Shown here: in pieces, positions 1 to 64,000 of the stretch | Layout: the number at the start of each line of letters is the position of its first letter | Numbering within the stretch: position 1 is the first letter of the stretch | Assembly: GCA_031370005.1 (NCBI GenBank) | Contig: JANMPT010000110.1 | Span: 96,001 to 160,000 of the forward strand | Origin: Bdellovibrionales bacterium | GTDB lineage: Bacteria > Bdellovibrionota > Bdellovibrionia > Bdellovibrionales > Bdellovibrionaceae | DNA length: 64,000 nucleotides | Direction of reading: 5' to 3' | Notes under the pieces: generated by a model | Told to the model about the DNA's origin: nothing | Database searches by the model: none | The model's input: only the letters and a program-made list of their open reading frames with translations | Made by a program: the position numbers and the translations under genes

Positions 1-1
1 T

Positions 2-1324
2 CTGTCTGATAAAATTATGACAAGTCTTAAAAAGGTTCGTGGTCAAAATAAGATCTCCGAATCTAATATTGAAGAGGCAATCAAAGAAATTCGCTTAGGT
101 CTACTTGAGGCGGATGTGAATTTTAAGGTTGTAAAATCCTTTATTGATAAGGTTAAAGCAAAAGCTCTAGGCCAAGAGGTTCTTGCAAATGTTAATCCAG
201 GTCAACAGTTCGTAAAAATCGTTCACGATGAACTCGTTGATATTTTAGGCGGCGACGCTGTTGATATTAACGTGCGTGAAAATCCCAGCGTAATTTTTAT
301 GGTGGGTCTGCAAGGAGCAGGCAAAACAACAACTGCAGCAAAACTCAGCTTGTTTATTCGTCAAAAGCTTGGAAAAAAACCAGGCTTGGTCCCTGCAGAT
401 GTCTACCGTCCAGCAGCTATAGATCAATTACAGACTCTGGCGAATCAAAATAGCATTCCCTGTTTCCCAGCCCGCAAAGATCAAAAACCAGAAGAAATAT
501 TGGAGCAGGCAAAGAAATGGGCCCGTGACAATATGATTGAGGTCGTCCTTGTTGATACTGCTGGTCGCCTGCAAATTGACGATCAACTGATGACGGAGCT
601 TCAGAATCTCAAGCAGATCTGGGCTCCACAAGAGGTTCTTTTGATTGCAGACGCGATGCTAGGTCAACAATCCGTGAATGTCGCTGAAGGTTTCCATCAA
701 CGACTAGGACTGACGGGTTTGGTTTTAACTAAAGTGGATGGGGATGCTCGCGGTGGTGCGGCTTTAAGTATTCGTGAGGTTACAGGAATTCCTATTAAGT
801 TCCTCGGAGTCGGCGAAAAGGTTGCTGCACTTGAGGTCTTCCATCCTGATCGTTTGGCTTCGCGTATTCTTGATATGGGCGACGTTTTAACTTTGGTCGA
901 GAGAGCACAAGAGGTGATCGACGAAAAGTCGGCCCGGGAGAGTGCTCGGAAGATGGCAAAGAATGAGTTCGATCTCGAAGATTTCTTGAGCCAGATTCAG
1001 CAATTGAAAAAGCTGGGTGGAATGGAAGGTCTTTTGAAATTTTTACCTGGAATGGGTGGTCTTTCAAAGCAACTGAAGAATATGACCCCGCCAGATCAGG
1101 AGATTAAAAAACTCGAGGCGATCATCCGTTCGATGACTCACCAAGAACGGAAAAACCATAAGATTCTAAATGCTTCGCGTCGGCAAAGAATTGCAAGTGG
1201 AAGTGGTACCCAGGTGCAGGATGTGAATAAGCTCATAAAGCAATTTGAGGATGCCAAGAAGATGATGAGCGGCTTGATGAAGAGTGGAATGGGTCGTGGG
1301 GGCGGGATGAAGCTCCCATTTTAA
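2..1324 (+). CDS. ffh: Signal recognition particle protein Ffh (5' end truncated by window edge)
   Basis: LLEADV, GLQGAGKTT, DVYRPAA, DTAGR, TKVDGDARGGAALS motifs and Met-rich M domain; frame is open upstream of ATG 17 to the window edge (LSDKI-M). Confidence 0.98.
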   Translation: MSDKIMTSLKKVRGQNKISESNIEEAIKEIRLGLLEADVNFKVVKSFIDKVKAKALGQEVLANVNPGQQFVKIVHDELVDILGGDAVDINVRENPSVIFMVGLQGAGKTTTAAKLSLFIRQKLGKKPGLVPADVYRPAAIDQLQTLANQNSIPCFPARKDQKPEEILEQAKKWARDNMIEVVLVDTAGRLQIDDQLMTELQNLKQIWAPQEVLLIADAMLGQQSVNVAEGFHQRLGLTGLVLTKVDGDARGGAALSIREVTGIPIKFLGVGEKVAALEVFHPDRLASRILDMGDVLTLVERAQEVIDEKSARESARKMAKNEFDLEDFLSQIQQLKKLGGMEGLLKFLPGMGGLSKQLKNMTPPDQEIKKLEAIIRSMTHQERKNHKILNASRRQRIASGSGTQVQDVNKLIKQFEDAKKMMSGLMKSGMGRGGGMKLPF

Positions 1325-1440
1325 ACTTGATCTCCTTTTACAAAAAAGGTAAACCTGACGACTTGTTATTGTTTTTTTTATAAAACTTTGCTAAATATTT
1401 AGCTGTTTAAACTGTTTAATATAGTTGATAAGAGGATTTC

Positions 1441-1692
1441 ATGGCAGTTGTTATTCGTTTGGCTCGAACTGGAACAAAGCACACCCCTAAATACCGTATC
1501 ACTGTGGCAGATTCTCGCCGCTATGTTACTGGTAAGCATTTGGAAGTAATTGGTACTTACATTCCAACACCAAAAGGTGCTGACCAAAAAGTTAAAATTG
1601 ACTTAGATAAGTACAATGAGTGGATCAAAAAAGGCGCACAAGCTTCAGACCGTGTAAAGCACGTGGTGAAGCTTGCCCAGGCTGCAAAATAA
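1441..1692 (+). CDS. rpsP: 30S ribosomal protein S16
   Basis: MAVVIRLAR..PKYRITVADSR..GAQASDRV signature; follows ffh. Confidence 0.97.
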   Translation: MAVVIRLARTGTKHTPKYRITVADSRRYVTGKHLEVIGTYIPTPKGADQKVKIDLDKYNEWIKKGAQASDRVKHVVKLAQAAK

Positions 1693-1760
1693 TTAAAAAA
1701 TAACCAGGTCCCATTAAGGGGCTTGGATCGCTATTGCGGACACATGATGTGGAGGAACTC

Positions 1761-2000
1761 ATGGAAAATCTAAAAGACCTCGTTGAATTTATGGCGAAAT
1801 CTTTGGTTGATAAACCAGAGCACGTTGAAGTTGACGAGATCCCGGGGCAGCAAACAACTTTGTTGGCCCTAAAAGTCGATAAAGAGGATTTGGGTAAGGT
1901 TATCGGCAAGCAAGGTAAAACTGCAGCTGCAATGAGAACTATCATTCGCGCAGCAGGTACCAAGCTGAATAAGCGTTACCACCTTGACATCGTTGAGTAG
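1761..2000 (+). CDS. khpA: KH domain RNA-binding protein KhpA
   Basis: LVDKPEHV..DLGKVIGKQGKTAAAMRT KH motif; GGAGG SD before ATG 1761. Confidence 0.93.
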   Translation: MENLKDLVEFMAKSLVDKPEHVEVDEIPGQQTTLLALKVDKEDLGKVIGKQGKTAAAMRTIIRAAGTKLNKRYHLDIVE

Positions 2001-2032
2001 CATTTAGTTTTTGCACAAGTGTTTAGATTAAG

Positions 2033-2058
2033 AATAGGGGCTTAAAGGCCCCTATTTC
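2033..2058 (+). terminator. Hairpin after khpA (possible intrinsic terminator or processing stem)
   Basis: AATAGGGGC-TTAAAG-GCCCCTATT inverted repeat with a short T tail. Confidence 0.6.
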
Positions 2059-2128
2059 ATTTTAAAATTATTTCGAAAATATATTTCGAATATTGCGAGC
2101 ACATAAAAGACATGGCATTAAGGTTTCT

Positions 2129-2650
2129 ATGGCAATGAAGTTGGTTGGAAAAGTTAAAGATGCCCATGGTCTTAGGGGTGAACTCTATATTTTTGTTTTT
2201 TCAGGCGAAGTTTCTTGGTTTAAAAAACTCAAGGATTTCGAACTACGCTCACCTAAAACGGGTGAAGTAACTTCTTATACAGTAGAAAAAATGAAACCTT
2301 TTAAGCAAGGTCTAATTGTTAAAATACCCATGATGACGGATCGTAGTGCAGCTGAAGCAGTTAAAGGTTTTGAATTCTTAATTCCAGCCGATATTTTTGT
2401 TTCTAAACCAGGTGAAACAATTTTTTTGAGTGAAATCATGGGATTTATGGTGAAAAATCTTGCTCAGAGCAACATTGGTCCGATCAAAGGTTTTTCCTCT
2501 AATGGGGCGCAGGATCTTCTTGTGGTAGAAACTGCCAAGGGTTCTGTTGAAATCCCATTTGTGGAAGCTTTTATAAAAAAAATCGATTTTAGACACAATA
2601 CTGTCGTTATGGACTTACCAGATGGCCTTTTGGATCTTGAGAGTTTGTAG
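2129..2650 (+). CDS. rimM: Ribosome maturation factor RimM
   Basis: [14 protein letters not shown]-terminus, PRC-barrel [19 protein letters not shown] end; start could be 2129 or 2135. Confidence 0.95.
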
Positions 2651-3444
2651 TGGCTTTTCACTTTCAGGTGATCACGATTTTTCCAGAAATGATTCAGGCT
2701 GCGATGTCAGCTGGTGTGTTTTCCCAGGCTCAGAAGAGTTCATTGCTGGTGCTTTCCTGTTTAAATCCTCGAGATTTTACCTCTGATACCCATCACACAG
2801 TGGATGACCGGCCCTTTGGAGGCGGTGATGGCATGATTATGTTGTCTGAGCCATTGGAAAAATCCATTGCTATTGCTAAGTCAGCACAGCCGGACTCAAG
2901 AATTATTTATCTTTCGCCCCAGGGGAAAGCTCTGACTCATCAAAAGGCTCGGGCCCTATCTCAAGAGCCTGGTTTGATTTTACTCTGTGGCCGCTATGGT
3001 GGGATTGATCAGCGCGTGATCAACCAAGCTGTGGACGAAGAGATTTCCACCGGGGATTATGTGATCTCAGGCGGAGAGCTTGCCGCCTGTGTGCTAATGG
3101 ATGCAGTTTCCAGATTTATTCCTGGGGTTCTTGGTCATCATGAATCTGTTGATAATGATAGTTTTGCAGACGGACTTTTAGAGCATCCAAATTTTACTCG
3201 TCCGCGGAATTACAGGGGACAGAACGTTCCCGAGGTTCTGTTGGGTGGGAACCATAAAAAGATTAATGAGTGGAAGCACTTGGTATCTTACTTGGTGACT
3301 TTACAAAAACGCCCAGATTTAATTCCAAAAAGTAAGACTTATCCAAGCCTTAAAGCGGCACATACACTTTGGCTGTCTTTAACAGAGGAAGAGCGAATGA
3401 CTTTAGGGCTTACCGCACTGAGGGAAGAAGATTTTCATGAGTGA
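2650..3444 (+). CDS. trmD: tRNA (guanine37-N1)-methyltransferase TrmD
   Basis: [50 protein letters not shown] motifs. Confidence 0.97.
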
Positions 3445-4021
3445 GATATCTAGCTACGTGCCTCGTCTTGCGATTGGCCTCCTCCATTATCCAATTTTAG
3501 ATAAAGAGAAAAAAATCGTTTCGACAAATATCACGAATTTCGATATCCACGACATTGCCCGCGCATCGCGAATGTACTCAGTTGAGAGTTACTATCTGAT
3601 TCATCCCATGCAAGAGCAGCTGATGTTTGTTGAAAGGGTTTTGGATCACTGGAGGGCGGGTCAGGGGGCGAAGTTCAACCCCTCTCGTAAAACAGCTTTA
3701 TCAAAGGTTAAAACCGCAGAAAGTTTTGAGGCGGCATTTAAGGATTGGGGAGTCTCTGATGCAATAAGGGTCGCCACCCATGCCCGTCCCATTGAGGGGG
3801 TTGAGACTTTGAGTTTTCGAGGCCTGCGTAAAAAGATGTATGATGAAAAAAGCCCCTGTTTTCTGCTATTTGGAACAGGATATGGATTGACTGAGGATTT
3901 CATGAAGTCGTGCTCAGCGATTTTAGAACCTATAAAAGGAGCTCCTCCGGATGATTTTCGCCATCTTTCTGTCCGATCTGCCGTCAGTATCTGTCTTGAC
4001 CGTATTATGGGGTCATGGTAG
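3437..4021 (+). CDS. SPOUT-class RNA methyltransferase (Tm1570/DUF2168-like)
   Basis: [20 protein letters not shown] and [27 protein letters not shown] knot motifs; overlaps the trmD stop. Confidence 0.88.
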
Positions 4022-4066
4022 TTACTTTCTTTACTTTTATATCTATGTATATTTATGGGGAAAAAA

Positions 4067-4483
4067 ATGGCTAAAGCTGCAAAAAAAACGACAACAAAAG
4101 CTGTTGCTAAAGAGACAAACCTCGTTCGCCGCGTAACTCAACGTGCGGCTAACAAAAGCATTAATTCATTTAAGTCTGGTGACACAGTGAATGTGTATGT
4201 AAAAATAAAAGAGGGCGAAAAAGAACGCATTCAGCTTTATAAAGGGATTGTTACCAAGATCCAAGGGAATGGCGTCGCGAAGTCTTTTACGGTTCGTAAA
4301 ATTTCTGCAGGTGTGGGAGTTGAGAGAACATTTCCATTTGTAAGCCCTGCTATTGATCGTGTTGAAACGCTTGCTCACGGCAAGGTGCGTCGCGCTAAGC
4401 TGTATTTTTTAAGAAATCTTGATGGCAAGGCAGCTAAGATTACCTCTGAAATTGCAACTAAAGAATCTGTAGCGGCTGAGTAG
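4067..4483 (+). CDS. rplS: 50S ribosomal protein L19
   Basis: [43 protein letters not shown]; start 4055 or 4067. Confidence 0.97.
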
Positions 4484-4492
4484 TCTTACGAA

Positions 4493-5128
4493 ATGAAGTC
4501 ATTTGCCAATCATTTGCAGCCTATCGATTGGCGAAGCTTTTCTTCAAAAAATCCTAAATGTTTAATAATCGGTGTCGATGAGGTCGGAAGAGGTTGTCTT
4601 GCTGGCCCAGTTTATGCGGCCGCTGTTTCATTTAATTCTGACATTTTATCCGACCTAGTAACTGATTCGAAGCTCCTGTCCGAAAAGCGTCGCGATCGGC
4701 TTGCCATTGAAATTAAAAAGTATCACCAGATTGGTTTGGGTTTTGCTACTGTCGAGGAGATTGACGAGCTTAATATTCTTCAGGCCTCTTTGCTAGCAAT
4801 GAAGCGGGCCGTGGAAAATCTCGGAGCGACTTCAGGTCATTTATTGATTGATGGAAATAAATCGATTCCAGGAATGTCTTCGAAGTTTAAACAGACCACG
4901 ATTGTAAAAGGCGATCTTAGAGTTTCCCTGATTTCCGCAGCTTCAATTGTCGCGAAGGTCACACGTGATCAGTTGATGAAGGAGTTGGGCATTCAATTTC
5001 CTGTCTATGGATTCGAAACGCATAAAGGCTACTCAACGGCCGCTCATAAAAAAAACATTGCAGACCACGGGCCCTGTATTTGGCACCGCAGGTCCTTTGC
5101 AGGGGTCAAAGAGCACCTCTCTTTGTAA
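4493..5128 (+). CDS. rnhB: Ribonuclease HII
   Basis: [44 protein letters not shown]. Confidence 0.97.
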
Positions 5129-5450
5129 GGCGCATGCTCAAGGTGAGTGGGCTGAGCAAAAGGTATCCGACTATTTTCTCAGAAGATCATTTCGAATTTT
5201 AAAAAAACGATGGCGAACTGTTTATGCGGAAATAGACTTGATTATAGAAAGCCCCTCTCGTGAGATTTGGATTATTGAAATAAAAAGTCTAAGCCACTTT
5301 GATTTTATCGATGTGCGGGTTTCTAGAAAGCAAAAAGAGCGTCTCAAGCGCGCTCACCTATTTATACAAAGCAATACATCAAAACAAGTCAGGCTTGCTC
5401 TAGCATTCGTAGATAAGAAAGGGGAGATTCTCATTTTTGATGAGTTCTAA
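5007..5450 (+). CDS. YraN (UPF0102) family PD-(D/E)XK nuclease-like protein; start uncertain
   Basis: G..AE...YF....F.IL..RWR....EIDLI....IIEIKS pattern; usual position after rnhB. Confidence 0.8.
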
Positions 5451-7858
5451 AACCCGTATTGATCAAGGGTTTCCGGCGGCAGTGGTGGTTTTGGGATACC
5501 ATCGAAACTAAAGACAAAGTCGACAAATGTTTTGGTATTTCCATCCGTAGGTAGGTACTGTATTACATTGATCGCCCAACAATCCCCAGGCGGTTTTATT
5601 TGTGCAACGTAGGCCCATGCTTTAATTTTATCATGGGAAGGGGTGTTTGCCCAGTTTGCGTCGTAGACAAACTTTCCCATTAGGTTGAGATAACTGCCTG
5701 TAACTCCAGCGGCAAAAGTATAGTCTTCAACACGGCTATTGGGGTCGACATCGACTCCTGGCGTGATTTTGTATGTCTTGGTGAGCGCTACTTGAAAAAA
5801 CTGACTATAGTCGTTACTGAGGCGAACCCGTGAAGAAATATTTGTAACATTTTGCTGGGGAATATAGTTGAGTGTCGTATAGGTTTGGAAGTGCCCCAAG
5901 CGCACATCCAAAATCGCAGTTATATCAGACCAGGGGTCTCGGGTTGGATTGCGAAGGTTGGCCTGATATGTATCATAAGACTGGAAAATTTTGAGACTAG
6001 CTATCTGTAAATACTCAGGGATATCTCCAACCCATTTTTTCTGCACGAGTTTATTGTTCAAAACAAAAGTAACCTGACCACGCTCATAGATACGATCATT
6101 GTAATCGAATTGTACGCTGCTTGGGCTTGAGACATCCGAATCTGTTAGATAATCTGAGTAGTAAAAGGTTCCATCTGGATCAGCTCCGCTTCCGAAGAAA
6201 GGATGATTCGGGTGCTCGAGCCAAGGAATCGTAGTAGCTACTACCTCTGGAATAATTTCATGTTTATATTTATTTGATTTTGGTGTTTCATTAGAGGCAA
6301 AAATGCGACTCACTGAGGTTTTTGCTCCCAGTGTAGCGCGCACATAGCGGCGTCTGTTGCTGAGACTCTCTCCTGCACTAAATTGGTAATCCGTTTCTCT
6401 ATAAGAAAGTGCAGGAAGAATATTTAAATAATCCCCAACATTGAGAGGACGAGTGATCGTTCCAGACATATCAATACGTTGACCTGTGCGGAGCAAATCA
6501 TTGGTTGAATCGTACTGCCCATCATGCAGAAGGTGACAGTTTGGAAGTTGATCGTATTTAGGATCACTGCAGGTATTCTTTTCGAAGCGAACGCCATTGG
6601 TGGTTTGCATATTATCAAAAGACTGACCAGATCTACTGAAGTTTACGTAGTCGAGATTGTAGTCATAAATAAATTGGGAATTGCGTATTTTTTGCTTTGT
6701 TTGGGAAAAACGAATTTCGGGCAGCCGATGAACCGTATTGGTGTTGGAGGCTAGTGGGTCGGACTGCAGAAGATTCACATAGTAAGAAGTATCAACGCTA
6801 AAATGCTGATCAAAATTATTTTTAGTTAGTGAAACTCGATTATCCATCGCAGGATCGCCGTGATTCAGTGTCTCCTCGGGGAAGTCCTTAGGATACTGTA
6901 AATCACTTGCCATATTGATTTGAGCCCTTTGAACATAGCCGTTTGGCATCTCATAGTGGTGATCATATCGGGTATACCAGCGATTGATGTCTTTACCTCT
7001 TTCACTAGAGGCTTCAAAATCAGTCACTCTAGTATCATTTTTGAAAACACGATCTACTAAGGCCGCAGTATTTAAGGTTCCATAGGAATTTTCATTCAAA
7101 ACATAGCGATACTCGGCAGAGCCTTTAAGCCCGCGCTTCTCATAATTGGTGAAAGCAAAGGTTGCATCTGTACTGCGTGAGATGGCCCAGAAGAGGCTTT
7201 CGGAGAACGCGAGACCTCCAGCCTCATCACCTAAGAGGCGAGGGGTTAGAAGCCCTGTTTGGCGATCACTCTTCAGGGGAACAATTAGATAGGGGAGCCA
7301 GAGAACAGGGACCGAGTAGATTTTTAAAAATGAATTTTTGATATATGCATAGCCCCCCAGTTCTGCGCGAATATTGCTACCAGAAAAACCCCAGGTCGCA
7401 GGACAGTTTGCACAAGTGGTATAATCAGCATCAGAGACAAAATACTCATCTTCACTTGCTTTTTGTAAAACAGATCCAGAGAAAACAACGGGGCCAGATT
7501 GAACAAAACCGTTATAAATAATTCCAGTATTGTTTTCATAGTCGAGGGTCGCAGCAGTTCCTTTCACCGTGGTTTTTTGTGAAGCAATTTCTACATGACC
7601 CAAAAGTTCTGCTTGGCGTGTGCGGAAGTTGATTTTAGCCTTGTCGCACTTGATATGTTGAGTTTGAAAGATGATCTGGACATTGCCGTCAAGTTCAATG
7701 AGTTCATTTTCAGTATCCCGGAACATGGTATCAGCATTGAGTAAAATTCCTTGGATTTTTGCAGAAGACTGAGCGAAGGAGGGCTCCGAGCATAGGCATC
7801 CCAAGAGGAAGAGTATTGCTATATATGGAAGGCGGTGCCCAAGCGTATTGTTAGCCAA
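5447..7858 (-). CDS. lptD: LPS-assembly protein LptD
   Basis: Signal peptide, OstA-like N-domain, YTTC..CP..W, VPVLWLPY..P..DRQTGLL.P, long beta-barrel C-terminus. Confidence 0.9.
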   Translation of the reverse strand: MANNTLGHRLPYIAILFLLGCLCSEPSFAQSSAKIQGILLNADTMFRDTENELIELDGNVQIIFQTQHIKCDKAKINFRTRQAELLGHVEIASQKTTVKGTAATLDYENNTGIIYNGFVQSGPVVFSGSVLQKASEDEYFVSDADYTTCANCPATWGFSGSNIRAELGGYAYIKNSFLKIYSVPVLWLPYLIVPLKSDRQTGLLTPRLLGDEAGGLAFSESLFWAISRSTDATFAFTNYEKRGLKGSAEYRYVLNENSYGTLNTAALVDRVFKNDTRVTDFEASSERGKDINRWYTRYDHHYEMPNGYVQRAQINMASDLQYPKDFPEETLNHGDPAMDNRVSLTKNNFDQHFSVDTSYYVNLLQSDPLASNTNTVHRLPEIRFSQTKQKIRNSQFIYDYNLDYVNFSRSGQSFDNMQTTNGVRFEKNTCSDPKYDQLPNCHLLHDGQYDSTNDLLRTGQRIDMSGTITRPLNVGDYLNILPALSYRETDYQFSAGESLSNRRRYVRATLGAKTSVSRIFASNETPKSNKYKHEIIPEVVATTIPWLEHPNHPFFGSGADPDGTFYYSDYLTDSDVSSPSSVQFDYNDRIYERGQVTFVLNNKLVQKKWVGDIPEYLQIASLKIFQSYDTYQANLRNPTRDPWSDITAILDVRLGHFQTYTTLNYIPQQNVTNISSRVRLSNDYSQFFQVALTKTYKITPGVDVDPNSRVEDYTFAAGVTGSYLNLMGKFVYDANWANTPSHDKIKAWAYVAQIKPPGDCWAINVIQYLPTDGNTKTFVDFVFSFDGIPKPPLPPETLDQYGF

Positions 7859-8009
7859 ATAGTTGTTAAATCCGTTTTAGCCTGATGTTAGTCCAAATCA
7901 AATATTAGGTGGCAAAAAGACGATTGTCGAGGTTATTTCTAGTCCATTGCCCTCTACGATAAAGCAAAAGAAATGCCGAAAAAGAAGAACACAGACTGAA
8001 GGGATTTTC

Positions 8010-8360
8010 ATGGAAGCGAAATTCTATAAAGAGGGCGAGATTACAGTTGTCGCATTAAGTGGTCGTCTTGATATTGAAAAGACGTCGGCATTTAGAGCTG
8101 CATGTTTGCAAACTCTAGGGGGAAAGAAAGTAATTTTTTGCATGAAGAACTTGAATTTTGTTGGCTCTACAGGCATTCAAAGTTTTTTCCAAGTTATTCG
8201 TGAGTTCAATCAAACCAAACACTTTAACGCAAGGGTTTCTGAGCTAAATCCTGATTTTTTCAGGTTGTTATCTTTAGTTGGATCTTTGGATTTAGAGATC
8301 TGTGAAAATATGGATGGGGCACTGATGAGTTTTCAGACCCCGACCATTTCTATTATTTAA
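8010..8360 (+). CDS. STAS domain protein (anti-sigma factor antagonist-like)
   Basis: VVALSGRLD..LNFVGSTGI STAS motif; ATG at 8010. Confidence 0.85.
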   Translation: MEAKFYKEGEITVVALSGRLDIEKTSAFRAACLQTLGGKKVIFCMKNLNFVGSTGIQSFFQVIREFNQTKHFNARVSELNPDFFRLLSLVGSLDLEICENMDGALMSFQTPTISII

Positions 8361-9514
8361 GGGTTCTGTTGAATTCTGAGTTCGTTTATTTTTTGACTCA
8401 AGTCGACATTTAATCTCTCAAGAGATTGAACAGCTGACTTGAGCTTTTCAGTTTCCTCTAGCTTAGAGTTCCACATATAGCGCAAGCTGTCTAATTGTTC
8501 GCTGAGGTCTTGTTTTTCTTTTTGGAAAGTTTTGATTTGAGCTTCGTTGTCAATTGCTAAAACTTGAAGGTCAGCATGCTCAATTTCTAAGCGTTGATTA
8601 GTGCGGTGAAGTTCTGAACTCTTTTCTTGAAGACGCAGAATCTCTTGCTCAAGATGGGCTTTAATTTCCTCTTTGGAGCGCTTAATTTCAACCACTTGAT
8701 TCTCGAGTTCGTCCTGTTTTTCAAGAGCTTTATTGAGACGCAGCGCTTTGAGTTCAAGCTCACTATTAAGCTCTTTCAGGTTGCGAAGTTCAACAGATTG
8801 ACTTTCGATCTGTTGTTCATAGTACTGAATCATTTCTTGAGAGTGTTTATCATGAAGTTCAATTTGCATTCGTGAAGCTTTGGTAACTTCCATGATTTGA
8901 TATCGAAGATTACTAAGCTGAGCTTCAGCGTGGGAGTTATCTTGCGTCAGCTGCTGTGTTTTCTCCTCAAGATTACGTGAGTGTTCTTTAAGTTGATGAA
9001 TATAAGGCTTTACTTGAGTTTTAATGCGCTCATGGTACTTGTGATAGCGATCCACCTCCATCACCAGCTTTTCTACTTTGATTTGAAGGGCACTGGCTTT
9101 TTCAAGTTGGATGTCTTTTTCTTTTTCAGCGTGTTGAAGTTTTTGCTTCCAGAGATGGTCTTTTTCTTTGAAAATTAAGATTTGATCGGCCACTGCTGTT
9201 TGAGATAAACGAGCGCTTTGAGCATCTTCTGAGAGTTTTTGGTTTTCATTTTCAAACAGGGCGAGGCGCCGAAGTGCCACTTTAAGGCGAGTTGCTAAGT
9301 CTTCATTTTGAGAAATAAGACTTTCGATACTGGATGATTTTAAGATGTCCTTGGGAAGAAGCGCATAGTTAAACGCAGTGGGCATTTCATCAGGAAGGGG
9401 GGTATTCTCTACACCACGTTGATGACTGCGCTGAGCTAGAGGGCTGGCCTGTGTCGTATCTTCCTCGAAACCTAGGTTCTGTAACTTAATATTTTGAAAA
9501 GACTCAAGGTCCAT
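8357..9514 (-). CDS. Long coiled-coil hypothetical protein
   Basis: 385-aa E/Q/K/L-rich heptad pattern; GGAGGAG SD upstream. Confidence 0.8.
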   Translation of the reverse strand: MDLESFQNIKLQNLGFEEDTTQASPLAQRSHQRGVENTPLPDEMPTAFNYALLPKDILKSSSIESLISQNEDLATRLKVALRRLALFENENQKLSEDAQSARLSQTAVADQILIFKEKDHLWKQKLQHAEKEKDIQLEKASALQIKVEKLVMEVDRYHKYHERIKTQVKPYIHQLKEHSRNLEEKTQQLTQDNSHAEAQLSNLRYQIMEVTKASRMQIELHDKHSQEMIQYYEQQIESQSVELRNLKELNSELELKALRLNKALEKQDELENQVVEIKRSKEEIKAHLEQEILRLQEKSSELHRTNQRLEIEHADLQVLAIDNEAQIKTFQKEKQDLSEQLDSLRYMWNSKLEETEKLKSAVQSLERLNVDLSQKINELRIQQNP

Positions 9515-9653
9515 AGAAACTCCTCCATGAGATCCAAGGCGCGGCCCTTGGTATAGTTTCTCAAAAGATTGAAGAAAATGTCAAAACTTTAGGCTGGCTC
9601 GGGCTGGGAACTGGACTTAGTTCCAGAGCAGAATGAGGACCATTGAGAATGGC

Positions 9654-9680
9654 TAAAGGTCCTGGAAATTAATCCGAAAA
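9654..9680 (+). promoter_or_regulatory. Candidate sigma28 (FliA)-type promoter
   Basis: TAAA-N15-TCCGAAAA versus consensus TAAA-N15-GCCGATAA, ending 9 nt before ATG 9690. Confidence 0.45.
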
Positions 9681-9689
9681 GTAATAGGT

Positions 9690-10259
9690 ATGGCAGTAGT
9701 TCTTCACGAAGATAAGAGCAAAGAAGAGGCTAAGTTGTTTAGCGATACCGGGATTGGGCGCACTGATCTAGGTGAGCCGGACTCTTTGCGCTATCGTGTT
9801 TTGGCCATGGTCTTGGATGAGCGCTACGATGGAGCAATTAATGAGTTGAAGGACTTCATTGAACAGCCGTCAGACTATCCTGATTTCAAAGAACGCACGA
9901 GTAGGCTCATCAATCATAGTATTGATTTGATTTATGCTATTAAGGCAAAGCGAAGTTTTCCTGGAATTTCATCTTTAACGCGTGCAAAGCAGCAAGAGCT
10001 TCGTGAAAAATTCAAAGTGCACCTCAGAGAGCTTCAGCTTTCGATTAAAAAGATTGAAAAAAATCTGACTGATCTCCGGGTTTCTGATGCCCGATCGACG
10101 ATTTATGTAGTGAAGGCCACGTGGTACTCTATCGTTGCTATTACAGCTTTGGGATTTGCTTTGGAAATTTCAAATGGTCTTGCGAAGACCACTTTTTATG
10201 TTCTTGATGATACAATCACTAGAACTAGCGATTGGCTACTTCGTCTCATTAATCTTTAG
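9690..10259 (+). CDS. Hypothetical protein with a C-terminal TM helix
   Basis: 189-aa ORF, helical, with one hydrophobic segment near the C-terminus. Confidence 0.75.
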   Translation: MAVVLHEDKSKEEAKLFSDTGIGRTDLGEPDSLRYRVLAMVLDERYDGAINELKDFIEQPSDYPDFKERTSRLINHSIDLIYAIKAKRSFPGISSLTRAKQQELREKFKVHLRELQLSIKKIEKNLTDLRVSDARSTIYVVKATWYSIVAITALGFALEISNGLAKTTFYVLDDTITRTSDWLLRLINL

Positions 10260-12223
10260 AAAGCCACTTTGAGTGGTGACGTTAAAATTGGCCAAGTAGT
10301 TTTTAGTGGAACGCTTTGACCAGAAAAGACTAAGACGCCATATTTTCCGTAATGAAGTATGCGAGGAGCTAGAGCTTCGATATCTGAGCCTCGAATCCAG
10401 GCAAGCAAGAGCTCGGGGTGTGATACTGAACGGGCTAGAATGGCAGTCTTGTTTTCCTGACGTAAATAAGCCGTACCGAATAAAGTGATTTGTTCCTGAC
10501 TTACTTTGAAGTCATGCCCTGGAAGTTCATCTAGCATCAACTTTTCGTATTGAGGAGAGTCTCCTAAAAGGACAATAGAGCCCCGCAAGGGAAGATCCAA
10601 AAGAATTTTATCATCACTGAGTGTGATAGGAGTTTCCAGCGTGGTCAACCAGCTTTGTTGATAGGCAAGTTTCGCTTTTTCGTTGGTGCCCGTAATCCAA
10701 ATATGGCTCGAGCCAAAGACATTGGAAAAACTCAAGGGTCGTTCTTTGATATCAAGATCACGAAAAACGTCAAAATCCGGATCGACCTCAAGGCTCTTGG
10801 GTGGAGTTACAAAAGAAAATTGAAAGCTCTCAAAAGTGGAGCTCATAGTAACTAATTTATTTTGAACCTTCCCATCAGCAAAGCGAAAGCGAACTGGAAT
10901 TTCAAGCTCATAGTTTTTTGGACTTATTTGGTGTAGCTTAAACTTGACTTGATAGTTTTGGTCACTGACTCTGGCAAGAGTCGGATGTAGGAGCCTCAGT
11001 TTTGGGGCCCCGGTGCGATCCAACCACTGCTTAAAAAAAGCAGTTAAATCCTCATCTGCGCTAGCTTCAAAGTTAGTTTCAATTTCTTGATAGCTAATAT
11101 TTTGGCCACGGTAGTTTTGATAAAGATCGCGAAGCCCTTGTTCGAAAGCTGCTGTGCCGAGTCGTTTTTTTAGCATATGAAAGAACATCATACCTTTTGC
11201 ATAGCCGACGGCTTGAGAGCTAAAACTAAAACGTTGTTTAAAATCTCTTAGTGGAAAATCATTGGCTGATTTTGTATAATCCTGGAAGTTCATTAGGTTT
11301 TGGCGGCGATAATCGCGATCTGTATTGAGAACTTCCTGTTGCCAATGATCGGCTAAATAGGTGGTTAATCCTTCGCACCAGTTTCCGCGAGCATAATCAA
11401 CATAAACACTATTGCCCCACCAGTTATGTAGAAGCTCGTGGGGCAATGAGGAGTTTAAAATATAAGGTAAGCGAATGACACTCGAACCTAAAAGGGTAAA
11501 GGCAGGCATTCCAAAGCCAGTTTCCCAGAAATTTTCAATTACTGAAAAGGACTGGTAGGGGAAAGCGCCAAGAGTTTTTTGGTAATGCTTTAGGTATCCC
11601 GGAAGCAAACCAAAGAAGGTCTGGGCAAGTTGAGGTTCGTGGCTACGAAGATAAACCTTGAGTGGGATGCCACTGGGGTTGTTATCCAGTCTATATTCTT
11701 GAAAAGCCCCGGCAATCAAATAAACATCCTGTTGGGGTAGAGCAGTCTGTGATAAAGGCGAAGCAATTTCCCAATTTGGGGGCAGATCACTTTTTGTGAT
11801 CTCATAGGTGACTTTTTCCGAAAAATCAGGAAGCCAATAGGAAGAACCAAAAAGCGCCGCGCCGTCGGTGGAGATTAAGCCAGAGGTATTATTATTTGTG
11901 ATAGGGTCAAAGATCATCCCTGAATATTGAAGGCTGACAAATTGATCTGTAGAGCCCGTTTGCAATTCGTATTCGTTATAATTGGAAGCAGGATCTGCGG
12001 ATTGAACTAGATGAAGCTGATCCCCTGGAGAGGTGACTGTTACTTGAAGATTCTTGTTTAATAGAACGCGATATTTTTTAGAAGCAAGAAGCGAGATCCT
12101 GTCAGTAACCATCAGGCTTTTTATTGCAGGCAAGAGAGTCACATCCACGCGGTGGTGGATTGTAGCTAGGGAAATAGAGGAGATAAGGGTCAAGACAAAG
12201 CTGACCAATGTTTTTGAGTTCAT
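10256..12223 (-). CDS. Secreted M1-family zinc aminopeptidase
   Basis: Signal peptide; HELLHNWWGN...WCEG (HEXXH-X18-E); GFGMP; YAKG. Confidence 0.9.
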   Translation of the reverse strand: MNSKTLVSFVLTLISSISLATIHHRVDVTLLPAIKSLMVTDRISLLASKKYRVLLNKNLQVTVTSPGDQLHLVQSADPASNYNEYELQTGSTDQFVSLQYSGMIFDPITNNNTSGLISTDGAALFGSSYWLPDFSEKVTYEITKSDLPPNWEIASPLSQTALPQQDVYLIAGAFQEYRLDNNPSGIPLKVYLRSHEPQLAQTFFGLLPGYLKHYQKTLGAFPYQSFSVIENFWETGFGMPAFTLLGSSVIRLPYILNSSLPHELLHNWWGNSVYVDYARGNWCEGLTTYLADHWQQEVLNTDRDYRRQNLMNFQDYTKSANDFPLRDFKQRFSFSSQAVGYAKGMMFFHMLKKRLGTAAFEQGLRDLYQNYRGQNISYQEIETNFEASADEDLTAFFKQWLDRTGAPKLRLLHPTLARVSDQNYQVKFKLHQISPKNYELEIPVRFRFADGKVQNKLVTMSSTFESFQFSFVTPPKSLEVDPDFDVFRDLDIKERPLSFSNVFGSSHIWITGTNEKAKLAYQQSWLTTLETPITLSDDKILLDLPLRGSIVLLGDSPQYEKLMLDELPGHDFKVSQEQITLFGTAYLRQENKTAILARSVSHPELLLAWIRGSDIEALAPRILHYGKYGVLVFSGQSVPLKTTWPILTSPLKVAF

Positions 12224-12322
12224 TTACTCTTCGAGATTAGGGTTTATTTTTCTGGATGTCTATCAATATATCTATCTTTAAAAGAGGACACCAATAAGCC
12301 AGCTTTCTGTATAGAATAGAAT

Positions 12323-12356
12323 AAAGAAGAAAAGAAGAGAAGAAGAGAAGAAGAGA
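12323..12356. repeat. Polypurine tract with 3 tandem AAGAAGAG units (12332-12355)
   Basis: Read directly; lies between divergent genes. Confidence 0.8.
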
Positions 12357-12376
12357 CAGAAAAGGGGGATTTACTT

Positions 12377-12622
12377 ATGGGGCATAACTTTATACGTTCA
12401 CATATGCATGTCAATATTCACCCTGTAGAGCGGTGGGTTCGTATTGTTGGCGGAGCAGTTTTGGTGCTACTTGCTTTTTCTGGTGATCAAATTAGTTCTT
12501 TATATCTTTTCGGAGTAATTCCTCTATTGACTGGTATCATAGGTTTTTGTCCGATCTACTATCTTATTGGCTTAAACACCAACCGTTGGGCTAGAGTTAA
12601 AGTTGATCGTAACAAGAGGTGA
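12377..12622 (+). CDS. DUF2892 (YgaP-like) small membrane protein
   Basis: N+..ER..R+..G...LLTGIIGFCPIY.LIGLNT signature. Confidence 0.85.
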   Translation: MGHNFIRSHMHVNIHPVERWVRIVGGAVLVLLAFSGDQISSLYLFGVIPLLTGIIGFCPIYYLIGLNTNRWARVKVDRNKR

Positions 12623-13930
12623 AATGGGTAAGGTCACCAAGAAGCAGGCCCCCTTGCCGCTGTGATTGTTTTGGATCTCGATGTTCCCATGATGGAGGTC
12701 GACGATCTCTTTTACAAGGGAGAGACCTAAGCCTGTTGAGCTTTCTCCGCCAGTGGGCTGAGCGCTAAGACGTTGGTATCTTTGAAAAGCTTTGTTTTTA
12801 TCATCGTCAGTAAAGCCAGGGCCCTGATCTTCCACTTCGACATAAATGAAGTCTAAATCTTTTCTTAGACGTAGATAGATATCTCCACCCAGCGGAGAAA
12901 ACTTGATTGCATTACCAACTAGATTCATAAAAAGGTCCCAAATTTTTTCAGTCACGCCTTTCATTATGAGAGCTTCTTCGTCATGGTTAAAATGCAATGT
13001 TTGATTTTTTTCAAGAGCCAGCGGCCTTTGCGAAAGACAAATGTTTTCTATACACTTTACCATATCAAAGTCAGAAAAGTGATTCTCGGGCTTGCCTGTG
13101 GTCAGGGCTTTTGAATCTATTAATGAATTTACCAACTCTAGAGTTTGCATTGAAACTTGGCGAATGATGCCTGTCATCTCTAGAACAGTGGCGTGACTGG
13201 GATCTTTCGATATAAGGTCTGCTAAGCTCCGAATAGAGCCAAGTGGATTCCGCAGATCATGAGCTGTGGTCTTAAGAAGATGAGTTTTTGAAAGATTGGC
13301 CTGTTCTAACTCAAAATTGGCTTTACTGATAGAGTGAATCGCTTCACTGAGAGTTTGCTCGGTATGGTGCCTCTTGCGAAAGTCTATTATCCAAATATAG
13401 GCGATAAAGCAGAGTAGGAGTATATCGCTTAGTGATGCCCACAATGCCAGTTGTCGGTTTTTTTTATTTTGAATTAGATTACTTCTAAGATAGCCTTTTA
13501 ACAGGCTTTCCTCGGTCTCATCAATTTTGAGTAGGCTCTGGCGAATGGACTCTTCTTGATTTTCAGAAAAACCAGTGAATTCAGGGGAGCTTCCAGATTT
13601 TGTTAATAAGTTTGAAAGCCTCTCAACTTCGGCTTGTTGAGCGGGGTTTGTAATGATGATAGTTTTTAAATTCGAAATATGGGTTTGCAGTCTATGGGCG
13701 ATACTCTCTTGTTGGGCAGGAGTTTTTTTTTCTGAGTTCTGTTGAAGTCTTTCAAAATCCCGAGAGACCTTATTCGACTCATCAATTATTTTATAACTGA
13801 GGTCAATCATTTGCCTTGCGGAGTCAGTGAGGGCCGATTGTTGTACAGTTATGAAGTCAAAGGAGCTAGCAAGTGCGACCATAAGCGCTAGTGTCAGCCA
13901 AAAACCATTTTTTAGTGAAAACAGGTTCAT
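12572..13930 (-). CDS. Orphan membrane sensor histidine kinase
   Basis: Two TMs around a helical periplasmic domain; AHDLRNPL H-box, NLVGNAIKFS, DQGPG, TGLGLSLVKEIV. Confidence 0.93.
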   Translation of the reverse strand: MNLFSLKNGFWLTLALMVALASSFDFITVQQSALTDSARQMIDLSYKIIDESNKVSRDFERLQQNSEKKTPAQQESIAHRLQTHISNLKTIIITNPAQQAEVERLSNLLTKSGSSPEFTGFSENQEESIRQSLLKIDETEESLLKGYLRSNLIQNKKNRQLALWASLSDILLLCFIAYIWIIDFRKRHHTEQTLSEAIHSISKANFELEQANLSKTHLLKTTAHDLRNPLGSIRSLADLISKDPSHATVLEMTGIIRQVSMQTLELVNSLIDSKALTTGKPENHFSDFDMVKCIENICLSQRPLALEKNQTLHFNHDEEALIMKGVTEKIWDLFMNLVGNAIKFSPLGGDIYLRLRKDLDFIYVEVEDQGPGFTDDDKNKAFQRYQRLSAQPTGGESSTGLGLSLVKEIVDLHHGNIEIQNNHSGKGACFLVTLPISPLVTINFNSSPTVGV

Positions 13931-14069
13931 AGTTCTTTTCCTTTTTTATAAGGATGAAGAGTGCGCAACATAACAATGGGTGGGCTTAAACTCAAGTGCT
14001 CAAGTGGAGATTTTCATGCAATTTTGCTCTAGACCTAGTTAAGTAAGTTCGAGCGGTTTTGTTGAGAAG

Positions 14070-14143
14070 TGGTGGCCCCACCGAGAATCGAACTCGGACA
14101 TCCTTGCGGATACTGGATTTTGAGTCCAGCGCGTCTACCAATT
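14070..14143 (-). pseudogene. 5'-truncated, intron-less tRNA-Leu(CAA) copy (att-like remnant)
   Basis: Minus strand reads AATTGGTAGACGCGCTGGACTCAAAATCCAGTATCCGCAAGGATGTCCGAGTTCGATTCTCGGTGGGGCCACCA; the first 13 nt of the tRNA are missing. Confidence 0.9.
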
Positions 14144-14191
14144 ATCGACAAAAGTATTGAAATGACTTGGAAAAGTCAAAAAGAAAATCCG

Positions 14192-14223
14192 TTAGCCTTT
14201 TGGGCTAATCCTTAGCCCTTTGG
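14192..14223. repeat. Clustered TTAGCC(C/T)TTT repeats, possible integrase arm-type sites
   Basis: TTAGCCTTTTGG (14192), inverted GGGCTAA (14202-14208), TTAGCCCTTTGG (14212). Confidence 0.5.
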
Positions 14224-14253
14224 AACCCCCTGAGTATTCTCAGGGGGTTTTTT
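14224..14253 (+). terminator. Intrinsic terminator upstream of the TA operon
   Basis: AACCCCCTGAG-TATT-CTCAGGGGGTT followed by a T run. Confidence 0.8.
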
Positions 14254-14280
14254 ATACTTAAAACCTGCTAATCTTTTTGC

Positions 14281-14310
14281 TTGCCTTATTTGTAGCTTAT
14301 ATGCTACATT
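14281..14310 (+). promoter_or_regulatory. TA promoter with palindromic operator
   Basis: TTGCCT (-35) ... TGC-TACATT (extended -10), overlapped by the TGTAGC-N6-GCTACA inverted repeat (14291-14308). Confidence 0.65.
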
Positions 14311-14317
14311 CAAAAAT

Positions 14318-14656
14318 GTGGAAGCTAAACCTCGTCGTATTCGCATCTATGAAACCGAAAATGGCAAACGGCCATTTGAAGAATGGGTTAAGGACCTAAG
14401 AGACCTGCCCACGGTTCGCAGAATTCAGGCCCGCCTTGCGGGCGTGAGTGCTGGAAATCTGGGTGATGTGAAATCTGTTGGTGAAGGTGTTAGTGAGTTG
14501 AGGTTGGCTTTCGGGCCAGGGTATCGGGTTTATTTCGGTGCCGTTGGTAATGAACTGATTATCCTACTGTGTGGTGGTGATAAAAGTTCGCAGGATAAAG
14601 ATATAAAAAAGGCTAAAGAATTTTGGTCTGATTACAGGAGCAAGAACCATGAATGA
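14318..14656 (+). CDS. Type II TA toxin, RelE/HigB-like (addiction module killer family)
   Basis: Y....GKRPFEEW...RI.ARL....GNLGDVKSVGEGVSELRL.FGPGYRVYF....IILLCGGDKSSQDKDI.KA signature. Confidence 0.93.
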   Translation: MEAKPRRIRIYETENGKRPFEEWVKDLRDLPTVRRIQARLAGVSAGNLGDVKSVGEGVSELRLAFGPGYRVYFGAVGNELIILLCGGDKSSQDKDIKKAKEFWSDYRSKNHE

Positions 14657-14960
14657 AAAAGCAAGTCGTTCTTATGATGAGTGGGTTGTTGAATCACTGA
14701 AAGGTGATGAAAAAGCCCAAGCGGAGTATGTTCAGACTACGATTGAGGACAACCAAGGTTTTCCTAAAGCAATTCTGGTTGCCCTTCGCCATGTGGCAGA
14801 GGCTCGTGGTTTTAAGAACTTCGCCGATGAAACAAAACTCAACCGTGAGACACTTTATAAAACATTGTCTGAAGACGGAAACCCCACCTTGGAGAGCCTT
14901 ACAAAAATGCTTGATGTGTTGGGGCTTGATATTTCGGTAAAACCTAAAAGAGCCAGTTAA
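14649..14960 (+). CDS. Type II TA antitoxin, Xre-HTH (addiction module antidote family)
   Basis: ALRHVAEARG...A.E..LNRETLYKTLS..GNPTLESL.K.L..LG; overlaps the toxin stop. Confidence 0.92.
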   Translation: MNEKASRSYDEWVVESLKGDEKAQAEYVQTTIEDNQGFPKAILVALRHVAEARGFKNFADETKLNRETLYKTLSEDGNPTLESLTKMLDVLGLDISVKPKRAS

Positions 14961-14971
14961 GAAGTTTAAAA

Positions 14972-15317
14972 TGGTGGCCCCGGGGAGAATCGAACTCCCA
15001 CGTCCTTACGGACACTGGATTTTCTTACCACTCTGGTTTTCACCAGCTCTTGTTAAAGAGTTTGTGGTCTGGACTATGCCTTGACCGTGAAGCCTTACAG
15101 CTCGTTAGGTCCCGCTCGTCTAGTCTCTACACCTTCCGAAGAGATTTCTCTCTAAGGCTTGGCTCGGCATTAGCAGTCTAATTTTACTTAGATTAAGCCT
15201 TCACCGAATTTGGGCGGTTCTACTCCGAGGGTTTCCCCAAGGGCACTCAAGTTATGCTGACTTTTTATGAGGTCAGCGGTCTGAGTCCAGCGCGTCTACC
15301 AATTCCACCACAGGGCC
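14972..15317 (-). tRNA. tRNA-Leu(CAA) interrupted by a group I intron (exon 1 15317-15283, exon 2 15023-14972; 87 nt spliced)
   Basis: Acceptor GGCCCTG/CGGGGCC-A-CCA, D arm GGTGGAATTGGTAGAC, anticodon stem CTGGA/TCCAG, long variable arm, GTTCGATTC T loop; joining the exons gives the loop CT-CAA-AA. Confidence 0.93.
15024..15282 (-). ncRNA. Group I self-splicing intron (IC3/tRNA type), 259 nt, no homing endonuclease ORF
   Basis: Core elements P AAATTCGGTGAA, Q AATGCCGAGC, R GTAGAGACTA, S AAGGCATAGTCC; P3 CCGCCC/GAGCGG; P7 GACTA/TAGTC; IGS TTGAGT; GAAA-capped P2 and P9 hairpins; terminal G at 15024. Confidence 0.92.
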
Positions 15318-15460
15318 ATTTACTAATAGATGACATATCTTGTAATGGAAAACAGTGGCTCCATTCAAGCTGTTTTTAGTTGTTCTTGAATCAAGGAGGC
15401 AGTGAGTTATGATGAGGGCTAATTGGGAGGGCCCTCAAATTAGAAAATGTGCGCTCTTTG

Positions 15461-16549
15461 CTAGGTTTTTTCGGCTACAAGTAAGCCGTGATGCATGGGT
15501 AATTTACTAACTTTTATTTTTGAGAAACCGGCCTTTCGAATTAACTGTAGATACTCGTTCCAAGTATAGAGCATGCCCTCTCCCGTGGCGAGGGTGAGGA
15601 AATAGGGAGAGCCCATGGAGGCCGACATGGGGCCAGTCTCATTATTATTTTGCATCATATTGAAAATGACTAATTTGCCACCATCGGGCAATGTATTGTA
15701 GACGTTTTGAATAAGTTTATAATTTTTTTCCAGGGACCAAATCGTTAAAAAATGACAGAGAATGAAACAGTCCGGGCCCTTGGGAAGGGGGTCGTGGAAA
15801 CAATTCCCTTCGTACGCAGTGAGCCGAGTGCTAAGGCCATGATTTTTAAAGTTGTCACGCGCAAGTGCAGCAACACTTGGCGAGTCAAAGACGCCACCCT
15901 TTAAATGCTCATTAGCTTTCACTAGTTTCATAATATTTTCGCCGGCTCCACCGCCGATATCAACTGCAAATTTTGTATTTGAAAGGTCCAAATTTTCTAA
16001 TAGTTGCTGGTTTGCTTGACGAGAAATATCCTCCATAGCTAACTGGAAAACTTGTTCAAGTTCAGGGTGTGAAGCCAATCGCTCATAGAGCGTGGTTCCA
16101 TTTCCTGGAAATTCTTTAAGCCCAACATTTGTATTTTGTAGAATGGATTCGTAAAAATAAGGCATCGCCTTATAATTTATAAAATTCTGCCAATTTACTA
16201 TATTATTAATGCATTTTGGACTGGATGATACGAAAGAAATTTCAGCAAGTTTTGAATTATAATAGAACTCACCTTTCTTTTTGAGCAAGTTCAGAGACGT
16301 GAGGCCTAAAAGAAGTATACGACAAGGCTTTTCTTCAATTTTTAAGAGACCAGCGAGTTCATCCTTGGTTATTCTCTTGCGTGAATTGATAATGTCAAAT
16401 ACGCCTAAGCGAACTGCGGCAGCTAAAGTTTGAAAATAAATATGCCCACTGAGAACTAAATACAGCTCACGAATTTTATTTCTAAATAATACTTTTTCAA
16501 ATACGTAGACAGCAATAAAGGTCCTAAAAATTCTAACTAAATGTCTCAT
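15461..16549 (-). CDS. Class I SAM-dependent small-molecule methyltransferase (Methyltransf_2 type with wHTH dimerisation domain)
   Basis: LAAAVRLGVFD dimerisation helix, VDIGGGAG SAM motif, GNCFHDPLP, LPDGGKLVI; AAGGAG SD. Confidence 0.9.
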   Translation of the reverse strand: MRHLVRIFRTFIAVYVFEKVLFRNKIRELYLVLSGHIYFQTLAAAVRLGVFDIINSRKRITKDELAGLLKIEEKPCRILLLGLTSLNLLKKKGEFYYNSKLAEISFVSSSPKCINNIVNWQNFINYKAMPYFYESILQNTNVGLKEFPGNGTTLYERLASHPELEQVFQLAMEDISRQANQQLLENLDLSNTKFAVDIGGGAGENIMKLVKANEHLKGGVFDSPSVAALARDNFKNHGLSTRLTAYEGNCFHDPLPKGPDCFILCHFLTIWSLEKNYKLIQNVYNTLPDGGKLVIFNMMQNNNETGPMSASMGSPYFLTLATGEGMLYTWNEYLQLIRKAGFSKIKVSKLPMHHGLLVAEKT

Positions 16550-16609
16550 GTCAGCTCCTTGCGGTAGGCTATATGGAAACGATATGAACTCAAGTTCAAA
16601 AAATTATTA

Positions 16610-18499
16610 TTGAGGAGGTTTTTGGATCGATCTATTGACATGGGTGGCAAATTAATAGATCGTGCTGCAATGAAAACCGCCCGTGACATTGTGGACATGC
16701 TAGAGCTCGCATTAAAGCTCCGCTTACTTAGGAAGTGGGAAGAGTTAGAGATTATTATTAAATCGATTCGCGCTGTAAAAATTGATGATGAGTATAAGAA
16801 AAAATGGATGGCCATTCAAATCCAGTTACTAGAGCAATCTCAATTTCGATATGAAAAAAATCATGAAGAAAAGATAAAAATTATACAATTGGCCGAACGG
16901 ATTTTGTCAGACGATGACAAGCGAAAATCATTTATCTATCAATATGAATTGTCTGGATTGTGTATAGCCAAACATTCCTATTTAAAGGGACTAGAGTCTG
17001 CGCTTGCAGCTGTTAAAGTAACAAATAATCCAAACGGAAAAATATCAGCCTTGGTCAATGGGCTCGTCTGTGCTGAAGCCTTAGACTTAGAAAGAGCAAA
17101 GTTACTTGTAAAAACCAAGCGGCTACTTTCACAATCCAAAACAAATGCGATAAATCCGTTGGTTGTTCGAGAGCTTGCTAATTTTCAGCTAAGAGAATAC
17201 TTTAGGTTAGGCGAGTTTCGAAAAGTGTTCACAAGCATTCATGAGCCAAGAATTAAAAAAGATATTTCGCTTTATCAGGCATGGATACAGGCATTGCCCC
17301 ATATTAAACTAAAGCAAAAATATGATATATTTAATTTGCATTCCAAGCAAACAACCACACAAGTAAATAGAGAGTATAAATTAGACACGCTCTTGCATAA
17401 GTTTGATTCTGAAAATATTCAAATTGCTGCAGTTCATAATATCATTGATCGCATTTACCTATGGTCTTGGCGGTTTTTTTGTGATCCATATAAATACCCA
17501 ATTGAAAATTTGCAAACCTTGCTCACCTCATTGGAGCTATCAAAACTTAAAAATAAAATGACGTCAGAAGATAAATTGTTGTTTATGAGCTCACTCTTAT
17601 TGCTGTCTTGTTTAGACACGTCCTTGCTTTTGAAAGTTAAAAAGCTCGAGAAAGCATTGCACCCGCTCAATTATGGTTCATATCCATATTTGAACTATGA
17701 AAGGAAATTTATTGAGTTGTATTTGGCGAAGCATTTGGGAGACCCGAATTATGAGACCTTAAGGCTCTCGTTAATTGCAGATGATTTTATGAGCAATGCC
17801 TACATCACTTTTAACAAGTATATAAAGTCGAATTTTGAGTCCTGTTATGGTCTCTTCGTGCTTGATATGCATCATCTGGAATTGAAGAATAAAATTCCAA
17901 TTGAGGCAGAGATAGTTTTTAATTCATTGACTGGGATGATCAAATTCACTCGTGGATGTAAGGCATTAAAAAGTGAGTTATTAGTCAATGCGCTGTCGTA
18001 TTTTTTTCACTCAGAAAGTCAGCAAGTATCTGCCAAAGACTTTTTTATTTCTGTTTTTGGGGGTAAAGATTTTGATCCAGCGACTAACTATAGACAGGTG
18101 TTTAATGTAATTCAAAGGCTCAATCTAGTAACAAATGGAAAACTTAAAATCAGGTATAAAAATAAAAAGTTATTGTTCGCTATGGAGAAAGAATCATTTT
18201 TCTCAGAAAATCATATTTTTCATGAAATTAGTTTCAACGCCTCGTTTTTTCAAAAAAGACTTTCGAAATGGTTGGGAGAATTGAGTAATAAAACCGCAAG
18301 TAAGAGCGCGCAAGCGAAGCGATCTCCGGCCAGTGTCTTTTTAACACAACAGAAGCTGACTCGAATAGATATTCAAAAGGCACTAAATACTTCAAAAAGT
18401 ACAAGTATAAGAATTCTTAATGAGTGGAAAAAACAAAAAATCATAAAATGCTCTGGCAAGGGGCCAGCGACTTCCTATTGGCTAAGCGAGCTTTCGTGA
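16610..18499 (+). CDS. Large putative transcriptional regulator (helical N-terminus, two C-terminal winged-HTH-like domains); start uncertain
   Basis: VSAKDFFISVFG..FDP....QVFNVIQRL resembles an OmpR-type wHTH; LTRIDIQKALNTSKSTSIRILNEW...IIKCSGKGPATSY is a wHTH; AT-rich DNA. Confidence 0.65.
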   Translation: MRRFLDRSIDMGGKLIDRAAMKTARDIVDMLELALKLRLLRKWEELEIIIKSIRAVKIDDEYKKKWMAIQIQLLEQSQFRYEKNHEEKIKIIQLAERILSDDDKRKSFIYQYELSGLCIAKHSYLKGLESALAAVKVTNNPNGKISALVNGLVCAEALDLERAKLLVKTKRLLSQSKTNAINPLVVRELANFQLREYFRLGEFRKVFTSIHEPRIKKDISLYQAWIQALPHIKLKQKYDIFNLHSKQTTTQVNREYKLDTLLHKFDSENIQIAAVHNIIDRIYLWSWRFFCDPYKYPIENLQTLLTSLELSKLKNKMTSEDKLLFMSSLLLLSCLDTSLLLKVKKLEKALHPLNYGSYPYLNYERKFIELYLAKHLGDPNYETLRLSLIADDFMSNAYITFNKYIKSNFESCYGLFVLDMHHLELKNKIPIEAEIVFNSLTGMIKFTRGCKALKSELLVNALSYFFHSESQQVSAKDFFISVFGGKDFDPATNYRQVFNVIQRLNLVTNGKLKIRYKNKKLLFAMEKESFFSENHIFHEISFNASFFQKRLSKWLGELSNKTASKSAQAKRSPASVFLTQQKLTRIDIQKALNTSKSTSIRILNEWKKQKIIKCSGKGPATSYWLSELS

Positions 18500-18629
18500 A
18501 ATCCTTTCATGGCTTGTCGCTAAACTTGTCATATTTTTGTGTTTTAGAGTCAAAATGCCCCAGTCGCTGTTTCCTTATTCGACCATAGATATTAAACACT
18601 TAGACGCAGCTGCCCAAAGTCCTCATTCG

Positions 18630-18645
18630 TGGCATATTCATTGCT
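18630..18645 (+). promoter_or_regulatory. Sigma54-type promoter
   Basis: TGGCATATTCATTGCT = GG-N10-GC, close to the TGGCAC-N5-TTGCW consensus, 44 nt before ATG 18690. Confidence 0.65.
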
Positions 18646-18689
18646 TCAATTTCTTTCGAATCAGAAAGCTAAACCACGAGGAGAACACG

Positions 18690-19871
18690 ATGAATAAGTA
18701 TTTCTATATCCTTGCGGCTCTCAGTATTGTACCGAGTTTGAGTTTGGCTCAGGCGGGAAACTTTGATGCCGAGGTCGACCAAGAGCTCGACCAGATGTAT
18801 GCAAATAAGCAGGTAGGAGCCGCTGCCACACAGCAGGGGAGCCAGCCTATTTATATAGTAAATCAGACCACGCCAAGTGCGACATCGCAAGCGCAAGCAA
18901 ACATTCAATCAAATCAGGTTCAAAAACAACCTGTAGCCTTGATTGAGTCTACTCCATTGGTTGAGTCTAAAGCGGAGCAGATGAGAAAATCTCGTCAAGA
19001 CGCTGAGGTTCAAACAGAACAGAAGATTGTGGAAAAGCTTGAGGCATCTCGGTTGCAGGACGAGAAAAAACGTGCAGATGTTCTTTTCGGTAACAAATTT
19101 GATCATATGCAAGATCAAGATAAAGTGAGCGAGAACACTCAGCAACAAGCAGCGCCAGTGCAAGCTGCTGCTATCGTACAAGCCCCAGTGGTGACTACAG
19201 TAGAGTCAAAAGAGCCAAAAGAGCCAAAAGAAAATTTCCGTGATGTTGTTCGTGAGGAGCTTAAAAACGCAATGAAAGTAGAAACTCCTGTTGAAGTTGC
19301 TCCAGCAGAAGTAAAATACTTCTCAGCGATCGCTGGTATTGGTGATTATCCTGATGTTAGAAACGTTCGTGGGAACTATGCTTTCGGCGCGGCTTTTGGG
19401 ACTAAATATGACCAGCTCGTAGTCGAGGGTTCGTTCTTGCTATCAAACTATACAGTTGAAAAAGTCGACTGTAATTGTGGAAATCCATATTACCCTACTC
19501 TGGTTGATACGAATCAATATCAAGCAGCTGTATCTGCTAAATACCAATTGATGTCAGGCCTGGTTCGTCCCGTGGTTGGCGCGTTGGCGTCTTATAGCTA
19601 TCGTAAATACAATTGGGCAAACGTAGTGAACGCTTATCCGTATAACAACTATGGAACAAGCAGTGATTCCCATGCGGTTGATTTAGGTATAACAGCGGGT
19701 GTGGATTTGGAACTTAGCAAGAAATTTGCTCTTGGTTTTGAGTATAGATACATGTTCAATCTCTCAAGCCGAGTTGACAATCAGTCGATTGTGACTGGAC
19801 CTCAGTATGGTACGCCGATTGAAAAGTTGAGCTACTATACAATGGCCATTGCAGCAAAGGTGAATTTCTAA
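18690..19871 (+). CDS. Outer-membrane beta-barrel protein with long Q/E-rich, partly coiled-coil N-terminal region
   Basis: GAGGAG SD plus ATG 18690, signal peptide, amphipathic beta strands, C-terminal Phe. Confidence 0.75.
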   Translation: MNKYFYILAALSIVPSLSLAQAGNFDAEVDQELDQMYANKQVGAAATQQGSQPIYIVNQTTPSATSQAQANIQSNQVQKQPVALIESTPLVESKAEQMRKSRQDAEVQTEQKIVEKLEASRLQDEKKRADVLFGNKFDHMQDQDKVSENTQQQAAPVQAAAIVQAPVVTTVESKEPKEPKENFRDVVREELKNAMKVETPVEVAPAEVKYFSAIAGIGDYPDVRNVRGNYAFGAAFGTKYDQLVVEGSFLLSNYTVEKVDCNCGNPYYPTLVDTNQYQAAVSAKYQLMSGLVRPVVGALASYSYRKYNWANVVNAYPYNNYGTSSDSHAVDLGITAGVDLELSKKFALGFEYRYMFNLSSRVDNQSIVTGPQYGTPIEKLSYYTMAIAAKVNF

Positions 19872-19897
19872 TCATTTGTGGTAGATGACAAAGCTTT

Positions 19898-19937
19898 GAA
19901 AGCTCTTATGAGAAATCATAAGAGCTTTCTTTTTTTT
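19898..19937 (+). terminator. Intrinsic terminator
   Basis: GAAAGCTCTTATGA-GAAA-TCATAAGAGCTTTC followed by T8. Confidence 0.9.
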
Positions 19938-19960
19938 GTAGCAAGTGTCATTCTAGGTTT

Positions 19961-20626
19961 ATGAAAAGACTCCTTATTTTGATTCTTGGTATTCTGTCTT
20001 TGGCCGCTGCCCCGGTGGTGGTTTCACAATCTGTTGGTCAGGTCGGTGACCGCATCATCACTAGCCGTGAGGTTCAGATTTCTGCAGTGCTGGCGCGGGC
20101 ACTTTTGCCAACTAAAGAACCAAAACCCAGCGCAGGCCTTTATGAGGTGCATCTCGGAGATTCTGCATTTATGAGCGAAGCCACGGCTTTGTTGTTAGAA
20201 GTGGTTGTGGATAAAGAGGCCGAGAGCTTTTCTGTGGCAAAAATTTCCGACGAGCAATTGCAGCAATCTCTACGTAAAATTGAAAAAATAGTTGATGGCA
20301 AAGCCTATTGGAATTCATTGGAAGTGAGCTCGACGGAGCTTAAGAAATTTGTTTTGCAAAAGCTCACAGCCAAGGCGTTTATTCAATTTAAAACAAACTC
20401 CATGGTGGGAGTAATTAGTGATGCTGAGGCCTTGGCATACTATGAGAAGAACCGTTTGAAGTTCGGCGACTTGCCTTTTTTGTCCTTCAAAGAAAACATC
20501 AAAACCTTCTTGGCGCAACAGCAACTTGAAGAGCGCACACGGGCATGGTTTGAAATTATCAAACGCAAATACAAGGTGCGCAATATCTTAGCTGAGAATA
20601 TCAATAATAAGGTTGGCACAAGGTGA
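19961..20626 (+). CDS. Exported SurA N-domain-like chaperone
   Basis: Signal peptide; VGQVGDRIITSREV, ISD.EA..YYEKN, W...IKRKYKV resemble SurA/PrsA N and C flanks. Confidence 0.55.
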   Translation: MKRLLILILGILSLAAAPVVVSQSVGQVGDRIITSREVQISAVLARALLPTKEPKPSAGLYEVHLGDSAFMSEATALLLEVVVDKEAESFSVAKISDEQLQQSLRKIEKIVDGKAYWNSLEVSSTELKKFVLQKLTAKAFIQFKTNSMVGVISDAEALAYYEKNRLKFGDLPFLSFKENIKTFLAQQQLEERTRAWFEIIKRKYKVRNILAENINNKVGTR

Positions 20627-21066
20627 GCTTTAAGATGCGGCCATTGTTGGCAGATGATGAGGCGCGTGTGTTGCAAGTGGTGGGGGATCTATATCGCCAG
20701 CATCCACACCTTGAGGGGTTTCAGTGGCCCACAGAAACATTGAGGGCAGAGTTTCGAAGCACAAGTAGCTGGGGTCTTTTTCATGGCCAGCGACTTGCGA
20801 GTTTTGTGCTTTATCGAGTGACTGCAGTGGCTTGGGAGCTTTCAGTGGTCGCGAGCCATCCTGAGTATTGGAAACAAGGCTTAGCGCGAAGCATTATTTC
20901 TCATTTAATCGTCATTAAGCCTGCAAACCGTGAGCTTTGGCTTGAGGTTCATAGCGAAAATACAAGGGCTTGGCGACTTTATGAGTCCTTGGGTTTTGTT
21001 AGAACCGGGACCCGAGAGAATTACTATCCCAATAGTGGCACCGCCTGGCTCTATACTCGAAGATAA
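20623..21066 (+). CDS. GNAT acetyltransferase (RimI-like)
   Basis: KQGLAR AcCoA motif; LEVHSEN..A..LYESLGF...G.RENYY. Confidence 0.88.
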   Translation: MSFKMRPLLADDEARVLQVVGDLYRQHPHLEGFQWPTETLRAEFRSTSSWGLFHGQRLASFVLYRVTAVAWELSVVASHPEYWKQGLARSIISHLIVIKPANRELWLEVHSENTRAWRLYESLGFVRTGTRENYYPNSGTAWLYTRR

Positions 21067-21070
21067 ACCC

Positions 21071-21133
21071 TTGCATCGCTTAGCTTTTTTTGTTAGTCTC
21101 GGCCACGAATGGGCCTTGAAGGGCCCATTTTTT
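21071..21133 (+). promoter_or_regulatory. rimP-nusA-infB promoter and leader attenuator hairpin
   Basis: TTGCAT-N17-TAGTCT, then AATGGGCCT-TGAA-GGGCCCATT with a T tail (21108-21133); resembles the widespread rimP leader. Confidence 0.65.
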
Positions 21134-21221
21134 ATTTGTGCGCGAATGACCCAAGTGCGGCGGATGAGTGGCCCGAAAGTGATTGGACTTTAGGATCAAG
21201 ACTTTAGGAATTTAATAAATA

Positions 21222-21773
21222 ATGATCGAATCAAACCCATCGTGGATGGAAAAATTAGAAAAAATGGCGGAAGAGGTCACCTCTCGTGAGGCATGTTATT
21301 TGTACGATATTGAATTTATCGGCACAGGTAAGGGGCGCACTCTTCGTCTGTATATCGACAGAGAAAACTCACAAGCAACTTCTAACTCTGAAGACGGACA
21401 AGGGATTAGCATCACTGATTGCTCAAATGTATCAAAGGCTTTGAATCTTTTATTGGACGTGGAGGATATTATTCCCGGTGAGAGCTACAATCTGGAGGTT
21501 TCTAGCCCCGGCCTAGAACGAGTTCTTCGTAAGGCTTGGCACTTTGAAAAGGTTGTGGGCAAAAAAATTTGGGTAAAGACAAGCAAGTCCTTTGAGTCTT
21601 TCGGTGTGACTGATAAGAAACTAAAGGCGGCGAAGCAGATTGATGAAGTTTTAAAATCCTTTGATGGTGAGACGCTGAGTTTTCAAGTTAAAGATGTACA
21701 GGTAAGGATTCCACTTTCTGCTGTGGAAAAATCAAAAGTGTTATTTGTGTTAAATAAAGGTCATAAAAAATAA
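21222..21773 (+). CDS. rimP: Ribosome maturation factor RimP
   Basis: LRLYID, DCSNVS, YNLEVSSPGLERVL. Confidence 0.95.
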   Translation: MIESNPSWMEKLEKMAEEVTSREACYLYDIEFIGTGKGRTLRLYIDRENSQATSNSEDGQGISITDCSNVSKALNLLLDVEDIIPGESYNLEVSSPGLERVLRKAWHFEKVVGKKIWVKTSKSFESFGVTDKKLKAAKQIDEVLKSFDGETLSFQVKDVQVRIPLSAVEKSKVLFVLNKGHKK

Positions 21774-21791
21774 TTTAGAAGAGGTGTAGTG

Positions 21792-23189
21792 ATGGCTGAC
21801 AACATGTTTACAGATCTCAGTCGCGTGATTGAACAAGTTGGTAAGGATAAAGGTATCGACAAGCAAGTGGTGATAGATGCCGTCACTCAAGGAATGCTAG
21901 TGGCTGCTCGCAAAAAATATGGTACTTATCGTGAGATCGAAGCCACATATAACGAGGAAACTGGTGAAGTTGAGCTGCATCAGTTTAAAGAAGTAGTGCC
22001 GCGTGAAAAATACATCGATGAAGAAGTTGAAATTCCTATGGATGAGGCTTTGAAATTGGATCCACAAGCCCAAGAAGGAGACTCCATCGGCATTAAAATG
22101 GAGGCCGGAGAACTCGGTCGTATTGCAGCTCAAACTGCTAAACAAATCATTATGCAGAAAGTTCGTGATGCTGAACGCTCTATTATTTTTAACGAGTTTG
22201 AAGAAAGAAAAGGCGAAATTGCTTCAGGGATTGCTCGTCGTGTAGAAAAAGGCGCAATTGTTGTCGATCTTGGTCGTACCGAAGCCTACATCCCACCACG
22301 TGAACAAATCCCTGGGGAGTCTTACAAGCCAGGCGATCGTATTCAGGGGTATTTGTCGGAAGTTCGACAAACCACTCGTGGCCCACAAATCATTATGTCC
22401 CGAGCAGATGAGCGTTATTTAATGAAGCTTTTTGAAATGGAAGTTCCAGAAATTTATGATGGTATTGTTGAGATCATGAGTGCGGCACGTGAACCTGGGC
22501 AGCGTGCTAAGATCGCGGTTCGTTCTAAAGACAATTCGGTGGATCCGGTAGGAGCTTGTGTTGGCATGAAGGGCTCTCGAGTACAGAGCATCGTTCAAGA
22601 GCTTCGCGGCGAGAAAATCGATATAGTTCCATGGGATGAAGACGTTACTCGTTTTGCCTGTAATGCTTTAGCCCCAGCTGAAATTTCTCGTGTCTTCGTT
22701 GATGAAGCAAACAAAGAGATGGAAGTTGTTGTTCCTGATTCTCAATTGAGCTTGGCCATCGGTAAGCGTGGGCAAAATGTGCGTTTGGCCGCTAAATTGA
22801 CGACTTGGAAATTGGATATCATTTCTGAATCTTCTGCGTCTTCACGTACTGCGGAGGCGATTTTTAATCTGATGTTGCTGCCAGGAATGAGCCAAACGAT
22901 GGCGCAAAATATTTTTCAATCTGGCTTCGGTTCGTTCCAATCAGTGGCAAATGCTTCAGCTGAGGAAATCATGTCGATTCCAGGCTATGATGACCCCGAA
23001 CGTGCAGAGAAACTGATCAGCGAGGCGAAGGCTTTGATTGTTAAGTATGAAAAAGAAGGCTTGCCTATTCCAACAGCTCCTTTGGCTGTGAAAGAAGTCA
23101 AAGCCTCTGGTTCTGCTAAAGAACAAGCAGACCTTCGTTTGAAGCAAGAGTTACAAAAACTTGATGCTCAAACTGAAGGTAAAGAGTAA
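21792..23189 (+). CDS. nusA: Transcription termination/antitermination factor NusA
   Basis: GRIAAQTAKQ, S1 domain, AREPGQRAKIAV, DPVGACVGMKGSR, SLAIGKRGQNVRLA. Confidence 0.98.
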   Translation: MADNMFTDLSRVIEQVGKDKGIDKQVVIDAVTQGMLVAARKKYGTYREIEATYNEETGEVELHQFKEVVPREKYIDEEVEIPMDEALKLDPQAQEGDSIGIKMEAGELGRIAAQTAKQIIMQKVRDAERSIIFNEFEERKGEIASGIARRVEKGAIVVDLGRTEAYIPPREQIPGESYKPGDRIQGYLSEVRQTTRGPQIIMSRADERYLMKLFEMEVPEIYDGIVEIMSAAREPGQRAKIAVRSKDNSVDPVGACVGMKGSRVQSIVQELRGEKIDIVPWDEDVTRFACNALAPAEISRVFVDEANKEMEVVVPDSQLSLAIGKRGQNVRLAAKLTTWKLDIISESSASSRTAEAIFNLMLLPGMSQTMAQNIFQSGFGSFQSVANASAEEIMSIPGYDDPERAEKLISEAKALIVKYEKEGLPIPTAPLAVKEVKASGSAKEQADLRLKQELQKLDAQTEGKE

Positions 23190-23256
23190 ATACGATGGGC
23201 ATCAGTGCCGGTCTGAGTTTTAAGTAGTTGAGTAGTTAATTATTTTAGGAGAATGC

Positions 23257-26133
23257 GTGAGTAATCCAAAAGTTTTTGAATTTGCCAAGGAAATCGGGCT
23301 TACACCATTGGCCTTGATGGATAAGATTCGTGAGTGGCAGCTTCCAGTAAAGAGCCATATGTCGGAGCTAGAGCCTGAGGTTCTCGATCAAATTAAAGTA
23401 AAACTAAATGGTGGACGAAAATCCACGGAAGCCTCAAAGCCTAAAAAAACGACAACTCGCAAAGCTCCGGCAAAAAAAACAGCTACTCCAGCATCGGTGG
23501 AGTCTCCAGCAGCTGTAGCTGGTGTCCATGCGAAATCAACTGTGGTTCGCCGTAAAGCGACGAAAGAAACTGAAGAAGCAACAGAAACTGTTGAAATTGA
23601 AGCTGCTGAAGAAGTCGTAAAATCGGCGACAAAAACCTCTATTAAAAAAACAACTCCAGCGGTAGAGAAAGAAGAAGTCCCAGGACCAGAAGCTGTGGTG
23701 ATGGCTCCAGCTCCAGAAGCAGTGCCTTCGCCAAAGCTTGTAGCTAAAAAAATAGAAAAAGTTCCTGAGGCACCAGTAGTTGAGCCTGCTCCAGTTGTTG
23801 AAGTGCCGGTCGCTCCACCAGTGGCTGTGGCTCCGGGAGTGGCGCGTAAAAAAGAAGTGACTGTTGGCAGCAGCGGTGTTGCCAGCGCGGCAACAGCAGC
23901 GCCAAGCATTGGTCGTAGAAACATTATTGGCCGTATGGATCTTTCTCGTGTCGCTCAGCAAGTTCCAGCGCGATCTAACGAGCGCAGCGGAACCGGAGAT
24001 CGTCCCGGCGGTTTTAATAGCGGGGTCTCTCGCACGGGCGGTTTTAGTGGTCCAGCGCGTACCACGCAAAGCAGAAATATTCGACCTGGATTTGTTGCTC
24101 AGACACAGCCTGATGTGCCAGTTGAATCTCTTGAAAATCGTCATGGAAAATTTGATGACAAAAGAAAACCTAAGTTCGCTCCGACTCCGGTTGTGGCTGC
24201 AGGTCCTTCAGCAAAAGAGCGTGAGCAAGAAGAGCAAATTTCAAACTTCAATCCTGTAGAATTTCGTAAACGTGAGATGGTATTCCAGCCTAAAAAGAAA
24301 AAAGGCATGTTAGATCGTGCGGGAATGAAAACTCAAATTACCACTCCAAAAGCTTTGAAACGTATTATTAAAGTGAATAACGTTATGAAGCTCAGTGACG
24401 TTGCAATGGAGATGGGTGTTAAAGCTCCTCAGATCATCAAAGTGCTCATGCAAAACGGTGTGGTTGCGAATATGAACACTGCCCTGGATTTTGATACGAT
24501 TGCCTTGGTAGTTCCAGAGTTTGGTTGGGAGGCGCAAAACGTCTTCAAAACTGCTGACGATATGGCCACGGAAACGGCATTTGGAAATTTGGACGCCGCA
24601 ATGGTTCCACGTCCTCCTGTTGTAACTATTATGGGTCATGTCGATCATGGTAAAACAAGTTTGCTAGATGCTATTCGCAAAGCGAATGTGGCCGCAGGGG
24701 AAGCTGGTGGAATCACTCAACACATTGGCGCTTACAGTGTGACCTTGGATGATGGCTCTCTGGTGACATTTCTGGATACTCCAGGCCATGAGGCGTTTAC
24801 AAAAATGCGTGCGCGTGGTGCGAATGCAACAGATATTGCGGTGATCGTAGTGGCTGCAGATGATGGTATGATGCCGCAAACTGCAGAGGCGATAAATCAT
24901 GCTAAAGCTGCAGGAGTCCCAATTATCGTCGCAGTTAATAAGATTGATAAGCCTGGCGCAAATACTGAACGCATAAAACAACAATTAACAGAGTTTGAAA
25001 TTGTTCCGGAAGAATGGGGCGGTACTACAATCTTCGTCGAAGTATCAGCTTTGAAAAAAACTGGAATTAAAGAGCTTCTGGAAAACATCCATCTGGTTGC
25101 TGAACTTCAAGATTTGAGGGCAAACCCTGAGCGCTCAGGAACTGGTCTCGTGATTGAAGCGAAGATGGAAAAAGGCAAAGGGAATGTCGCAACCCTTTTG
25201 GTGAAAGATGGAACTATTAAATTAGGCCAGCACATTGTGGCTGGAAGTATCAAAGGCCGTGTGCGCTCATTAACCAACGATAAAGGGGAGCGTGTTCAAT
25301 CTGCTGGCCCTGGTATTCCAGTGGAGGTTTTAGGCCTTGAAGGCACTCCTTCTGCAGGTGATCGTTTTGATATTGTGAAAGATGAGGAAGTAGCAGCTGA
25401 AGTATCTGAAACCCGTGCTGACCAGGTTAAAAAAGCTGGAATAATTCCAGCATCAAAAATGTCTTTGGAAGATATTTTCTCTAAAGTTACTCGGGGTGAT
25501 GTGAAAGATCTTCCGATTGTTTTGAAAGCAGATGTTCATGGTTCACTGGAGGCTGTCAGTGGTATGATTCAGAAATTAGCAACGGCCGAAGTAAAGACAA
25601 AAATTATTCACTCAGCAGTTGGTGGAATTAGCGAATCTGATGTTTTGCTGGCAAATACCGCTAATGGTATCATTATTGGCTTCAATGTCCGCCCTGATGG
25701 TGGAGCACAAGCCGCTGCAAAGCGTGCGGGTGTTGATATTCGCACCTACTCGATTGTTTACGAATTGGTAGATGATCTTAAAAAGGCAATGTCAGGACTT
25801 CTTACTCCAGATGTGGTGGAAAAGGTTATGGGCCGTGCTGAAGTTCGTAATACATTTACAGTTCCAAAAATCGGAACTATTGGTGGTTGCTTCATAACTG
25901 ACGGGAAAATCCAAAGATCTAATATGGCTCGTTTAATTCGGGATGGTAAGATTGTTTACGAAGGGAAAATCTCATCTTTGAAGCGCTTCAAAGATGACGC
26001 AAAAGAAGTGGCGACTGGCTTTGAGTGCGGTATTGGCATTGAAAACTTCAATGATCTCAAAGTGGGCGACACCATCGAGTCCTTTATTAAAGAAGAAGTG
26101 GCTCGTGAGTTAACTTATGAGGCAAATCCATAA
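23257..26133 (+). CDS. infB: Translation initiation factor IF-2
   Basis: [52 protein letters not shown]. Confidence 0.99.
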
Positions 26134-26540
26134 TGAAAAAAGAAGGCGATGGCGGACGAAGAGTAGCTCGAGTCGAGCGAGAGGTTCAGCAGACCATTGC
26201 TCATTTTTTGATTTCTGGCTTTAAGTTGCCCTTACCTGGGCTTGTGACCGTTGCCCGGGTACAGATGCCCGGAGATTTACGTACAGCTAAAGTCTATATT
26301 AGTGTAATTGGGGAGACCGCTCAATTGGACAAGACTATAGAGCTACTTCAGGCGCGTGCTTTTGAAATTCAAAACTACCTTGGTAAAGAACTCAAAATGC
26401 GCTATTGCCCTAAATTGTTTTTTTATGCTGATTTTGATACTGAGCAAATTTTGAAGGTTGATAGAATTCTGCAGGAGCTCGAGACCGAGCGAAATAATGT
26501 TGAAAAATCCCCAGCTGACTCTAATAAAGAAAACTCATGA
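26133..26540 (+). CDS. rbfA: Ribosome-binding factor A
   Basis: RRVARVE..DLRTAKVYIS..LKMRYCPKL.F; position after infB. Confidence 0.93.
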   Translation: MKKEGDGGRRVARVEREVQQTIAHFLISGFKLPLPGLVTVARVQMPGDLRTAKVYISVIGETAQLDKTIELLQARAFEIQNYLGKELKMRYCPKLFFYADFDTEQILKVDRILQELETERNNVEKSPADSNKENS

Positions 26541-27448
26541 GTTCATTTCATGGTTTAGTACTGGTAAGAAAACCTACGGGTTTGACCAGTCATGATGTTG
26601 TTGCGCGCCTTCGTCGCATTCTTGGCACCAAATCTGTAGGTCATGCGGGCACTTTGGATCCACTTGCGGAAGGCTTGATGGTGGCTCTTGTAAATGAGGC
26701 GACAAAGCTCAGCCAATATATTCTCGAGGGCGACAAGGCTTACCGCCTAAGGGCTCGGTTGGGTGTTGAAACAGATACTCTCGATATCACGGGGAAGACT
26801 TTAAAAACAAGTCCGGTGAGTGTGACTGAAGAGCGGGTACAGGAAGCGGCCCTGCATCTTCAAGGGGTGATGAGTCTAAAGGTTCCTCTTTATTCAGCGA
26901 TTAAAATCAATGGCCAGAAACTCTATGATTATGCTCGTAAAGAACAAGAAATTCAGGTTCCTCACAAGGATATGAACTTTTGGGACATCGAATTTTTAGG
27001 CTTTGACGGCGTTGATGCCGAGTTTCGATTTCGTTGCTCTAAGGGCAGCTACGTTCGTTCTTGGATTGAACTTTTGGGCTTAAAATTAGGTTGTGGGGCG
27101 ACAATGTGTGCCCTGACTCGGACATGGTCAGATCCCTATGATTTAGAACAGTCGATCCGTCTTGAAGACTTTGAGGCAGATGTCAAAGCTGGGAAGCAAA
27201 TTTCGGCCATGATACCCCTTGAGATGGCTTTGCCATCTGTTAAAAAAGTCAGGGTGAAAGGCCATGATCAGATTCTTTTAGGCAATGGTCAGATCAGTCA
27301 TGACCTTAGATCTCTTCTTATTACCCAATTTGATCCCCAAAAAGATAATATTATTCAGGTTTTGTCGCTATCATCGGGGAAATTATTGGCACTTGTAGGT
27401 ACCGAAAAAGACCGAGGTTTTGTCATTAAAAGAGTTATAAAGTATTGA
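26537..27448 (+). CDS. truB: tRNA pseudouridine(55) synthase TruB
   Basis: KPTGLTSHDVV, GHAGTLDPLAEG, CSKGSYVRS. Confidence 0.97.
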   Translation: MSSFHGLVLVRKPTGLTSHDVVARLRRILGTKSVGHAGTLDPLAEGLMVALVNEATKLSQYILEGDKAYRLRARLGVETDTLDITGKTLKTSPVSVTEERVQEAALHLQGVMSLKVPLYSAIKINGQKLYDYARKEQEIQVPHKDMNFWDIEFLGFDGVDAEFRFRCSKGSYVRSWIELLGLKLGCGATMCALTRTWSDPYDLEQSIRLEDFEADVKAGKQISAMIPLEMALPSVKKVRVKGHDQILLGNGQISHDLRSLLITQFDPQKDNIIQVLSLSSGKLLALVGTEKDRGFVIKRVIKY

Positions 27449-27593
27449 CCACCCTTGCTCTTCATGGGAAAACCTAACTTCCAAAAATACTGGCCGGGCG
27501 ACAGCCATGACGCTCATTTGCCGGCAAACAAGTTCTTGGAACTTGTCTAACAGAAGAAATCTTTTTAGATTTTTTCAGATAAAGGAGACTTTA

Positions 27594-27863
27594 ATGGCAG
27601 TCGCAAAAGAGATAAAAGCTCAAATTGTTAAAAAATTCAAACGTTCGGATTTGGACACGGGCTCTTCTGAAGTTCAAATTGCACTTCTAACATCAAAAAT
27701 TAATGAACTTACAGGGCATTTTGCAATTCACAAGAAAGACCATCATGGCCGACGTGGGTTGGTCACTGCGGTTAATCAAAGAAGAAAACTCCTCGATTAT
27801 GTCCGACGTATAGATGTTAAAAAGTACGAAGGATTGCTGAAGCAATTAGACATCCGTAAATAA
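27594..27863 (+). CDS. rpsO: 30S ribosomal protein S15
   Basis: DTGSSEVQIALLT..HKKDHHGRRGL..RRKLLDY; AAGGAG SD before ATG 27594. Confidence 0.97.
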   Translation: MAVAKEIKAQIVKKFKRSDLDTGSSEVQIALLTSKINELTGHFAIHKKDHHGRRGLVTAVNQRRKLLDYVRRIDVKKYEGLLKQLDIRK

Positions 27864-27871
27864 GCAATAAA

Positions 27872-27896
27872 AAAGGCTCGGAAACTCCGGGCCTTT
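27872..27896 (+). terminator. Terminator hairpin between rpsO and pnp
   Basis: AAAGGCTCGGA-AAC-TCCGGGCCTTT. Confidence 0.7.
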
Positions 27897-28012
27897 GTTG
27901 CTTTTTGACCAGGAAGTTCTAGAATTTTTTCAAGAATTGATTCAAAAACATATGGCCACAAAGGCCCATGCCGCCAAAAAGAAAAAGGCGGAATATTACT
28001 AAAGGAGATTTA

Positions 28013-30106
28013 ATGAAAACGACTGTTACTACTTCGGTGGGCGGAAAACAGATTACCATCGAAACAGGCCGTTTGGCGAAACAAGCTGATGGATCCACAC
28101 TTGTTACCTGTGGTAACAACATTGTTTTGGTCACGGCGGTTTCTAGTAAAAAAACTTCCACTCTCGATTTTTTTCCTCTGACGGTTGAGTACATCGAAAA
28201 ATTCTATGCCACTGGTAAAATTCCCGGCGGCTATTTTAAGCGCGAAGGAAAGCCAACTAATGATGCCGTTTTGACAGCTCGTCTAATCGATCGTCCAATC
28301 CGTCCGTTGTTTCCAGAAGGGTATAGACATGAAACTCAAGTGGTTGCGATGGTACTTTCTGCCGATGGTGCTTTCCCAATAGAAATATTAGCGAGCATTG
28401 GTTCCTCTGCGGCCTTGCACGTATCGGACATCCCATTTGCGGGTCCAACTGCGGCGGTTCAAGTGGGTCGGGTAGATGGTGAGTTCATTGCCAATCCAAC
28501 TCCACAACAAATGGAGAAGTCAGACATGAACATTATTGTTGCGGGCACTCGCAATGGTTTGTTGATGGTAGAGGGTGAAACGAAGTTTATTACCGAGGCA
28601 GATGCTTTGGCTGCTTTAAAATTCGGCCACCAGGCGATGTTGCCACTTTTAAATGCCCAAGATGAGTTGCGCGAAAAGACAGGATCCAAAGCGAAGCGTG
28701 CATTTATTCCTCCGCAAATAGATCCTGAATTCCGTATGAAAGCAGAAGAGTTGTTGAAAGATCAAATCGCTAAATCTTTGATGATCAAAGAAAAGCAAGA
28801 ACGTTATGCGGCTGGTGATGTCGCTCATGCTCAGGCCAAAGTAGCCTTGCTTGCAACAATCACAGACAAAGATCTTTTGAGCACTCGCTCCAAGGAGCTA
28901 TCGTCTATTGTGGAAGATCTTAAGTACAAAGCCGCTCGAAGCATGATTTTAGATAAAGCAGTTCGAATTGACGGTCGCGATGTGAGAACAGTGCGCCCTA
29001 TTGCCTGTGAGGTGGCGCTTTTGCCACGAGCCCATGGGTCTGCACTCTTCACTCGGGGTGAGACTCAGGCGCTTGGGACTGTAACTTTGGGCACTGGTGA
29101 TGATGAGCAAATGGTAGATGCACTGCTTGGCACACAAACTCGCCAATTTATGCTGCATTATAATTTTCCACCATTTTCCGTTGGGGAGGTTGGTCGTTTC
29201 GGTGGACAAGGTCGCCGGGAAATCGGTCATGGAAACTTGGCAGAACGCGCTTTAAAAGCAATTCTTCCTGATCACGCAAAATTCCCATATACAATTCGAA
29301 TTGTATCTGAAGTTTTGGAATCAAATGGCTCTAGCTCTATGGCAACAGTGTGTGCTGGTAACTTGGCACTTCTTGATGCCGGAGTGAATATCAAAGGCAA
29401 TGTTGCTGGCATTGCAATGGGTTTGATTAAAGAGGGTGATCGCATTGCGGTCTTGACTGACATTTTAGGCGATGAAGATCACTTGGGAGACATGGACTTC
29501 AAGGTTGCTGGCACTGCAACGGGGATCACTGCGCTTCAAATGGATATTAAAATTGACTCAGTTTCTTTTGCGGTGATGGAACAAGCATTATCACAAGCCA
29601 AAGACGGCCGTGTTCATATTTTGGGTGAAATGGAAAAAGTGATAAAATTGGCTCGTGGTCAAATTTCTGAATTTGCCCCACGTATTGAGACAATCAAAAT
29701 TAAGCCAGATAAAATCCGCGAAGTTATCGGTGCTGGTGGCAAAGTTATTCGCAGTATCACAGAGGCAACGGGAGTGAAAATTGAAATTCAAGATGACGGG
29801 ACTATCAATATAGCTTCAGCCGATCCTGAAGCAACGAAAAGAGCAATCATCATGATCAACGAGATCATTGCTGAGGCCGAAGTTGGTAAGGCTTATAAGG
29901 GGCGTGTTGTAAAGATTGCAGAGTTCGGAGCTTTCGTCGAGATTCTTCCGAATACTCAAGGCTTACTACATATTTCTGAGATTGCTAACGAGAGAATTCG
30001 CAGTGTCACTGATGTGCTGAAAGAAGGCGACATGATCGATGTCAAAGTTCTTGAGGTGGATCGTGCAGGACGCATTAAACTTTCTCGTAAAGCCTTACTC
30101 AATTAA
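28013..30106 (+). CDS. pnp: Polyribonucleotide nucleotidyltransferase
   Basis: ETGRLAKQADG, DFFPLTVEY, FTRGETQ, ESNGSSSMA, GDMDFKVAG, KH and S1 domains; AAGGAG SD. Confidence 0.99.
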   Translation: MKTTVTTSVGGKQITIETGRLAKQADGSTLVTCGNNIVLVTAVSSKKTSTLDFFPLTVEYIEKFYATGKIPGGYFKREGKPTNDAVLTARLIDRPIRPLFPEGYRHETQVVAMVLSADGAFPIEILASIGSSAALHVSDIPFAGPTAAVQVGRVDGEFIANPTPQQMEKSDMNIIVAGTRNGLLMVEGETKFITEADALAALKFGHQAMLPLLNAQDELREKTGSKAKRAFIPPQIDPEFRMKAEELLKDQIAKSLMIKEKQERYAAGDVAHAQAKVALLATITDKDLLSTRSKELSSIVEDLKYKAARSMILDKAVRIDGRDVRTVRPIACEVALLPRAHGSALFTRGETQALGTVTLGTGDDEQMVDALLGTQTRQFMLHYNFPPFSVGEVGRFGGQGRREIGHGNLAERALKAILPDHAKFPYTIRIVSEVLESNGSSSMATVCAGNLALLDAGVNIKGNVAGIAMGLIKEGDRIAVLTDILGDEDHLGDMDFKVAGTATGITALQMDIKIDSVSFAVMEQALSQAKDGRVHILGEMEKVIKLARGQISEFAPRIETIKIKPDKIREVIGAGGKVIRSITEATGVKIEIQDDGTINIASADPEATKRAIIMINEIIAEAEVGKAYKGRVVKIAEFGAFVEILPNTQGLLHISEIANERIRSVTDVLKEGDMIDVKVLEVDRAGRIKLSRKALLN

Positions 30107-31371
30107 TGATTCCTTTTCACAAGTCTGAATTAGACAATGGTATTCGGGTGCTGAGTGAACAGCATCCGGATTCTCGAGCGGTGTCTATAGGAATTTGGGT
30201 CCTTACGGGCACCCGTGATGAAGCTGCTAGTGAAGGTGGTATTTCGCATCTTCTAGAACATCTTGTGTTTAAGGGTACAAAAACTCGCTCTGCCTATCAA
30301 ATTGCAAAATCTCTTGAAGCGCTTGGGGGTGATCTCAACGCTTATACGACTCGCGAATATACCTGCTATCATGCTTTGGTATTAAAAGATCATTGGGAAA
30401 AGGCACTGGATGTATTGTGTGATTTAATCAGTAACATGCAGATTTCCAGTAACGACTTTCGTTTAGAAAAGGGTGTGATTTTGCAAGAGATTGCAATGAC
30501 TGATGATACTCCAGAAGAGTTGATCTATGATGTTCTCTTTGAAAAGACCTATGCTGGAAATCCTGTTTCTACACCTATTTTGGGAACTATAAAATCAGTT
30601 GCGAGCATCTCGCAAAATAAAACAATGAATTACTATAAGTCTCGTTATACCGGTAAAAATATTATTATAACTGCAGCGGGAAACTTAGACCATCAAGAGT
30701 TTCTGGATGCTGTTGGAAAAAGACTAGCGAGGAAAAGAAAGGCTAAATTTTCTGCAAATCGTGAGCGTCCTCGGTGGAAGTCAGCACGTACTGTATGTGA
30801 GAAGTCTTCCGAACAAACGCATATGCTGATGGGACTTCCAACAGCGAGTTTTCAAGACTCACAAAGATTTGAAGCCTATATTGTGAATACTCTATTGGGC
30901 GGCGGCATGACTTCGAAGCTCTATCAAAGTGTGCGGGAGAAGAAGGGCTTGGTTTATTCTATCCATAGTATGTTGAATACATTTGTGGATTCTGGCTCTC
31001 TGTTGATTTATGCAGGAACAGACGTCAAGAGCGTCCGTAAAGTTTCTGAGATCGTATCTAAAGAGTTACGGAAGTTAAAAAAAACGGGAATTACTGTTTC
31101 TGATTTAGAACTTTTCAAGACTCAAGTTATCGGTAGCATTTTGCTTGGATCTGATGATATTGAAAATCGCATGACTTCTATTGCGGTCAATGAAATGGTT
31201 TTCGGTGATTACCGATCCGTCGATTCGGTGATTCAGCAAATCCAAAAGGTGACTCAGACTTCTGTAAACGAGTTTATTCGCGAGAAGTTTGACACCAGCA
31301 AAATTGCAGGGGTTCTTATGGGATCCGGTGTTGATGGTCTAAGTAAGTGGTGGAAGGATTTTGAGTTCTAG
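30106..31371 (+). CDS. M16 (pitrilysin) family zinc peptidase
   Basis: HLLEHLVFKGT (HXXEH), NAYT.RE.T.Y, LGGGMTSKLYQSVREKKGLVYSI. Confidence 0.93.
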   Translation: MIPFHKSELDNGIRVLSEQHPDSRAVSIGIWVLTGTRDEAASEGGISHLLEHLVFKGTKTRSAYQIAKSLEALGGDLNAYTTREYTCYHALVLKDHWEKALDVLCDLISNMQISSNDFRLEKGVILQEIAMTDDTPEELIYDVLFEKTYAGNPVSTPILGTIKSVASISQNKTMNYYKSRYTGKNIIITAAGNLDHQEFLDAVGKRLARKRKAKFSANRERPRWKSARTVCEKSSEQTHMLMGLPTASFQDSQRFEAYIVNTLLGGGMTSKLYQSVREKKGLVYSIHSMLNTFVDSGSLLIYAGTDVKSVRKVSEIVSKELRKLKKTGITVSDLELFKTQVIGSILLGSDDIENRMTSIAVNEMVFGDYRSVDSVIQQIQKVTQTSVNEFIREKFDTSKIAGVLMGSGVDGLSKWWKDFEF

Positions 31372-31395
31372 TTGCTGATTCATTGAGGGAGAAAA

Positions 31396-31845
31396 ATGAA
31401 AACACTAATTGTGAAAATTAAAAAGCTAGAAAACTTTAAAGGTGAAATTCCTCAGTACCAGTCGACGGGGGCAAGCGGCGTTGATGTTCGTGCTCAGTTA
31501 AGTGCTCCAATGACTTTAAAACCTGGTGAGCGTGCGATGATTCCTACAGGCTTGAGCTTTGAGATTCCTCTTGGCTTTGAGATTCAAGCTCGACCACGTA
31601 GCGGTATTGCTGCAAAGCAAGGAATTACGCTTCTAAATACTCCAGGTACAATTGATGCGGACTATCGTGGAGAGGTAAAAATTATTATAATCAATTTAGG
31701 CCAAGAAAGCGTTCTCATACAAGATCAAGAGCGCGTGGCGCAGCTGGTGATTGCACCTGTGATTCAAGCTCAATTTGAAGTCGTGGACGAACTGTCCCCC
31801 ACGGAGCGTGGTATCGGTGGTTTCGGCTCCACGGGGCGTGCATAG
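31396..31845 (+). CDS. dut: dUTPase
   Basis: ASGVD, RPRSG, GTIDADYRGE, RGIGGFGSTG. Confidence 0.97.
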   Translation: MKTLIVKIKKLENFKGEIPQYQSTGASGVDVRAQLSAPMTLKPGERAMIPTGLSFEIPLGFEIQARPRSGIAAKQGITLLNTPGTIDADYRGEVKIIIINLGQESVLIQDQERVAQLVIAPVIQAQFEVVDELSPTERGIGGFGSTGRA

Positions 31846-31851
31846 TCTTAT

Positions 31852-32445
31852 CTACGGCTGCTCAGTAGATGTCGTCTGGTGACTGCCAACTCGATCAAGG
31901 CGATAGTTGGCTACTTTGTTTCCGATCCAAACTAAGAGGACAATGGCAAAGAGCACTGAAGCAAGACGAATGGCTCGACGCTTTTCCATTTGAAAGTTTT
32001 CAGTCAAACCAACAGCAATGAGCATTGTTGAGAAAGCAAATCCAATCAATGTAATTGGCGGCAGAAGGCTTGAGCCAATCTGCAGAATAAAAAAAGGAAT
32101 ACTAGAAAGAACAGCGAGTGTGAAAAGCTTTAGGGATGGGACTGTCTTTTTCTCAAAAACCTGAAAAAAGTAATAAAGAAATGCTGTCAAAACTGAGACC
32201 ATCATTGTGGCAACAAAAGGAGTTACGATAATGCCGGCAAGGATGCTAAAAAATCCTGGTTTGGTGAGGCCTGCAATAAAACCAGAAATCATCGCACAAA
32301 TAATTTGCACCCAGATGAGAGTTTTCCAAGACCAATTTGGCAGATGACCTATTTCGTAGATAGGATGCTTCAAGAACTGCAAAATATACTTTGCAGTTCC
32401 CTTGATGTTTTGTTCCTGTTGAGTTGGTCCACTGACATCTCTCAT
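31852..32445 (-). CDS. Yip1-like multi-TM membrane protein
   Basis: About 5 hydrophobic segments; FLKHP..E N-terminal pattern. Confidence 0.6.
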   Translation of the reverse strand: MRDVSGPTQQEQNIKGTAKYILQFLKHPIYEIGHLPNWSWKTLIWVQIICAMISGFIAGLTKPGFFSILAGIIVTPFVATMMVSVLTAFLYYFFQVFEKKTVPSLKLFTLAVLSSIPFFILQIGSSLLPPITLIGFAFSTMLIAVGLTENFQMEKRRAIRLASVLFAIVLLVWIGNKVANYRLDRVGSHQTTSTEQP

Positions 32446-32491
32446 TGAATAATTGCAACATTATTAAAGACTTCTGGCAAGATGAAATTGT

Positions 32492-33085
32492 TTAGGTGAG
32501 AAAGTCCTGTTCGCCATTTTCCTGCATTTTGTGAAGTAGCCATGTAGCAGAGGTGGGGAATTGAAGGCCAAGGTCTTCAGATGCTGGCAGCCGAAGAGGA
32601 AAACAACTCCATGAGTGAAGCTTGTAGCTCCAAATAAGAAAGCTGTTGATGTTTTCATTTTTTATAACGGGTTCCTTGGCATTTTTTAAGATTGTGGCAC
32701 TGGCCACGACGCAGGATTCTTCGAATAGTCCTCTCAGCTCGGAGAAGCTGAAGTCATCACAAATAAAGTGATACTTTTTTTCTTTGCTCTCGTGGAGTTT
32801 TAAAAATTTTTTCATTTTAGAAAAGCGAGCTGGACCACGCCACGGAAGATGGAGAGTGAAAACTTCGTAGCCATGCTCGGCGAGTATTTCGGGATAAGCG
32901 TTCCAATATTTTCGAAAATAAAAAATACTACGAGGGCCAGTAATAAAAACCACCGGCTTCCGTGTCAAAAGACGGTTTGGCTTTAATTCAAATCTGTATC
33001 GGCGATACTCACGGTAAAGATTGGTTAGGACTGCAAAGCAAAGAACAAGAAAAGGAAAAAAAAGAACAGAGATAATATATTCCAC
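32492..33085 (-). CDS. Membrane-anchored protein with degenerate alpha/beta-hydrolase-like N-terminal half
   Basis: N-terminal TM; PVVFITG..YW....ILAEHGYEV; no GxSxG. Confidence 0.55.
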   Translation of the reverse strand: MEYIISVLFFPFLVLCFAVLTNLYREYRRYRFELKPNRLLTRKPVVFITGPRSIFYFRKYWNAYPEILAEHGYEVFTLHLPWRGPARFSKMKKFLKLHESKEKKYHFICDDFSFSELRGLFEESCVVASATILKNAKEPVIKNENINSFLIWSYKLHSWSCFPLRLPASEDLGLQFPTSATWLLHKMQENGEQDFLT

Positions 33086-33096
33086 ATTATTAATTT

Positions 33097-33753
33097 TTAT
33101 AAAGATGTATCCAGGCGTAAAGCGAAATCGACAGAATTTTTATCTATATTTTTTCCTAAGATAGAAGTGCGGCCACCAACCTCAAAACCTAAGCGGATAT
33201 TCTTATGAATATCCGCCAAAACTCCCATCCCGGCAGTAAGTGAGGGTGTGAATTCGTTCACGGAATAGTTTTGGGCAGGGTTGCTTGCTTGAATTAAGCG
33301 GCCAGAAAAACCTGTGAAGATATTGAATTTCCATGGAACCGTAATGGCATTGATATAACCCAGGCGGCCATCCACCTGTAGAATTTGCAAGTCTTCTTGA
33401 TTAATTGTACTGCCTGAAAAATTGCGCAAGATGCCTTCGGCATATAGATTGGGAGAGTCTAAATTCATACTTGCAGAGAGTTGCAATCCATTCTGAGATC
33501 TTTCGGTATTACTGCGATTCACATTGAGCTGAGTGAGGCTATGAACGTAGCCAACTCCAAGGTGAGTTTCATTCATTGGAGCTTTTTTCTTGAGTTCCAC
33601 CGTAGATTTTTTAGTATTGAGTTCGTTCACCAATTCATCATAAGTAATTTCTTGATAGCCTTCGCTAAGGTTTCCTATGGCCCAGACCATAGTGCTGGAG
33701 AATTGAATAAGAAGGCCTGATGCTACAATTTTAAAAAAACTTTTGTATGTCAT
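33097..33753 (-). CDS. Exported, probable outer-membrane beta-barrel protein
   Basis: Signal peptide plus alternating beta-strand pattern. Confidence 0.6.
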   Translation of the reverse strand: MTYKSFFKIVASGLLIQFSSTMVWAIGNLSEGYQEITYDELVNELNTKKSTVELKKKAPMNETHLGVGYVHSLTQLNVNRSNTERSQNGLQLSASMNLDSPNLYAEGILRNFSGSTINQEDLQILQVDGRLGYINAITVPWKFNIFTGFSGRLIQASNPAQNYSVNEFTPSLTAGMGVLADIHKNIRLGFEVGGRTSILGKNIDKNSVDFALRLDTSL

Positions 33754-33855
33754 ACGGCCAGTCTAACAAAGAAAAAGAAGGATTTGCAAAAAAAGCTCAT
33801 AGCTCTGGACTTTCACAGGGGGGATATTTTCGGCAGAATAAGAACAGGAGCCTAT

Positions 33856-34323
33856 TTGCCAATATTAAAATTTAAAAACAATTGTTACTGCGCCTTTTGC
33901 CGCACACCGCGAAGAATCTATAAGAAGCGAAATATTGGTTTCTTAAATGTTCTTTATGCGGCGATGGCCTCGGCGGTTGCAATGTATGGCTTTTGGAGTG
34001 CTTTTGATCCGCGGGTTCTAGTGATTTTCGCGGTCTCTTTAGCGATCACTGAAATTTTTATTCAGATTCGCTGGCGTTTGTCGGTGCCTTGTAAGCAATG
34101 CGGTTTTGATCCAGTTCAATATGTGAAAGATCCAGAAAAAGCCGTTGAGAAGGTGACAACGCATTTGCAGCAGCGTCGTCTTGATCCGAACTATTTACTT
34201 GCTAGGCCTTTGAATTTGCCAACGATCTCTCCAGAAAAGGCAGAGGCTCTGCAAAACGTGCAACAAAAAAATATCGCTCGGAATAAAGATAAAAAAGGTA
34301 TTTTGGTTTCTCGCCAAGCCTAA
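33856..34323 (+). CDS. Membrane protein with CxxC pairs flanking two TM helices
   Basis: CAFC, two TMs, CKQC; TTG 33856 with AGGAG SD (start uncertain). Confidence 0.65.
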   Translation: MPILKFKNNCYCAFCRTPRRIYKKRNIGFLNVLYAAMASAVAMYGFWSAFDPRVLVIFAVSLAITEIFIQIRWRLSVPCKQCGFDPVQYVKDPEKAVEKVTTHLQQRRLDPNYLLARPLNLPTISPEKAEALQNVQQKNIARNKDKKGILVSRQA

Positions 34324-34379
34324 GATAGACTTAAATAATGATTGAGAAATGAGGTCTAGGGTATTACTCTGGCCTCACT

Positions 34380-35075
34380 ATGAAAGTACTCATTATCATT
34401 CCTACTTATAATGAAAAAGAAAATATTCAAAATATCGTGCAAGCTGTTTTTGCACAAAACTTAGGCGTTGATATTTTGATTGTGGATGATAGCTCTCCAG
34501 ATGGAACGGCTCAAATCGTTCAAGGGCTTCAAAAAAGTAATTCTAAGCTTCATTTGCTTTCCCGGCCTGGTAAACAGGGCCTGGGCCGCGCATATATTGC
34601 AGGTTTTAATTGGGGCATAGAACAAGGCTACGATATTTTAACCGAAATGGATGCGGATTTCTCCCATCGTCCTGAGGACTTGGGGCTCTTGCTCGATAAA
34701 TTAAGTGACCATGATTTTGCAGTGGGCTCACGTTATGTTGAGGGTGGACGTACGGTGAATTGGGGAATCATGAGGAAAATCATTTCCCGCAGCGGTGGTG
34801 TTTACTCTCGATTGATTTTAGGTTTCCCGCTGAATGATTGGACAGGTGGATTTAATGCTTGGAAGAAGGAAGTTTTACTTGGCATAGATCTCAGTACTGT
34901 CGCTTCAAATGGTTATAGCTTTCAAATAGAACTCAAATATAAAGCTCTGAAAAAAGGCTTTAAAGGAGCTGAGTCCCCGATTATTTTTGAAGATCGTCGG
35001 GTCGGTCACAGCAAGATGTCTTTTAGAATAGTAATCGAAGCTTTTTATCGAGTATGGCTGATGCGTTTTAAATAG
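34380..35075 (+). CDS. Polyprenol-phosphate mannosyltransferase-like GT2
   Basis: IIPTYNE, VDDSSPDGT, GLGRAY, MDADFSH, GSRY, GYSFQIE. Confidence 0.92.
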   Translation: MKVLIIIPTYNEKENIQNIVQAVFAQNLGVDILIVDDSSPDGTAQIVQGLQKSNSKLHLLSRPGKQGLGRAYIAGFNWGIEQGYDILTEMDADFSHRPEDLGLLLDKLSDHDFAVGSRYVEGGRTVNWGIMRKIISRSGGVYSRLILGFPLNDWTGGFNAWKKEVLLGIDLSTVASNGYSFQIELKYKALKKGFKGAESPIIFEDRRVGHSKMSFRIVIEAFYRVWLMRFK

Positions 35076-35086
35076 GTACAAAAGTT

Positions 35087-35926
35087 ATGAACTACCTTTT
35101 TTTTATGATTTTGTTTTTTGTAGGATTTGGTGCCTCGGCTCAATCGCAGAAAGCTATGGTCATTAACGATGGAGCCCTTGTTTACAAAAATGCAGATTTT
35201 GATGCGCCGGTATTGACTCGACTGAGGGCTGGCAAGGTTTACGATATTTCCTTGAAGACCAAAGGCCCATTTTACAAAGTCCGTATTAAACCCGGAGTAA
35301 TAGGTTGGATTGCTGACATCGACGTCCGCCTTGGCAAAGGAGCTAAATTAGCGAAAGGGCGCACGGGGAAAATTAATTCGAAAAATAATGTAGCAAAGAA
35401 ACAACCGCAAAAGTCTTTTTATGCCAGTCGCTATCGTGGGCCTCTGATTTCCTATTTATCTTACAGCGAAAACAGTATGGGCGCTTTGCATTCTCAGAAC
35501 TTACCATTTTATGGGGTGAAGGTGGCGGGTCCTGACACCATGTTTAGTGGTGACTTTAGAACTGATGCTGAATTTTTATTCCACTTCGGCGCTCCAAGCT
35601 ATTATGAAAAAGGCACTGGCTTTCCGGCGAGCGGTTGGATTTTTCAAACTGATTTTATTTTTGAGACGGCGTCTCCCCAAAGCAAATGGCATATGCTGAC
35701 CTATGGCTTTGGTCCAATGTTTAAATACTCCCATTATGAAGTGACTCTTTTGCAAAATGCGAAGCCAGTGTCGTATAGCCTTGATGATATGACTTTAGGA
35801 GCAGTTTTTGACCTGGGTTTGAGTTTTCGAATTGCGTCTACCTACGCACTGCGTTTTAACATCAAGTACTACTGGGAAAAGACCAAGTATTGGGGGGGGA
35901 GTCTCACTTTTGGTTTTCCTTTTTAA
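35087..35926 (+). CDS. Exported SH3-domain plus beta-barrel protein
   Basis: Signal peptide; ALVY...DFDAPVL..FYKVR....IGWI (SH3b-like); beta-strand C-half ending in Phe. Confidence 0.65.
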   Translation: MNYLFFMILFFVGFGASAQSQKAMVINDGALVYKNADFDAPVLTRLRAGKVYDISLKTKGPFYKVRIKPGVIGWIADIDVRLGKGAKLAKGRTGKINSKNNVAKKQPQKSFYASRYRGPLISYLSYSENSMGALHSQNLPFYGVKVAGPDTMFSGDFRTDAEFLFHFGAPSYYEKGTGFPASGWIFQTDFIFETASPQSKWHMLTYGFGPMFKYSHYEVTLLQNAKPVSYSLDDMTLGAVFDLGLSFRIASTYALRFNIKYYWEKTKYWGGSLTFGFPF

Positions 35927-35949
35927 GCCCCGCGCGGTACTGAATTTCT

Positions 35950-37692
35950 ATGTCAATTCAAGTATTGCCTCCTGAAGTGATCGATCAAATTGCCGCTGGT
36001 GAAGTGGTAGAAAGACCAGCGCATCTTGTGAAGGAGCTGGTGGAAAACAGCATTGATGCCGGCGCCACTGCAGTCACTGTGGAGTTTTCTGAAGGTGGCC
36101 GTTATGTAAAGGTTATCGATAACGGTAGGGGCATTTCCCCCGAACAATTGCCAAAGGCTTTGGAAAGATTTGCCACTAGTAAAATTTCAAAAAGCGATGA
36201 TCTTTGGAAGTTGCATACCTTTGGGTTTAGAGGTGAAGCTCTTGCAAGTATCGCAGCAGTGAGTAAGCTGAATCTAACCTCACGGCCACCTGGGGCAGAG
36301 AAGGCGCATCAGCTTTTGAGCGAGTACGGCAAGAAAATGTCTGTGGATGCAGTGGGCGGTTCTGAGGGAACCTCGATTACAATTCAAGAACTTTTTGCCA
36401 ATGTTCCTGCTCGTTTAAAATTCTTAAAATCGGATGCAGCAGAAGGCACACAAATTAAAACAACCTTGAAGGCTTTGGCTCTGGCGCATGCTGAGATAGA
36501 GTTTCGAGTTTATGAAAAAAATGAGTTGGTATTTTTCTGGCCATCTTGCATATCCCGTAAGGATCGTGTTGAACAAATTTTAGAAATTAAACCTATGTAC
36601 GTGGGGCAGGCGCAACGTGAGAACGTGATGGCCTATGCCGTTTTTGCAGATCCTCATCAAGTTGCAAAAACTGGAAGAAGTGTTTGGCTGTTTGCTCAAA
36701 ACCGCTGGGTTCAAGACCGCAGCATGCAAGCTGCAGTGATGGAAGCATATCGAAATCTGCTCATGCATGGTGAGTACCCTATTGTGGTCGTTTGGTTGGA
36801 GGTGGACCCTGAATATATCGACGTGAATATTCACCCGACGAAATCGCAAGTAAAGTTTCACAATCCATCTCTCGTATTTAGAGCGGTGCAAGCGGCAATA
36901 AGAGAAACTTTAGAAAAAGCGCCATGGACACCAGAAGTGCAAAAGGGGCCACGTGACTCTGGTTTAGGCGAATCCATGATTACTCCTCAGGTACAGTCGT
37001 CTTTTGCTCACCAAGATTTTCATGTCACTCAATTTCAAAAGAAAGATTTTTCCTTGAAAATCATGGAGAGCCCCGTTTCGACCATTTCAATGGAAGCGTC
37101 AAGCGGCTATTGGTCCACCTTAGAGGTCCTCGGGCAGGCAAATCTCACCTATATTATATGCCAAAGTCGCGACAAATTGGTTTTCGTAGATCAACATGCG
37201 GCTCATGAACGTGTGGTCTTTGAAAGATTGATGGACGCATGGAGGGGGAGCAAAATGGAAGTGCAAGAGTTTCTTTTCCCTCTTGTTGTGGACTTAACAC
37301 CTGATAAGATCGAAGCCCTGCAAAACTTTTTTCCAGATCTTGAAAAACTCGGTGTTTTTTTAGAGGTTCTGGGGCCTATAACTGTAGGAGTAAGAGCCGC
37401 GCCAACATTAATTAAAGAGTCGATTCTAAGCTCTGTGCTTGATAAAATGGCAGGTGACGTTCTAGATCTTGGTGGAAGCTTCCGAATGGAAAAAGTTGTC
37501 GGTGATATTTGTGCAACGATGTCTTGTCACTCCGTCGTGCGCGCTGGACAGGCATTGAGTGCTGAGCAGATGAGGAGTCTTCTTTCTGAAATGGATGAAT
37601 ACCCATTATCGAGCTTCTGTCCTCATGGTCGCCCAGTTTCTGTCGAATACCCTTACATAAAACTCGAAAGAGATTTCGGACGTATTGTCTAA
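35950..37692 (+). CDS. mutL: DNA mismatch repair endonuclease MutL
   Basis: IAAGEVVERP, KELVENSIDAGA, GFRGEALASI, DVNIHPTK, DQHAAHER, CPHGRP. Confidence 0.98.
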   Translation: MSIQVLPPEVIDQIAAGEVVERPAHLVKELVENSIDAGATAVTVEFSEGGRYVKVIDNGRGISPEQLPKALERFATSKISKSDDLWKLHTFGFRGEALASIAAVSKLNLTSRPPGAEKAHQLLSEYGKKMSVDAVGGSEGTSITIQELFANVPARLKFLKSDAAEGTQIKTTLKALALAHAEIEFRVYEKNELVFFWPSCISRKDRVEQILEIKPMYVGQAQRENVMAYAVFADPHQVAKTGRSVWLFAQNRWVQDRSMQAAVMEAYRNLLMHGEYPIVVVWLEVDPEYIDVNIHPTKSQVKFHNPSLVFRAVQAAIRETLEKAPWTPEVQKGPRDSGLGESMITPQVQSSFAHQDFHVTQFQKKDFSLKIMESPVSTISMEASSGYWSTLEVLGQANLTYIICQSRDKLVFVDQHAAHERVVFERLMDAWRGSKMEVQEFLFPLVVDLTPDKIEALQNFFPDLEKLGVFLEVLGPITVGVRAAPTLIKESILSSVLDKMAGDVLDLGGSFRMEKVVGDICATMSCHSVVRAGQALSAEQMRSLLSEMDEYPLSSFCPHGRPVSVEYPYIKLERDFGRIV

Positions 37693-38627
37693 TGAGGACA
37701 GCAAAACCAGTTGTTTTTGTTGTGGGCGCGACTGCCTCAGGAAAGAGTCAGTGGGGCTTGGATTTGGCAAGAAGTTTTTCTGGTGCTATTGTGAACTGTG
37801 ATAGCGTCCAGCTTTATAAATCTCTAGATATTGGTACGGCCAAACCCACTCATGAAGAGATGAGTATGGTCCCACATTACTTATATGACTATGTCCCAGA
37901 AGGGGCGACAATGACTGCTGGGAATTACTGCCGTGATTTCTTTCTTTGTATGGAAAAATTGCCTGTGGAAAAGCCTGCTTTTGTTATAGGTGGAACAGGA
38001 TTTTATTTTCAAGCCATCGAAAAGGGTATGTACCCAGTACGCCAGACCTCTATGGCGATTCAAAATGAAATCGCTGAAGTTATGAAGACAACAGGGGGGG
38101 TTGAGACACTTTACGCTGAATTTCAGCGTGTGGACCCTGAGGCTGCTAGAAAAATTCATGTACAAGATCATTATCGTTTGGGACGCGCCATGGAGCTTAT
38201 TCGCGCCGAAGGCAAAACGCTGACTCAGATTCAAAAAGAGTTCAGTGAAAAACAAACTCCATTTCCCTATCCCTTATTGAAGCTTGGCCTCCGCTGGGAT
38301 CGTGAAGTTTTGCGGGAGCGAGTTGGCCTTCGCACTCAAAAAATATTGGATGCAGGGCTTGTGGCTGAAGTCGAGGGCTTATTGGCTCGTGGCTTTGGAG
38401 AATGGCCGGCCTTAAAAAGCGTTGGCTATAAAGAGGTCCTTGAATTTCTTCGTGAGGGAAAGTCCCAGCGCTGGCTTTATGACAATATCGTGCAAAATAC
38501 CATGGGCTTGGTCAAGAGACAAAGAACTTGGTTTCAACGTGACAAGGAAATTCGCTGGTTTAGTGGTGCAACAGGTTTTCATCAGGCCCTTGAAGAGGTT
38601 GAGAAATTTCTAACTTCCCATAGGTAA
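37692..38627 (+). CDS. miaA: tRNA dimethylallyltransferase
   Basis: GATASGKS, DSVQLYK.LDIGTAKP, GGTGFY, KRQRTWF. Confidence 0.97.
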   Translation: MRTAKPVVFVVGATASGKSQWGLDLARSFSGAIVNCDSVQLYKSLDIGTAKPTHEEMSMVPHYLYDYVPEGATMTAGNYCRDFFLCMEKLPVEKPAFVIGGTGFYFQAIEKGMYPVRQTSMAIQNEIAEVMKTTGGVETLYAEFQRVDPEAARKIHVQDHYRLGRAMELIRAEGKTLTQIQKEFSEKQTPFPYPLLKLGLRWDREVLRERVGLRTQKILDAGLVAEVEGLLARGFGEWPALKSVGYKEVLEFLREGKSQRWLYDNIVQNTMGLVKRQRTWFQRDKEIRWFSGATGFHQALEEVEKFLTSHR

Positions 38628-38713
38628 AGTAGCCAAGGCTCAAACAGAGGTTCTTGGCGACTTCGAAAGAAATACTCCCAATTGGGTAAAGGCTAATGTA
38701 TCGTGGAGAGCAT

Positions 38714-39592
38714 ATGAAAAGTATGACTGGATATGGCACCGCAAAGGTGCAGCAAAAAGACCTCAATATAGAAGTCAGTATTCGTTCTGTGAATGGACGA
38801 TTCTTAGATACGAGATTTCATCTGCCCCGTGAGTTCGTAGCGTTTGAGGCAGATCTTAAAAAACTGCTTAATGAAAAAATTTCTCGTGGAACGGTGGACA
38901 TATTTGTAAACCGTAAGAACAAAGCAATTCACGAAACTGCCGAAGTTTGTGTAAATGAAGCACTTGCAAAAAAATATTTAACGGCTTTTCAAAGAATTGC
39001 TAAAGCGACCAAACTTTCACCTCAAGTTCACCTTGAAATTTTGGCTCGCATGCCAGATGTGATTCAAGTGGAAGAGAAACATGAAGTTTCTTCTCACGAG
39101 GAAAAGATGTTGAAGTCTGTTTTCGTAAAAGCTTGTGGTGATTGTGTGAAGGAACGCGAGCGTGAGGGGAAATTCTTGCAAAAAGAGCTCGAAAAGCTCA
39201 TGCATGATCTTGAAGGACAAGTCAGTATTGTGTCGAGTTTACGTGAGGAGGCAAATCGTCACTTGCAAGAGCGTTTTGAGCAGAAGATTGGCAATCGCTT
39301 AAAAGGCCAAGAAATTGATACTCAACGCCTTACGCAGGAGATTGTGTTACAGTTAGAAAAAGCCGATATAAATGAAGAGCTGGTTCGTCTTACTGAACAT
39401 ATTAAAAACTATAAAGATTTGCTAAGAAGCAGCCACGGGGAAGGTAAAAAGCTTGATTTTTATACACAGGAATTACTCCGCGAGGTGAACACGGTTGGTT
39501 CGAAGTCTCAGGTAGCCAAGATCACTCAGGCTGTGGTAGAAGCAAAAACAATCATTGAAAGACTTAGAGAACAGGTTCAAAACGTCGAATGA
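38714..39592 (+). CDS. yicC: YicC/YloC family endoribonuclease
   Basis: MKSMTGYG, SVNGRFLD, DINEEL.RL..H, GKKLDF..QE..REVNT.GSKS, REQVQNVE. Confidence 0.95.
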   Translation: MKSMTGYGTAKVQQKDLNIEVSIRSVNGRFLDTRFHLPREFVAFEADLKKLLNEKISRGTVDIFVNRKNKAIHETAEVCVNEALAKKYLTAFQRIAKATKLSPQVHLEILARMPDVIQVEEKHEVSSHEEKMLKSVFVKACGDCVKEREREGKFLQKELEKLMHDLEGQVSIVSSLREEANRHLQERFEQKIGNRLKGQEIDTQRLTQEIVLQLEKADINEELVRLTEHIKNYKDLLRSSHGEGKKLDFYTQELLREVNTVGSKSQVAKITQAVVEAKTIIERLREQVQNVE

Positions 39593-40146
39593 AAACGAGA
39601 ATGATTATTGTCGCGGCTCCTAGCGGCGCGGGAAAAAGTAGCTTTGTCGAAAGAATATGTCGCGAGGAAAAACGCCTTGAAGACACAGTCACATATACGA
39701 CAAGAGCTATGCGCAAGGGGGAGACTCAAGGCCACCCTTATCACTTTGTCTCTAGGGATGAGTTTGAAGCAAAAATTAAAGAGAACTTTTTTGTAGAATG
39801 GGCGCAGGTCCATACGAATCTTTACGGCACCCCTTATTATCAACTTGAAACCGCCTGGCTTCGTGGCAAGTGTGTCATCATGGACGTTGATGTTCAGGGA
39901 GCGGATAGTTTTAAAGCAAAATATTCAGATGCGGTTTCGATATTCATTCTGCCACCAAGTATTGACGAATTGCGTCGTAGAATTGAGAAGCGGGATGGTG
40001 GAATTCCTGAAGATATCGAAATCCGTATGGCTAATGCTGAGAAGGAGATGAGGCAGTCCTCTCACTTTGATTATCTAATTGTGAATGATCAATTTGACCA
40101 CTCCTATGGTCAATTTAAAAAAATCATTGAAGAGTTACTGACTTAG
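39589..40146 (+). CDS. gmk: Guanylate kinase
   Basis: APSGAGKSS, TTRAMRKGE..G..YHFV, YGT, DVDVQGA, FILPPS. Confidence 0.97.
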   Translation: MKTRMIIVAAPSGAGKSSFVERICREEKRLEDTVTYTTRAMRKGETQGHPYHFVSRDEFEAKIKENFFVEWAQVHTNLYGTPYYQLETAWLRGKCVIMDVDVQGADSFKAKYSDAVSIFILPPSIDELRRRIEKRDGGIPEDIEIRMANAEKEMRQSSHFDYLIVNDQFDHSYGQFKKIIEELLT

Positions 40147-40174
40147 AGATATTTTGGCCCCTTTGGAGGTATGA

Positions 40175-40417
40175 ATGGCACGCGTCACGGTGGAAGATTG
40201 CTTGAGTAAGGTTCCCAATCGTTTTGCTTTGGTATTAATGGTTTCAAAAAGAGCGAAGCAATTGCTAAAGGGTTCTGAGTGCACAGTGGCTGCGCGTAGT
40301 AATAAATATATCGTCAGTGCCCTTCGCGAAGTTGCCGCTGGCAATGTAGGTTATGACGATGCTCATATGGACCCATTGGTTCTTCATGCTGAGATTGAAA
40401 ACGATCTTAGAAAATAG
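40175..40417 (+). CDS. rpoZ: RNA polymerase omega subunit
   Basis: [18 protein letters not shown]...SKRAKQL..ALREVA. Confidence 0.96.
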
Positions 40418-40608
40418 CTAGGCTGACTTAAGCTTATTAAGTCTAGTCAGTGCTACTTCATTTTCTTAGGATTTGTATTTCCCATGAAAACGGAACTTAG
40501 TCTAAAGTCCTAAATGTTTGAAAATACGAATATATTTCACCAAGTGAACAAGTCTGCATTGAGTTTCTTTCTTGGTCCCTTTTAGCATCTACGCTATCAT
40601 TTATTGAT

Positions 40609-42825
40609 ATGTCAGAGAGCTCATCGGAAAACGGTCTATCCCAGGGACCCACAAAAACTTTAGAGGATCTTTTAAATAAAATTAGAGCCTATTTTCCGCA
40701 AGCCGATCTTAAAGTAATTGAAAAGGCCTATTATTTTTCTGAGCATGCACATGAGGGGCAAATTCGTCGTTCAGGTGAGCCCTATATTTCTCATCCGCTT
40801 TCAGTTGCGGGGATTTTGGCAGATTTACATCTGGATTTAGATTCGATTATGACCGGTCTTTTACATGACACAGTGGAGGACACCTATGCCACTCTCGATG
40901 ATATTCGTCGGGAGTTCGGCGATGCAGTGGCTCAGCTTGTTGATGGCGTAACGAAGATCTCACAAATGAAATTTAAGAATAGTAACGAAAAGCAAGGCGA
41001 GAACATTCGCAAGATGATTGTGGCCATGGGGCGTGATGTGCGTGTGCTTTTAGTGAAGCTTTGCGATCGTTTGCATAATATGCGCACGATGAACTTCATG
41101 CCCTTTGAAAAGCAAGAGCGCATTGCTCTTGAAACCCTTGAGATCTATTGCCCACTCGCAGGTCGCATGGGTATTAGTTCTCTTAAGATCGAGCTCGAGG
41201 ATTTGTGTTTCAGATATTATCGTCCGGATATGTACTATGAACTTAGTCAAAAGGTAAAAAAGACTGAGGCAGAGCGTAGTCGGTATATTGACGAAGTAAA
41301 AGATCTTATTAGTAGCGAACTGCAGTCTTCGAACTTTAAGTTTGATGTGTTTGGTCGTTCAAAACACCTGTGGTCTATTTATAAAAAAATGCAAACTCGT
41401 AATATTGATTACGAACAACTCTACGATGTTTTGGCTTTCCGTGTGATTGTTGAGACAGTTGCTGAGTGTTACGGCGTGTTGGGGTTGGTGCACTCACTAT
41501 GGAAGCCTATTCCAGGTCGTTTTAAAGACTTTATTGCCATGCCAAAAGCGAATAACTATCAATCATTGCACACCACAGTGATGGGACCCGGCGGGGAACG
41601 CATCGAGATTCAAATTCGTACTCGCGAAATGCATTTGGTTGCTGAACGCGGGATCGCCGCGCATTGGAAATACAAAGAGCGTGGAAAAGTTGATGATGAT
41701 AGTGAATTTCAACAAGTGAACTGGTTAAAGGATCTTGTGAATTCTCACCAGCAAGTAAAGAATGCCGATGAATTCCTAGACAGTGTGAAGACTGATCTTT
41801 TTGACACTGAGATTTATGTATTTACCCCGAAAGGGGAGGTGCGTGAGTTTCCCGAAGGTGCGACTCCTTTGGATTTTGCATATGCAGTTCATACTGAACT
41901 TGGAAATAAGTGTGTGGGGGCACGAGTTAATGGCAAAATGGTGCCGCTTCGCCATCAATTGCAAAATGGAGATACGATTGAAATCATCACCTCTAAAACT
42001 CAGGTGCCATCGAAGGATTGGCTTAAATACGCCGTCACTAATAAAGCAAAACAAAAAATTCGTCAGTACGTTAAGGAAGAACAGCGCCGTCGATCTTTAA
42101 CTCTTGGAAAGGATTTGGTCGAGAAGGAGTTCCGTAAGTTTGGAATGGCTGCGGTGAAACACTTAAAGGGTTCCGAGTATGAGATTTTCTTAAAAGAGAA
42201 TGGTCTCAAGGATCTTGATGAGCTTTATGTGAAAGTCGGATATGGACGACTGGAGCCCCGTCATTTGGTGGATCGTGTTTCTCCGTCGTCTATTGCCAAG
42301 GAAGCAGCGAAAACTGAAGAAACTACCTTTATGGAAAAGGTGGTTAAGGCTGCTGCCCAAAAAACTCGACGAAGTAATTCGCTTGTGAGTGTCGATGGCA
42401 TGGATGATGTGCTTGTTCACTTTGCGAAATGCTGTCACCCTATTCCCGGAGACTCCATTAGTGGATTTATTTCTCGAGGTCGTGGAATTATGGTTCATCG
42501 CGCTGATTGCCCGAAGGGCTTTGAGTTCGATCAGCTTCGCAAGGTGGACGTTGCCTGGACGAGTGATCAAGCTTCCGTAGGACAAGAGCGCATGGTGCGC
42601 GTCCGAGTCATCAGTCATGATGTTCCGGGCTTATTAAAATCAATGTCTGAAGTTTTTGCTGTTCAGGGGATTAATATCGAGTCCGCACAAATTCGTACGA
42701 CCAAAGATAAAAAGGCCTTATGCAACTTCGAAGTCAGCGTAAGGGACGCCACACAATTAAATAATGCCATCTACGAGCTACAAAAAATCAAAGGCATCCT
42801 CGGCGTAACCCGTGTTTTCCACTAA
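40609..42825 (+). CDS. spoT: Bifunctional (p)ppGpp synthetase/hydrolase (long RSH, Rel/SpoT)
   Basis: Intact HD motif (LLHDTVEDT), DRLHNMRT, synthetase KDFIAMPKANNYQSLHT and EIQIRT, then TGS, ZFD (AKCCHPIPGD) and ACT. Confidence 0.95.
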   Translation: MSESSSENGLSQGPTKTLEDLLNKIRAYFPQADLKVIEKAYYFSEHAHEGQIRRSGEPYISHPLSVAGILADLHLDLDSIMTGLLHDTVEDTYATLDDIRREFGDAVAQLVDGVTKISQMKFKNSNEKQGENIRKMIVAMGRDVRVLLVKLCDRLHNMRTMNFMPFEKQERIALETLEIYCPLAGRMGISSLKIELEDLCFRYYRPDMYYELSQKVKKTEAERSRYIDEVKDLISSELQSSNFKFDVFGRSKHLWSIYKKMQTRNIDYEQLYDVLAFRVIVETVAECYGVLGLVHSLWKPIPGRFKDFIAMPKANNYQSLHTTVMGPGGERIEIQIRTREMHLVAERGIAAHWKYKERGKVDDDSEFQQVNWLKDLVNSHQQVKNADEFLDSVKTDLFDTEIYVFTPKGEVREFPEGATPLDFAYAVHTELGNKCVGARVNGKMVPLRHQLQNGDTIEIITSKTQVPSKDWLKYAVTNKAKQKIRQYVKEEQRRRSLTLGKDLVEKEFRKFGMAAVKHLKGSEYEIFLKENGLKDLDELYVKVGYGRLEPRHLVDRVSPSSIAKEAAKTEETTFMEKVVKAAAQKTRRSNSLVSVDGMDDVLVHFAKCCHPIPGDSISGFISRGRGIMVHRADCPKGFEFDQLRKVDVAWTSDQASVGQERMVRVRVISHDVPGLLKSMSEVFAVQGINIESAQIRTTKDKKALCNFEVSVRDATQLNNAIYELQKIKGILGVTRVFH

Positions 42826-42828
42826 AGT

Positions 42829-42854
42829 AAAGGGTACCAGCTCGCTTTTCCGGA
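42829..42854 (+). repeat. Left boundary site of the RAYT cassette
   Basis: AAAGGGTA-CCAGC-TCGCTTTTCCGGA. Confidence 0.75.
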
Positions 42855-42884
42855 ACAGATCGAAACTATACACCTCTAAGCTTG

Positions 42885-42900
42885 TGGTACGGATTCTGCT
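42885..42900 (+). promoter_or_regulatory. Candidate sigma54-type promoter of the RAYT gene
   Basis: TGGTACGGATTCTGCT = GG-N10-GC, followed by GGAGG SD and GTG 42924. Confidence 0.5.
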
Positions 42901-42923
42901 TAAGACGACCTCATGGAGGTCCC

Positions 42924-43568
42924 GTGCCCCGCAAATTACATATTGCTCATTCGGAGTGTCCGTATCACGTCACAGCTCGCTCGCATGATGGAGTTTGGTT
43001 TCAAATTTCGATTTCCAAAACATGGGAAATTATGACCGACTATCTCTATTTTATTCAGCGTGCATATAAAGTGAAAATTCATTCTTTTGTTCTGATGAGC
43101 AACCATTTTCATCTCCTTATTTCGACGCCAGAAGCTAATATAAGTGCAGCTATGAACTACTTTATGAGAGAGACTAGCAAGGAAATTAATCGCATCTCTG
43201 GAAAAAAGAATCAAGTATACGGTGGGCGCTACTATCGCAGCATTATTAAATGCGATCTTCACTTTCAACACGTTTATAAGTATATTTATAGAAACCCAAT
43301 TTCTGCCAACCTAACGCCAGATTGTGAAAGCTATCGTTATAGTACATTGCACGGACTTCTTGGGAAAAGCCCTCTGTATATCCCCCTAGAGGATGATCAT
43401 TTACTGTTTGGAGAGGGAAATCTAAGTAGTGCTTTAGTGTGGCTTAATACTCCACCGAATTTGCAAAATTACGAGATTCTTAGAAAGGCTTTAAGACGAA
43501 AGATTCTTAAGTTTCCAAGAAATCGTTCTGGAGACTGTCGGCATACCTTAGAAATGCATTCATTTTAA
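42924..43568 (+). CDS. HUH Y1 transposase, REP-associated tyrosine transposase (RAYT)-like
   Basis: (M)PRK..PYHVTARS, FVLMSNHFHLLI (HUH), GGRY, YIYRNP (catalytic Tyr), YRYST (YxWSS-like). Confidence 0.9.
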   Translation: MPRKLHIAHSECPYHVTARSHDGVWFQISISKTWEIMTDYLYFIQRAYKVKIHSFVLMSNHFHLLISTPEANISAAMNYFMRETSKEINRISGKKNQVYGGRYYRSIIKCDLHFQHVYKYIYRNPISANLTPDCESYRYSTLHGLLGKSPLYIPLEDDHLLFGEGNLSSALVWLNTPPNLQNYEILRKALRRKILKFPRNRSGDCRHTLEMHSF

Positions 43569-43595
43569 AGTCAAAAGCGAATTTATTTGAATTGA

Positions 43596-43621
43596 TCCCG
43601 AAAAGCGACCAGCTACCTTTT
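43596..43621 (+). repeat. Right boundary site of the RAYT cassette
   Basis: TCCCGAAAAGCGA-CCAGC-TACCTTTT. Confidence 0.75.
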
Positions 43622-44498
43622 AAAGGTTCCAGGCGTAGCCGGCGCGGAGGTAGATTATGTTGGCTTTTACTGTTGCTGTGGTTGGGAAAAGTCCGTATTC
43701 CAAAGAAATGGGGATATAATTTTTATTATTCAGACGGATGTCCATCCCCGCTGAGAACACGAAAATCTGATTTGCGCCGAGCTGGCCTGAAGTAAACACC
43801 GAGCTTGTTGGGCTCGACATTGGATACAGATAACCTGAACCAACGCCAATCCAAGATTTATAATTCCCCTGAGTGAAGTTCCAACGGCCATAGCCATATA
43901 AAGACAGGTAAGAGATCTTCAGATCACAATTTGTCGTACATGACGTTCCAGGAGACGTGGAACTATTGCTGCCGGCAACCCCATAGGTTTCTAGTCCTCC
44001 TATGGCGCGAAGGGTAATACTCGGGGAAATAGCATAATCATAGAAACCAAGAGCGCCAAAACCAGTACCAGTCATGTTAGTTGTAATGCTTGAAGTTTGT
44101 ACCGCCATGGAGTTCATCAAATAGCCACCGATAATGCCCCATGAGTTTCCATTATGAATTTTCTGATTAAGTTTTCGGTCATAATAGTTATCACCTGAAG
44201 ACGCGGATGAAGCATTGGTAGACGTAGTGCCGCCATGAGCTTGAAGACTATATCCTGGTCGAGCAGTGCCTTTCACAATCTCTGCAATAGCGCGGTCGCC
44301 TTTTACCTGAGTGATTTTCACAATTGCTACTTTTTTTCCTTGAGCATTTATAATAAAAAACTCACTGCCAGGTGAAGTGCTTTCTCCTTCAAGTAAGATC
44401 AGGATTTTATTGTTTTTAACCAAAGATACTTTTGCGGCCAGAGCAGCATACGTTTGAAGGAAAATAGAAAGAGCGAAAATGACACTATATTTCTTCAC
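43620..44498 (-). CDS. Exported protein with C-terminal outer-membrane beta-barrel
   Basis: Signal peptide, small beta N-domain, S/T linker, amphipathic strands ending YLRAGYAWNL. Confidence 0.7.
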   Translation of the reverse strand: MKKYSVIFALSIFLQTYAALAAKVSLVKNNKILILLEGESTSPGSEFFIINAQGKKVAIVKITQVKGDRAIAEIVKGTARPGYSLQAHGGTTSTNASSASSGDNYYDRKLNQKIHNGNSWGIIGGYLMNSMAVQTSSITTNMTGTGFGALGFYDYAISPSITLRAIGGLETYGVAGSNSSTSPGTSCTTNCDLKISYLSLYGYGRWNFTQGNYKSWIGVGSGYLYPMSSPTSSVFTSGQLGANQIFVFSAGMDIRLNNKNYIPISLEYGLFPTTATVKANIIYLRAGYAWNL

Positions 44499-44578
44499 AC
44501 CAATGGCTCCTAGTTAGACGGACACATCCTTATTGTAGTTTCATTCAGAAATCGCGGGGTGGCAATCTAGCTTAGACC

Positions 44579-44980
44579 TCAGTCGAGATTGATAAGGCTG
44601 CGAGAGAGCTCGCTAAGAAAGCTTTTTTTATAGATGAGCCATGTTTTCTTAGATTCGAACTTGTAAGTACAAGACTCTGTGGTGCTCGTTGGGTTACTCG
44701 CATCGGTCTTAGAGAAAACTGTGATTTTTATTTCTCCGTTTTTTATATTATCTCTCCAAACCTCATAGTCTGGATGCATTTCAACTAACTCATGGCTGCT
44801 TTTGGGGAACTCTTCTTTAAACCAAGTCTCTGCAGCACTCAGATCGCGACAGCTTTGGAGCGAGAACGCCTGGATAGAATTAGGTGCATTTTCTTCAAAT
44901 TGCTTGCGGCCTGCAGAGCTGTATACGGAGCAGGAAGTTAGAAGCATTAAACTAAGAAAGAGTATCATTGTATTAAGCAT
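44579..44980 (-). CDS. Putative lipoprotein
   Basis: Hydrophobic leader with LTSC lipobox. Confidence 0.7.
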   Translation of the reverse strand: MLNTMILFLSLMLLTSCSVYSSAGRKQFEENAPNSIQAFSLQSCRDLSAAETWFKEEFPKSSHELVEMHPDYEVWRDNIKNGEIKITVFSKTDASNPTSTTESCTYKFESKKTWLIYKKSFLSELSRSLINLD

Positions 44981-45011
44981 TGAATAAAATTCTATGCTGA
45001 AGCTCTAGAAG

Positions 45012-45048
45012 AAGAAAAGACCCGTTTTTATTAAACGGGTCTTTTCTT
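45012..45048 (-). terminator. Terminator hairpin downstream of ssb
   Basis: AAGAAAAGACCCGTTT-TTATT-AAACGGGTCTTTTCTT, 16-bp inverted repeat. Confidence 0.85.
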
Positions 45049-45075
45049 AATGATCATGGAAAATATTTGAGCGTC

Positions 45076-45519
45076 TTAGAATGGAATATCGTCGGAGCTG
45101 CTGAAGCTTGGTTCTGGACCAAAATCTTGAAAACCTAAGTCTTCGCCATTTGAAGCGCTTTTAGTGTTATCAGCTGATCGCTCATTGCCCGCAGAGCCTA
45201 AGAATTGAACTGTATTTGCAACGATTTCAGTTGTGTATTTCTTTTGACCTTGTTGGTCTTCCCAAGAGCGAGTTTGTAAACGACCTTCCACGTAGACTTG
45301 GCGCCCTTTGCTTAAATGCTTTCCACAGATCTCTGCAAGTTTACCCCAAACAACAACACGGTGCCATTCAGTGCGCTCTTGCTTTTGCCCATCCTTGCCC
45401 ACCCAGTTTTCGCTTGTGGCGATGTTTAAACGAGTGACCGTGCTACCTTGGCCAACGGCTTTAACTTCAGGGTCAGCTCCTAAGCGGCCTATGATAATAA
45501 CTTTATTTACACCAGACAT
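45076..45519 (-). CDS. ssb: Single-stranded DNA-binding protein
   Basis: [38 protein letters not shown]-terminal DDIPF. Confidence 0.98.
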
Positions 45520-45699
45520 AATCCCTCCAATGAGACACTAAGGTTCTTGTAATTATTGAGAAGCTTGTCAATAAAGACTTCAAAAAGCTTCTAAGTTTGC
45601 CCGCTTAGTGAGCAAGAAAAAGGCCAGGTAGAGGGTGAAAGGCCTTAGTTTTGGCTTAAGCTGGTATTTGAGTTTCGGACGGAAAAAATGCCCACCGGA

Positions 45700-46668
45700 C
45701 TAACGCGCAGCGCCTATTGAAGGAGGAGTCATGGTGTTTGCCGCTGATATCTTAAATTTGTATTCAGAACCATCTGAGGTTGCTGTTTTATAGGCATCAA
45801 TAAAAGACAGGAAGAGGGCTGCACGGTCTTGAAAATTACGTTTTGTTCGTAGGTTCACATTAAAGGTATAACCGCCCAATACAGGAGATATGACGCCTCC
45901 AGCGTTTGTTAAAGTGACCTCCATATTGCCAGAGATATTGCCGCGAAGCTCATCGCCTTCTTTACCAATTTGGCCATTTTCGATGATGAGTTTCCCACCA
46001 GCAAGACGTCCTTTAAGTTCAATTGTGGACAATTTTAAATCTGGCAAAGTTAAAGGTCCCATGGGCGTCATCACATTGGATGGGGGCAGCTCGAATTGGC
46101 TAATGCTAAAGTTCACTTCCATATCCGGTTGCTCTATGAAAGCCAGGTCCACCAGGGCTGTGGATTCGAGGTTTAAATTTCCCTTCATCATCACAGGAAG
46201 TTGAGCCACCTCGCGAAGGTCTTGAAGGCTGAGTTTTTGCGCGTTGATTTCAATTTTTTGCCTCTCAACGCCATTTTCAGATCGGGTACCAGGTTTTACG
46301 CTGATTTGAACGTTACCTTTGAAAAGACCCTTCGCATACATTACCCCATAGGGTTTTTGTGAAATCAATCCGCTGATTGAAGGAGTAAAACGGATTTCAT
46401 GAGCGGAAACTCCAGGGATACCTTGGGCTTCAACAAAAATCTGTTCAAACTTCACTCCTGGAGAGGGGAAGATGGACATCTTAAGTTCCTCAAATTGCAA
46501 AAACAATTTATTGCCAGACAAACGAGCGACTTGTGAGGAAACCAAATCGCCAAGGTCATTCACGGGAAACAGAATCAACAGAAAGGCCACTGTTGAGATC
46601 AGCATCACAAGCAATTTTAATTTTGAATTAAAGAGGATACGAAAGGCTTTCTGGACGAACTCCATCAT
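45700..46668 (-). CDS. gspN: Type II secretion system protein N
   Basis: N-terminal TM ending LFP, AsmA-like beta-rich body; last gene of the gsp cluster. Confidence 0.75.
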   Translation of the reverse strand: MMEFVQKAFRILFNSKLKLLVMLISTVAFLLILFPVNDLGDLVSSQVARLSGNKLFLQFEELKMSIFPSPGVKFEQIFVEAQGIPGVSAHEIRFTPSISGLISQKPYGVMYAKGLFKGNVQISVKPGTRSENGVERQKIEINAQKLSLQDLREVAQLPVMMKGNLNLESTALVDLAFIEQPDMEVNFSISQFELPPSNVMTPMGPLTLPDLKLSTIELKGRLAGGKLIIENGQIGKEGDELRGNISGNMEVTLTNAGGVISPVLGGYTFNVNLRTKRNFQDRAALFLSFIDAYKTATSDGSEYKFKISAANTMTPPSIGAAR

Positions 46669-47363
46669 TAGCGATTCCCTCTTTTAAAGGATTTCTTCTT
46701 GGAAGAGTCCTTATGGTCACTGTTTTCAGCAGCATCAGGAGTTTCTAGGTGAGCCTGAGGAACAGCGAGGGACACCAATCGCATCTCCATATCAAGATAT
46801 CGAGAATCTTCCTGGTTTGTCGAAATATTCAAAGAATTCATTTTAACACTAGGACTGATATTTTGAATATTGTAGCCAAGGTCCACAATTTGTCGAAGGT
46901 TTAATTTCGCGAGAGAAATTTTCAAACCTGACTCAAGTAAATTCTTTGGAATCAGTCCGGTCTCTGCAGAAATGATTTCGATAGCTTTTATTTGCTCAGG
47001 TAATAGATGAGCTATACTGAGCTGATTCTCGACATTGCTTTTTAGAATTTCGGCAGTAGGAGCAACAGGAAGATCGGGGACTTCGGAGGACTCCCGAGTC
47101 ACTTTCAATAATTCACGAATAAGACTTCGCTTTGCCTCGTAAGTTGAGATATTTGCAGTAGATTGAGAGTAATAAGAATAGGGAATAGAGATAACCATAA
47201 GGGCCATCAGAGCGCCAGCACCCATCATGGTTAACATTTGATGGGTCGGGCTGAGATTCTCGAAACGATCTTTCAGTTGATTATAGAAAGAGGTCTCCTC
47301 GATACGAGACCAGCCTTGTCTCAGGTGAGATTTTAAATTGTCTTTTAAATCGTCAATATTCAT
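46668..47363 (-). CDS. gspM: Type II secretion system protein M-like
   Basis: FENLSP..Q then single TM and ferredoxin-like C-domain; position after gspL. Confidence 0.65.
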   Translation of the reverse strand: MNIDDLKDNLKSHLRQGWSRIEETSFYNQLKDRFENLSPTHQMLTMMGAGALMALMVISIPYSYYSQSTANISTYEAKRSLIRELLKVTRESSEVPDLPVAPTAEILKSNVENQLSIAHLLPEQIKAIEIISAETGLIPKNLLESGLKISLAKLNLRQIVDLGYNIQNISPSVKMNSLNISTNQEDSRYLDMEMRLVSLAVPQAHLETPDAAENSDHKDSSKKKSFKRGNR

Positions 47364-47370
47364 CTTTCAC

Positions 47371-49041
47371 CTATTGAATGCTTTTTGTAATACCACGGGC
47401 AACTTTGAAATTAAATGAAAATGCTGTTTTGCCAATTGCAGGTTTTAGCTGAGTGGCGCGAGCCGAAACGACACCGTCTATTGCTAAATTACTGAGTGCT
47501 TGCTGGAAGGCGGATAGTTCTTTGACATTGCTCACATAACCCTCGAGAGAGACCTCACTGTCGCGAATATGAAGACTTTTCATGTCAAGAGTGATGACAT
47601 TTTTTGAGGGTGCTGCATCGCTGATTTTTTTTAGAATCTCTATGGCTGAGTTCATAGAAGCTACGCTCGCAAGAGTCCTTAGATCAGCGGCACGCTTTTT
47701 ATTTTCACGAATATACTTTTTAAGATTGGCCTCGGTGGCCTTTTTGCCAGATAGTTTAGCAACATTTTTAGCTTGAGTTTTCAAAGCCTCCTCAGCGCGA
47801 TCAGCAAGCTCCATAGTGAATGTTTCGCGCAACATCGAGTAAGCAAAGAAGATTACAAGAGCGGCAGTGGCTACCTTGAGGGTTGGCGCCCATTTTTGCC
47901 AGAGATTTTTTGCATAATTATTTTGTTTTGCAAATTCACCTTTAAGGAAGTTTACCGCAGGATTGCGCGGTTTTTTAAGTCCTTCAATTGCGATTCCCAA
48001 AGCCATTCCAAAAGTAGAGTCCGTTTTGGTACTTCTTTCAAAAAGGATATTTGGGACTAAGTCTAATGGATAAATTTTATTTGCTGGAAGTTCTAATTGT
48101 TGAGTTAAGAATGGACCTAGGTTTTTAATACTGGAAGAGCCGCCTGTTAGGCCGATTTGAGAGATCACGGCATTGAACTCAATTTTAAATTCAAGAATTG
48201 ATAGTTGCAAATCGCGCACGAGCTCACGCACTGACTTTGCGATAGTTTCAGAGAAAGTGATTTGATCGAAAGTCGCCCCATGTTTATTTGTCAAAATAAA
48301 GGCTTTGTTCTGGACTTCTTTTAGAGCATCAAGGTATGGAATTTCATATTTTTTTGCTACTGCATCTGCGATGTTTTTTGCACCCCATAAGACAGTTCTA
48401 ACACCAACTAGTGAGTTGTTTTCAAAGGCGCAAACTAATGTTCGAGTATGTCCCATGTTCAGGGTCAAATGAATGCTGCGTTCGGGACGAATTGCGCCTT
48501 CAAGCAAACTGGTCTCAACGGCGGGGAATGCTGGTGGGAAATCATTCCATTTTTCAAAAATATTAGCGAAAGCAGTGCCCTCAGTGGAAATGATCGCCGG
48601 TTCAATATTGGCATCTGAGCATCTTTGCAACAAAGTACGGATATGATGCTTAGGAGCTGCGCAGGCGAGAACCTCTGCAGAGTTGCCTATGGTGCGAATA
48701 GTTTTGGCATCAAAAATGGAGTTCTCGCCAGAGAAAGGGATTTCTTCTTCAAGTTCGAAAGCTAAGCTTTTAGAAATTTTTAGTCGGTCGTTAAAAGGAA
48801 AAATTTTATTACGAATGCTGACCTGATCTTGGCGAAGGACAAGACAGTATCGGGTGGATGAAGGATCATACTTTGCAGAAATTTCTCTTAAGAACTCAAT
48901 AATTTCAATTTCTTGATCATGGGCCTGATTTAGTCCAAGCGGGCGTTCAAAGCACTGAGTGACTTGAAAACCTTTACTTGTAGTTAGCATTTCTACAACT
49001 TTAATGCTGCTACTGCCAATGTCGATTCCAATAGATCTCAT
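47371..49041 (-). CDS. gspL: Type II secretion GspL (PilM-like actin-fold domain, TM, PilN-like domain)
   Basis: IGIDIGSSSIKVVE, LTGGSS, VNFLKGEF, TM, periplasmic domain; ATG 49041. Confidence 0.8.
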   Translation of the reverse strand: MRSIGIDIGSSSIKVVEMLTTSKGFQVTQCFERPLGLNQAHDQEIEIIEFLREISAKYDPSSTRYCLVLRQDQVSIRNKIFPFNDRLKISKSLAFELEEEIPFSGENSIFDAKTIRTIGNSAEVLACAAPKHHIRTLLQRCSDANIEPAIISTEGTAFANIFEKWNDFPPAFPAVETSLLEGAIRPERSIHLTLNMGHTRTLVCAFENNSLVGVRTVLWGAKNIADAVAKKYEIPYLDALKEVQNKAFILTNKHGATFDQITFSETIAKSVRELVRDLQLSILEFKIEFNAVISQIGLTGGSSSIKNLGPFLTQQLELPANKIYPLDLVPNILFERSTKTDSTFGMALGIAIEGLKKPRNPAVNFLKGEFAKQNNYAKNLWQKWAPTLKVATAALVIFFAYSMLRETFTMELADRAEEALKTQAKNVAKLSGKKATEANLKKYIRENKKRAADLRTLASVASMNSAIEILKKISDAAPSKNVITLDMKSLHIRDSEVSLEGYVSNVKELSAFQQALSNLAIDGVVSARATQLKPAIGKTAFSFNFKVARGITKSIQ

Positions 49042-49060
49042 GTATGCCCTTTTTAAACGT

Positions 49061-50257
49061 TTATCGCTCGCTCCAGTATACAATCCTAGGTGGGCCTTTG
49101 GGAAGCGCAGGGGTCTGACTTTGGGCTTGGTTTTGTGCAGGTTTCCCGCCGGAGGCATCTTTCTTCTCTTTATCGACGTAAGCCCTCACTGTGCTTGCGA
49201 CACCTTGTAGGTCCATGACGATTACGGTGATCTCACGGGAGACACCCGCGTATTCGCCAGTACTTTTGATTCTGAAATTCATAACCTTATCGAAAATCAA
49301 GGGGGTTTCTTCAGTTTTTTCACCTAAGCGGACGCCTTTTCCAGTGATAAAGCTCCAGAATTCTTCTTTATTTTTAAAAGGACCACCTTCACTTGGAGTG
49401 TCGCGGTGTTTGATGATGGCATCGGCAATTTCATCGGTAATCTCAGAACCCAGGGACTTGAGGACTTCCTTGCTGGCTTGATTGGGGTTGATGGCCTTCA
49501 TCCCATAGATTGTGATACTTGGCTCAAGCAATTCATAAAAATCTTCACTCATCCCTGGCACTAAACGTAATTCTTGAATGGTGCGAAACCCGCGATTGGG
49601 TGGATAGTTTTCGGGATACTCGTTATAGCCTTGGCGTTTGTCACCACCGTTAACGCCGGTTTTAACATTTGATTGCCAGTCGGTGATTGCATTTACAAGC
49701 TCTTCAAAACGATAGTTGCCGTATTTGCGCTGAAATTCCTCATCACTTTTGAGCTTGCCTTGGAAAATTTCAAGTAAGCGGCGGCGAGTGGATTCTTGCA
49801 AAGCTTTTGACGGCGAAACCAAATCACCGATATCTAGCTTGGATCCCTCATCTTCAATAGTGACTACGTAGGAAGCATCCATAATTGATTCTTTCAAACT
49901 ACTTTTGATACTGTCTTTGTCAACAGCACTAAGGCCGTCGGGAATGGGGACAGGCCAGGCAAAGGGGAATTTCCAGATCTGATCAAGCATTTCAGATTGA
50001 CCGCCCAGCTGTTTGCCAAATTGTGAGCTGGCTTGTTGAAAGGTTTTAATCCGTAAAAGGCTTAACTCAACGCCAGAGCGAGCAGCATAGTAGGCTTTCA
50101 GACGGTTTAGGGAATTGACGTTGACATTATACTCAACCAAGGAATCGTAAGAGACCTCCATGGCGATATAAGAAATCAATAGCACACAAGTAATGGCCAA
50201 GATGAGCGCCATTCCCTTTTGGTTATTGAGTAGTTTGAGTCCCACCGGTGTTCGCAT
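49061..50257 (-). CDS. gspK: Minor pseudopilin GspK
   Basis: QKG|MALILAI without E5, AYYAARSG, IEDEGSK, ELRLVPG, INPNQAS; start uncertain. Confidence 0.88.
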   Translation of the reverse strand: MRTPVGLKLLNNQKGMALILAITCVLLISYIAMEVSYDSLVEYNVNVNSLNRLKAYYAARSGVELSLLRIKTFQQASSQFGKQLGGQSEMLDQIWKFPFAWPVPIPDGLSAVDKDSIKSSLKESIMDASYVVTIEDEGSKLDIGDLVSPSKALQESTRRRLLEIFQGKLKSDEEFQRKYGNYRFEELVNAITDWQSNVKTGVNGGDKRQGYNEYPENYPPNRGFRTIQELRLVPGMSEDFYELLEPSITIYGMKAINPNQASKEVLKSLGSEITDEIADAIIKHRDTPSEGGPFKNKEEFWSFITGKGVRLGEKTEETPLIFDKVMNFRIKSTGEYAGVSREITVIVMDLQGVASTVRAYVDKEKKDASGGKPAQNQAQSQTPALPKGPPRIVYWSER

Positions 50258-51047
50258 TATTACTTGCCTCATCGTTATTCGGAAATCTAATTTGTGCGAC
50301 AATTTGCATAGAATACTTTTTCTTTTTTACCCCAGCGCCATGCTCAATGGTTAGAGAGATTTCAACAGCTGTGGGAAATTTTCCCTTAGTGGCTGCATCT
50401 CCGCCATTGTCCGTGCGCCAGACAGTGACCCAATCATCTTTACCTTTTCCAATATAGCGAAGTTTGAACTCTGTGATGTTTTCTAACAAAACAACTTCAT
50501 CGCCACCTTTTGTGACATCATCGTCCACCCAACTAGTGGTTCGGCGCCAAAGACATTGTGAACTTCCCTGTTCCGCACTGAGGCTTTTACATGACTTCAA
50601 AGAATACCCCACTTCCATAAAATCCGCCTGCCGCATATTGCGAATCATGCGAGCGTTATTCATGGTGACGAAATCCACGGTGTTTTCAGTTCCCACAAAA
50701 TGAGTCGTAGGGTCAGAGCGTTTGGCCTCATCTGGATTTTGTTGAGGTACGGGGGTTGGAACCGGAAGTGGAGCTCCTGGAACTGGCGCTATAGGCTTGT
50801 TAGTTAAATCGGTGATTTCTTTTTCCACGTCTCGATAGTGATAAGCTTGATTGATATCGGCCTCTAATAAACGCAAGGCATCGCGCATCCTGGATACGTC
50901 ATCAATTTGTTCTTGGATTTTCCCTTTTTGTTTAATTGCCTGTTGAATGCTTTGGGTCGCCAGCAAAGTAAGAGCGCTAAGGATAGCAACTGTGATCATC
51001 ATTTCAATCAACGTAAAACCATCTTGAGATTTAAAACGGAGTCGCAT
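50223..51047 (-). CDS. gspJ: Minor pseudopilin GspJ
   Basis: G|FTLIEMMI prepilin motif; position; W...W and P.AVEI. Confidence 0.85.
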   Translation of the reverse strand: MRLRFKSQDGFTLIEMMITVAILSALTLLATQSIQQAIKQKGKIQEQIDDVSRMRDALRLLEADINQAYHYRDVEKEITDLTNKPIAPVPGAPLPVPTPVPQQNPDEAKRSDPTTHFVGTENTVDFVTMNNARMIRNMRQADFMEVGYSLKSCKSLSAEQGSSQCLWRRTTSWVDDDVTKGGDEVVLLENITEFKLRYIGKGKDDWVTVWRTDNGGDAATKGKFPTAVEISLTIEHGAGVKKKKYSMQIVAQIRFPNNDEASNNANTGGTQTTQ

Positions 51048-51571
51048 TATTGACCTCCGCCAGGCGCTGGGGCTGCGGCGCCACCGACCGAAAGAGGCTT
51101 ATCGTAATCAGCAAAGTAAGTGACCACAGAATATTCGAGGGGTTTTTTCCCACCGGTATAGATAACAGAAACTTTTACTTCTTTGATAGTTTTTGCAAGA
51201 TGATCAGTGAGTTGCTGGATCATCATCATTAGCATTTCATTGGCACCGCCCTCTTGACTCATCAAGATGGAGGACAGATTCGGTACTTGAAATTCTTTTG
51301 AAGTCATTTTCCAACGATATTTCGGATTTTCGGAGCCGAAGTCGTCTTCTTTTTCCTCTGGGATGGTCTCAAGGGGTTTGCCGCGGTATTCGAGATCGAT
51401 TTCGGCCATTTTCCGTTCTAACAAAGCAGAGACATCTTGATTAAGTTGTGTTTTGCGGATGCGTAAATAGCTGCCACTCCAGGATTGCGTTAAGAGCAAA
51501 ATACCCATGGAGAGAATCACTACTGCCAGCAGTGTTTCTAACAATGTGAAGCCTTTTTTGTTTTTGATCAC
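51047..51571 (-). CDS. gspI: Minor pseudopilin GspI
   Basis: KG|FTLLETLLA motif; position in the cluster. Confidence 0.82.
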   Translation of the reverse strand: MIKNKKGFTLLETLLAVVILSMGILLLTQSWSGSYLRIRKTQLNQDVSALLERKMAEIDLEYRGKPLETIPEEKEDDFGSENPKYRWKMTSKEFQVPNLSSILMSQEGGANEMLMMMIQQLTDHLAKTIKEVKVSVIYTGGKKPLEYSVVTYFADYDKPLSVGGAAAPAPGGGQ

Positions 51572-52161
51572 CGACTTAATTCCTTTAAGCTCACGGCTTT
51601 TTCAACAATATCAGCTTGACCTGTTAGGGGATTAAAGACAAGCGTCCAGGTGTTTTTCTTGTCGCTAAGTTGGATTGCAGAGGCTTCCATCAATCCCTCT
51701 GGAAAGAAGTGAATATAAGCCAGTCCATTTGTGACTGGTTGAGACATATTGATGGTTTCAACTTGAACAAAATGCAGATTTGGCGACAGAATTTTTTCTT
51801 TTTTCGATAATCTTTTATCTATTTGAAAAAGTGGAGGGGGAGCGCCCTCTTCAGGCTTTTTATCTTTGTTTTTGCCTTCGATTTCTTCTTTTAATTTTTC
51901 TTTGTCGATAAGAGCTGGACCATTGGATCTTTCAACCCAATAGGATTCCTGACCTGTTTCGATGTGAATTACGAGGCGGTAGGTGGAATTAAAAAGCTTG
52001 GCGTGGTTGCGGATTTCTTTAACTAGAACCGTTAGTTGACGGGCAGCGGTTTTTATATTGGCGTCTTTTTTGAGTAGACGAGGGGCGCCAACTGCAATGA
52101 GACCAGCGATGATGGCGATCACAATCATGACTTCAATGAGAGTGAAGCCCTTTTTGCTCAT
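51568..52161 (-). CDS. gspH: Minor pseudopilin GspH
   Basis: MSKKG|FTLIEVMIV; HFFPEG; NPLTG; ATG 52161 with GGGAG SD. Confidence 0.82.
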   Translation of the reverse strand: MSKKGFTLIEVMIVIAIIAGLIAVGAPRLLKKDANIKTAARQLTVLVKEIRNHAKLFNSTYRLVIHIETGQESYWVERSNGPALIDKEKLKEEIEGKNKDKKPEEGAPPPLFQIDKRLSKKEKILSPNLHFVQVETINMSQPVTNGLAYIHFFPEGLMEASAIQLSDKKNTWTLVFNPLTGQADIVEKAVSLKELSR

Positions 52162-52177
52162 GAGACTCCCTGGAGTT

Positions 52178-52591
52178 CTATTGTTCGTACTGAATATCGG
52201 CACCGTAACCGGAGCCACCTTCACGACCATCTTTTCCGAGAGATTTTAGAGAATACTCTGAGCCATTGAGTTCGTAGACGAAAGGATTGCCCCAAGGATC
52301 TACTGGGTCTTTTTTTAAGTAAGCTTCAGGTCCCCAACTCGGACAGTTGGAATCTGGCTTTACTAAGTTGTCAAGAGTCTGGGGAAACTTACCGCAATCG
52401 TTGTAGTACATACTCAGGGCATTGGCTATTTGACCCATGTGAATTTTTGCTTGTCCAACATTGGCTTTGTCCTTTTGACCCAAAAATTTCGGGGCTAAAA
52501 GAGCCATAAGTCCAGCAAGAATTGCGATGACAATCATAATCTCAATGAGTGTCATACCTTTTTGATTGCCAATTAAACTGTTCAGTTTCAT
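52178..52591 (-). CDS. gspG: Major pseudopilin GspG
   Basis: G|MTLIEIMIV, WGP..Y, DPWGNPFVY, SLGKDGREGG.G..AD. Confidence 0.93.
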   Translation of the reverse strand: MKLNSLIGNQKGMTLIEIMIVIAILAGLMALLAPKFLGQKDKANVGQAKIHMGQIANALSMYYNDCGKFPQTLDNLVKPDSNCPSWGPEAYLKKDPVDPWGNPFVYELNGSEYSLKSLGKDGREGGSGYGADIQYEQ

Positions 52592-52624
52592 GGAATTTGC
52601 CTCCGCATCGGTAGAGAGACTACT

Positions 52625-53845
52625 TTAGCCAAAGGCGCTTGTCATGTCAAACATCGGTAGCATGACTGAGAAGACGATTACTGCAATGACAAGCCCCATA
52701 ATGACGATCACTACAGGACCTAGGAGGCCTGTCAAGCTGTCCACTTTGTTTTTAACTTGGAAATCATAGGCGTCAGAAACCTGACTCAACATGTTTTCAA
52801 GTTCACCAGTTTTTTCACCAATGCTGATCATATGAATCACAATCGGAGGGAATTGCCCTGATTTTTTAAGCGGACCAGCAATCGACTCTCCTTCGCTGAT
52901 ATTGCTTCGAGCCTCATCAATAGCTATAGCTAGAACGTGATTGCTTACGACATTGCGAACGATGTCTAAGGCTTGAAGCATGGGAACGCCACCTGTTAAG
53001 AGGGTTGCTAGTGTTCGGGTAAAACGTGTAACAGCAACCATTCTTACAACTGGGCCTGCAATTGGAAGAATCAAAGTAATTGCATCCCATTGCTCAGAGC
53101 CAGTCGGGGACTTCTTCCAACTGTTAAATGCCAAATAAGCTATAAACAAAGCACCAAAAACCAGATACCACCAGTTCACCATAAATGTACTGAAATTTAC
53201 TAAGGCGATAGTGTACCATGGCAGGGTCAGGCCTGGAGCAGACTCAAATACAGTTACCATTTTTGGAATAACGAAAATAAACATAAGTGACAAGAGACCA
53301 AAGGTCACCACCAACATAATAATTGGGTAAGTCATGGCACTGCTGACCTTAGAGCGAAGCTCAGCGGCAGCCTCTGTGAACTCAGCAAGACGAACAAGGA
53401 TGACATCCAAGCTGCCAGACATCTCTCCAGCTTCAACCATAGAAATATAAATTGTATCAAATAGATTTGGATACTTTGAAAGTGCTTTAAAAAAAGGGCT
53501 TCCCTCGTTCACCATGTTTTTACAATCGGCAATGGCCTCTGCAAGCACGGGATTTTCCACTTGTTCAGAAACGGCAGTTAAGCAGTCAACAAGCGGGATA
53601 TTTGCTTTCACAAGCACTGCCAGCTGGCGAGTCATCAAAGAGAGCTCCTGAACACTAGCCCTTCCGCCACCACCGCCGGCGCGTTTTTTTTTCGCATTGG
53701 AGCTTTTCTTTTTGTCACGAATTTCGACAACGAAAATATTGTCTTTTTTAAGGCGAGTACGGGCCGCGCGCAGATTCTCTGCATCGAGAGTCCCTTTGAT
53801 ATTTTTTCCACTTTTGGAAAGACCCTTATACTCGAAAATAGGCAC
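52625..53845 (-). CDS. gspF: Type II secretion inner membrane platform protein F
   Basis: TRQLAVL, AGEMSGSL, AMTYP, GEKTGELE; three TMs. Confidence 0.93.
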   Translation of the reverse strand: MPIFEYKGLSKSGKNIKGTLDAENLRAARTRLKKDNIFVVEIRDKKKSSNAKKKRAGGGGGRASVQELSLMTRQLAVLVKANIPLVDCLTAVSEQVENPVLAEAIADCKNMVNEGSPFFKALSKYPNLFDTIYISMVEAGEMSGSLDVILVRLAEFTEAAAELRSKVSSAMTYPIIMLVVTFGLLSLMFIFVIPKMVTVFESAPGLTLPWYTIALVNFSTFMVNWWYLVFGALFIAYLAFNSWKKSPTGSEQWDAITLILPIAGPVVRMVAVTRFTRTLATLLTGGVPMLQALDIVRNVVSNHVLAIAIDEARSNISEGESIAGPLKKSGQFPPIVIHMISIGEKTGELENMLSQVSDAYDFQVKNKVDSLTGLLGPVVIVIMGLVIAVIVFSVMLPMFDMTSAFG

Positions 53846-53870
53846 TCAAAAATCCTCTAAGTAAATATGT

Positions 53871-55565
53871 TTAGATATCCAGCTGAGTATTTGCATTCAG
53901 CTCGTCAATGGATGTAATTCCGGCGAGTACTTTTGTGATCCCATGATCACGGAAGCTTTTCATCCCATTGGCTGTGGCTTGTTTTTTAATGGTATTACCA
54001 TCCTTACGTTGCAAAACCAAAGAACGAATATCATCATTCACTATCAAAAGTTCTTGAATTACACTCCGGCCCAAATAACCTTTTTGGTTGCAGTGATTGC
54101 AACCAACAGGTTTGCAGACATTTCCTGACAAGACGAGTTTGCGAGTGACTCCTAAGGCGTTGATTTCAAAATCAGAAGGCTCGTAGGGTACCTTGCAGTG
54201 AGGACAGAGAACGCGCACAAGACGCTGAGCAATCACGCCCAAGATTGAAGTTGCAATTAAGAATGGCTCCACTCCGATATCAAAAAGTCGGGGAAAGGCC
54301 CCCGCAGCATCGTTCGTATGTAGGGTGGATAAAACCAAGTGACCAGTCATTGAAGAGGTGACTGCGAGCTCAGCGGTTTCTAAGTCGCGAATTTCTCCTA
54401 CCATGATAATGTCAGGGTCTTGACGGAGGAAGGATCGGAGGCCTGACGAAAAAGTTAACCCAATTTTTGCATTCACCTGCACTTGACCAATTCCGTGAAT
54501 ACGTTGCTCCACTGGATCTTCCACGGTCAGGATATTTACATCGGACTGATTAAGTTTAGTCAGACAGCCATACAGGGTGGTGGACTTGCCTGAGCCCGTG
54601 GGCCCAGTGACGAGGAGGATTCCATAGGTGCGCAGAAGAAGGTCATTATCTAATTTATCAAGAGTTTCAGGAGAAAATCCCAGTTGAGTCAGCTCAAGAA
54701 CCACGTTGGATCTATCTTGAAGACGCATGACCAAACGTTCGCCGAAGGCTGTGGGCACCGTCGAGAGACGAATATCAATGTCTTTTCCGCCCACTTTAAG
54801 CGGAATACGACCATCTTGGGGCAGCCGCTTCTCAGCGATATTTAAATTTGCCATAACCTTAATGCGAGAGGTGATGGCGTTTTGCAGTTTCTTAGGCGGT
54901 CTGTAAATATCAAATAAAATACCATCAATACGCAGACGTACAACAATGTCTTTTTCATAGGGTTCAACGTGGATATCAGACGCCTTTTCTTTCACCGCAC
55001 GGAACAAAAGACTATTCACCAGCTTGATCACCGGGGCATCATCCTCGCCAGCCTCTAGAAGATCGATGGTGGATTCCTCGAGGTCATAGTCTTCAGCATC
55101 GATATCATCCATGCCAGAAAGATTGGCCGTGCTTTTTTCGTAGACGCGATTGATGGCATCTTGAATTTTAGCAGTGGTGGTTACAAGCGGCTTTACTTTT
55201 TTTCCGAATAGCACACGCAAGTCATCCATTGCCTTTAAGTTCAAAGGATTGCTAGTGAGGGCAGTGACGGCTTCGAGCTCATCTTTGTAGGGGAGGATTG
55301 AGTTTGTTTTTGCGTAGTTGATAGGAATATCTCGAACCAAGTCCGCAGAGATATCGTTTACAGGGATATCTTTGATAAAATCAAGGCCCATCTCTTTGCA
55401 AAGATCACCCAAAAGTTCATCCGCTGTGGTGTATTCTCTATGGGAAAGTGCTTCACCAATTGTTACTGGACGAAGAGTAGACGGGTTTTTAAAGATCGAT
55501 TTGATCTGATCACTCGTCAGTGAAGTGCTTTTTTGTAGAATATTCGAAATATCCATTGAAGCCAT
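53871..55565 (-). CDS. gspE: Type II secretion ATPase E
   Basis: ASDIHVEP, EKRLPQDGR, GPTGSGKSTT, LRQDPDIIMVGEIRD, TGHLVLSTLHTN, tetra-Cys motif. Confidence 0.95.
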   Translation of the reverse strand: MASMDISNILQKSTSLTSDQIKSIFKNPSTLRPVTIGEALSHREYTTADELLGDLCKEMGLDFIKDIPVNDISADLVRDIPINYAKTNSILPYKDELEAVTALTSNPLNLKAMDDLRVLFGKKVKPLVTTTAKIQDAINRVYEKSTANLSGMDDIDAEDYDLEESTIDLLEAGEDDAPVIKLVNSLLFRAVKEKASDIHVEPYEKDIVVRLRIDGILFDIYRPPKKLQNAITSRIKVMANLNIAEKRLPQDGRIPLKVGGKDIDIRLSTVPTAFGERLVMRLQDRSNVVLELTQLGFSPETLDKLDNDLLLRTYGILLVTGPTGSGKSTTLYGCLTKLNQSDVNILTVEDPVEQRIHGIGQVQVNAKIGLTFSSGLRSFLRQDPDIIMVGEIRDLETAELAVTSSMTGHLVLSTLHTNDAAGAFPRLFDIGVEPFLIATSILGVIAQRLVRVLCPHCKVPYEPSDFEINALGVTRKLVLSGNVCKPVGCNHCNQKGYLGRSVIQELLIVNDDIRSLVLQRKDGNTIKKQATANGMKSFRDHGITKVLAGITSIDELNANTQLDI

Positions 55566-55579
55566 CGATTGTTTTGCTC

Positions 55580-57817
55580 CTATTCGCCGCCGTTATCGTC
55601 TACTAACTTAGAGGTTTTTTTACCAATGCGATCAACAGTTTCTCCGAAGGGGTCCTTGCCGCCCAGTGATTTAATATACTTCAAACGATCATCCAATTTT
55701 CGATTTACAATTGCTTTTTGGTCGCCAGGGTTGCGGATGATTTTTGGAGTTAAAAAAACCAACAGATTCACTTTCTCTTTAGAAACTTCGCGGCCCTTAA
55801 ACAACCAGCCAATGATTGGCAAGTCCCCTAGGAGCGGAACCTTCGAGACCTTCTCGGACTCTTTATCTTTCATTAAGCCGCCTAGAACCGCCGTGTCTTC
55901 ATTTTTGATAACCAAAGTGGTTTTGATATTGCGCTTTGCGAGTGGTTGAGAGTTGTCTTGCAAAGCCTTTGGCAAAGTTACCTGAGTCGGTTGAGATATT
56001 TTTTGATCGATTTCCATGCGAATAGTTTCAGAAGCTGGGCTGATAAAGGGTTTTATTGTCAGCTTTATAGTCGCTTCTTGGAAATTAGCGGAGCTGGTGA
56101 TTTGACCGGCGGCATTGGTTGTTTGAGTCACGCTGATGGGAACGCTATCACCGACTTCGATTTCAGCTGTTTGGTTATCTAAAGCTAAAATTTGAGGAGT
56201 TGAAAGAATATTGGCTTTGGTATTTGATTTAATGAAGTTAATGAAGCCGATCAGATTTGGAATCGAGATTTGACTTTTTGAAACAGGGTCCGTTACGGTC
56301 ACGGATTTTCCGTCACCAAAACCCAAAGTTGCACCTGTCCCACCTAAAGGACTTAAGATACTAGCGAGGTCAAAACCACTGCTTACGAAGCCGGCTTTTC
56401 CGTATCCGGAATCAGAGTATTTGTAATAGCCCACACCCCAGTTGTTCGCATCCGTATTAGACATTTCCATAATGATGCTTTCAACAAAAACCTGATCGCG
56501 GGCGATATCAAGCTTACTGAGTATGTTTAAAACCATTTCATAGTCTTGTTTACTTGCTGTAATTACAAGGGCATTGGTGCTTTCATCAGCCGTAATTTTA
56601 ACATCTCCGCCGAAGATTTCGGCGGCTTGGTTCGCCACAGGGTTTCCGCCCATGGGGTTTAGCAGGCTTCCGCCCACCGGCCTAGGCGCGGCATCTTTTG
56701 TCACACCTTGCAGAGTCTGGGCGATTGTTTTTGCGACACCATTTTTTACGTAGTAAACGTAAACGCCGCCAGCGTCTCCTGCGCGAATGCGGAAATCAAG
56801 TTGAGCAATGAGTTTTTTAAGACGTATGATGCCAGTTTTATTTCCCATTGCAATAATAGAGTTTGTACGATCTTCAGGAATGGCCATAAAAAAACTAGTG
56901 CCTTGCTGAGCACTGGTACTTGTAGTTCTAGAGAACCTTGGAACTCCAGCGGAAAAAGAGCCCGGTACAGTTCCCGCGCCTTTTGCCCCTTTATTAACGA
57001 TTTTATCCACGAGATCAGCGAGGTCTTTGGCTTTAGCATACTTGATTTGAATGACTTCAATTTGGTCTTCAAAGCCAGGAACATCCAATTGGTTGATGAT
57101 TTTCATCACACGATCAATGTTGGAACCATAGTCTGATAAGATCAAAGAATTTGTTGCCGTATAGACAGACATTTCGCCATCTTTAGAAGAAAGAATACGA
57201 AGATCTCTATTCACTTGGTCTGCTTGAATATGTTTTAAGTGGATTATGCGAGTGATCATTTGGTCAGAATTTGGATAGTAGGCCCCAGAATAAGTTTCAA
57301 TACTATCGCGCTGAGCGTTTCTTGCTGATTTAATTTTTAAGAAGCTGCCGCTTGGGACAACGGTGAAGCCATTGATTGCTAATGCTGACAAGAATGCTTT
57401 ATAGGCTTCTGCTACGGTGATTTTACTTGGTGCCAAGATAGTGATTTTACCGCGAACTCCTGGATCGATAATGAAATTCTTACCCGTGAGCTCTGAGATG
57501 GCTTTAATCACATCGGTGATTTCGACATTGGGGAAGTCGAAGGACTCGATGGTCTCTGGGAAATTTTCATTGGTGATGTCTTCAAGACCCGCTTTTGCAA
57601 ATTTGCTCTGTTGGGGCTTGGTGAGAGCTCCCGGCTTTCCAACATTGAAGCTATTCTCTGGCCTAGAGGGGAACGACGGAGGGGAAGGCGAAAAGCCCCC
57701 GGCAGAAGGCATAGGTGGCGGTGGTGGAAAGCCTTGTGCTAGGCCAACTTGGGTTATAAAGAGAGACGCCACTCCGAGCACCATCCTCTGTTTCTTTGTT
57801 AGCATCATTTCATCCAC
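55580..57817 (-). CDS. gspD: Type II secretion secretin D
   Basis: N0 NFIIDPGVRGKIT, N-domain repeats, QVFVE, ILSTP, KVPLLGDLPIIGWLF. Confidence 0.95.
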   Translation of the reverse strand: MDEMMLTKKQRMVLGVASLFITQVGLAQGFPPPPPMPSAGGFSPSPPSFPSRPENSFNVGKPGALTKPQQSKFAKAGLEDITNENFPETIESFDFPNVEITDVIKAISELTGKNFIIDPGVRGKITILAPSKITVAEAYKAFLSALAINGFTVVPSGSFLKIKSARNAQRDSIETYSGAYYPNSDQMITRIIHLKHIQADQVNRDLRILSSKDGEMSVYTATNSLILSDYGSNIDRVMKIINQLDVPGFEDQIEVIQIKYAKAKDLADLVDKIVNKGAKGAGTVPGSFSAGVPRFSRTTSTSAQQGTSFFMAIPEDRTNSIIAMGNKTGIIRLKKLIAQLDFRIRAGDAGGVYVYYVKNGVAKTIAQTLQGVTKDAAPRPVGGSLLNPMGGNPVANQAAEIFGGDVKITADESTNALVITASKQDYEMVLNILSKLDIARDQVFVESIIMEMSNTDANNWGVGYYKYSDSGYGKAGFVSSGFDLASILSPLGGTGATLGFGDGKSVTVTDPVSKSQISIPNLIGFINFIKSNTKANILSTPQILALDNQTAEIEVGDSVPISVTQTTNAAGQITSSANFQEATIKLTIKPFISPASETIRMEIDQKISQPTQVTLPKALQDNSQPLAKRNIKTTLVIKNEDTAVLGGLMKDKESEKVSKVPLLGDLPIIGWLFKGREVSKEKVNLLVFLTPKIIRNPGDQKAIVNRKLDDRLKYIKSLGGKDPFGETVDRIGKKTSKLVDDNGGE

Positions 57818-57846
57818 CTTCCTTTGCGGACTAAAATCTTAAAAAA

Positions 57847-58770
57847 CTACTGAATTGAGTAATCAAGGGTTTCATTGCGTCCACCACGATCAACACTCAT
57901 TTTGATATTGTTTGAGTTCTTAAACATATTAAAAAGCTCCATGGCTTTTTGCGGTGTATCTACGGGCTCCCCATTAACTGTCTTAATCAGGTCCATGCGT
58001 TGGATTCCAAGTTGCGAGAAAATGCTGTTTGGCTGAAAATCCACAATGCGGTAGCCGATGACTTCCCCCGTGACCTTGTCGCGGGCAGGAACTGCACGGG
58101 CCTGCATAAGAATACTGGGAAGATCGTTTAGATATTTTTGCAGATCAGCGCGTTTGATAGTGAATTTATTGTCGCCAAGATTTTTAACTTCGCCGGAGCC
58201 ACCGGCAACAGGAGTCATTGCGCCAAAGGCGACTTTTTGATTTCCGTAGGGCTTCATTTCAATAAATTCAAGAGCATTGCTATTAAGATTTCGTAAAATG
58301 ACCTTTTGTCGTTCGACCTTTAGTAGCGTTGCTAGGTTTTCAATATTTCTTTTAGGAGTATAAGACAGAGTTTGATTTTTTCCTCGAATTTCGATGGCCG
58401 CAATAGATTTTTCGGGATTGGAGCTTACGAGGGTTCCAATAAGATTTAGAGGTAACTGCGAAAGCACCGGAGCCATTTCATCCATTTTATTAGGATCTTG
58501 ACCTTTGGGAATCAAGGCGTTGGGAATGAGACCATCTGCAGAAAATATGTTACGAGAAATAATAGTATTAAGCGCTCCGCGGGAAACTAAATTATCATTT
58601 ATAGTTTTTTTGGGGTGAGCTGGGGGAGTTTGATTTGGGAGCATAAGGTCGCGATAGCTTAAGATCAGCAAATCAGCCACAGTAAAGCCGATGAAGACAA
58701 AAAGAAGATATGATAGCCATGGTTCAAAAGCAGGGCGCTTTTCTTTTAACTTTTTATTGTCTATGGCCAC
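57847..58770 (-). CDS. gspC: Type II secretion protein C (HR plus PDZ)
   Basis: TM, RNIF, LNLIGT HR domain, PDZ LGIQRMDLIKTVNG. Confidence 0.88.
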   Translation of the reverse strand: MAIDNKKLKEKRPAFEPWLSYLLFVFIGFTVADLLILSYRDLMLPNQTPPAHPKKTINDNLVSRGALNTIISRNIFSADGLIPNALIPKGQDPNKMDEMAPVLSQLPLNLIGTLVSSNPEKSIAAIEIRGKNQTLSYTPKRNIENLATLLKVERQKVILRNLNSNALEFIEMKPYGNQKVAFGAMTPVAGGSGEVKNLGDNKFTIKRADLQKYLNDLPSILMQARAVPARDKVTGEVIGYRIVDFQPNSIFSQLGIQRMDLIKTVNGEPVDTPQKAMELFNMFKNSNNIKMSVDRGGRNETLDYSIQ

Positions 58771-58935
58771 TGGTCAATTCCTTTACCAATCCTTTGTTAA
58801 ATCAGGGATTTGAATCCTTTAAGCTCAAACATATCCTAACAAAAAGGCTTGGTCCTGGGCAGAAAGAAAATTGGACCTAGACCTTAGCCTGTCAGGACTC
58901 GGTGGCAGGGGGGAGTTCTGTTACCTTATAAATAT

Positions 58936-59436
58936 ATGAACGTGGTTTATTTCACGCTGGGTGAATCAATTATTGATGTTGAGGTCCGCGCGCAACTTTT
59001 GCGCGTGCCCGAAGTGCTTTCTGATCTTCGGCAAGCTCAAGACTTTATTCCGAATATGGATTTGATTTCTATCATGGGATCGCAGGAGCTTTTTCAAAAA
59101 GTTACTAAAGATTTTCAATTGAAATTGGCGCAGCTTCTGCAAGAGTCTTTATTTAAGCGGTGGAAAGCCTCAGGCGTTCATTATGATATTATAATTGAGC
59201 GAAGAAAGTTTAGTGATTCTGCTGCGTGGCGCAGGTCTCTTAAGGAGTTGCTTCACAATAGTGCAGAATTTCATATGTACGTTTTTGGTCCTGGATTTGA
59301 TGATTTTGAATATGAAGTTGGCAAATTAAAATTTAAGATTCCGCCGCAAATTTTTCTGCATGAAATAATCTCAGAAGATCCAATGTTGGACTGGTTCTGG
59401 CCAACGATCATGCAGGGCGCGAAGCTTTCTGCTTAA
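58936..59436 (+). CDS. Hypothetical protein, possible degenerate FabD/acyltransferase fold
   Basis: 166-aa ORF with W..S...L....H.Y.FGPG resembling the FabD C-terminal motif; no GHSxG. Confidence 0.55.
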   Translation: MNVVYFTLGESIIDVEVRAQLLRVPEVLSDLRQAQDFIPNMDLISIMGSQELFQKVTKDFQLKLAQLLQESLFKRWKASGVHYDIIIERRKFSDSAAWRRSLKELLHNSAEFHMYVFGPGFDDFEYEVGKLKFKIPPQIFLHEIISEDPMLDWFWPTIMQGAKLSA

Positions 59437-59453
59437 TATATAATTCGTTTTAG

Positions 59454-61166
59454 TTAGCCAAAAGTAAATGCGAAGGCCTGTACTCCCGGGTCTAAAAATT
59501 CAATTTCAAAGGTTTTATCTTGAAGATCCTGGGTGTCTTTTTGGCGAATCAGCTGATAAAGGCGGTTTTCTTTTACTTTGCCAATCCCATTGGTATTAAT
59601 GTCTATTCCGTGGTCCGCAGCTGGAGCTTTGCCATCAAGGGTGACTTTGAAACGTATTTCTTTGCCAGGGGTGCTGGGGCCAAGCACCAGATGCAGATCG
59701 CGGGCGTGAAAGCGAAAGGTGATTTTTCCTGAAGCCTTTATAAGCGTAGCTTCTTGAGATCCAATTCGCCAGCTTCCAGTAAGCCCCCAATCGTTGAGCT
59801 TTAGATCTTTATCCACGGAGTAGCTGACGGCCTTATCAATTACTAAGCTAGGTGTGACTTGAAGATTTTCTGCTCGACTATAACCTATATAGGTTTCAGG
59901 AGAGCGGACCTCTTTTAAATCTCCAGGGGCCTGAGCTCCTGAGCCTGAAACTTGTACAAAGTTACTGGCTCGAGCTTGCGTGCTTTCGCCTAGTAGATCC
60001 TGCAGAACTTTTTCAGACTCTTCATAGTGTCCTTCGCCGAAATGATGATAGCGAATATTGCCACTACGATCTGCAAAGTAGTGAGCTGGCCAATATTGGT
60101 TTTTAAATGCGTTCCAAATTATATAATTATTATCCACAGCCACTGGATAGGTAATGCCTAGGTCTTTCACTGCATTAGATACATTTGTTAAATCCTTTTC
60201 AAAGGCGAACTCCGGGGTGTGAACACCGATGACCACTAAGCCTTGGTCTTTGTATTTTTCTGCCCAGGCTTTGACATAAGGTAAAGTTCTTAAGCAGTTG
60301 ATGCATGAGTAAGTCCAAAAATCTATGAGTACCACTTTGCCTTTTAAGTCTTGTTTCGTTAGTGGTGCAGAGTTTAGCCAAGATACAGCCCCATCAATTT
60401 CGGGCAATGGACCTTCGTTATCTTCTGTTGTGGTTTCCTGTGGTGCTGAATTATTTTTGAACAGATGAATCAAACTTTGTTCTATGGATTCGGTTTGAAT
60501 TTTTGAGATTTTCGTTAGTATTGTGCGGTCGAGATTAAAAGCAATCATCACAACGCCTACTAAGATCGCTCCACCAATAATTTTTTTTACCCTGCTTTCA
60601 ACTTTGAGATATTTTTTCATTTTCCCAAAAACTTTGCCTCCAGCAAGAAGAGCCAGAGCTAAAGAGCTTCCAGCGCCGAGGGCATAGGCAAACAAGAAAG
60701 CCGCTGCGGCAGTGGGGCTTCGTTGGGAAGCGGCACCAGTTAAAATGAGTCCCAGAATAGGGCCGGCACAAGGGGCCCACAAAAATCCCGTAGCAGCGCC
60801 AATCAGAAAAGATTGGCGGGGGTTTGCAGCGTCTTTGTTGGAGTTATTTAGCTTTACTCCCAGACGAGTGAGTGGGGCTAAAAGAGTTTCTAGGTATATG
60901 GGGAAAATCAAAGATAAGGCAAAGAAGCTTAAAAGAGCTAAGGCTAGCCATCTGCTAAAAATATTAGCTTGGGCCACCCAGGTTCCTCCAGCCACTGCAA
61001 GAACTGAAATGCCAGTGAAGCTTACCGCCATCCCGCTCAAGAGCGGCAGGCCACTCTTGTAAAAGGCCTGATCCGCCTTTGCAAAGACAAAGGGAAGAAC
61101 TGGAAGAATACAGGGGCTAAGAATGGTTAAGAAGCCCCCAATATAAGACAATATTAAGAGGAACAT
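59454..61166 (-). CDS. dipZ: DipZ-type CcdA-thioredoxin fusion
   Basis: LSPCILPVLP and WAPCAGPILG (CcdA cysteines), DFWTYSCINC thioredoxin, HTPEFAFE, RLYQL C-terminal domain. Confidence 0.92.
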   Translation of the reverse strand: MFLLILSYIGGFLTILSPCILPVLPFVFAKADQAFYKSGLPLLSGMAVSFTGISVLAVAGGTWVAQANIFSRWLALALLSFFALSLIFPIYLETLLAPLTRLGVKLNNSNKDAANPRQSFLIGAATGFLWAPCAGPILGLILTGAASQRSPTAAAAFLFAYALGAGSSLALALLAGGKVFGKMKKYLKVESRVKKIIGGAILVGVVMIAFNLDRTILTKISKIQTESIEQSLIHLFKNNSAPQETTTEDNEGPLPEIDGAVSWLNSAPLTKQDLKGKVVLIDFWTYSCINCLRTLPYVKAWAEKYKDQGLVVIGVHTPEFAFEKDLTNVSNAVKDLGITYPVAVDNNYIIWNAFKNQYWPAHYFADRSGNIRYHHFGEGHYEESEKVLQDLLGESTQARASNFVQVSGSGAQAPGDLKEVRSPETYIGYSRAENLQVTPSLVIDKAVSYSVDKDLKLNDWGLTGSWRIGSQEATLIKASGKITFRFHARDLHLVLGPSTPGKEIRFKVTLDGKAPAADHGIDINTNGIGKVKENRLYQLIRQKDTQDLQDKTFEIEFLDPGVQAFAFTFG

Positions 61167-61183
61167 ACATAACTCCTGTGCTT

Positions 61184-61690
61184 TTATTTTTTAAATAGGC
61201 TTAAGTACTCTTTGTAGCCATCCTTTTCTAAGTCACTCACCGGAATAAAACGAAGGGATGCAGAGTTCAAGCAATAGCGAAGGCCCGTGGGCGCTGGTCC
61301 ATCATCAAAGACATGCCCCAAGTGGGAGTCTGCGTTTAGACTGCGCACTTCTGTTCGTTTTACCAAAAGCAGATGATCTGTTTGAGTCTTAATAAATTTA
61401 TTGTCCAAAGGTTTTGTAAAACTTGGCCATCCTGTACCGGAATCGTATTTATCTTTAGAACTAAACAGTGGCTCGCCAGAAACAACATCGACATAGATGC
61501 CTTCTCTGTGATTGTCCCAATACTCATTATGAAAAGGAGCCTCGGTGCCCTCTTTTTGGGTCACTTCATATTGAGTCGAAGACAGTTTCTGTTTCAGCTC
61601 CACTTGAGAGGGTTTCTTAAAATTTGTCATATCCACCGCCAGTGCGTGAGTTGTGATTAGGCTAATAATTAGAACGAAAAATGACCTCAT
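61184..61690 (-). CDS. msrB: Exported peptide-methionine (R)-S-oxide reductase
   Basis: [40 protein letters not shown]; signal peptide from ATG 61690 with GGAGG SD. Confidence 0.95.
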
Positions 61691-61737
61691 CGAACACCTC
61701 CCATGATGCTTTTTCAATTCTTGTTTTCAGAAGTTTA

Positions 61738-61763
61738 TTCGAAAGCGGGTCAGAAAAGGTTAC
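61738..61763 (-). promoter_or_regulatory. ECF sigma promoter for msrB-dipZ
   Basis: Minus strand GTAACC-N16-CGAA. Confidence 0.8.
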
Positions 61764-61895
61764 ATCGGATTGTAATATTTAAAAATATTTCTTCTCAATT
61801 TGATATGTGATTGATATGCGCAACGCGTAAGTTGCTGGAAATTCTGGTATTCTATGAGCTAAATAAGGGCTCCTATAATAAATCCAATAATAATT

Positions 61896-61921
61896 GTAAC
61901 CTTTTTTAAGGATGTTGCGAA
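61896..61921 (+). promoter_or_regulatory. ECF sigma promoter for the sigma-nrsF-msrA operon
   Basis: GTAACC-N16-CGAA, twin of the divergent site. Confidence 0.8.
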
Positions 61922-62547
61922 TGAACGTTAAAGGCAGTGAGAAAACAAGCCTTGATCGGTCTCGGGATGAACTGGAGCTTTCTCAATTAATGAGGAATTC
62001 ACAGGGTGGTGATGGTGAAAGTTATCGTCGTTTGCTCATTAGGATTCGTGCCATGTTGCTAAAATATGTTGAAAATTCATTTGCACGTTTTGGCTTAGCT
62101 TCCGGAGGGGGGCAGGAGGACGTTTTACAAGACGCACTTTTGGCAGTGCATTTAAAAAGGCATACTTATGATCCGCAACAGTTCTTCCTGCCTTGGCTTT
62201 ATGCAATTGCCCGCTATAAATTGATCGATTATTTGCGTAAGAACAAAGTGAGCTTGAAGTCTACGGTTTCTTTGGACTCCTTGGCTGACGAGCTTGAAAA
62301 TATCGAGGCTTTGAGTAATCTTGATGTGACTTCACAATTGGATCTTGAAGTTCTTTGTGAATCGCTACCTGAAAAACAAAAAAAGCTTCTAAAATTAGTG
62401 AAACTTGAAGGTCTTTCCGTAGAAGAGACGGCCAGGCGCACTGGTTTTTCCAAAAGTGATATTAAGGTTAGCATTCATCGCGCAATTAAATTTTTAAAAG
62501 ACAAGGTCAAAAATCAGATCAAGGAGTCTCATCATGAAAACAGATGA
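61912..62547 (+). CDS. ECF sigma factor (SigF/ECF16-like); start uncertain
   Basis: LM...Q.GD...YRRLL, EDVLQDALLAVHLKRHTYDP..FLPWLYAIARYKLIDYLR, region 4 KLEGLSVEETA..KVSIHRA. Confidence 0.92.
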   Translation: MLRMNVKGSEKTSLDRSRDELELSQLMRNSQGGDGESYRRLLIRIRAMLLKYVENSFARFGLASGGGQEDVLQDALLAVHLKRHTYDPQQFFLPWLYAIARYKLIDYLRKNKVSLKSTVSLDSLADELENIEALSNLDVTSQLDLEVLCESLPEKQKKLLKLVKLEGLSVEETARRTGFSKSDIKVSIHRAIKFLKDKVKNQIKESHHENR

Positions 62548-63178
62548 CTTGATTTCACAACTTGCAAAGGATTTAAAGCCTGTTCGATCCCCAGAAAATT
62601 CTTTTATTTTTGCTATAAAGTGGAGCTTTGTGAGCTTTATTCTGATTGCAATTCTTATTGAATTTATAAAGCCGCGGTTGGATCTTTTTAACGGTCGGCA
62701 GGAATTGGACATTGTTTTGCAGGTCCTCTCTTTTTCAGGATTACTTTTCGTTTCTCTTTTCCTGATCTCTTGGCGCTCGTCGCCAGGTCGGCCGCGTCAG
62801 GATATTTATTCATGGATACCTGTTCTGATTTTATGTATCGGCTTACTGGTAAATTTGATCTATGTTTTTGGCCTCAGTACCGAAGCAATGTCCATAGGTA
62901 TGGATGTTCTTGGTTCTAGTTGTGCTTTTGTCGCAATGGCCGTTGGAGCTGTGACAGGCACTATTTTTACTCTCAAAGCCCGTCAGGGGGCAAGCACGAG
63001 CCCTCTTAAAAGCGGAGCTATCGTAGGGCTTGCGGCCCTTGGTGCTGGCGGTCTTGCGATCACTTTGCATTGTGGCGACAGTAATGGCATGCACATCTTA
63101 TTGTGGCATTTCCTAGTTCCCTCCATAGCGATGGCTATTTTTGGCTTAGTTATCGGTAAAAAGATTTTACGTTGGTAG
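62534..63178 (+). CDS. nrsF: NrsF/DUF1109-type membrane anti-sigma factor
   Basis: MKTDDLISQLAKDLKPV N-terminus, about 6 TMs, conserved C and LHC..., WH. Confidence 0.88.
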   Translation: MKTDDLISQLAKDLKPVRSPENSFIFAIKWSFVSFILIAILIEFIKPRLDLFNGRQELDIVLQVLSFSGLLFVSLFLISWRSSPGRPRQDIYSWIPVLILCIGLLVNLIYVFGLSTEAMSIGMDVLGSSCAFVAMAVGAVTGTIFTLKARQGASTSPLKSGAIVGLAALGAGGLAITLHCGDSNGMHILLWHFLVPSIAMAIFGLVIGKKILRW

Positions 63179-63208
63179 TTTTTTATCACCTAAATAAAGG
63201 AGAGCGCC

Positions 63209-63820
63209 ATGTCTGATCTCAATACTTTTAGGAAATGGCTTCTAAAGTTTAGCTTTTTATTTTCACTATTGTTGGGAAGCAAGGCTTTTGCAGTGATGAA
63301 CTCTAGCACCACGACGTTGCAGAATCAGAAGCAGATAGCAATTTTAGCTGGAGGGTGTTTTTGGGGAATGGAAGAAGTTTTTCGGAAAGTTCCAGGGGTT
63401 ATTAAAACTCAAGTCGGCTATGCGGGTGGAAAAATTGAAAATCCAAGCTACGAGCAGGTCAGTCAAGGCAATACAGGGCATGCTGAGTCTATTAAGATCG
63501 AGTTTGATCCTTCAAAAATCACTTACGCGGAGGTCTTGAAATTTTACTTCCGAATGCATGATCCAACCTCATTAAATCGTCAAGGCAATGATATTGGAAC
63601 GCAATATCGTTCGGAGATTTTTTATGTCAACGATACTCAAAAGCAAGTAGCCGAAAAGCTTATAAAGCTCGTGGATCAGTCAAAGAAATGGCCAAAACCA
63701 GTGGTGACCAAGATTGAGGCAGCAGGGAAATTTTTCCCGGCGGCGGAATATCATCAGAGGTATTTGCTGAAAAATCCGAATGGCTATAATGATCATTATT
63801 TGAGAGATTTTAAGTTTTAG
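63209..63820 (+). CDS. msrA: Exported peptide-methionine (S)-S-oxide reductase
   Basis: AGGCFWG, GYAGG, GHAE, HDPT.LNRQGNDIGTQYRS, AEYHQRYL; signal peptide. Confidence 0.95.
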   Translation: MSDLNTFRKWLLKFSFLFSLLLGSKAFAVMNSSTTTLQNQKQIAILAGGCFWGMEEVFRKVPGVIKTQVGYAGGKIENPSYEQVSQGNTGHAESIKIEFDPSKITYAEVLKFYFRMHDPTSLNRQGNDIGTQYRSEIFYVNDTQKQVAEKLIKLVDQSKKWPKPVVTKIEAAGKFFPAAEYHQRYLLKNPNGYNDHYLRDFKF

Positions 63821-63999
63821 ATAAAGAAGGGCTCAAAACTGATGGGAGTGTCGTTTGATGGCGTCAAAAAATCAGGAGCATTTTGATCTGGAGGAACCAT
63901 GCAGTACAAACCATGGGGAATCTTCGCACAAACCCAATTTTGAGGTCGTTTATAGGTCAGTTCCTCGCGAGTTTGAGAATAAACTAAGAAGTCATTAGA
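63817..63999 (-). CDS. 3' end of an unidentified gene running off the window
   Basis: Frame is open from the window edge to TAA at 63817-63819 (60 codons). Confidence 0.5.
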   Translation of the reverse strand, partial: SNDFLVYSQTREELTYKRPQNWVCAKIPHGLYCMVPPDQNAPDFLTPSNDTPISFEPFFI

Positions 64000-64000
64000 T

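Follow-up and report, generated by a model that had tools for sequence, protein, structure and literature searches.

The analysed window is a 64,000-nt stretch of DNA from a Bdellovibrio-like bacterium of the order Bdellovibrionales. On its minus strand it contains a tRNA-Leu(CAA) gene (14972-15317) that is split between C34 and A35 by a 259-nt intron whose terminal base is a G. ARAGORN, run with introns allowed, calls this gene as tRNA-Leu(CAA) i(36,259) and finds no other Leu(CAA) gene genome-wide; neither ARAGORN without introns nor Rfam at gathering thresholds gave a match in the window. An intron-less fragment of 74 nt (14070-14143), lacking the first 13 nt of the gene, lies 828 nt downstream in the same orientation. 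It shows exactly 8 differences from the spliced gene, at spliced positions 46, 51, 57, 60, 61, 75, 76 and 77. This layout agrees with an earlier reading of the stretch from its sequence alone (hereafter the sequence-only reading), which had described the intron-bearing gene, the downstream copy and the 8 differences. The 23-nt identity that it reported between the two copies is also real, its final base being the first A of the intron. The 828 nt that separate the copies are occupied by a toxin-antitoxin (TA) pair of two ORFs.

The tRNA gene stands at its family-wide locus, adjoining genes for an outer-membrane protein, rimP and nusA, names assigned by protein similarity. By eye, the DNA upstream of exon 1 resembles the host leaders of congeners. 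A promoter scan of the window called no tRNA promoter. Positions 15461-18499, which separate the tRNA gene from that of the outer-membrane protein, have 36-39% GC and encode an O-methyltransferase and a 629-aa protein with a weak HTH match. This segment may be a separate insertion, since the congeners examined carry other ORFs or none there.

Table 1. Features of the tRNA-Leu(CAA) locus, in window coordinates.
Feature	Position	Strand	Basis
tRNA-Leu(CAA) exon 1, nt 1-35, ends at C34	15283-15317	-	tRNA call
ORF-less group I intron, class Leu.3Cg	15024-15282	-	Intron_gpI match, fold, identity to m153
tRNA exon 2, GGGAG/CTCCC allele, inferred to be element-derived	14972-15023	-	Comparison of alleles and junctions
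Element left-end junction, 15 nt	14957-14971	-	In G123 and G002, these 15 nt follow the tRNA, ahead of the integrase gene
Antitoxin, HI1420-like addiction module antidote	14649-14960	+	TIGR02684; PF21716
Toxin, HI1419-like, RelE/ParE family, bacterial type II TA	14318-14656	+	TIGR02683
Terminator-like hairpin	14222-14251	+	Shared with the intact island of G123 (95% over 40 nt)
attR arm of the element family	14149-14187	-	Common to G123, G126, G189 and G314
Element-side mimic of D arm and anticodon stem	14125-14143	-	Perfect here; degenerate in 3 other readable attR sites
Putative crossover core at the anticodon loop	14118-14124	-	Mapped in relatives, transferred by homology
Intron-less 3' half (CCGAG/CTCGG allele) displaced from the earlier host gene	14070-14117	-	Allele comparison, G181

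The last 7 nt of the left-end junction also match the end of the TA cassette, and a microhomology join is possible at this point. Just inside attR, positions 14190-14222 contain two short direct repeats and an inverted copy, which could be arm-type integrase sites.

With two tRNA alleles in such proximity, the locus could be an assembly chimera of two strains. Contigs of the run that is the probable source (86% of the run read) leave room for this, as none spans the locus or covers the TA stretch. However, they match the three flanking pieces exactly and at equal depth (10.9-11.7), and the same layout and flank are found in two related genomes, G123 and G126. We consider a chimera extremely improbable.

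The intron aligns with the whole Rfam Intron_gpI model at 33.9 bits (E 1.8e-6), below the gathering score of 50 and above the 20-bit threshold of a survey of bacterial tRNA group I introns (Williams 2020, bioRxiv 10.1101/2020.01.27.920355). With its site after C34 of tRNA-Leu(CAA), a C(-1):G pair in P1 and a terminal G, it has the features of class Leu.3Cg, of which that survey lists 72 cases. P1 was read from the sequence: the C at -1 pairs with a G of a guide sequence at about 15244-15251, a pairing that the energy-minimum fold did not show. The intron folds better than its shuffles (z -2.7), and both the guide motif and the terminal G are present in 26 of 26 related introns. The longest stop-free stretch in the intron is 51 codons, hence no ORF, and no endonuclease ORF was found in the intron or in the islet between the tRNA copies.

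According to the same survey, which tested anticodon-loop sites only, splicing of Leu.3Cg introns still needs testing. One RNA-run contig, from small-share runs only, skips the 259 nt, as an intron-less gene of a relative also would. That introns of this class work can be argued indirectly, because the intron-bearing gene of the window is the only Leu(CAA) gene found in its genome. The Leu(UAA) tRNA may also read UUG by wobble.

In the TA pair announced by the sequence-only reading, the toxin scores 120.8 bits against TIGR02683 (cut-off 62.85) and the adjacent antidote 63.9 bits against TIGR02684 (cut-off 53.7), placing both above the curated cut-offs for a type II TA pair of the HI1419/HI1420-like kind. 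Homologues of the cassette are found at other sites with 74-91% identity, and at the 12 loci examined no tRNA was called within 1.5 kb. Because it occurs elsewhere with no nearby tRNA, we regard the TA pair as a separate passenger, and a role in stabilising the islet, as suggested in the sequence-only reading, would be hypothetical; the possibility that it forms a core part of an integrative element was rejected on the basis of these 12 loci.

Nucleotides 1-13 of exon 1 joined to the fragment fold as a normal tRNA-Leu(CAA), which differs at 1 of 87 nt from the complete gene present at the syntenic locus of G181. Thus, the fragment is a once-functional allele, as had been proposed. The T stem of the intron-bearing gene, GGGAG/CTCCC, is the usual one in the family whether the intron is present or absent. 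The CCGAG allele of the fragment was found in only 1 of 57 loci from other genomes, again the complete gene of G181. That gene uses G7.U66, which renders moot the argument drawn earlier from acceptor pairing (G7-C66 in the intron-bearing gene against G7.U66 in the fragment). The displaced CCGAG allele is absent from the three intron-less congeners, a point against the reading favored below, which would need an earlier replacement.

Relatives reveal what the locus may once have contained. In G123 a full layout is preserved: a host 5' stub of the tRNA gene, about 175 nt of spacer, a complete tRNA-Leu(CAA) gene with its intron, an integrase (PF00589), cargo and attR. The stub ends at the anticodon loop, and an intron-less 3' half is located beyond the right end of the element. 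The stub and this 3' half have in common a compensatory anticodon-stem pair, CCGGA/TCCGG, that is absent from the element's own gene; they are therefore the two halves of one host gene. The attR of G123 matches the right end in the window at 86.6% over 127 nt. A left end of the G123 type is found in another genus (G002, 91.9% identity over 987 nt) with different host DNA in front of it, on a contig of only 1.9 kb that could be misbinned. The islands of G123 and G126 (the contig of the latter begins 19 nt before the gene) measure about 9-10 kb, and one of them has a weak Rep_trans match. No phage genes or structural families were detected among the island ORFs scanned. In the G126 island, an 866-aa class I aminoacyl-tRNA synthetase (L061, 1957-4554) is encoded directly after the integrase.

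Of 384 genomes from the order, 30 have the tyrosine integrase family. The combination of stub, spacer and complete replacement gene is seen repeatedly, at Leu(CAA), Leu(UAA) and Leu(GAG). Among integrase loci of CAA type, the 8 closest were taken, one of which has no upstream DNA, leaving 7 to be scored. All 7 encode a complete tRNA of the same isotype, and a stub is present in 5. The replacement gene carries an intron in 6 of them, at the anticodon in 5 and in the D loop in 1; the remaining locus has a divergent intron-less tRNA. The sequence-only reading had supposed that the element brings only the 3' half of the gene, which does not agree with the whole replacement gene carried by intact elements. 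The identity of intron and junction suggests that the element of the window likewise carried a complete tRNA. The intron is optional: related elements do without it (G142, and elements of UAA, GAG and Cys type), and in G199 an intron-less gene is followed by element downstream DNA and an integrase remnant.

The att and intron-junction patterns were unmatched in viral contigs; one search gave three matches, none of which passed the tRNA test. Viral contigs contained no close integrases, only two distant ones, and a metagenome scan with the integrase alignment found none.

Within the element left end, a TGGTAGA-like D-loop motif appears twice in each of 5 spacers, a result reached by at most 8 of 1000 shuffles for a motif that was chosen post hoc. 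It may be a candidate binding site. A motif in the element leader presumably resembles a boxA antiterminator; a search of the window's genome gave no match to it. In G042, two stubs lie about 220 nt apart, and an earlier replacement gene appears to have been split by a second element.

The position of the crossover can be deduced from the att sites. The D arm of attR is readable at four sites having the window's arm. In G123, G126 and G189, attR disagrees with the host up to position 28-29, the mismatches falling in the D arm and anticodon stem, and agrees with it from the anticodon loop on. From these mismatches, strand exchange falls within the anticodon loop, which leaves the D-arm-like DNA at attR on the element side, not the host side. 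A short common core and a host tRNA that is not rebuilt at the junction are both found in relatives; the window retains only attR. The putative core corresponds to the very site that the intron interrupts in the functional gene. In the integration model of the sequence-only reading, the att remnant with its displaced intron-less host 3' part stands, whereas the D-arm crossover is not supported by these three att sites. The alternative it had offered, a crossover near the 3' end with a native intron, receives no support from these att sites either. One attP-like junction was found (L130, 1-330), with arm-like DNA, a degenerate D arm, the anticodon loop, a spacer and a complete intron gene in this order. 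It would correspond either to an excised circle or to a tandem insertion.

The window itself differs from its relatives in having a perfect D arm at attR, which is also expected from a crossover in the D arm. A collapsed element, whose attP would join the arm and D arm directly to the intron and exon 2, could have recombined through the 22-23-nt D-arm identity by means of its integrase or of host recombination. This route predicts an absent stub together with a host-identical D arm at attR, as seen in the window, and a collapsed circle could come from a stub-less locus. However, all 3 other attR sites with a readable D arm show it in degenerate form, among them that of G126, whose gene already carries a host 5' end. 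Neither a circle nor an attP of the collapsed form was seen, and the sole attP-like junction, L130, combines a degenerate D arm with a complete intron gene. We consider this route unlikely. The intron would still be delivered by the element, so that the element would be the intron carrier in this route as in the one that we favor, integration in the anticodon loop.

The distribution of the intron was then compared with that of its hosts. A full-length anticodon intron in Leu(CAA) is present in 16 of the 384 genomes, among them 3 of the 6 congeners. This presence in the genus, with GGGAG/CTCCC as the usual allele of the family and CCGAG in 1 of 57 loci, led to an initial reading in which the intron is native and the intron-less fragment is foreign, acquired through a crossover near the 3' end. 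This reading was dropped because integrases and stubs flank those genes. Indeed, in 2 of the 3 intron-bearing congeners an integrase comes right after the gene, and the introns of these congeners are not most closely related to one another. Crossover at the att sites falls in the anticodon loop, and the intron gene is directly followed by DNA of element type. A native intron is therefore very improbable. The sequence-only reading had regarded an intron-bearing GGGAG allele in relatives devoid of the TA pair as decisive for nativeness. Such relatives do exist, yet they do not establish it since many of their loci carry element marks.

In genus g7, 2 of 9 genomes have the intron and the same 2 of 9 have the integrase. 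A stub or element downstream DNA accompanies 6 of the 17 genomic intron loci and 1 of the 39 intron-less loci, a descriptive comparison as kin are not independent. The element leader motif is present at 8 of 17 intron loci and 0 of 39 intron-less loci; this motif was defined after seeing the intron loci, and here too kin are not independent. Note that the intron-less set includes G042, which also has stubs, located farther upstream than the mark test reached. None of four element marks was found at 6 of the 17 intron loci, namely those of the window's genome (G000), G003, G036, G313, G195 and G304. In a metagenome sample, a search with the intron 3' junction alone gave 63 matches. The 12 of CAA class were analysed, the rest being chance matches, UAA introns or introns of other lineages. 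A stub or stub-like junction was seen in 6 of the 12 and an integrase in 4. Intron-bearing copies whose acceptor and T stem are damaged occur in L213 (G195) and L125; with the intron-less copies also present in G195, they point to decay of an intron gene.

A near-identical intron is carried by an element in another host. Over aligned columns, the window intron is 99.6% identical to that of m153, an element with stub, spacer and integrase, the host stub of which is a visibly different tRNA. Intron and downstream junction taken together match m153 at 97.8% over 362 nt; exon 2 differs in the variable arm. Identity of the intron is 93% to other genera or another family and 87-95% to congeners. NusA identity is 94-96% inside the genus and 72-81% outside. 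Thus, the intron does not track its host, since its identity across genera remains high while that of NusA falls. As proposed in the sequence-only reading, the intron of the window most likely arrived with a mobile element and with no homing endonuclease.

It could be argued that an intron-less replacement gene integrated and acquired its intron afterwards, either through gene conversion or with the help of a homing endonuclease supplied in trans. G199, with its intron-less gene beside element DNA, is an example of the required precursor, and exon 2 and intron alleles are mosaic among elements. Against this, both the intron and the downstream junction match intron-bearing elements, as described for m153, and the endonuclease is missing from intron and islet alike. 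The donor would still be an element copy. We judge this course of events to be quite unlikely.

Taken together, these data lead us to read the locus as a decayed tyrosine-integrase element of Bdellovibrionales that integrated in the anticodon loop with an intron-bearing replacement gene, lost stub and spacer through 35-nt repeats and then lost its integrase. We give this scenario a probability of roughly 0.72. The window retains the left junction, the hairpin and the attR flank of the element family. Its islet contains no stub, spacer or tyrosine integrase, so that the individual steps are read from relatives, and the genome has only an 87-aa fragment of a related integrase, located elsewhere. 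First, the integrase would have attacked the anticodon loop of an intron-less host tRNA-Leu(CAA) gene, as the sequences of relatives show for their own loci, so that recombination left the 5' stub on the left and the 3' half on the right of the element. Second, the element would have supplied, about 175 nt inside its left end, a complete replacement gene as in relatives, here with a group I intron in the loop used by the integrase. Third, the stub and exon 1 of the replacement gene, acting as 35-nt repeats, would have recombined with each other, deleting stub and spacer. Exon 1 of the window is thus probably the host 5' stub merged with the element exon 1. Upstream of it no element spacer was detected (local score of 14, against 336 for G002). 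The intron-bearing gene would thereby have come under the host promoter and attL would have been destroyed. Fourth, integrase and cargo would have been lost, with the separately mobile TA cassette in their place. The intron would have ended as part of a resident chromosomal gene, without a homing endonuclease.

Possible intermediates are found in other genomes. G006 has no stub and has kept the integrase. In G126, a host-type 5' end is joined to an element 3' end, with the matching host 3' end at attR. In G314, the attR arm lies less than 300 nt beyond the intron gene. Finally, G003 and G036 have the intron without any element mark. We read these loci as probable stages of decay; they belong to different lineages and do not form a time series.

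By analogy, we propose that the element family works like tRNA-dependent prophages. Such tRNA-dependent lysogeny is known in actinobacteriophages, where phage Gaia uses tRNA-Leu(CAA) (Guerrero-Bustamante and Hatfull 2024, PMC10865867). The Bdellovibrionales elements differ in being small islands whose replacement gene is usually interrupted at the core by a group I intron; in that study the word intron occurs only in a reference title. Likewise, the main text of the intron survey draws no link between Leu.3Cg and islands or integrases, although its supplements may list these introns (Williams 2020). The intron class and tRNA-dependent integration were thus already published separately. A literature search found no paper joining tRNA introns to integrative elements, with subscription literature largely outside its reach. 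The present analysis contributes the case of tRNA-Leu(CAA), a position for the crossover, the disagreement of intron and host relationships, and a decayed end state in which the intron is part of a resident gene. The observations would extend tRNA-dependent integration past actinobacteriophages.

Classical tRNA-targeting genomic islands restore the gene with a 3' half provided by attP. The window resembles them in its displaced 3' tRNA fragment at the far end and in its TA cargo. In contrast to classical islands, it is a whole second gene that serves in the intact relatives, and attL does not rebuild the tRNA; the window looks classical because its stub is gone. Fragments of tRNA genes are described as island scars (PMC9897764). 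Island finders keyed to 3' fragments alone would misread such loci.

The findings also bear on intron mobility. Many bacterial tRNA introns are short, have no homing endonuclease and show a patchy distribution. Models based on homing or reverse splicing deal with the arrival of introns at intron-less alleles, and reverse splicing is described as lacking direct experimental evidence (Hausner et al. 2014, PMC3984707). In the Bdellovibrionales elements the intron instead rides in the replacement gene and no endonuclease is needed. This would be a route of intron spread at the DNA level with visible intermediates: the element integrates, splits the host gene, replaces it, collapses and decays. Because the intron sits in the crossover core, and because G042 appears to show a replacement gene split by a second element, we hypothesize that the intron protects the replacement gene against the integrase. 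Since some related elements have no intron, such protection can be at most an advantage. A broader idea, which we put forward tentatively and consider rather doubtful, is that replacement-tRNA elements are a main vehicle of ORF-less tRNA group I introns. The intron would be kept because it hides the element tRNA from integrases while still yielding a working tRNA. The unrelated introns in the anticodon-loop core and in the D-loop motif, the latter motif recurring in the spacer, would be independent solutions. Collapse would fix the intron and make the host gene immune to further integration.

The D-loop intron is a second group I intron of tRNA-Leu(CAA), unrelated to the first (L071, 2339-2550, in G057; L254 in G128; L224/L255 in G023). 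It is inserted after U20, measures 212 nt in G057 and scores 43.8 bits with Intron_gpI; its removal gives a normal tRNA. Among the 384 genomes it is present in these 3, with a stub and an integrase in G057, a stub in G023 and only an element-type leader in G128. Our literature search found no report of this site in tRNA-Leu(CAA).

A parallel case exists at Leu(UAA) in the window's own genome. There, a stub, a spacer and an intron-bearing gene are located at the end of contig C49, two displaced 3' halves are on C84, and a complete intron-less gene is at the start of C40. Leu(UAA) introns accompanied by stubs or integrases were also observed in L216 (G174), L219 (G308), L222 (G313), L223 (G315), L226 (G006) and L218 (G303). 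In two of these genomes, G006 and G303, the intron-bearing gene comes after the integrase.

Follow-up and report, generated by a model that had tools for sequence, protein, structure and literature searches.

A TIRtron beside spoT in Bdellovibrionales: same-site inversion and replacement of Y1 transposase cassettes

A transposase gene enclosed by short repeats and lying between two convergent bacterial genes raises the question of which kind of element it represents and how such an element moves. The locus occupies positions 42829–43621 of the window (the whole stretch of 64,000 nucleotides analyzed, originating from the Bdellovibrionales genome referred to as G000) and is located between spoT/relA (40609–42825, + strand), the left neighbor outside the element, and a 292-aa gene without a Pfam family (43620–44498, − strand), the right neighbor, which adjoins spoT in relatives featuring an empty site. 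The initial annotation described a RAYT-like HUH enzyme in a cassette with attL/attR-like ends sharing a directly repeated crossover core, and proposed a distinct mobility mode. Arms and core were recovered as reported there: the left end (42829–42854) and the right end (43596–43621) match in inverted orientation at 12 of 13 positions of the inner and 7 of 8 positions of the outer arms, and CCAGC is directly repeated at 42837–42841 and 43609–43613. This is not a chance match: of 1264 13-mers sampled from the window, a single one was accompanied within 800 nt by an inverted counterpart differing at no more than one position. The view of a cassette that comes, goes, and rearranges at its ends was likewise borne out. 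The type of element, however, is not new, since Y1 genes flanked by terminal inverted repeats (TIRs) have already been described (PMC3733652); the cassette is an element of the known TIRtron/TIRYT type, that is, a Y1 gene between TIRs of a dispersed repeat family. Its inversion at one and the same site is new, as are the swapping of cassettes up to breakpoints in the TIRs and a single new-site insertion that lacks both a palindrome and a target duplication.

The gene of the TIRYT-type HUH/Y1 tyrosine transposase (42924–43568, + strand; an intact protein of 214 aa) starts with a corrected GTG codon at 42924, preceded by an RBS-like GGAGG at 42915–42919, and its homologues begin with MPRK at the same column. 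Its description as a RAYT-like HUH enzyme was confirmed by the Pfam match to Y1_Tnp (33.7 bits), by the HUH and catalytic tyrosine motifs (H61-F62-H63 and Y120 in YIYRNP), and by the predicted structure (pLDDT 96.7), for which the E. coli TnpA-REP (4ER8) was the best PDB match (E 3e-8). None of the residues H61, H63, Y120, N124, P125, and S140 varies among the 105 homologues compared; the first motif reads NHFH in 91 and NHYH in 10 of the 105, and YxxxNP and S140 are present in all of them. Classification as a classical REPtron (RAYT groups 2 and 3) was rejected, as no stable hairpin REPs with a GT[AG]G foot lie by the gene and the RAYT model NF047646 scored 61.6 bits, under its cut-off of 80. 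Membership of IS200/IS605 was also rejected, based on the missing distinct subterminal hairpins, the presence of TIRs, the missing near-identical copies, and a score of 23 bits for NF033573 (cut-off 55). Of 151 genomes sampled from the order Bdellovibrionales, 92 contain a homologue (E 1e-30), and the titles of the best 80 related loci in the genome-contig collection nearly all referred to Bdellovibrionales or close groups.

Upstream of the gene, a possible sigma54-like promoter (GG-N10-GC; 42885–42899, + strand) represents a weak candidate deduced from a motif match. As a family-wide feature, such a promoter was discarded as weak: the strict pattern occurred in 3 of 104 upstream regions and a looser one in 16 of 105, compared with 46 of 1660 control windows. 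In many homologues, as judged by eye rather than by count, TTGC stands some 13 nt upstream of the ATG and a clear ribosome-binding site is missing; this placement would fit a sigma54-type −12 box combined with a leaderless mRNA.

Comparison of the two element ends revealed that their inverted match reaches further inward than first described. The left TIR, a member of repeat family A, extends over about 32 nt (42833–42864, + strand) and begins 7 nt 3′ of the spoT stop; the right TIR (43586–43617, − strand) begins 2 nt past the stop of the neighboring gene. Read inward, both start with GGTA, in agreement with the earlier remark that they are not GTAG-footed. The sequence common to both ends of one element begins at this GG (42833 and 43617) and not at the variable A-run (42829–42832), which precedes the left TIR and is not element-specific. 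Between the stop codon of the transposase gene and the right TIR, the inner arm recurs in a further short copy (AAAAGCGA) at 43573–43580. The first 18 nt of the right TIR equal those of the left one with nt 4–10 inverted, so that the direct core of this element amounts to a 7-nt micro-inversion. One point change does not account for the three-base direct core. At the conserved position 4, the focal pair alone among 126 pairs of ends shows a mismatch, and its ends match at 19 of 24 positions; with the heterogeneous family A taken into account, the focal copy looks aged.

To place this arrangement, 162 homologous loci were scored (103 of the 105 retrieved, two incomplete ones being omitted, and 59 further loci), all of them best-scoring matches and many of them kin. 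Inverted ends counted as a TIR pair when 17 or more of 24 positions matched. Such pairs were present in 130 of the 162 loci, whereas distant control windows reached this level in 0 of 141 cases. Their ends carry the tag GGT[AG]C, and the family consensus is an imperfect palindrome centered on the 5-nt core. This core was inverted-identical in 117 of the 130 pairs and direct in 2, the remaining 11 differing in other ways; a few anchors in the set are off register. In the second direct case, the difference is a single base. Hence, the claim of attL/attR ends with a directly repeated crossover core did not extend to the family. In three other members (L047, L049, and L140), CCAGC itself is inverted-identical. 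Given this and the composition of the right end, the simplest reading of the focal direct core would be that this end either decayed or underwent an isolated micro-inversion.

The spoT site in relatives led to the same result. In G004, it is occupied by a sister cassette with perfectly inverted ends and inverted cores. The genes at the spoT site of G000 and G004 form a sister pair (97/92) in opposite orientation, and that of G006 is oriented as in G004. In the spoT tree, G000 is sister to the empty G005, and G004/G006 are sister to the empty L062. Empty sites comprise 16 nt in G001, 18 nt in G005, and about 80 nt in L062, of other sequence. The palindromic empty site predicted to follow spoT was encountered in none of these three, and the exact predicted hairpin had no match in the genome-contig collection. 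A scan of metagenomes for the spoT end retrieved one locus, which was empty. Solo repeats at orthologous sites are common to G000 and G004 or G006, and these favor one old insertion followed by inversion and losses over two insertions. The spoT-site element is thus probably old, with one insertion, one inversion, and at least two losses.

It was therefore considered whether the ends could still be attL/attR products of a circle that integrated into a palindromic empty site, by means of the focal enzyme or of a second recombinase. The direct 7-nt core of the focal element points in this direction, as does the empty site of G005, where an A-run and a T-run form a faint palindrome that contains neither the GGTA arms nor the core; moreover, later homogenization of the ends could mask direct cores in old elements. 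However, direct cores are limited to 2 of 130 pairs, the second owing to one base change, the same-site sister in G004 is perfectly inverted, and the core (CCAGG) is fixed in 33 of 36 family-A copies of G004. Empty sites lack the hairpin at spoT and at three other sites, and the focal element is old with diverged ends rather than fresh. This origin is accordingly regarded as highly improbable. No circle-junction-like site was found in the G000 contigs, the assembled contigs of a sequencing run that contains the stretch and is possibly its source showed no joints and are uninformative in this respect, and no second recombinase was seen among the ORFs of window positions 36000–50000 (Pfam on 6 of 24 ORFs).

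Where the ends are exchanged can be approached from the distribution of mismatches between the two ends of one element. For 126 pairs, end-to-end mismatch relative to family diversity amounts to 0.6–1.0 outside the GG and to about 0.0–0.2 at positions 2–13, the inside values being lowered by the selection for at least 17 of 24 matches, which by construction reduces mismatch inside the TIR, in loci related by descent. The step in identity falls at the GG and none is visible at the core; from the GG inward, positions variable across the family are matched between both ends of one element. These values argue against a reading in which each TIR serves as a pseudo-palindromic site and is cleaved close to the apex (after GGTRCC), so that inverted cores would lead to inversion and exchange and the rare direct core to excision into a hairpin and a circle. 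In its favor are the imperfect palindrome of the consensus, five nested partial copies ending at GGT[AG]C(C), and swapped pairs of cassettes that are identical through GGTGCC and differ thereafter. On the other hand, the focal ends do not fold, since in single-stranded form neither was better than shuffled sequences (z 0.87 and −0.08), and no excision product or empty hairpin was found. Exchange at the core is hence considered improbable.

Sites shared between loci were defined by both flanks, with one genome per species; a looser clustering by one flank chained several sites and was discarded. At 10 sites with both flanks shared, cassettes were present in both orientations at 3 and in a single orientation at 7. 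The largest of these sites has 24 members, split into 18 and 6, and requires 3–4 changes of orientation on the flank and gene trees. At another site, occupied in 21 of 44 retrieved genomes of that genus, five full genes point one way and three the other, all within a single clade (100/98). Replacement was examined in same-site pairs with flanks at least 85% identical. In L086/L104, flanks of 97% and 96% identity enclose genes of 71%; the corresponding values are 98/98% and 76% for L107/L114, and 92/92% and 62% for L102/L112, whereas vertical control pairs retain 88–96%. Identity holds up to the TIR and drops inside it, the break being at the TIR on both sides. One locus, L101, represents an insertion at a new site, which is empty in 5 of 5 relatives and shows neither palindrome nor target duplication. 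Gene clades mostly track sites; jumps to new sites are therefore rare. Between the end of a flagellin-like gene and the TIR of L086 and L312–L324, a conserved, structured-looking intergenic stretch ending in a terminator occurs genus-wide; Rfam matched none of five loci searched, L086 included.

Inversion and exchange could be mimicked by host recombination. The gene would then be a domesticated RAYT-like gene that at most spreads small repeats, and flips and swaps would result from host recombination or template switching between the 25–35-bp inverted repeats, together with allele exchange via conserved flanks. In accordance with this, there is one gene copy per lineage and genome (G000 contains no near-identical second copy, the next best reaching 44%), and clades are mostly site-bound. 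Solo-repeat sites common to G000, G004, and G006 indicate a long vertical residence, the plasmids and phages searched provided distant matches (25–30%) or none and no clade member, and RAYTs were described as non-jumping in passages of 10.1101/2021.07.10.451892. Old alleles at one site with flanks homogenized by host recombination would give an equally sharp break at the last shared sequence, and some windows of 80–84% identity do lie beside the TIR in L102/L108 and L105/L111. In the two best replacement pairs, in contrast, the break falls at the TIR on both sides, and neither a donor tract nor an identity dip was found in the adjacent flanks. Furthermore, small indels and nested partial copies concentrate at the outer TIR edge, proteins 68–73% identical reside at unrelated sites, and the insertion in L101 is clear. 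Domestication with host recombination is thus held to be unlikely, albeit less so than exchange at the core.

TIRs are also dispersed as families in the genomes. Among 7 genomes of the genus, family-A repeats (at most one mismatch) occur in 3, with 9 copies in G000, 36 in G004, and 17 in G006, which are exactly the genomes with the spoT-site gene; the other four contain none. The initial annotation had suggested scanning for solo and paired sites, and G000 does contain family A elsewhere as solo copies and inverted dimers, but the family is heterogeneous there (3 exact of 11), and only one near-palindromic solo site, at C108, was detected. Two further TIRtrons of the clade reside in G000 (C2:42085–42849 and C70:79426–80195; 44% and 43%), with inverted ends of their own and dispersed families of about 15 and 20 copies, respectively; hybrid dimers of the two families are located at C70:32004–32056 and C99:100224–100276. 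Other Y1-like genes in this genome comprise a divergent clade member (33%) without detectable TIRs (C99:27112–27534), a classical TIRYT with GGGGACAG-type TIRs on a short contig of 56% GC (C90:1–1528), which is probably a bin contaminant, and a different gene of 192 aa that lacks clear inverted ends and is present in three near-identical copies (C2:8915, C55:8769, and C81:33035). The latter gene looks like that of an active IS200-like element.

The repeats are positioned close to gene ends. Altogether, 22 of 46 TIR-like matches in G000 (a few of the 46 being weak or doubly counted) lie within 3 nt of an upstream stop, the figure for control sites being 59 of 3008. In one case, the TIR adjoins the T-run of a terminator rather than a stop. 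Outward deletions, trimmed by selection to the last needed base, may explain why ends abut stops and terminators. Partial upstream TIR copies were present in 18 of 258 TIR-like contexts, five of them being nested duplications of 11–12 nt that end 5–7 nt into the TIR, at GGT[AG]C(C), one at the spoT end of G006. As separate observations, a TIR-bounded cassette in L057 lies as a new one within the first codons of an older cassette, and short tandem repeats occur 3′ of the gene in L052 and L057.

Taken together, the element is a TIRtron whose TIRYT probably cuts one strand of TIR copies in single-stranded form and links these copies together. This model is inferred from established HUH chemistry, namely the formation of a 5′-phosphotyrosine and strand transfer by a 3′-OH as outlined in passages of PMC8266576. 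The TIRYT, which presumably does the cutting itself, would nick a TIR on one strand, at its outer edge or after GGTRCC, and connect it with a further copy of the repeat. If the two sites are identical and lie on opposite strands, an inversion would result after repair, an incoming related cassette at the same site would lead to exchange, and short derivatives would account for the spread of solo and paired TIRs. More tentatively, TIRYTs might be HUH site-specific recombinases that act on paired inverted sites, where they would flip their own cassette, replace it by an arriving one if the site is already occupied, and insert additional cargo genes bounded by TIRs. The addition of cargo is suggested by arrays of 3–4 TIRs at one site: in L064, L065, L068, and L074, situated between two convergent genes, such arrays hold varied cargo genes with or without a transposase, and the inward-pointing cargo genes each end at a TIR.

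Within the known systems, no RAYT group is larger than the TIRYTs (RAYT Group 1), and the general view is that RAYTs do not mobilize themselves. The term TIRtron appeared, in the literature searched, only in the 2013 paper that coined it (Di Nocera et al. 2013, PMC3733652); the RAYT-like Y1 genes described there lie between TIRs that bear no relation to GTAG REPs. According to passages of this paper, one genome may contain several TIRYTs with different TIRs, forming moderately abundant families of single repeats and dimers, some of them partly self-complementary, and the end motif GGGGWSAS belongs to some TIRs without being universal. The focal gene corresponds to this description as a RAYT-like tyrosine transposase with HUH motif, long non-GTAG TIRs, and dispersed single and dimer families, whereas the ends of its clade start with GGT[AG]C and not with GGGGWSAS. 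Bdellovibrio is not named in its text or in four of its supplements, and its passages contain nothing on inversion, replacement, or empty sites of TIRYTs. No published description of the GGT[AG]C-tagged Bdellovibrionales clade or of in-place inversion and replacement was found in a search that covered few subscription journals.

Passages of later studies tie TIRYTs to the TnpA-Y1 subclass 2.1 (Quentin et al. 2018, PMC6006769), which equals RAYT Group 1, described by Bertels et al. (2017, PMC5581495) as resembling IS elements more than any other RAYT group does. The focal clade shares with it NH[YF]H, YxxxNP, a conserved serine after the core, a length above 200 aa, the lack of REPs, a low copy number, and Deltaproteobacteria-like hosts, as far as these traits are given in the passages concerned. 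It may differ in that the 20 TIRYTs placed there all possess an HTH, whereas Pfam detected none in 90 clade members, the predicted model featuring short C-terminal helices. Neither activity nor rearrangement is reported for this group in the passages of PMC6006769 and PMC5581495.

REPtrons or REPIN-RAYT systems (E. coli TnpA-REP, 4ER8) resemble the focal type in fold, in a gene-specific dispersed repeat with inverted dimers, and in the absence of the repeat where the gene is absent. GTAG REPs often supply or abut stop codons, according to passages of PMC3733652, and the repeats of the focal clade likewise often abut stops. Unlike REPtrons, the focal ends have no GTAG/GGAG foot, the family-A hairpin is weak, one TIR (sometimes a dimer) lies on each side, and the cassette itself flips and is replaced. 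With IS200/IS605 TnpA proteins (IS608 and ISDra2), the focal enzyme has the Y1 HUH fold in common, and no target duplication was seen at the one new site; its ends, however, are inverted copies of one sequence instead of distinct left and right hairpins, and no multi-copy spread is apparent.

An invertase or cassette-exchange reaction of Y1 enzymes is not described in the passages of the literature examined. The Bdellovibrionales clade offers defined ends of 25–35 bp together with natural footprints of inversion, replacement, and new insertion, which makes the function of the enzyme directly assayable; if the enzyme is responsible, its 214 aa would constitute a single-protein system for inversion and exchange. 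Such outcomes are familiar from loxP and FRT sites with recombinase-mediated cassette exchange, where inverted pseudo-palindromic sites lead to inversion and exchange of the intervening DNA. The likeness is one of outcome only, as the focal enzyme is an HUH nuclease and not a tyrosine recombinase.
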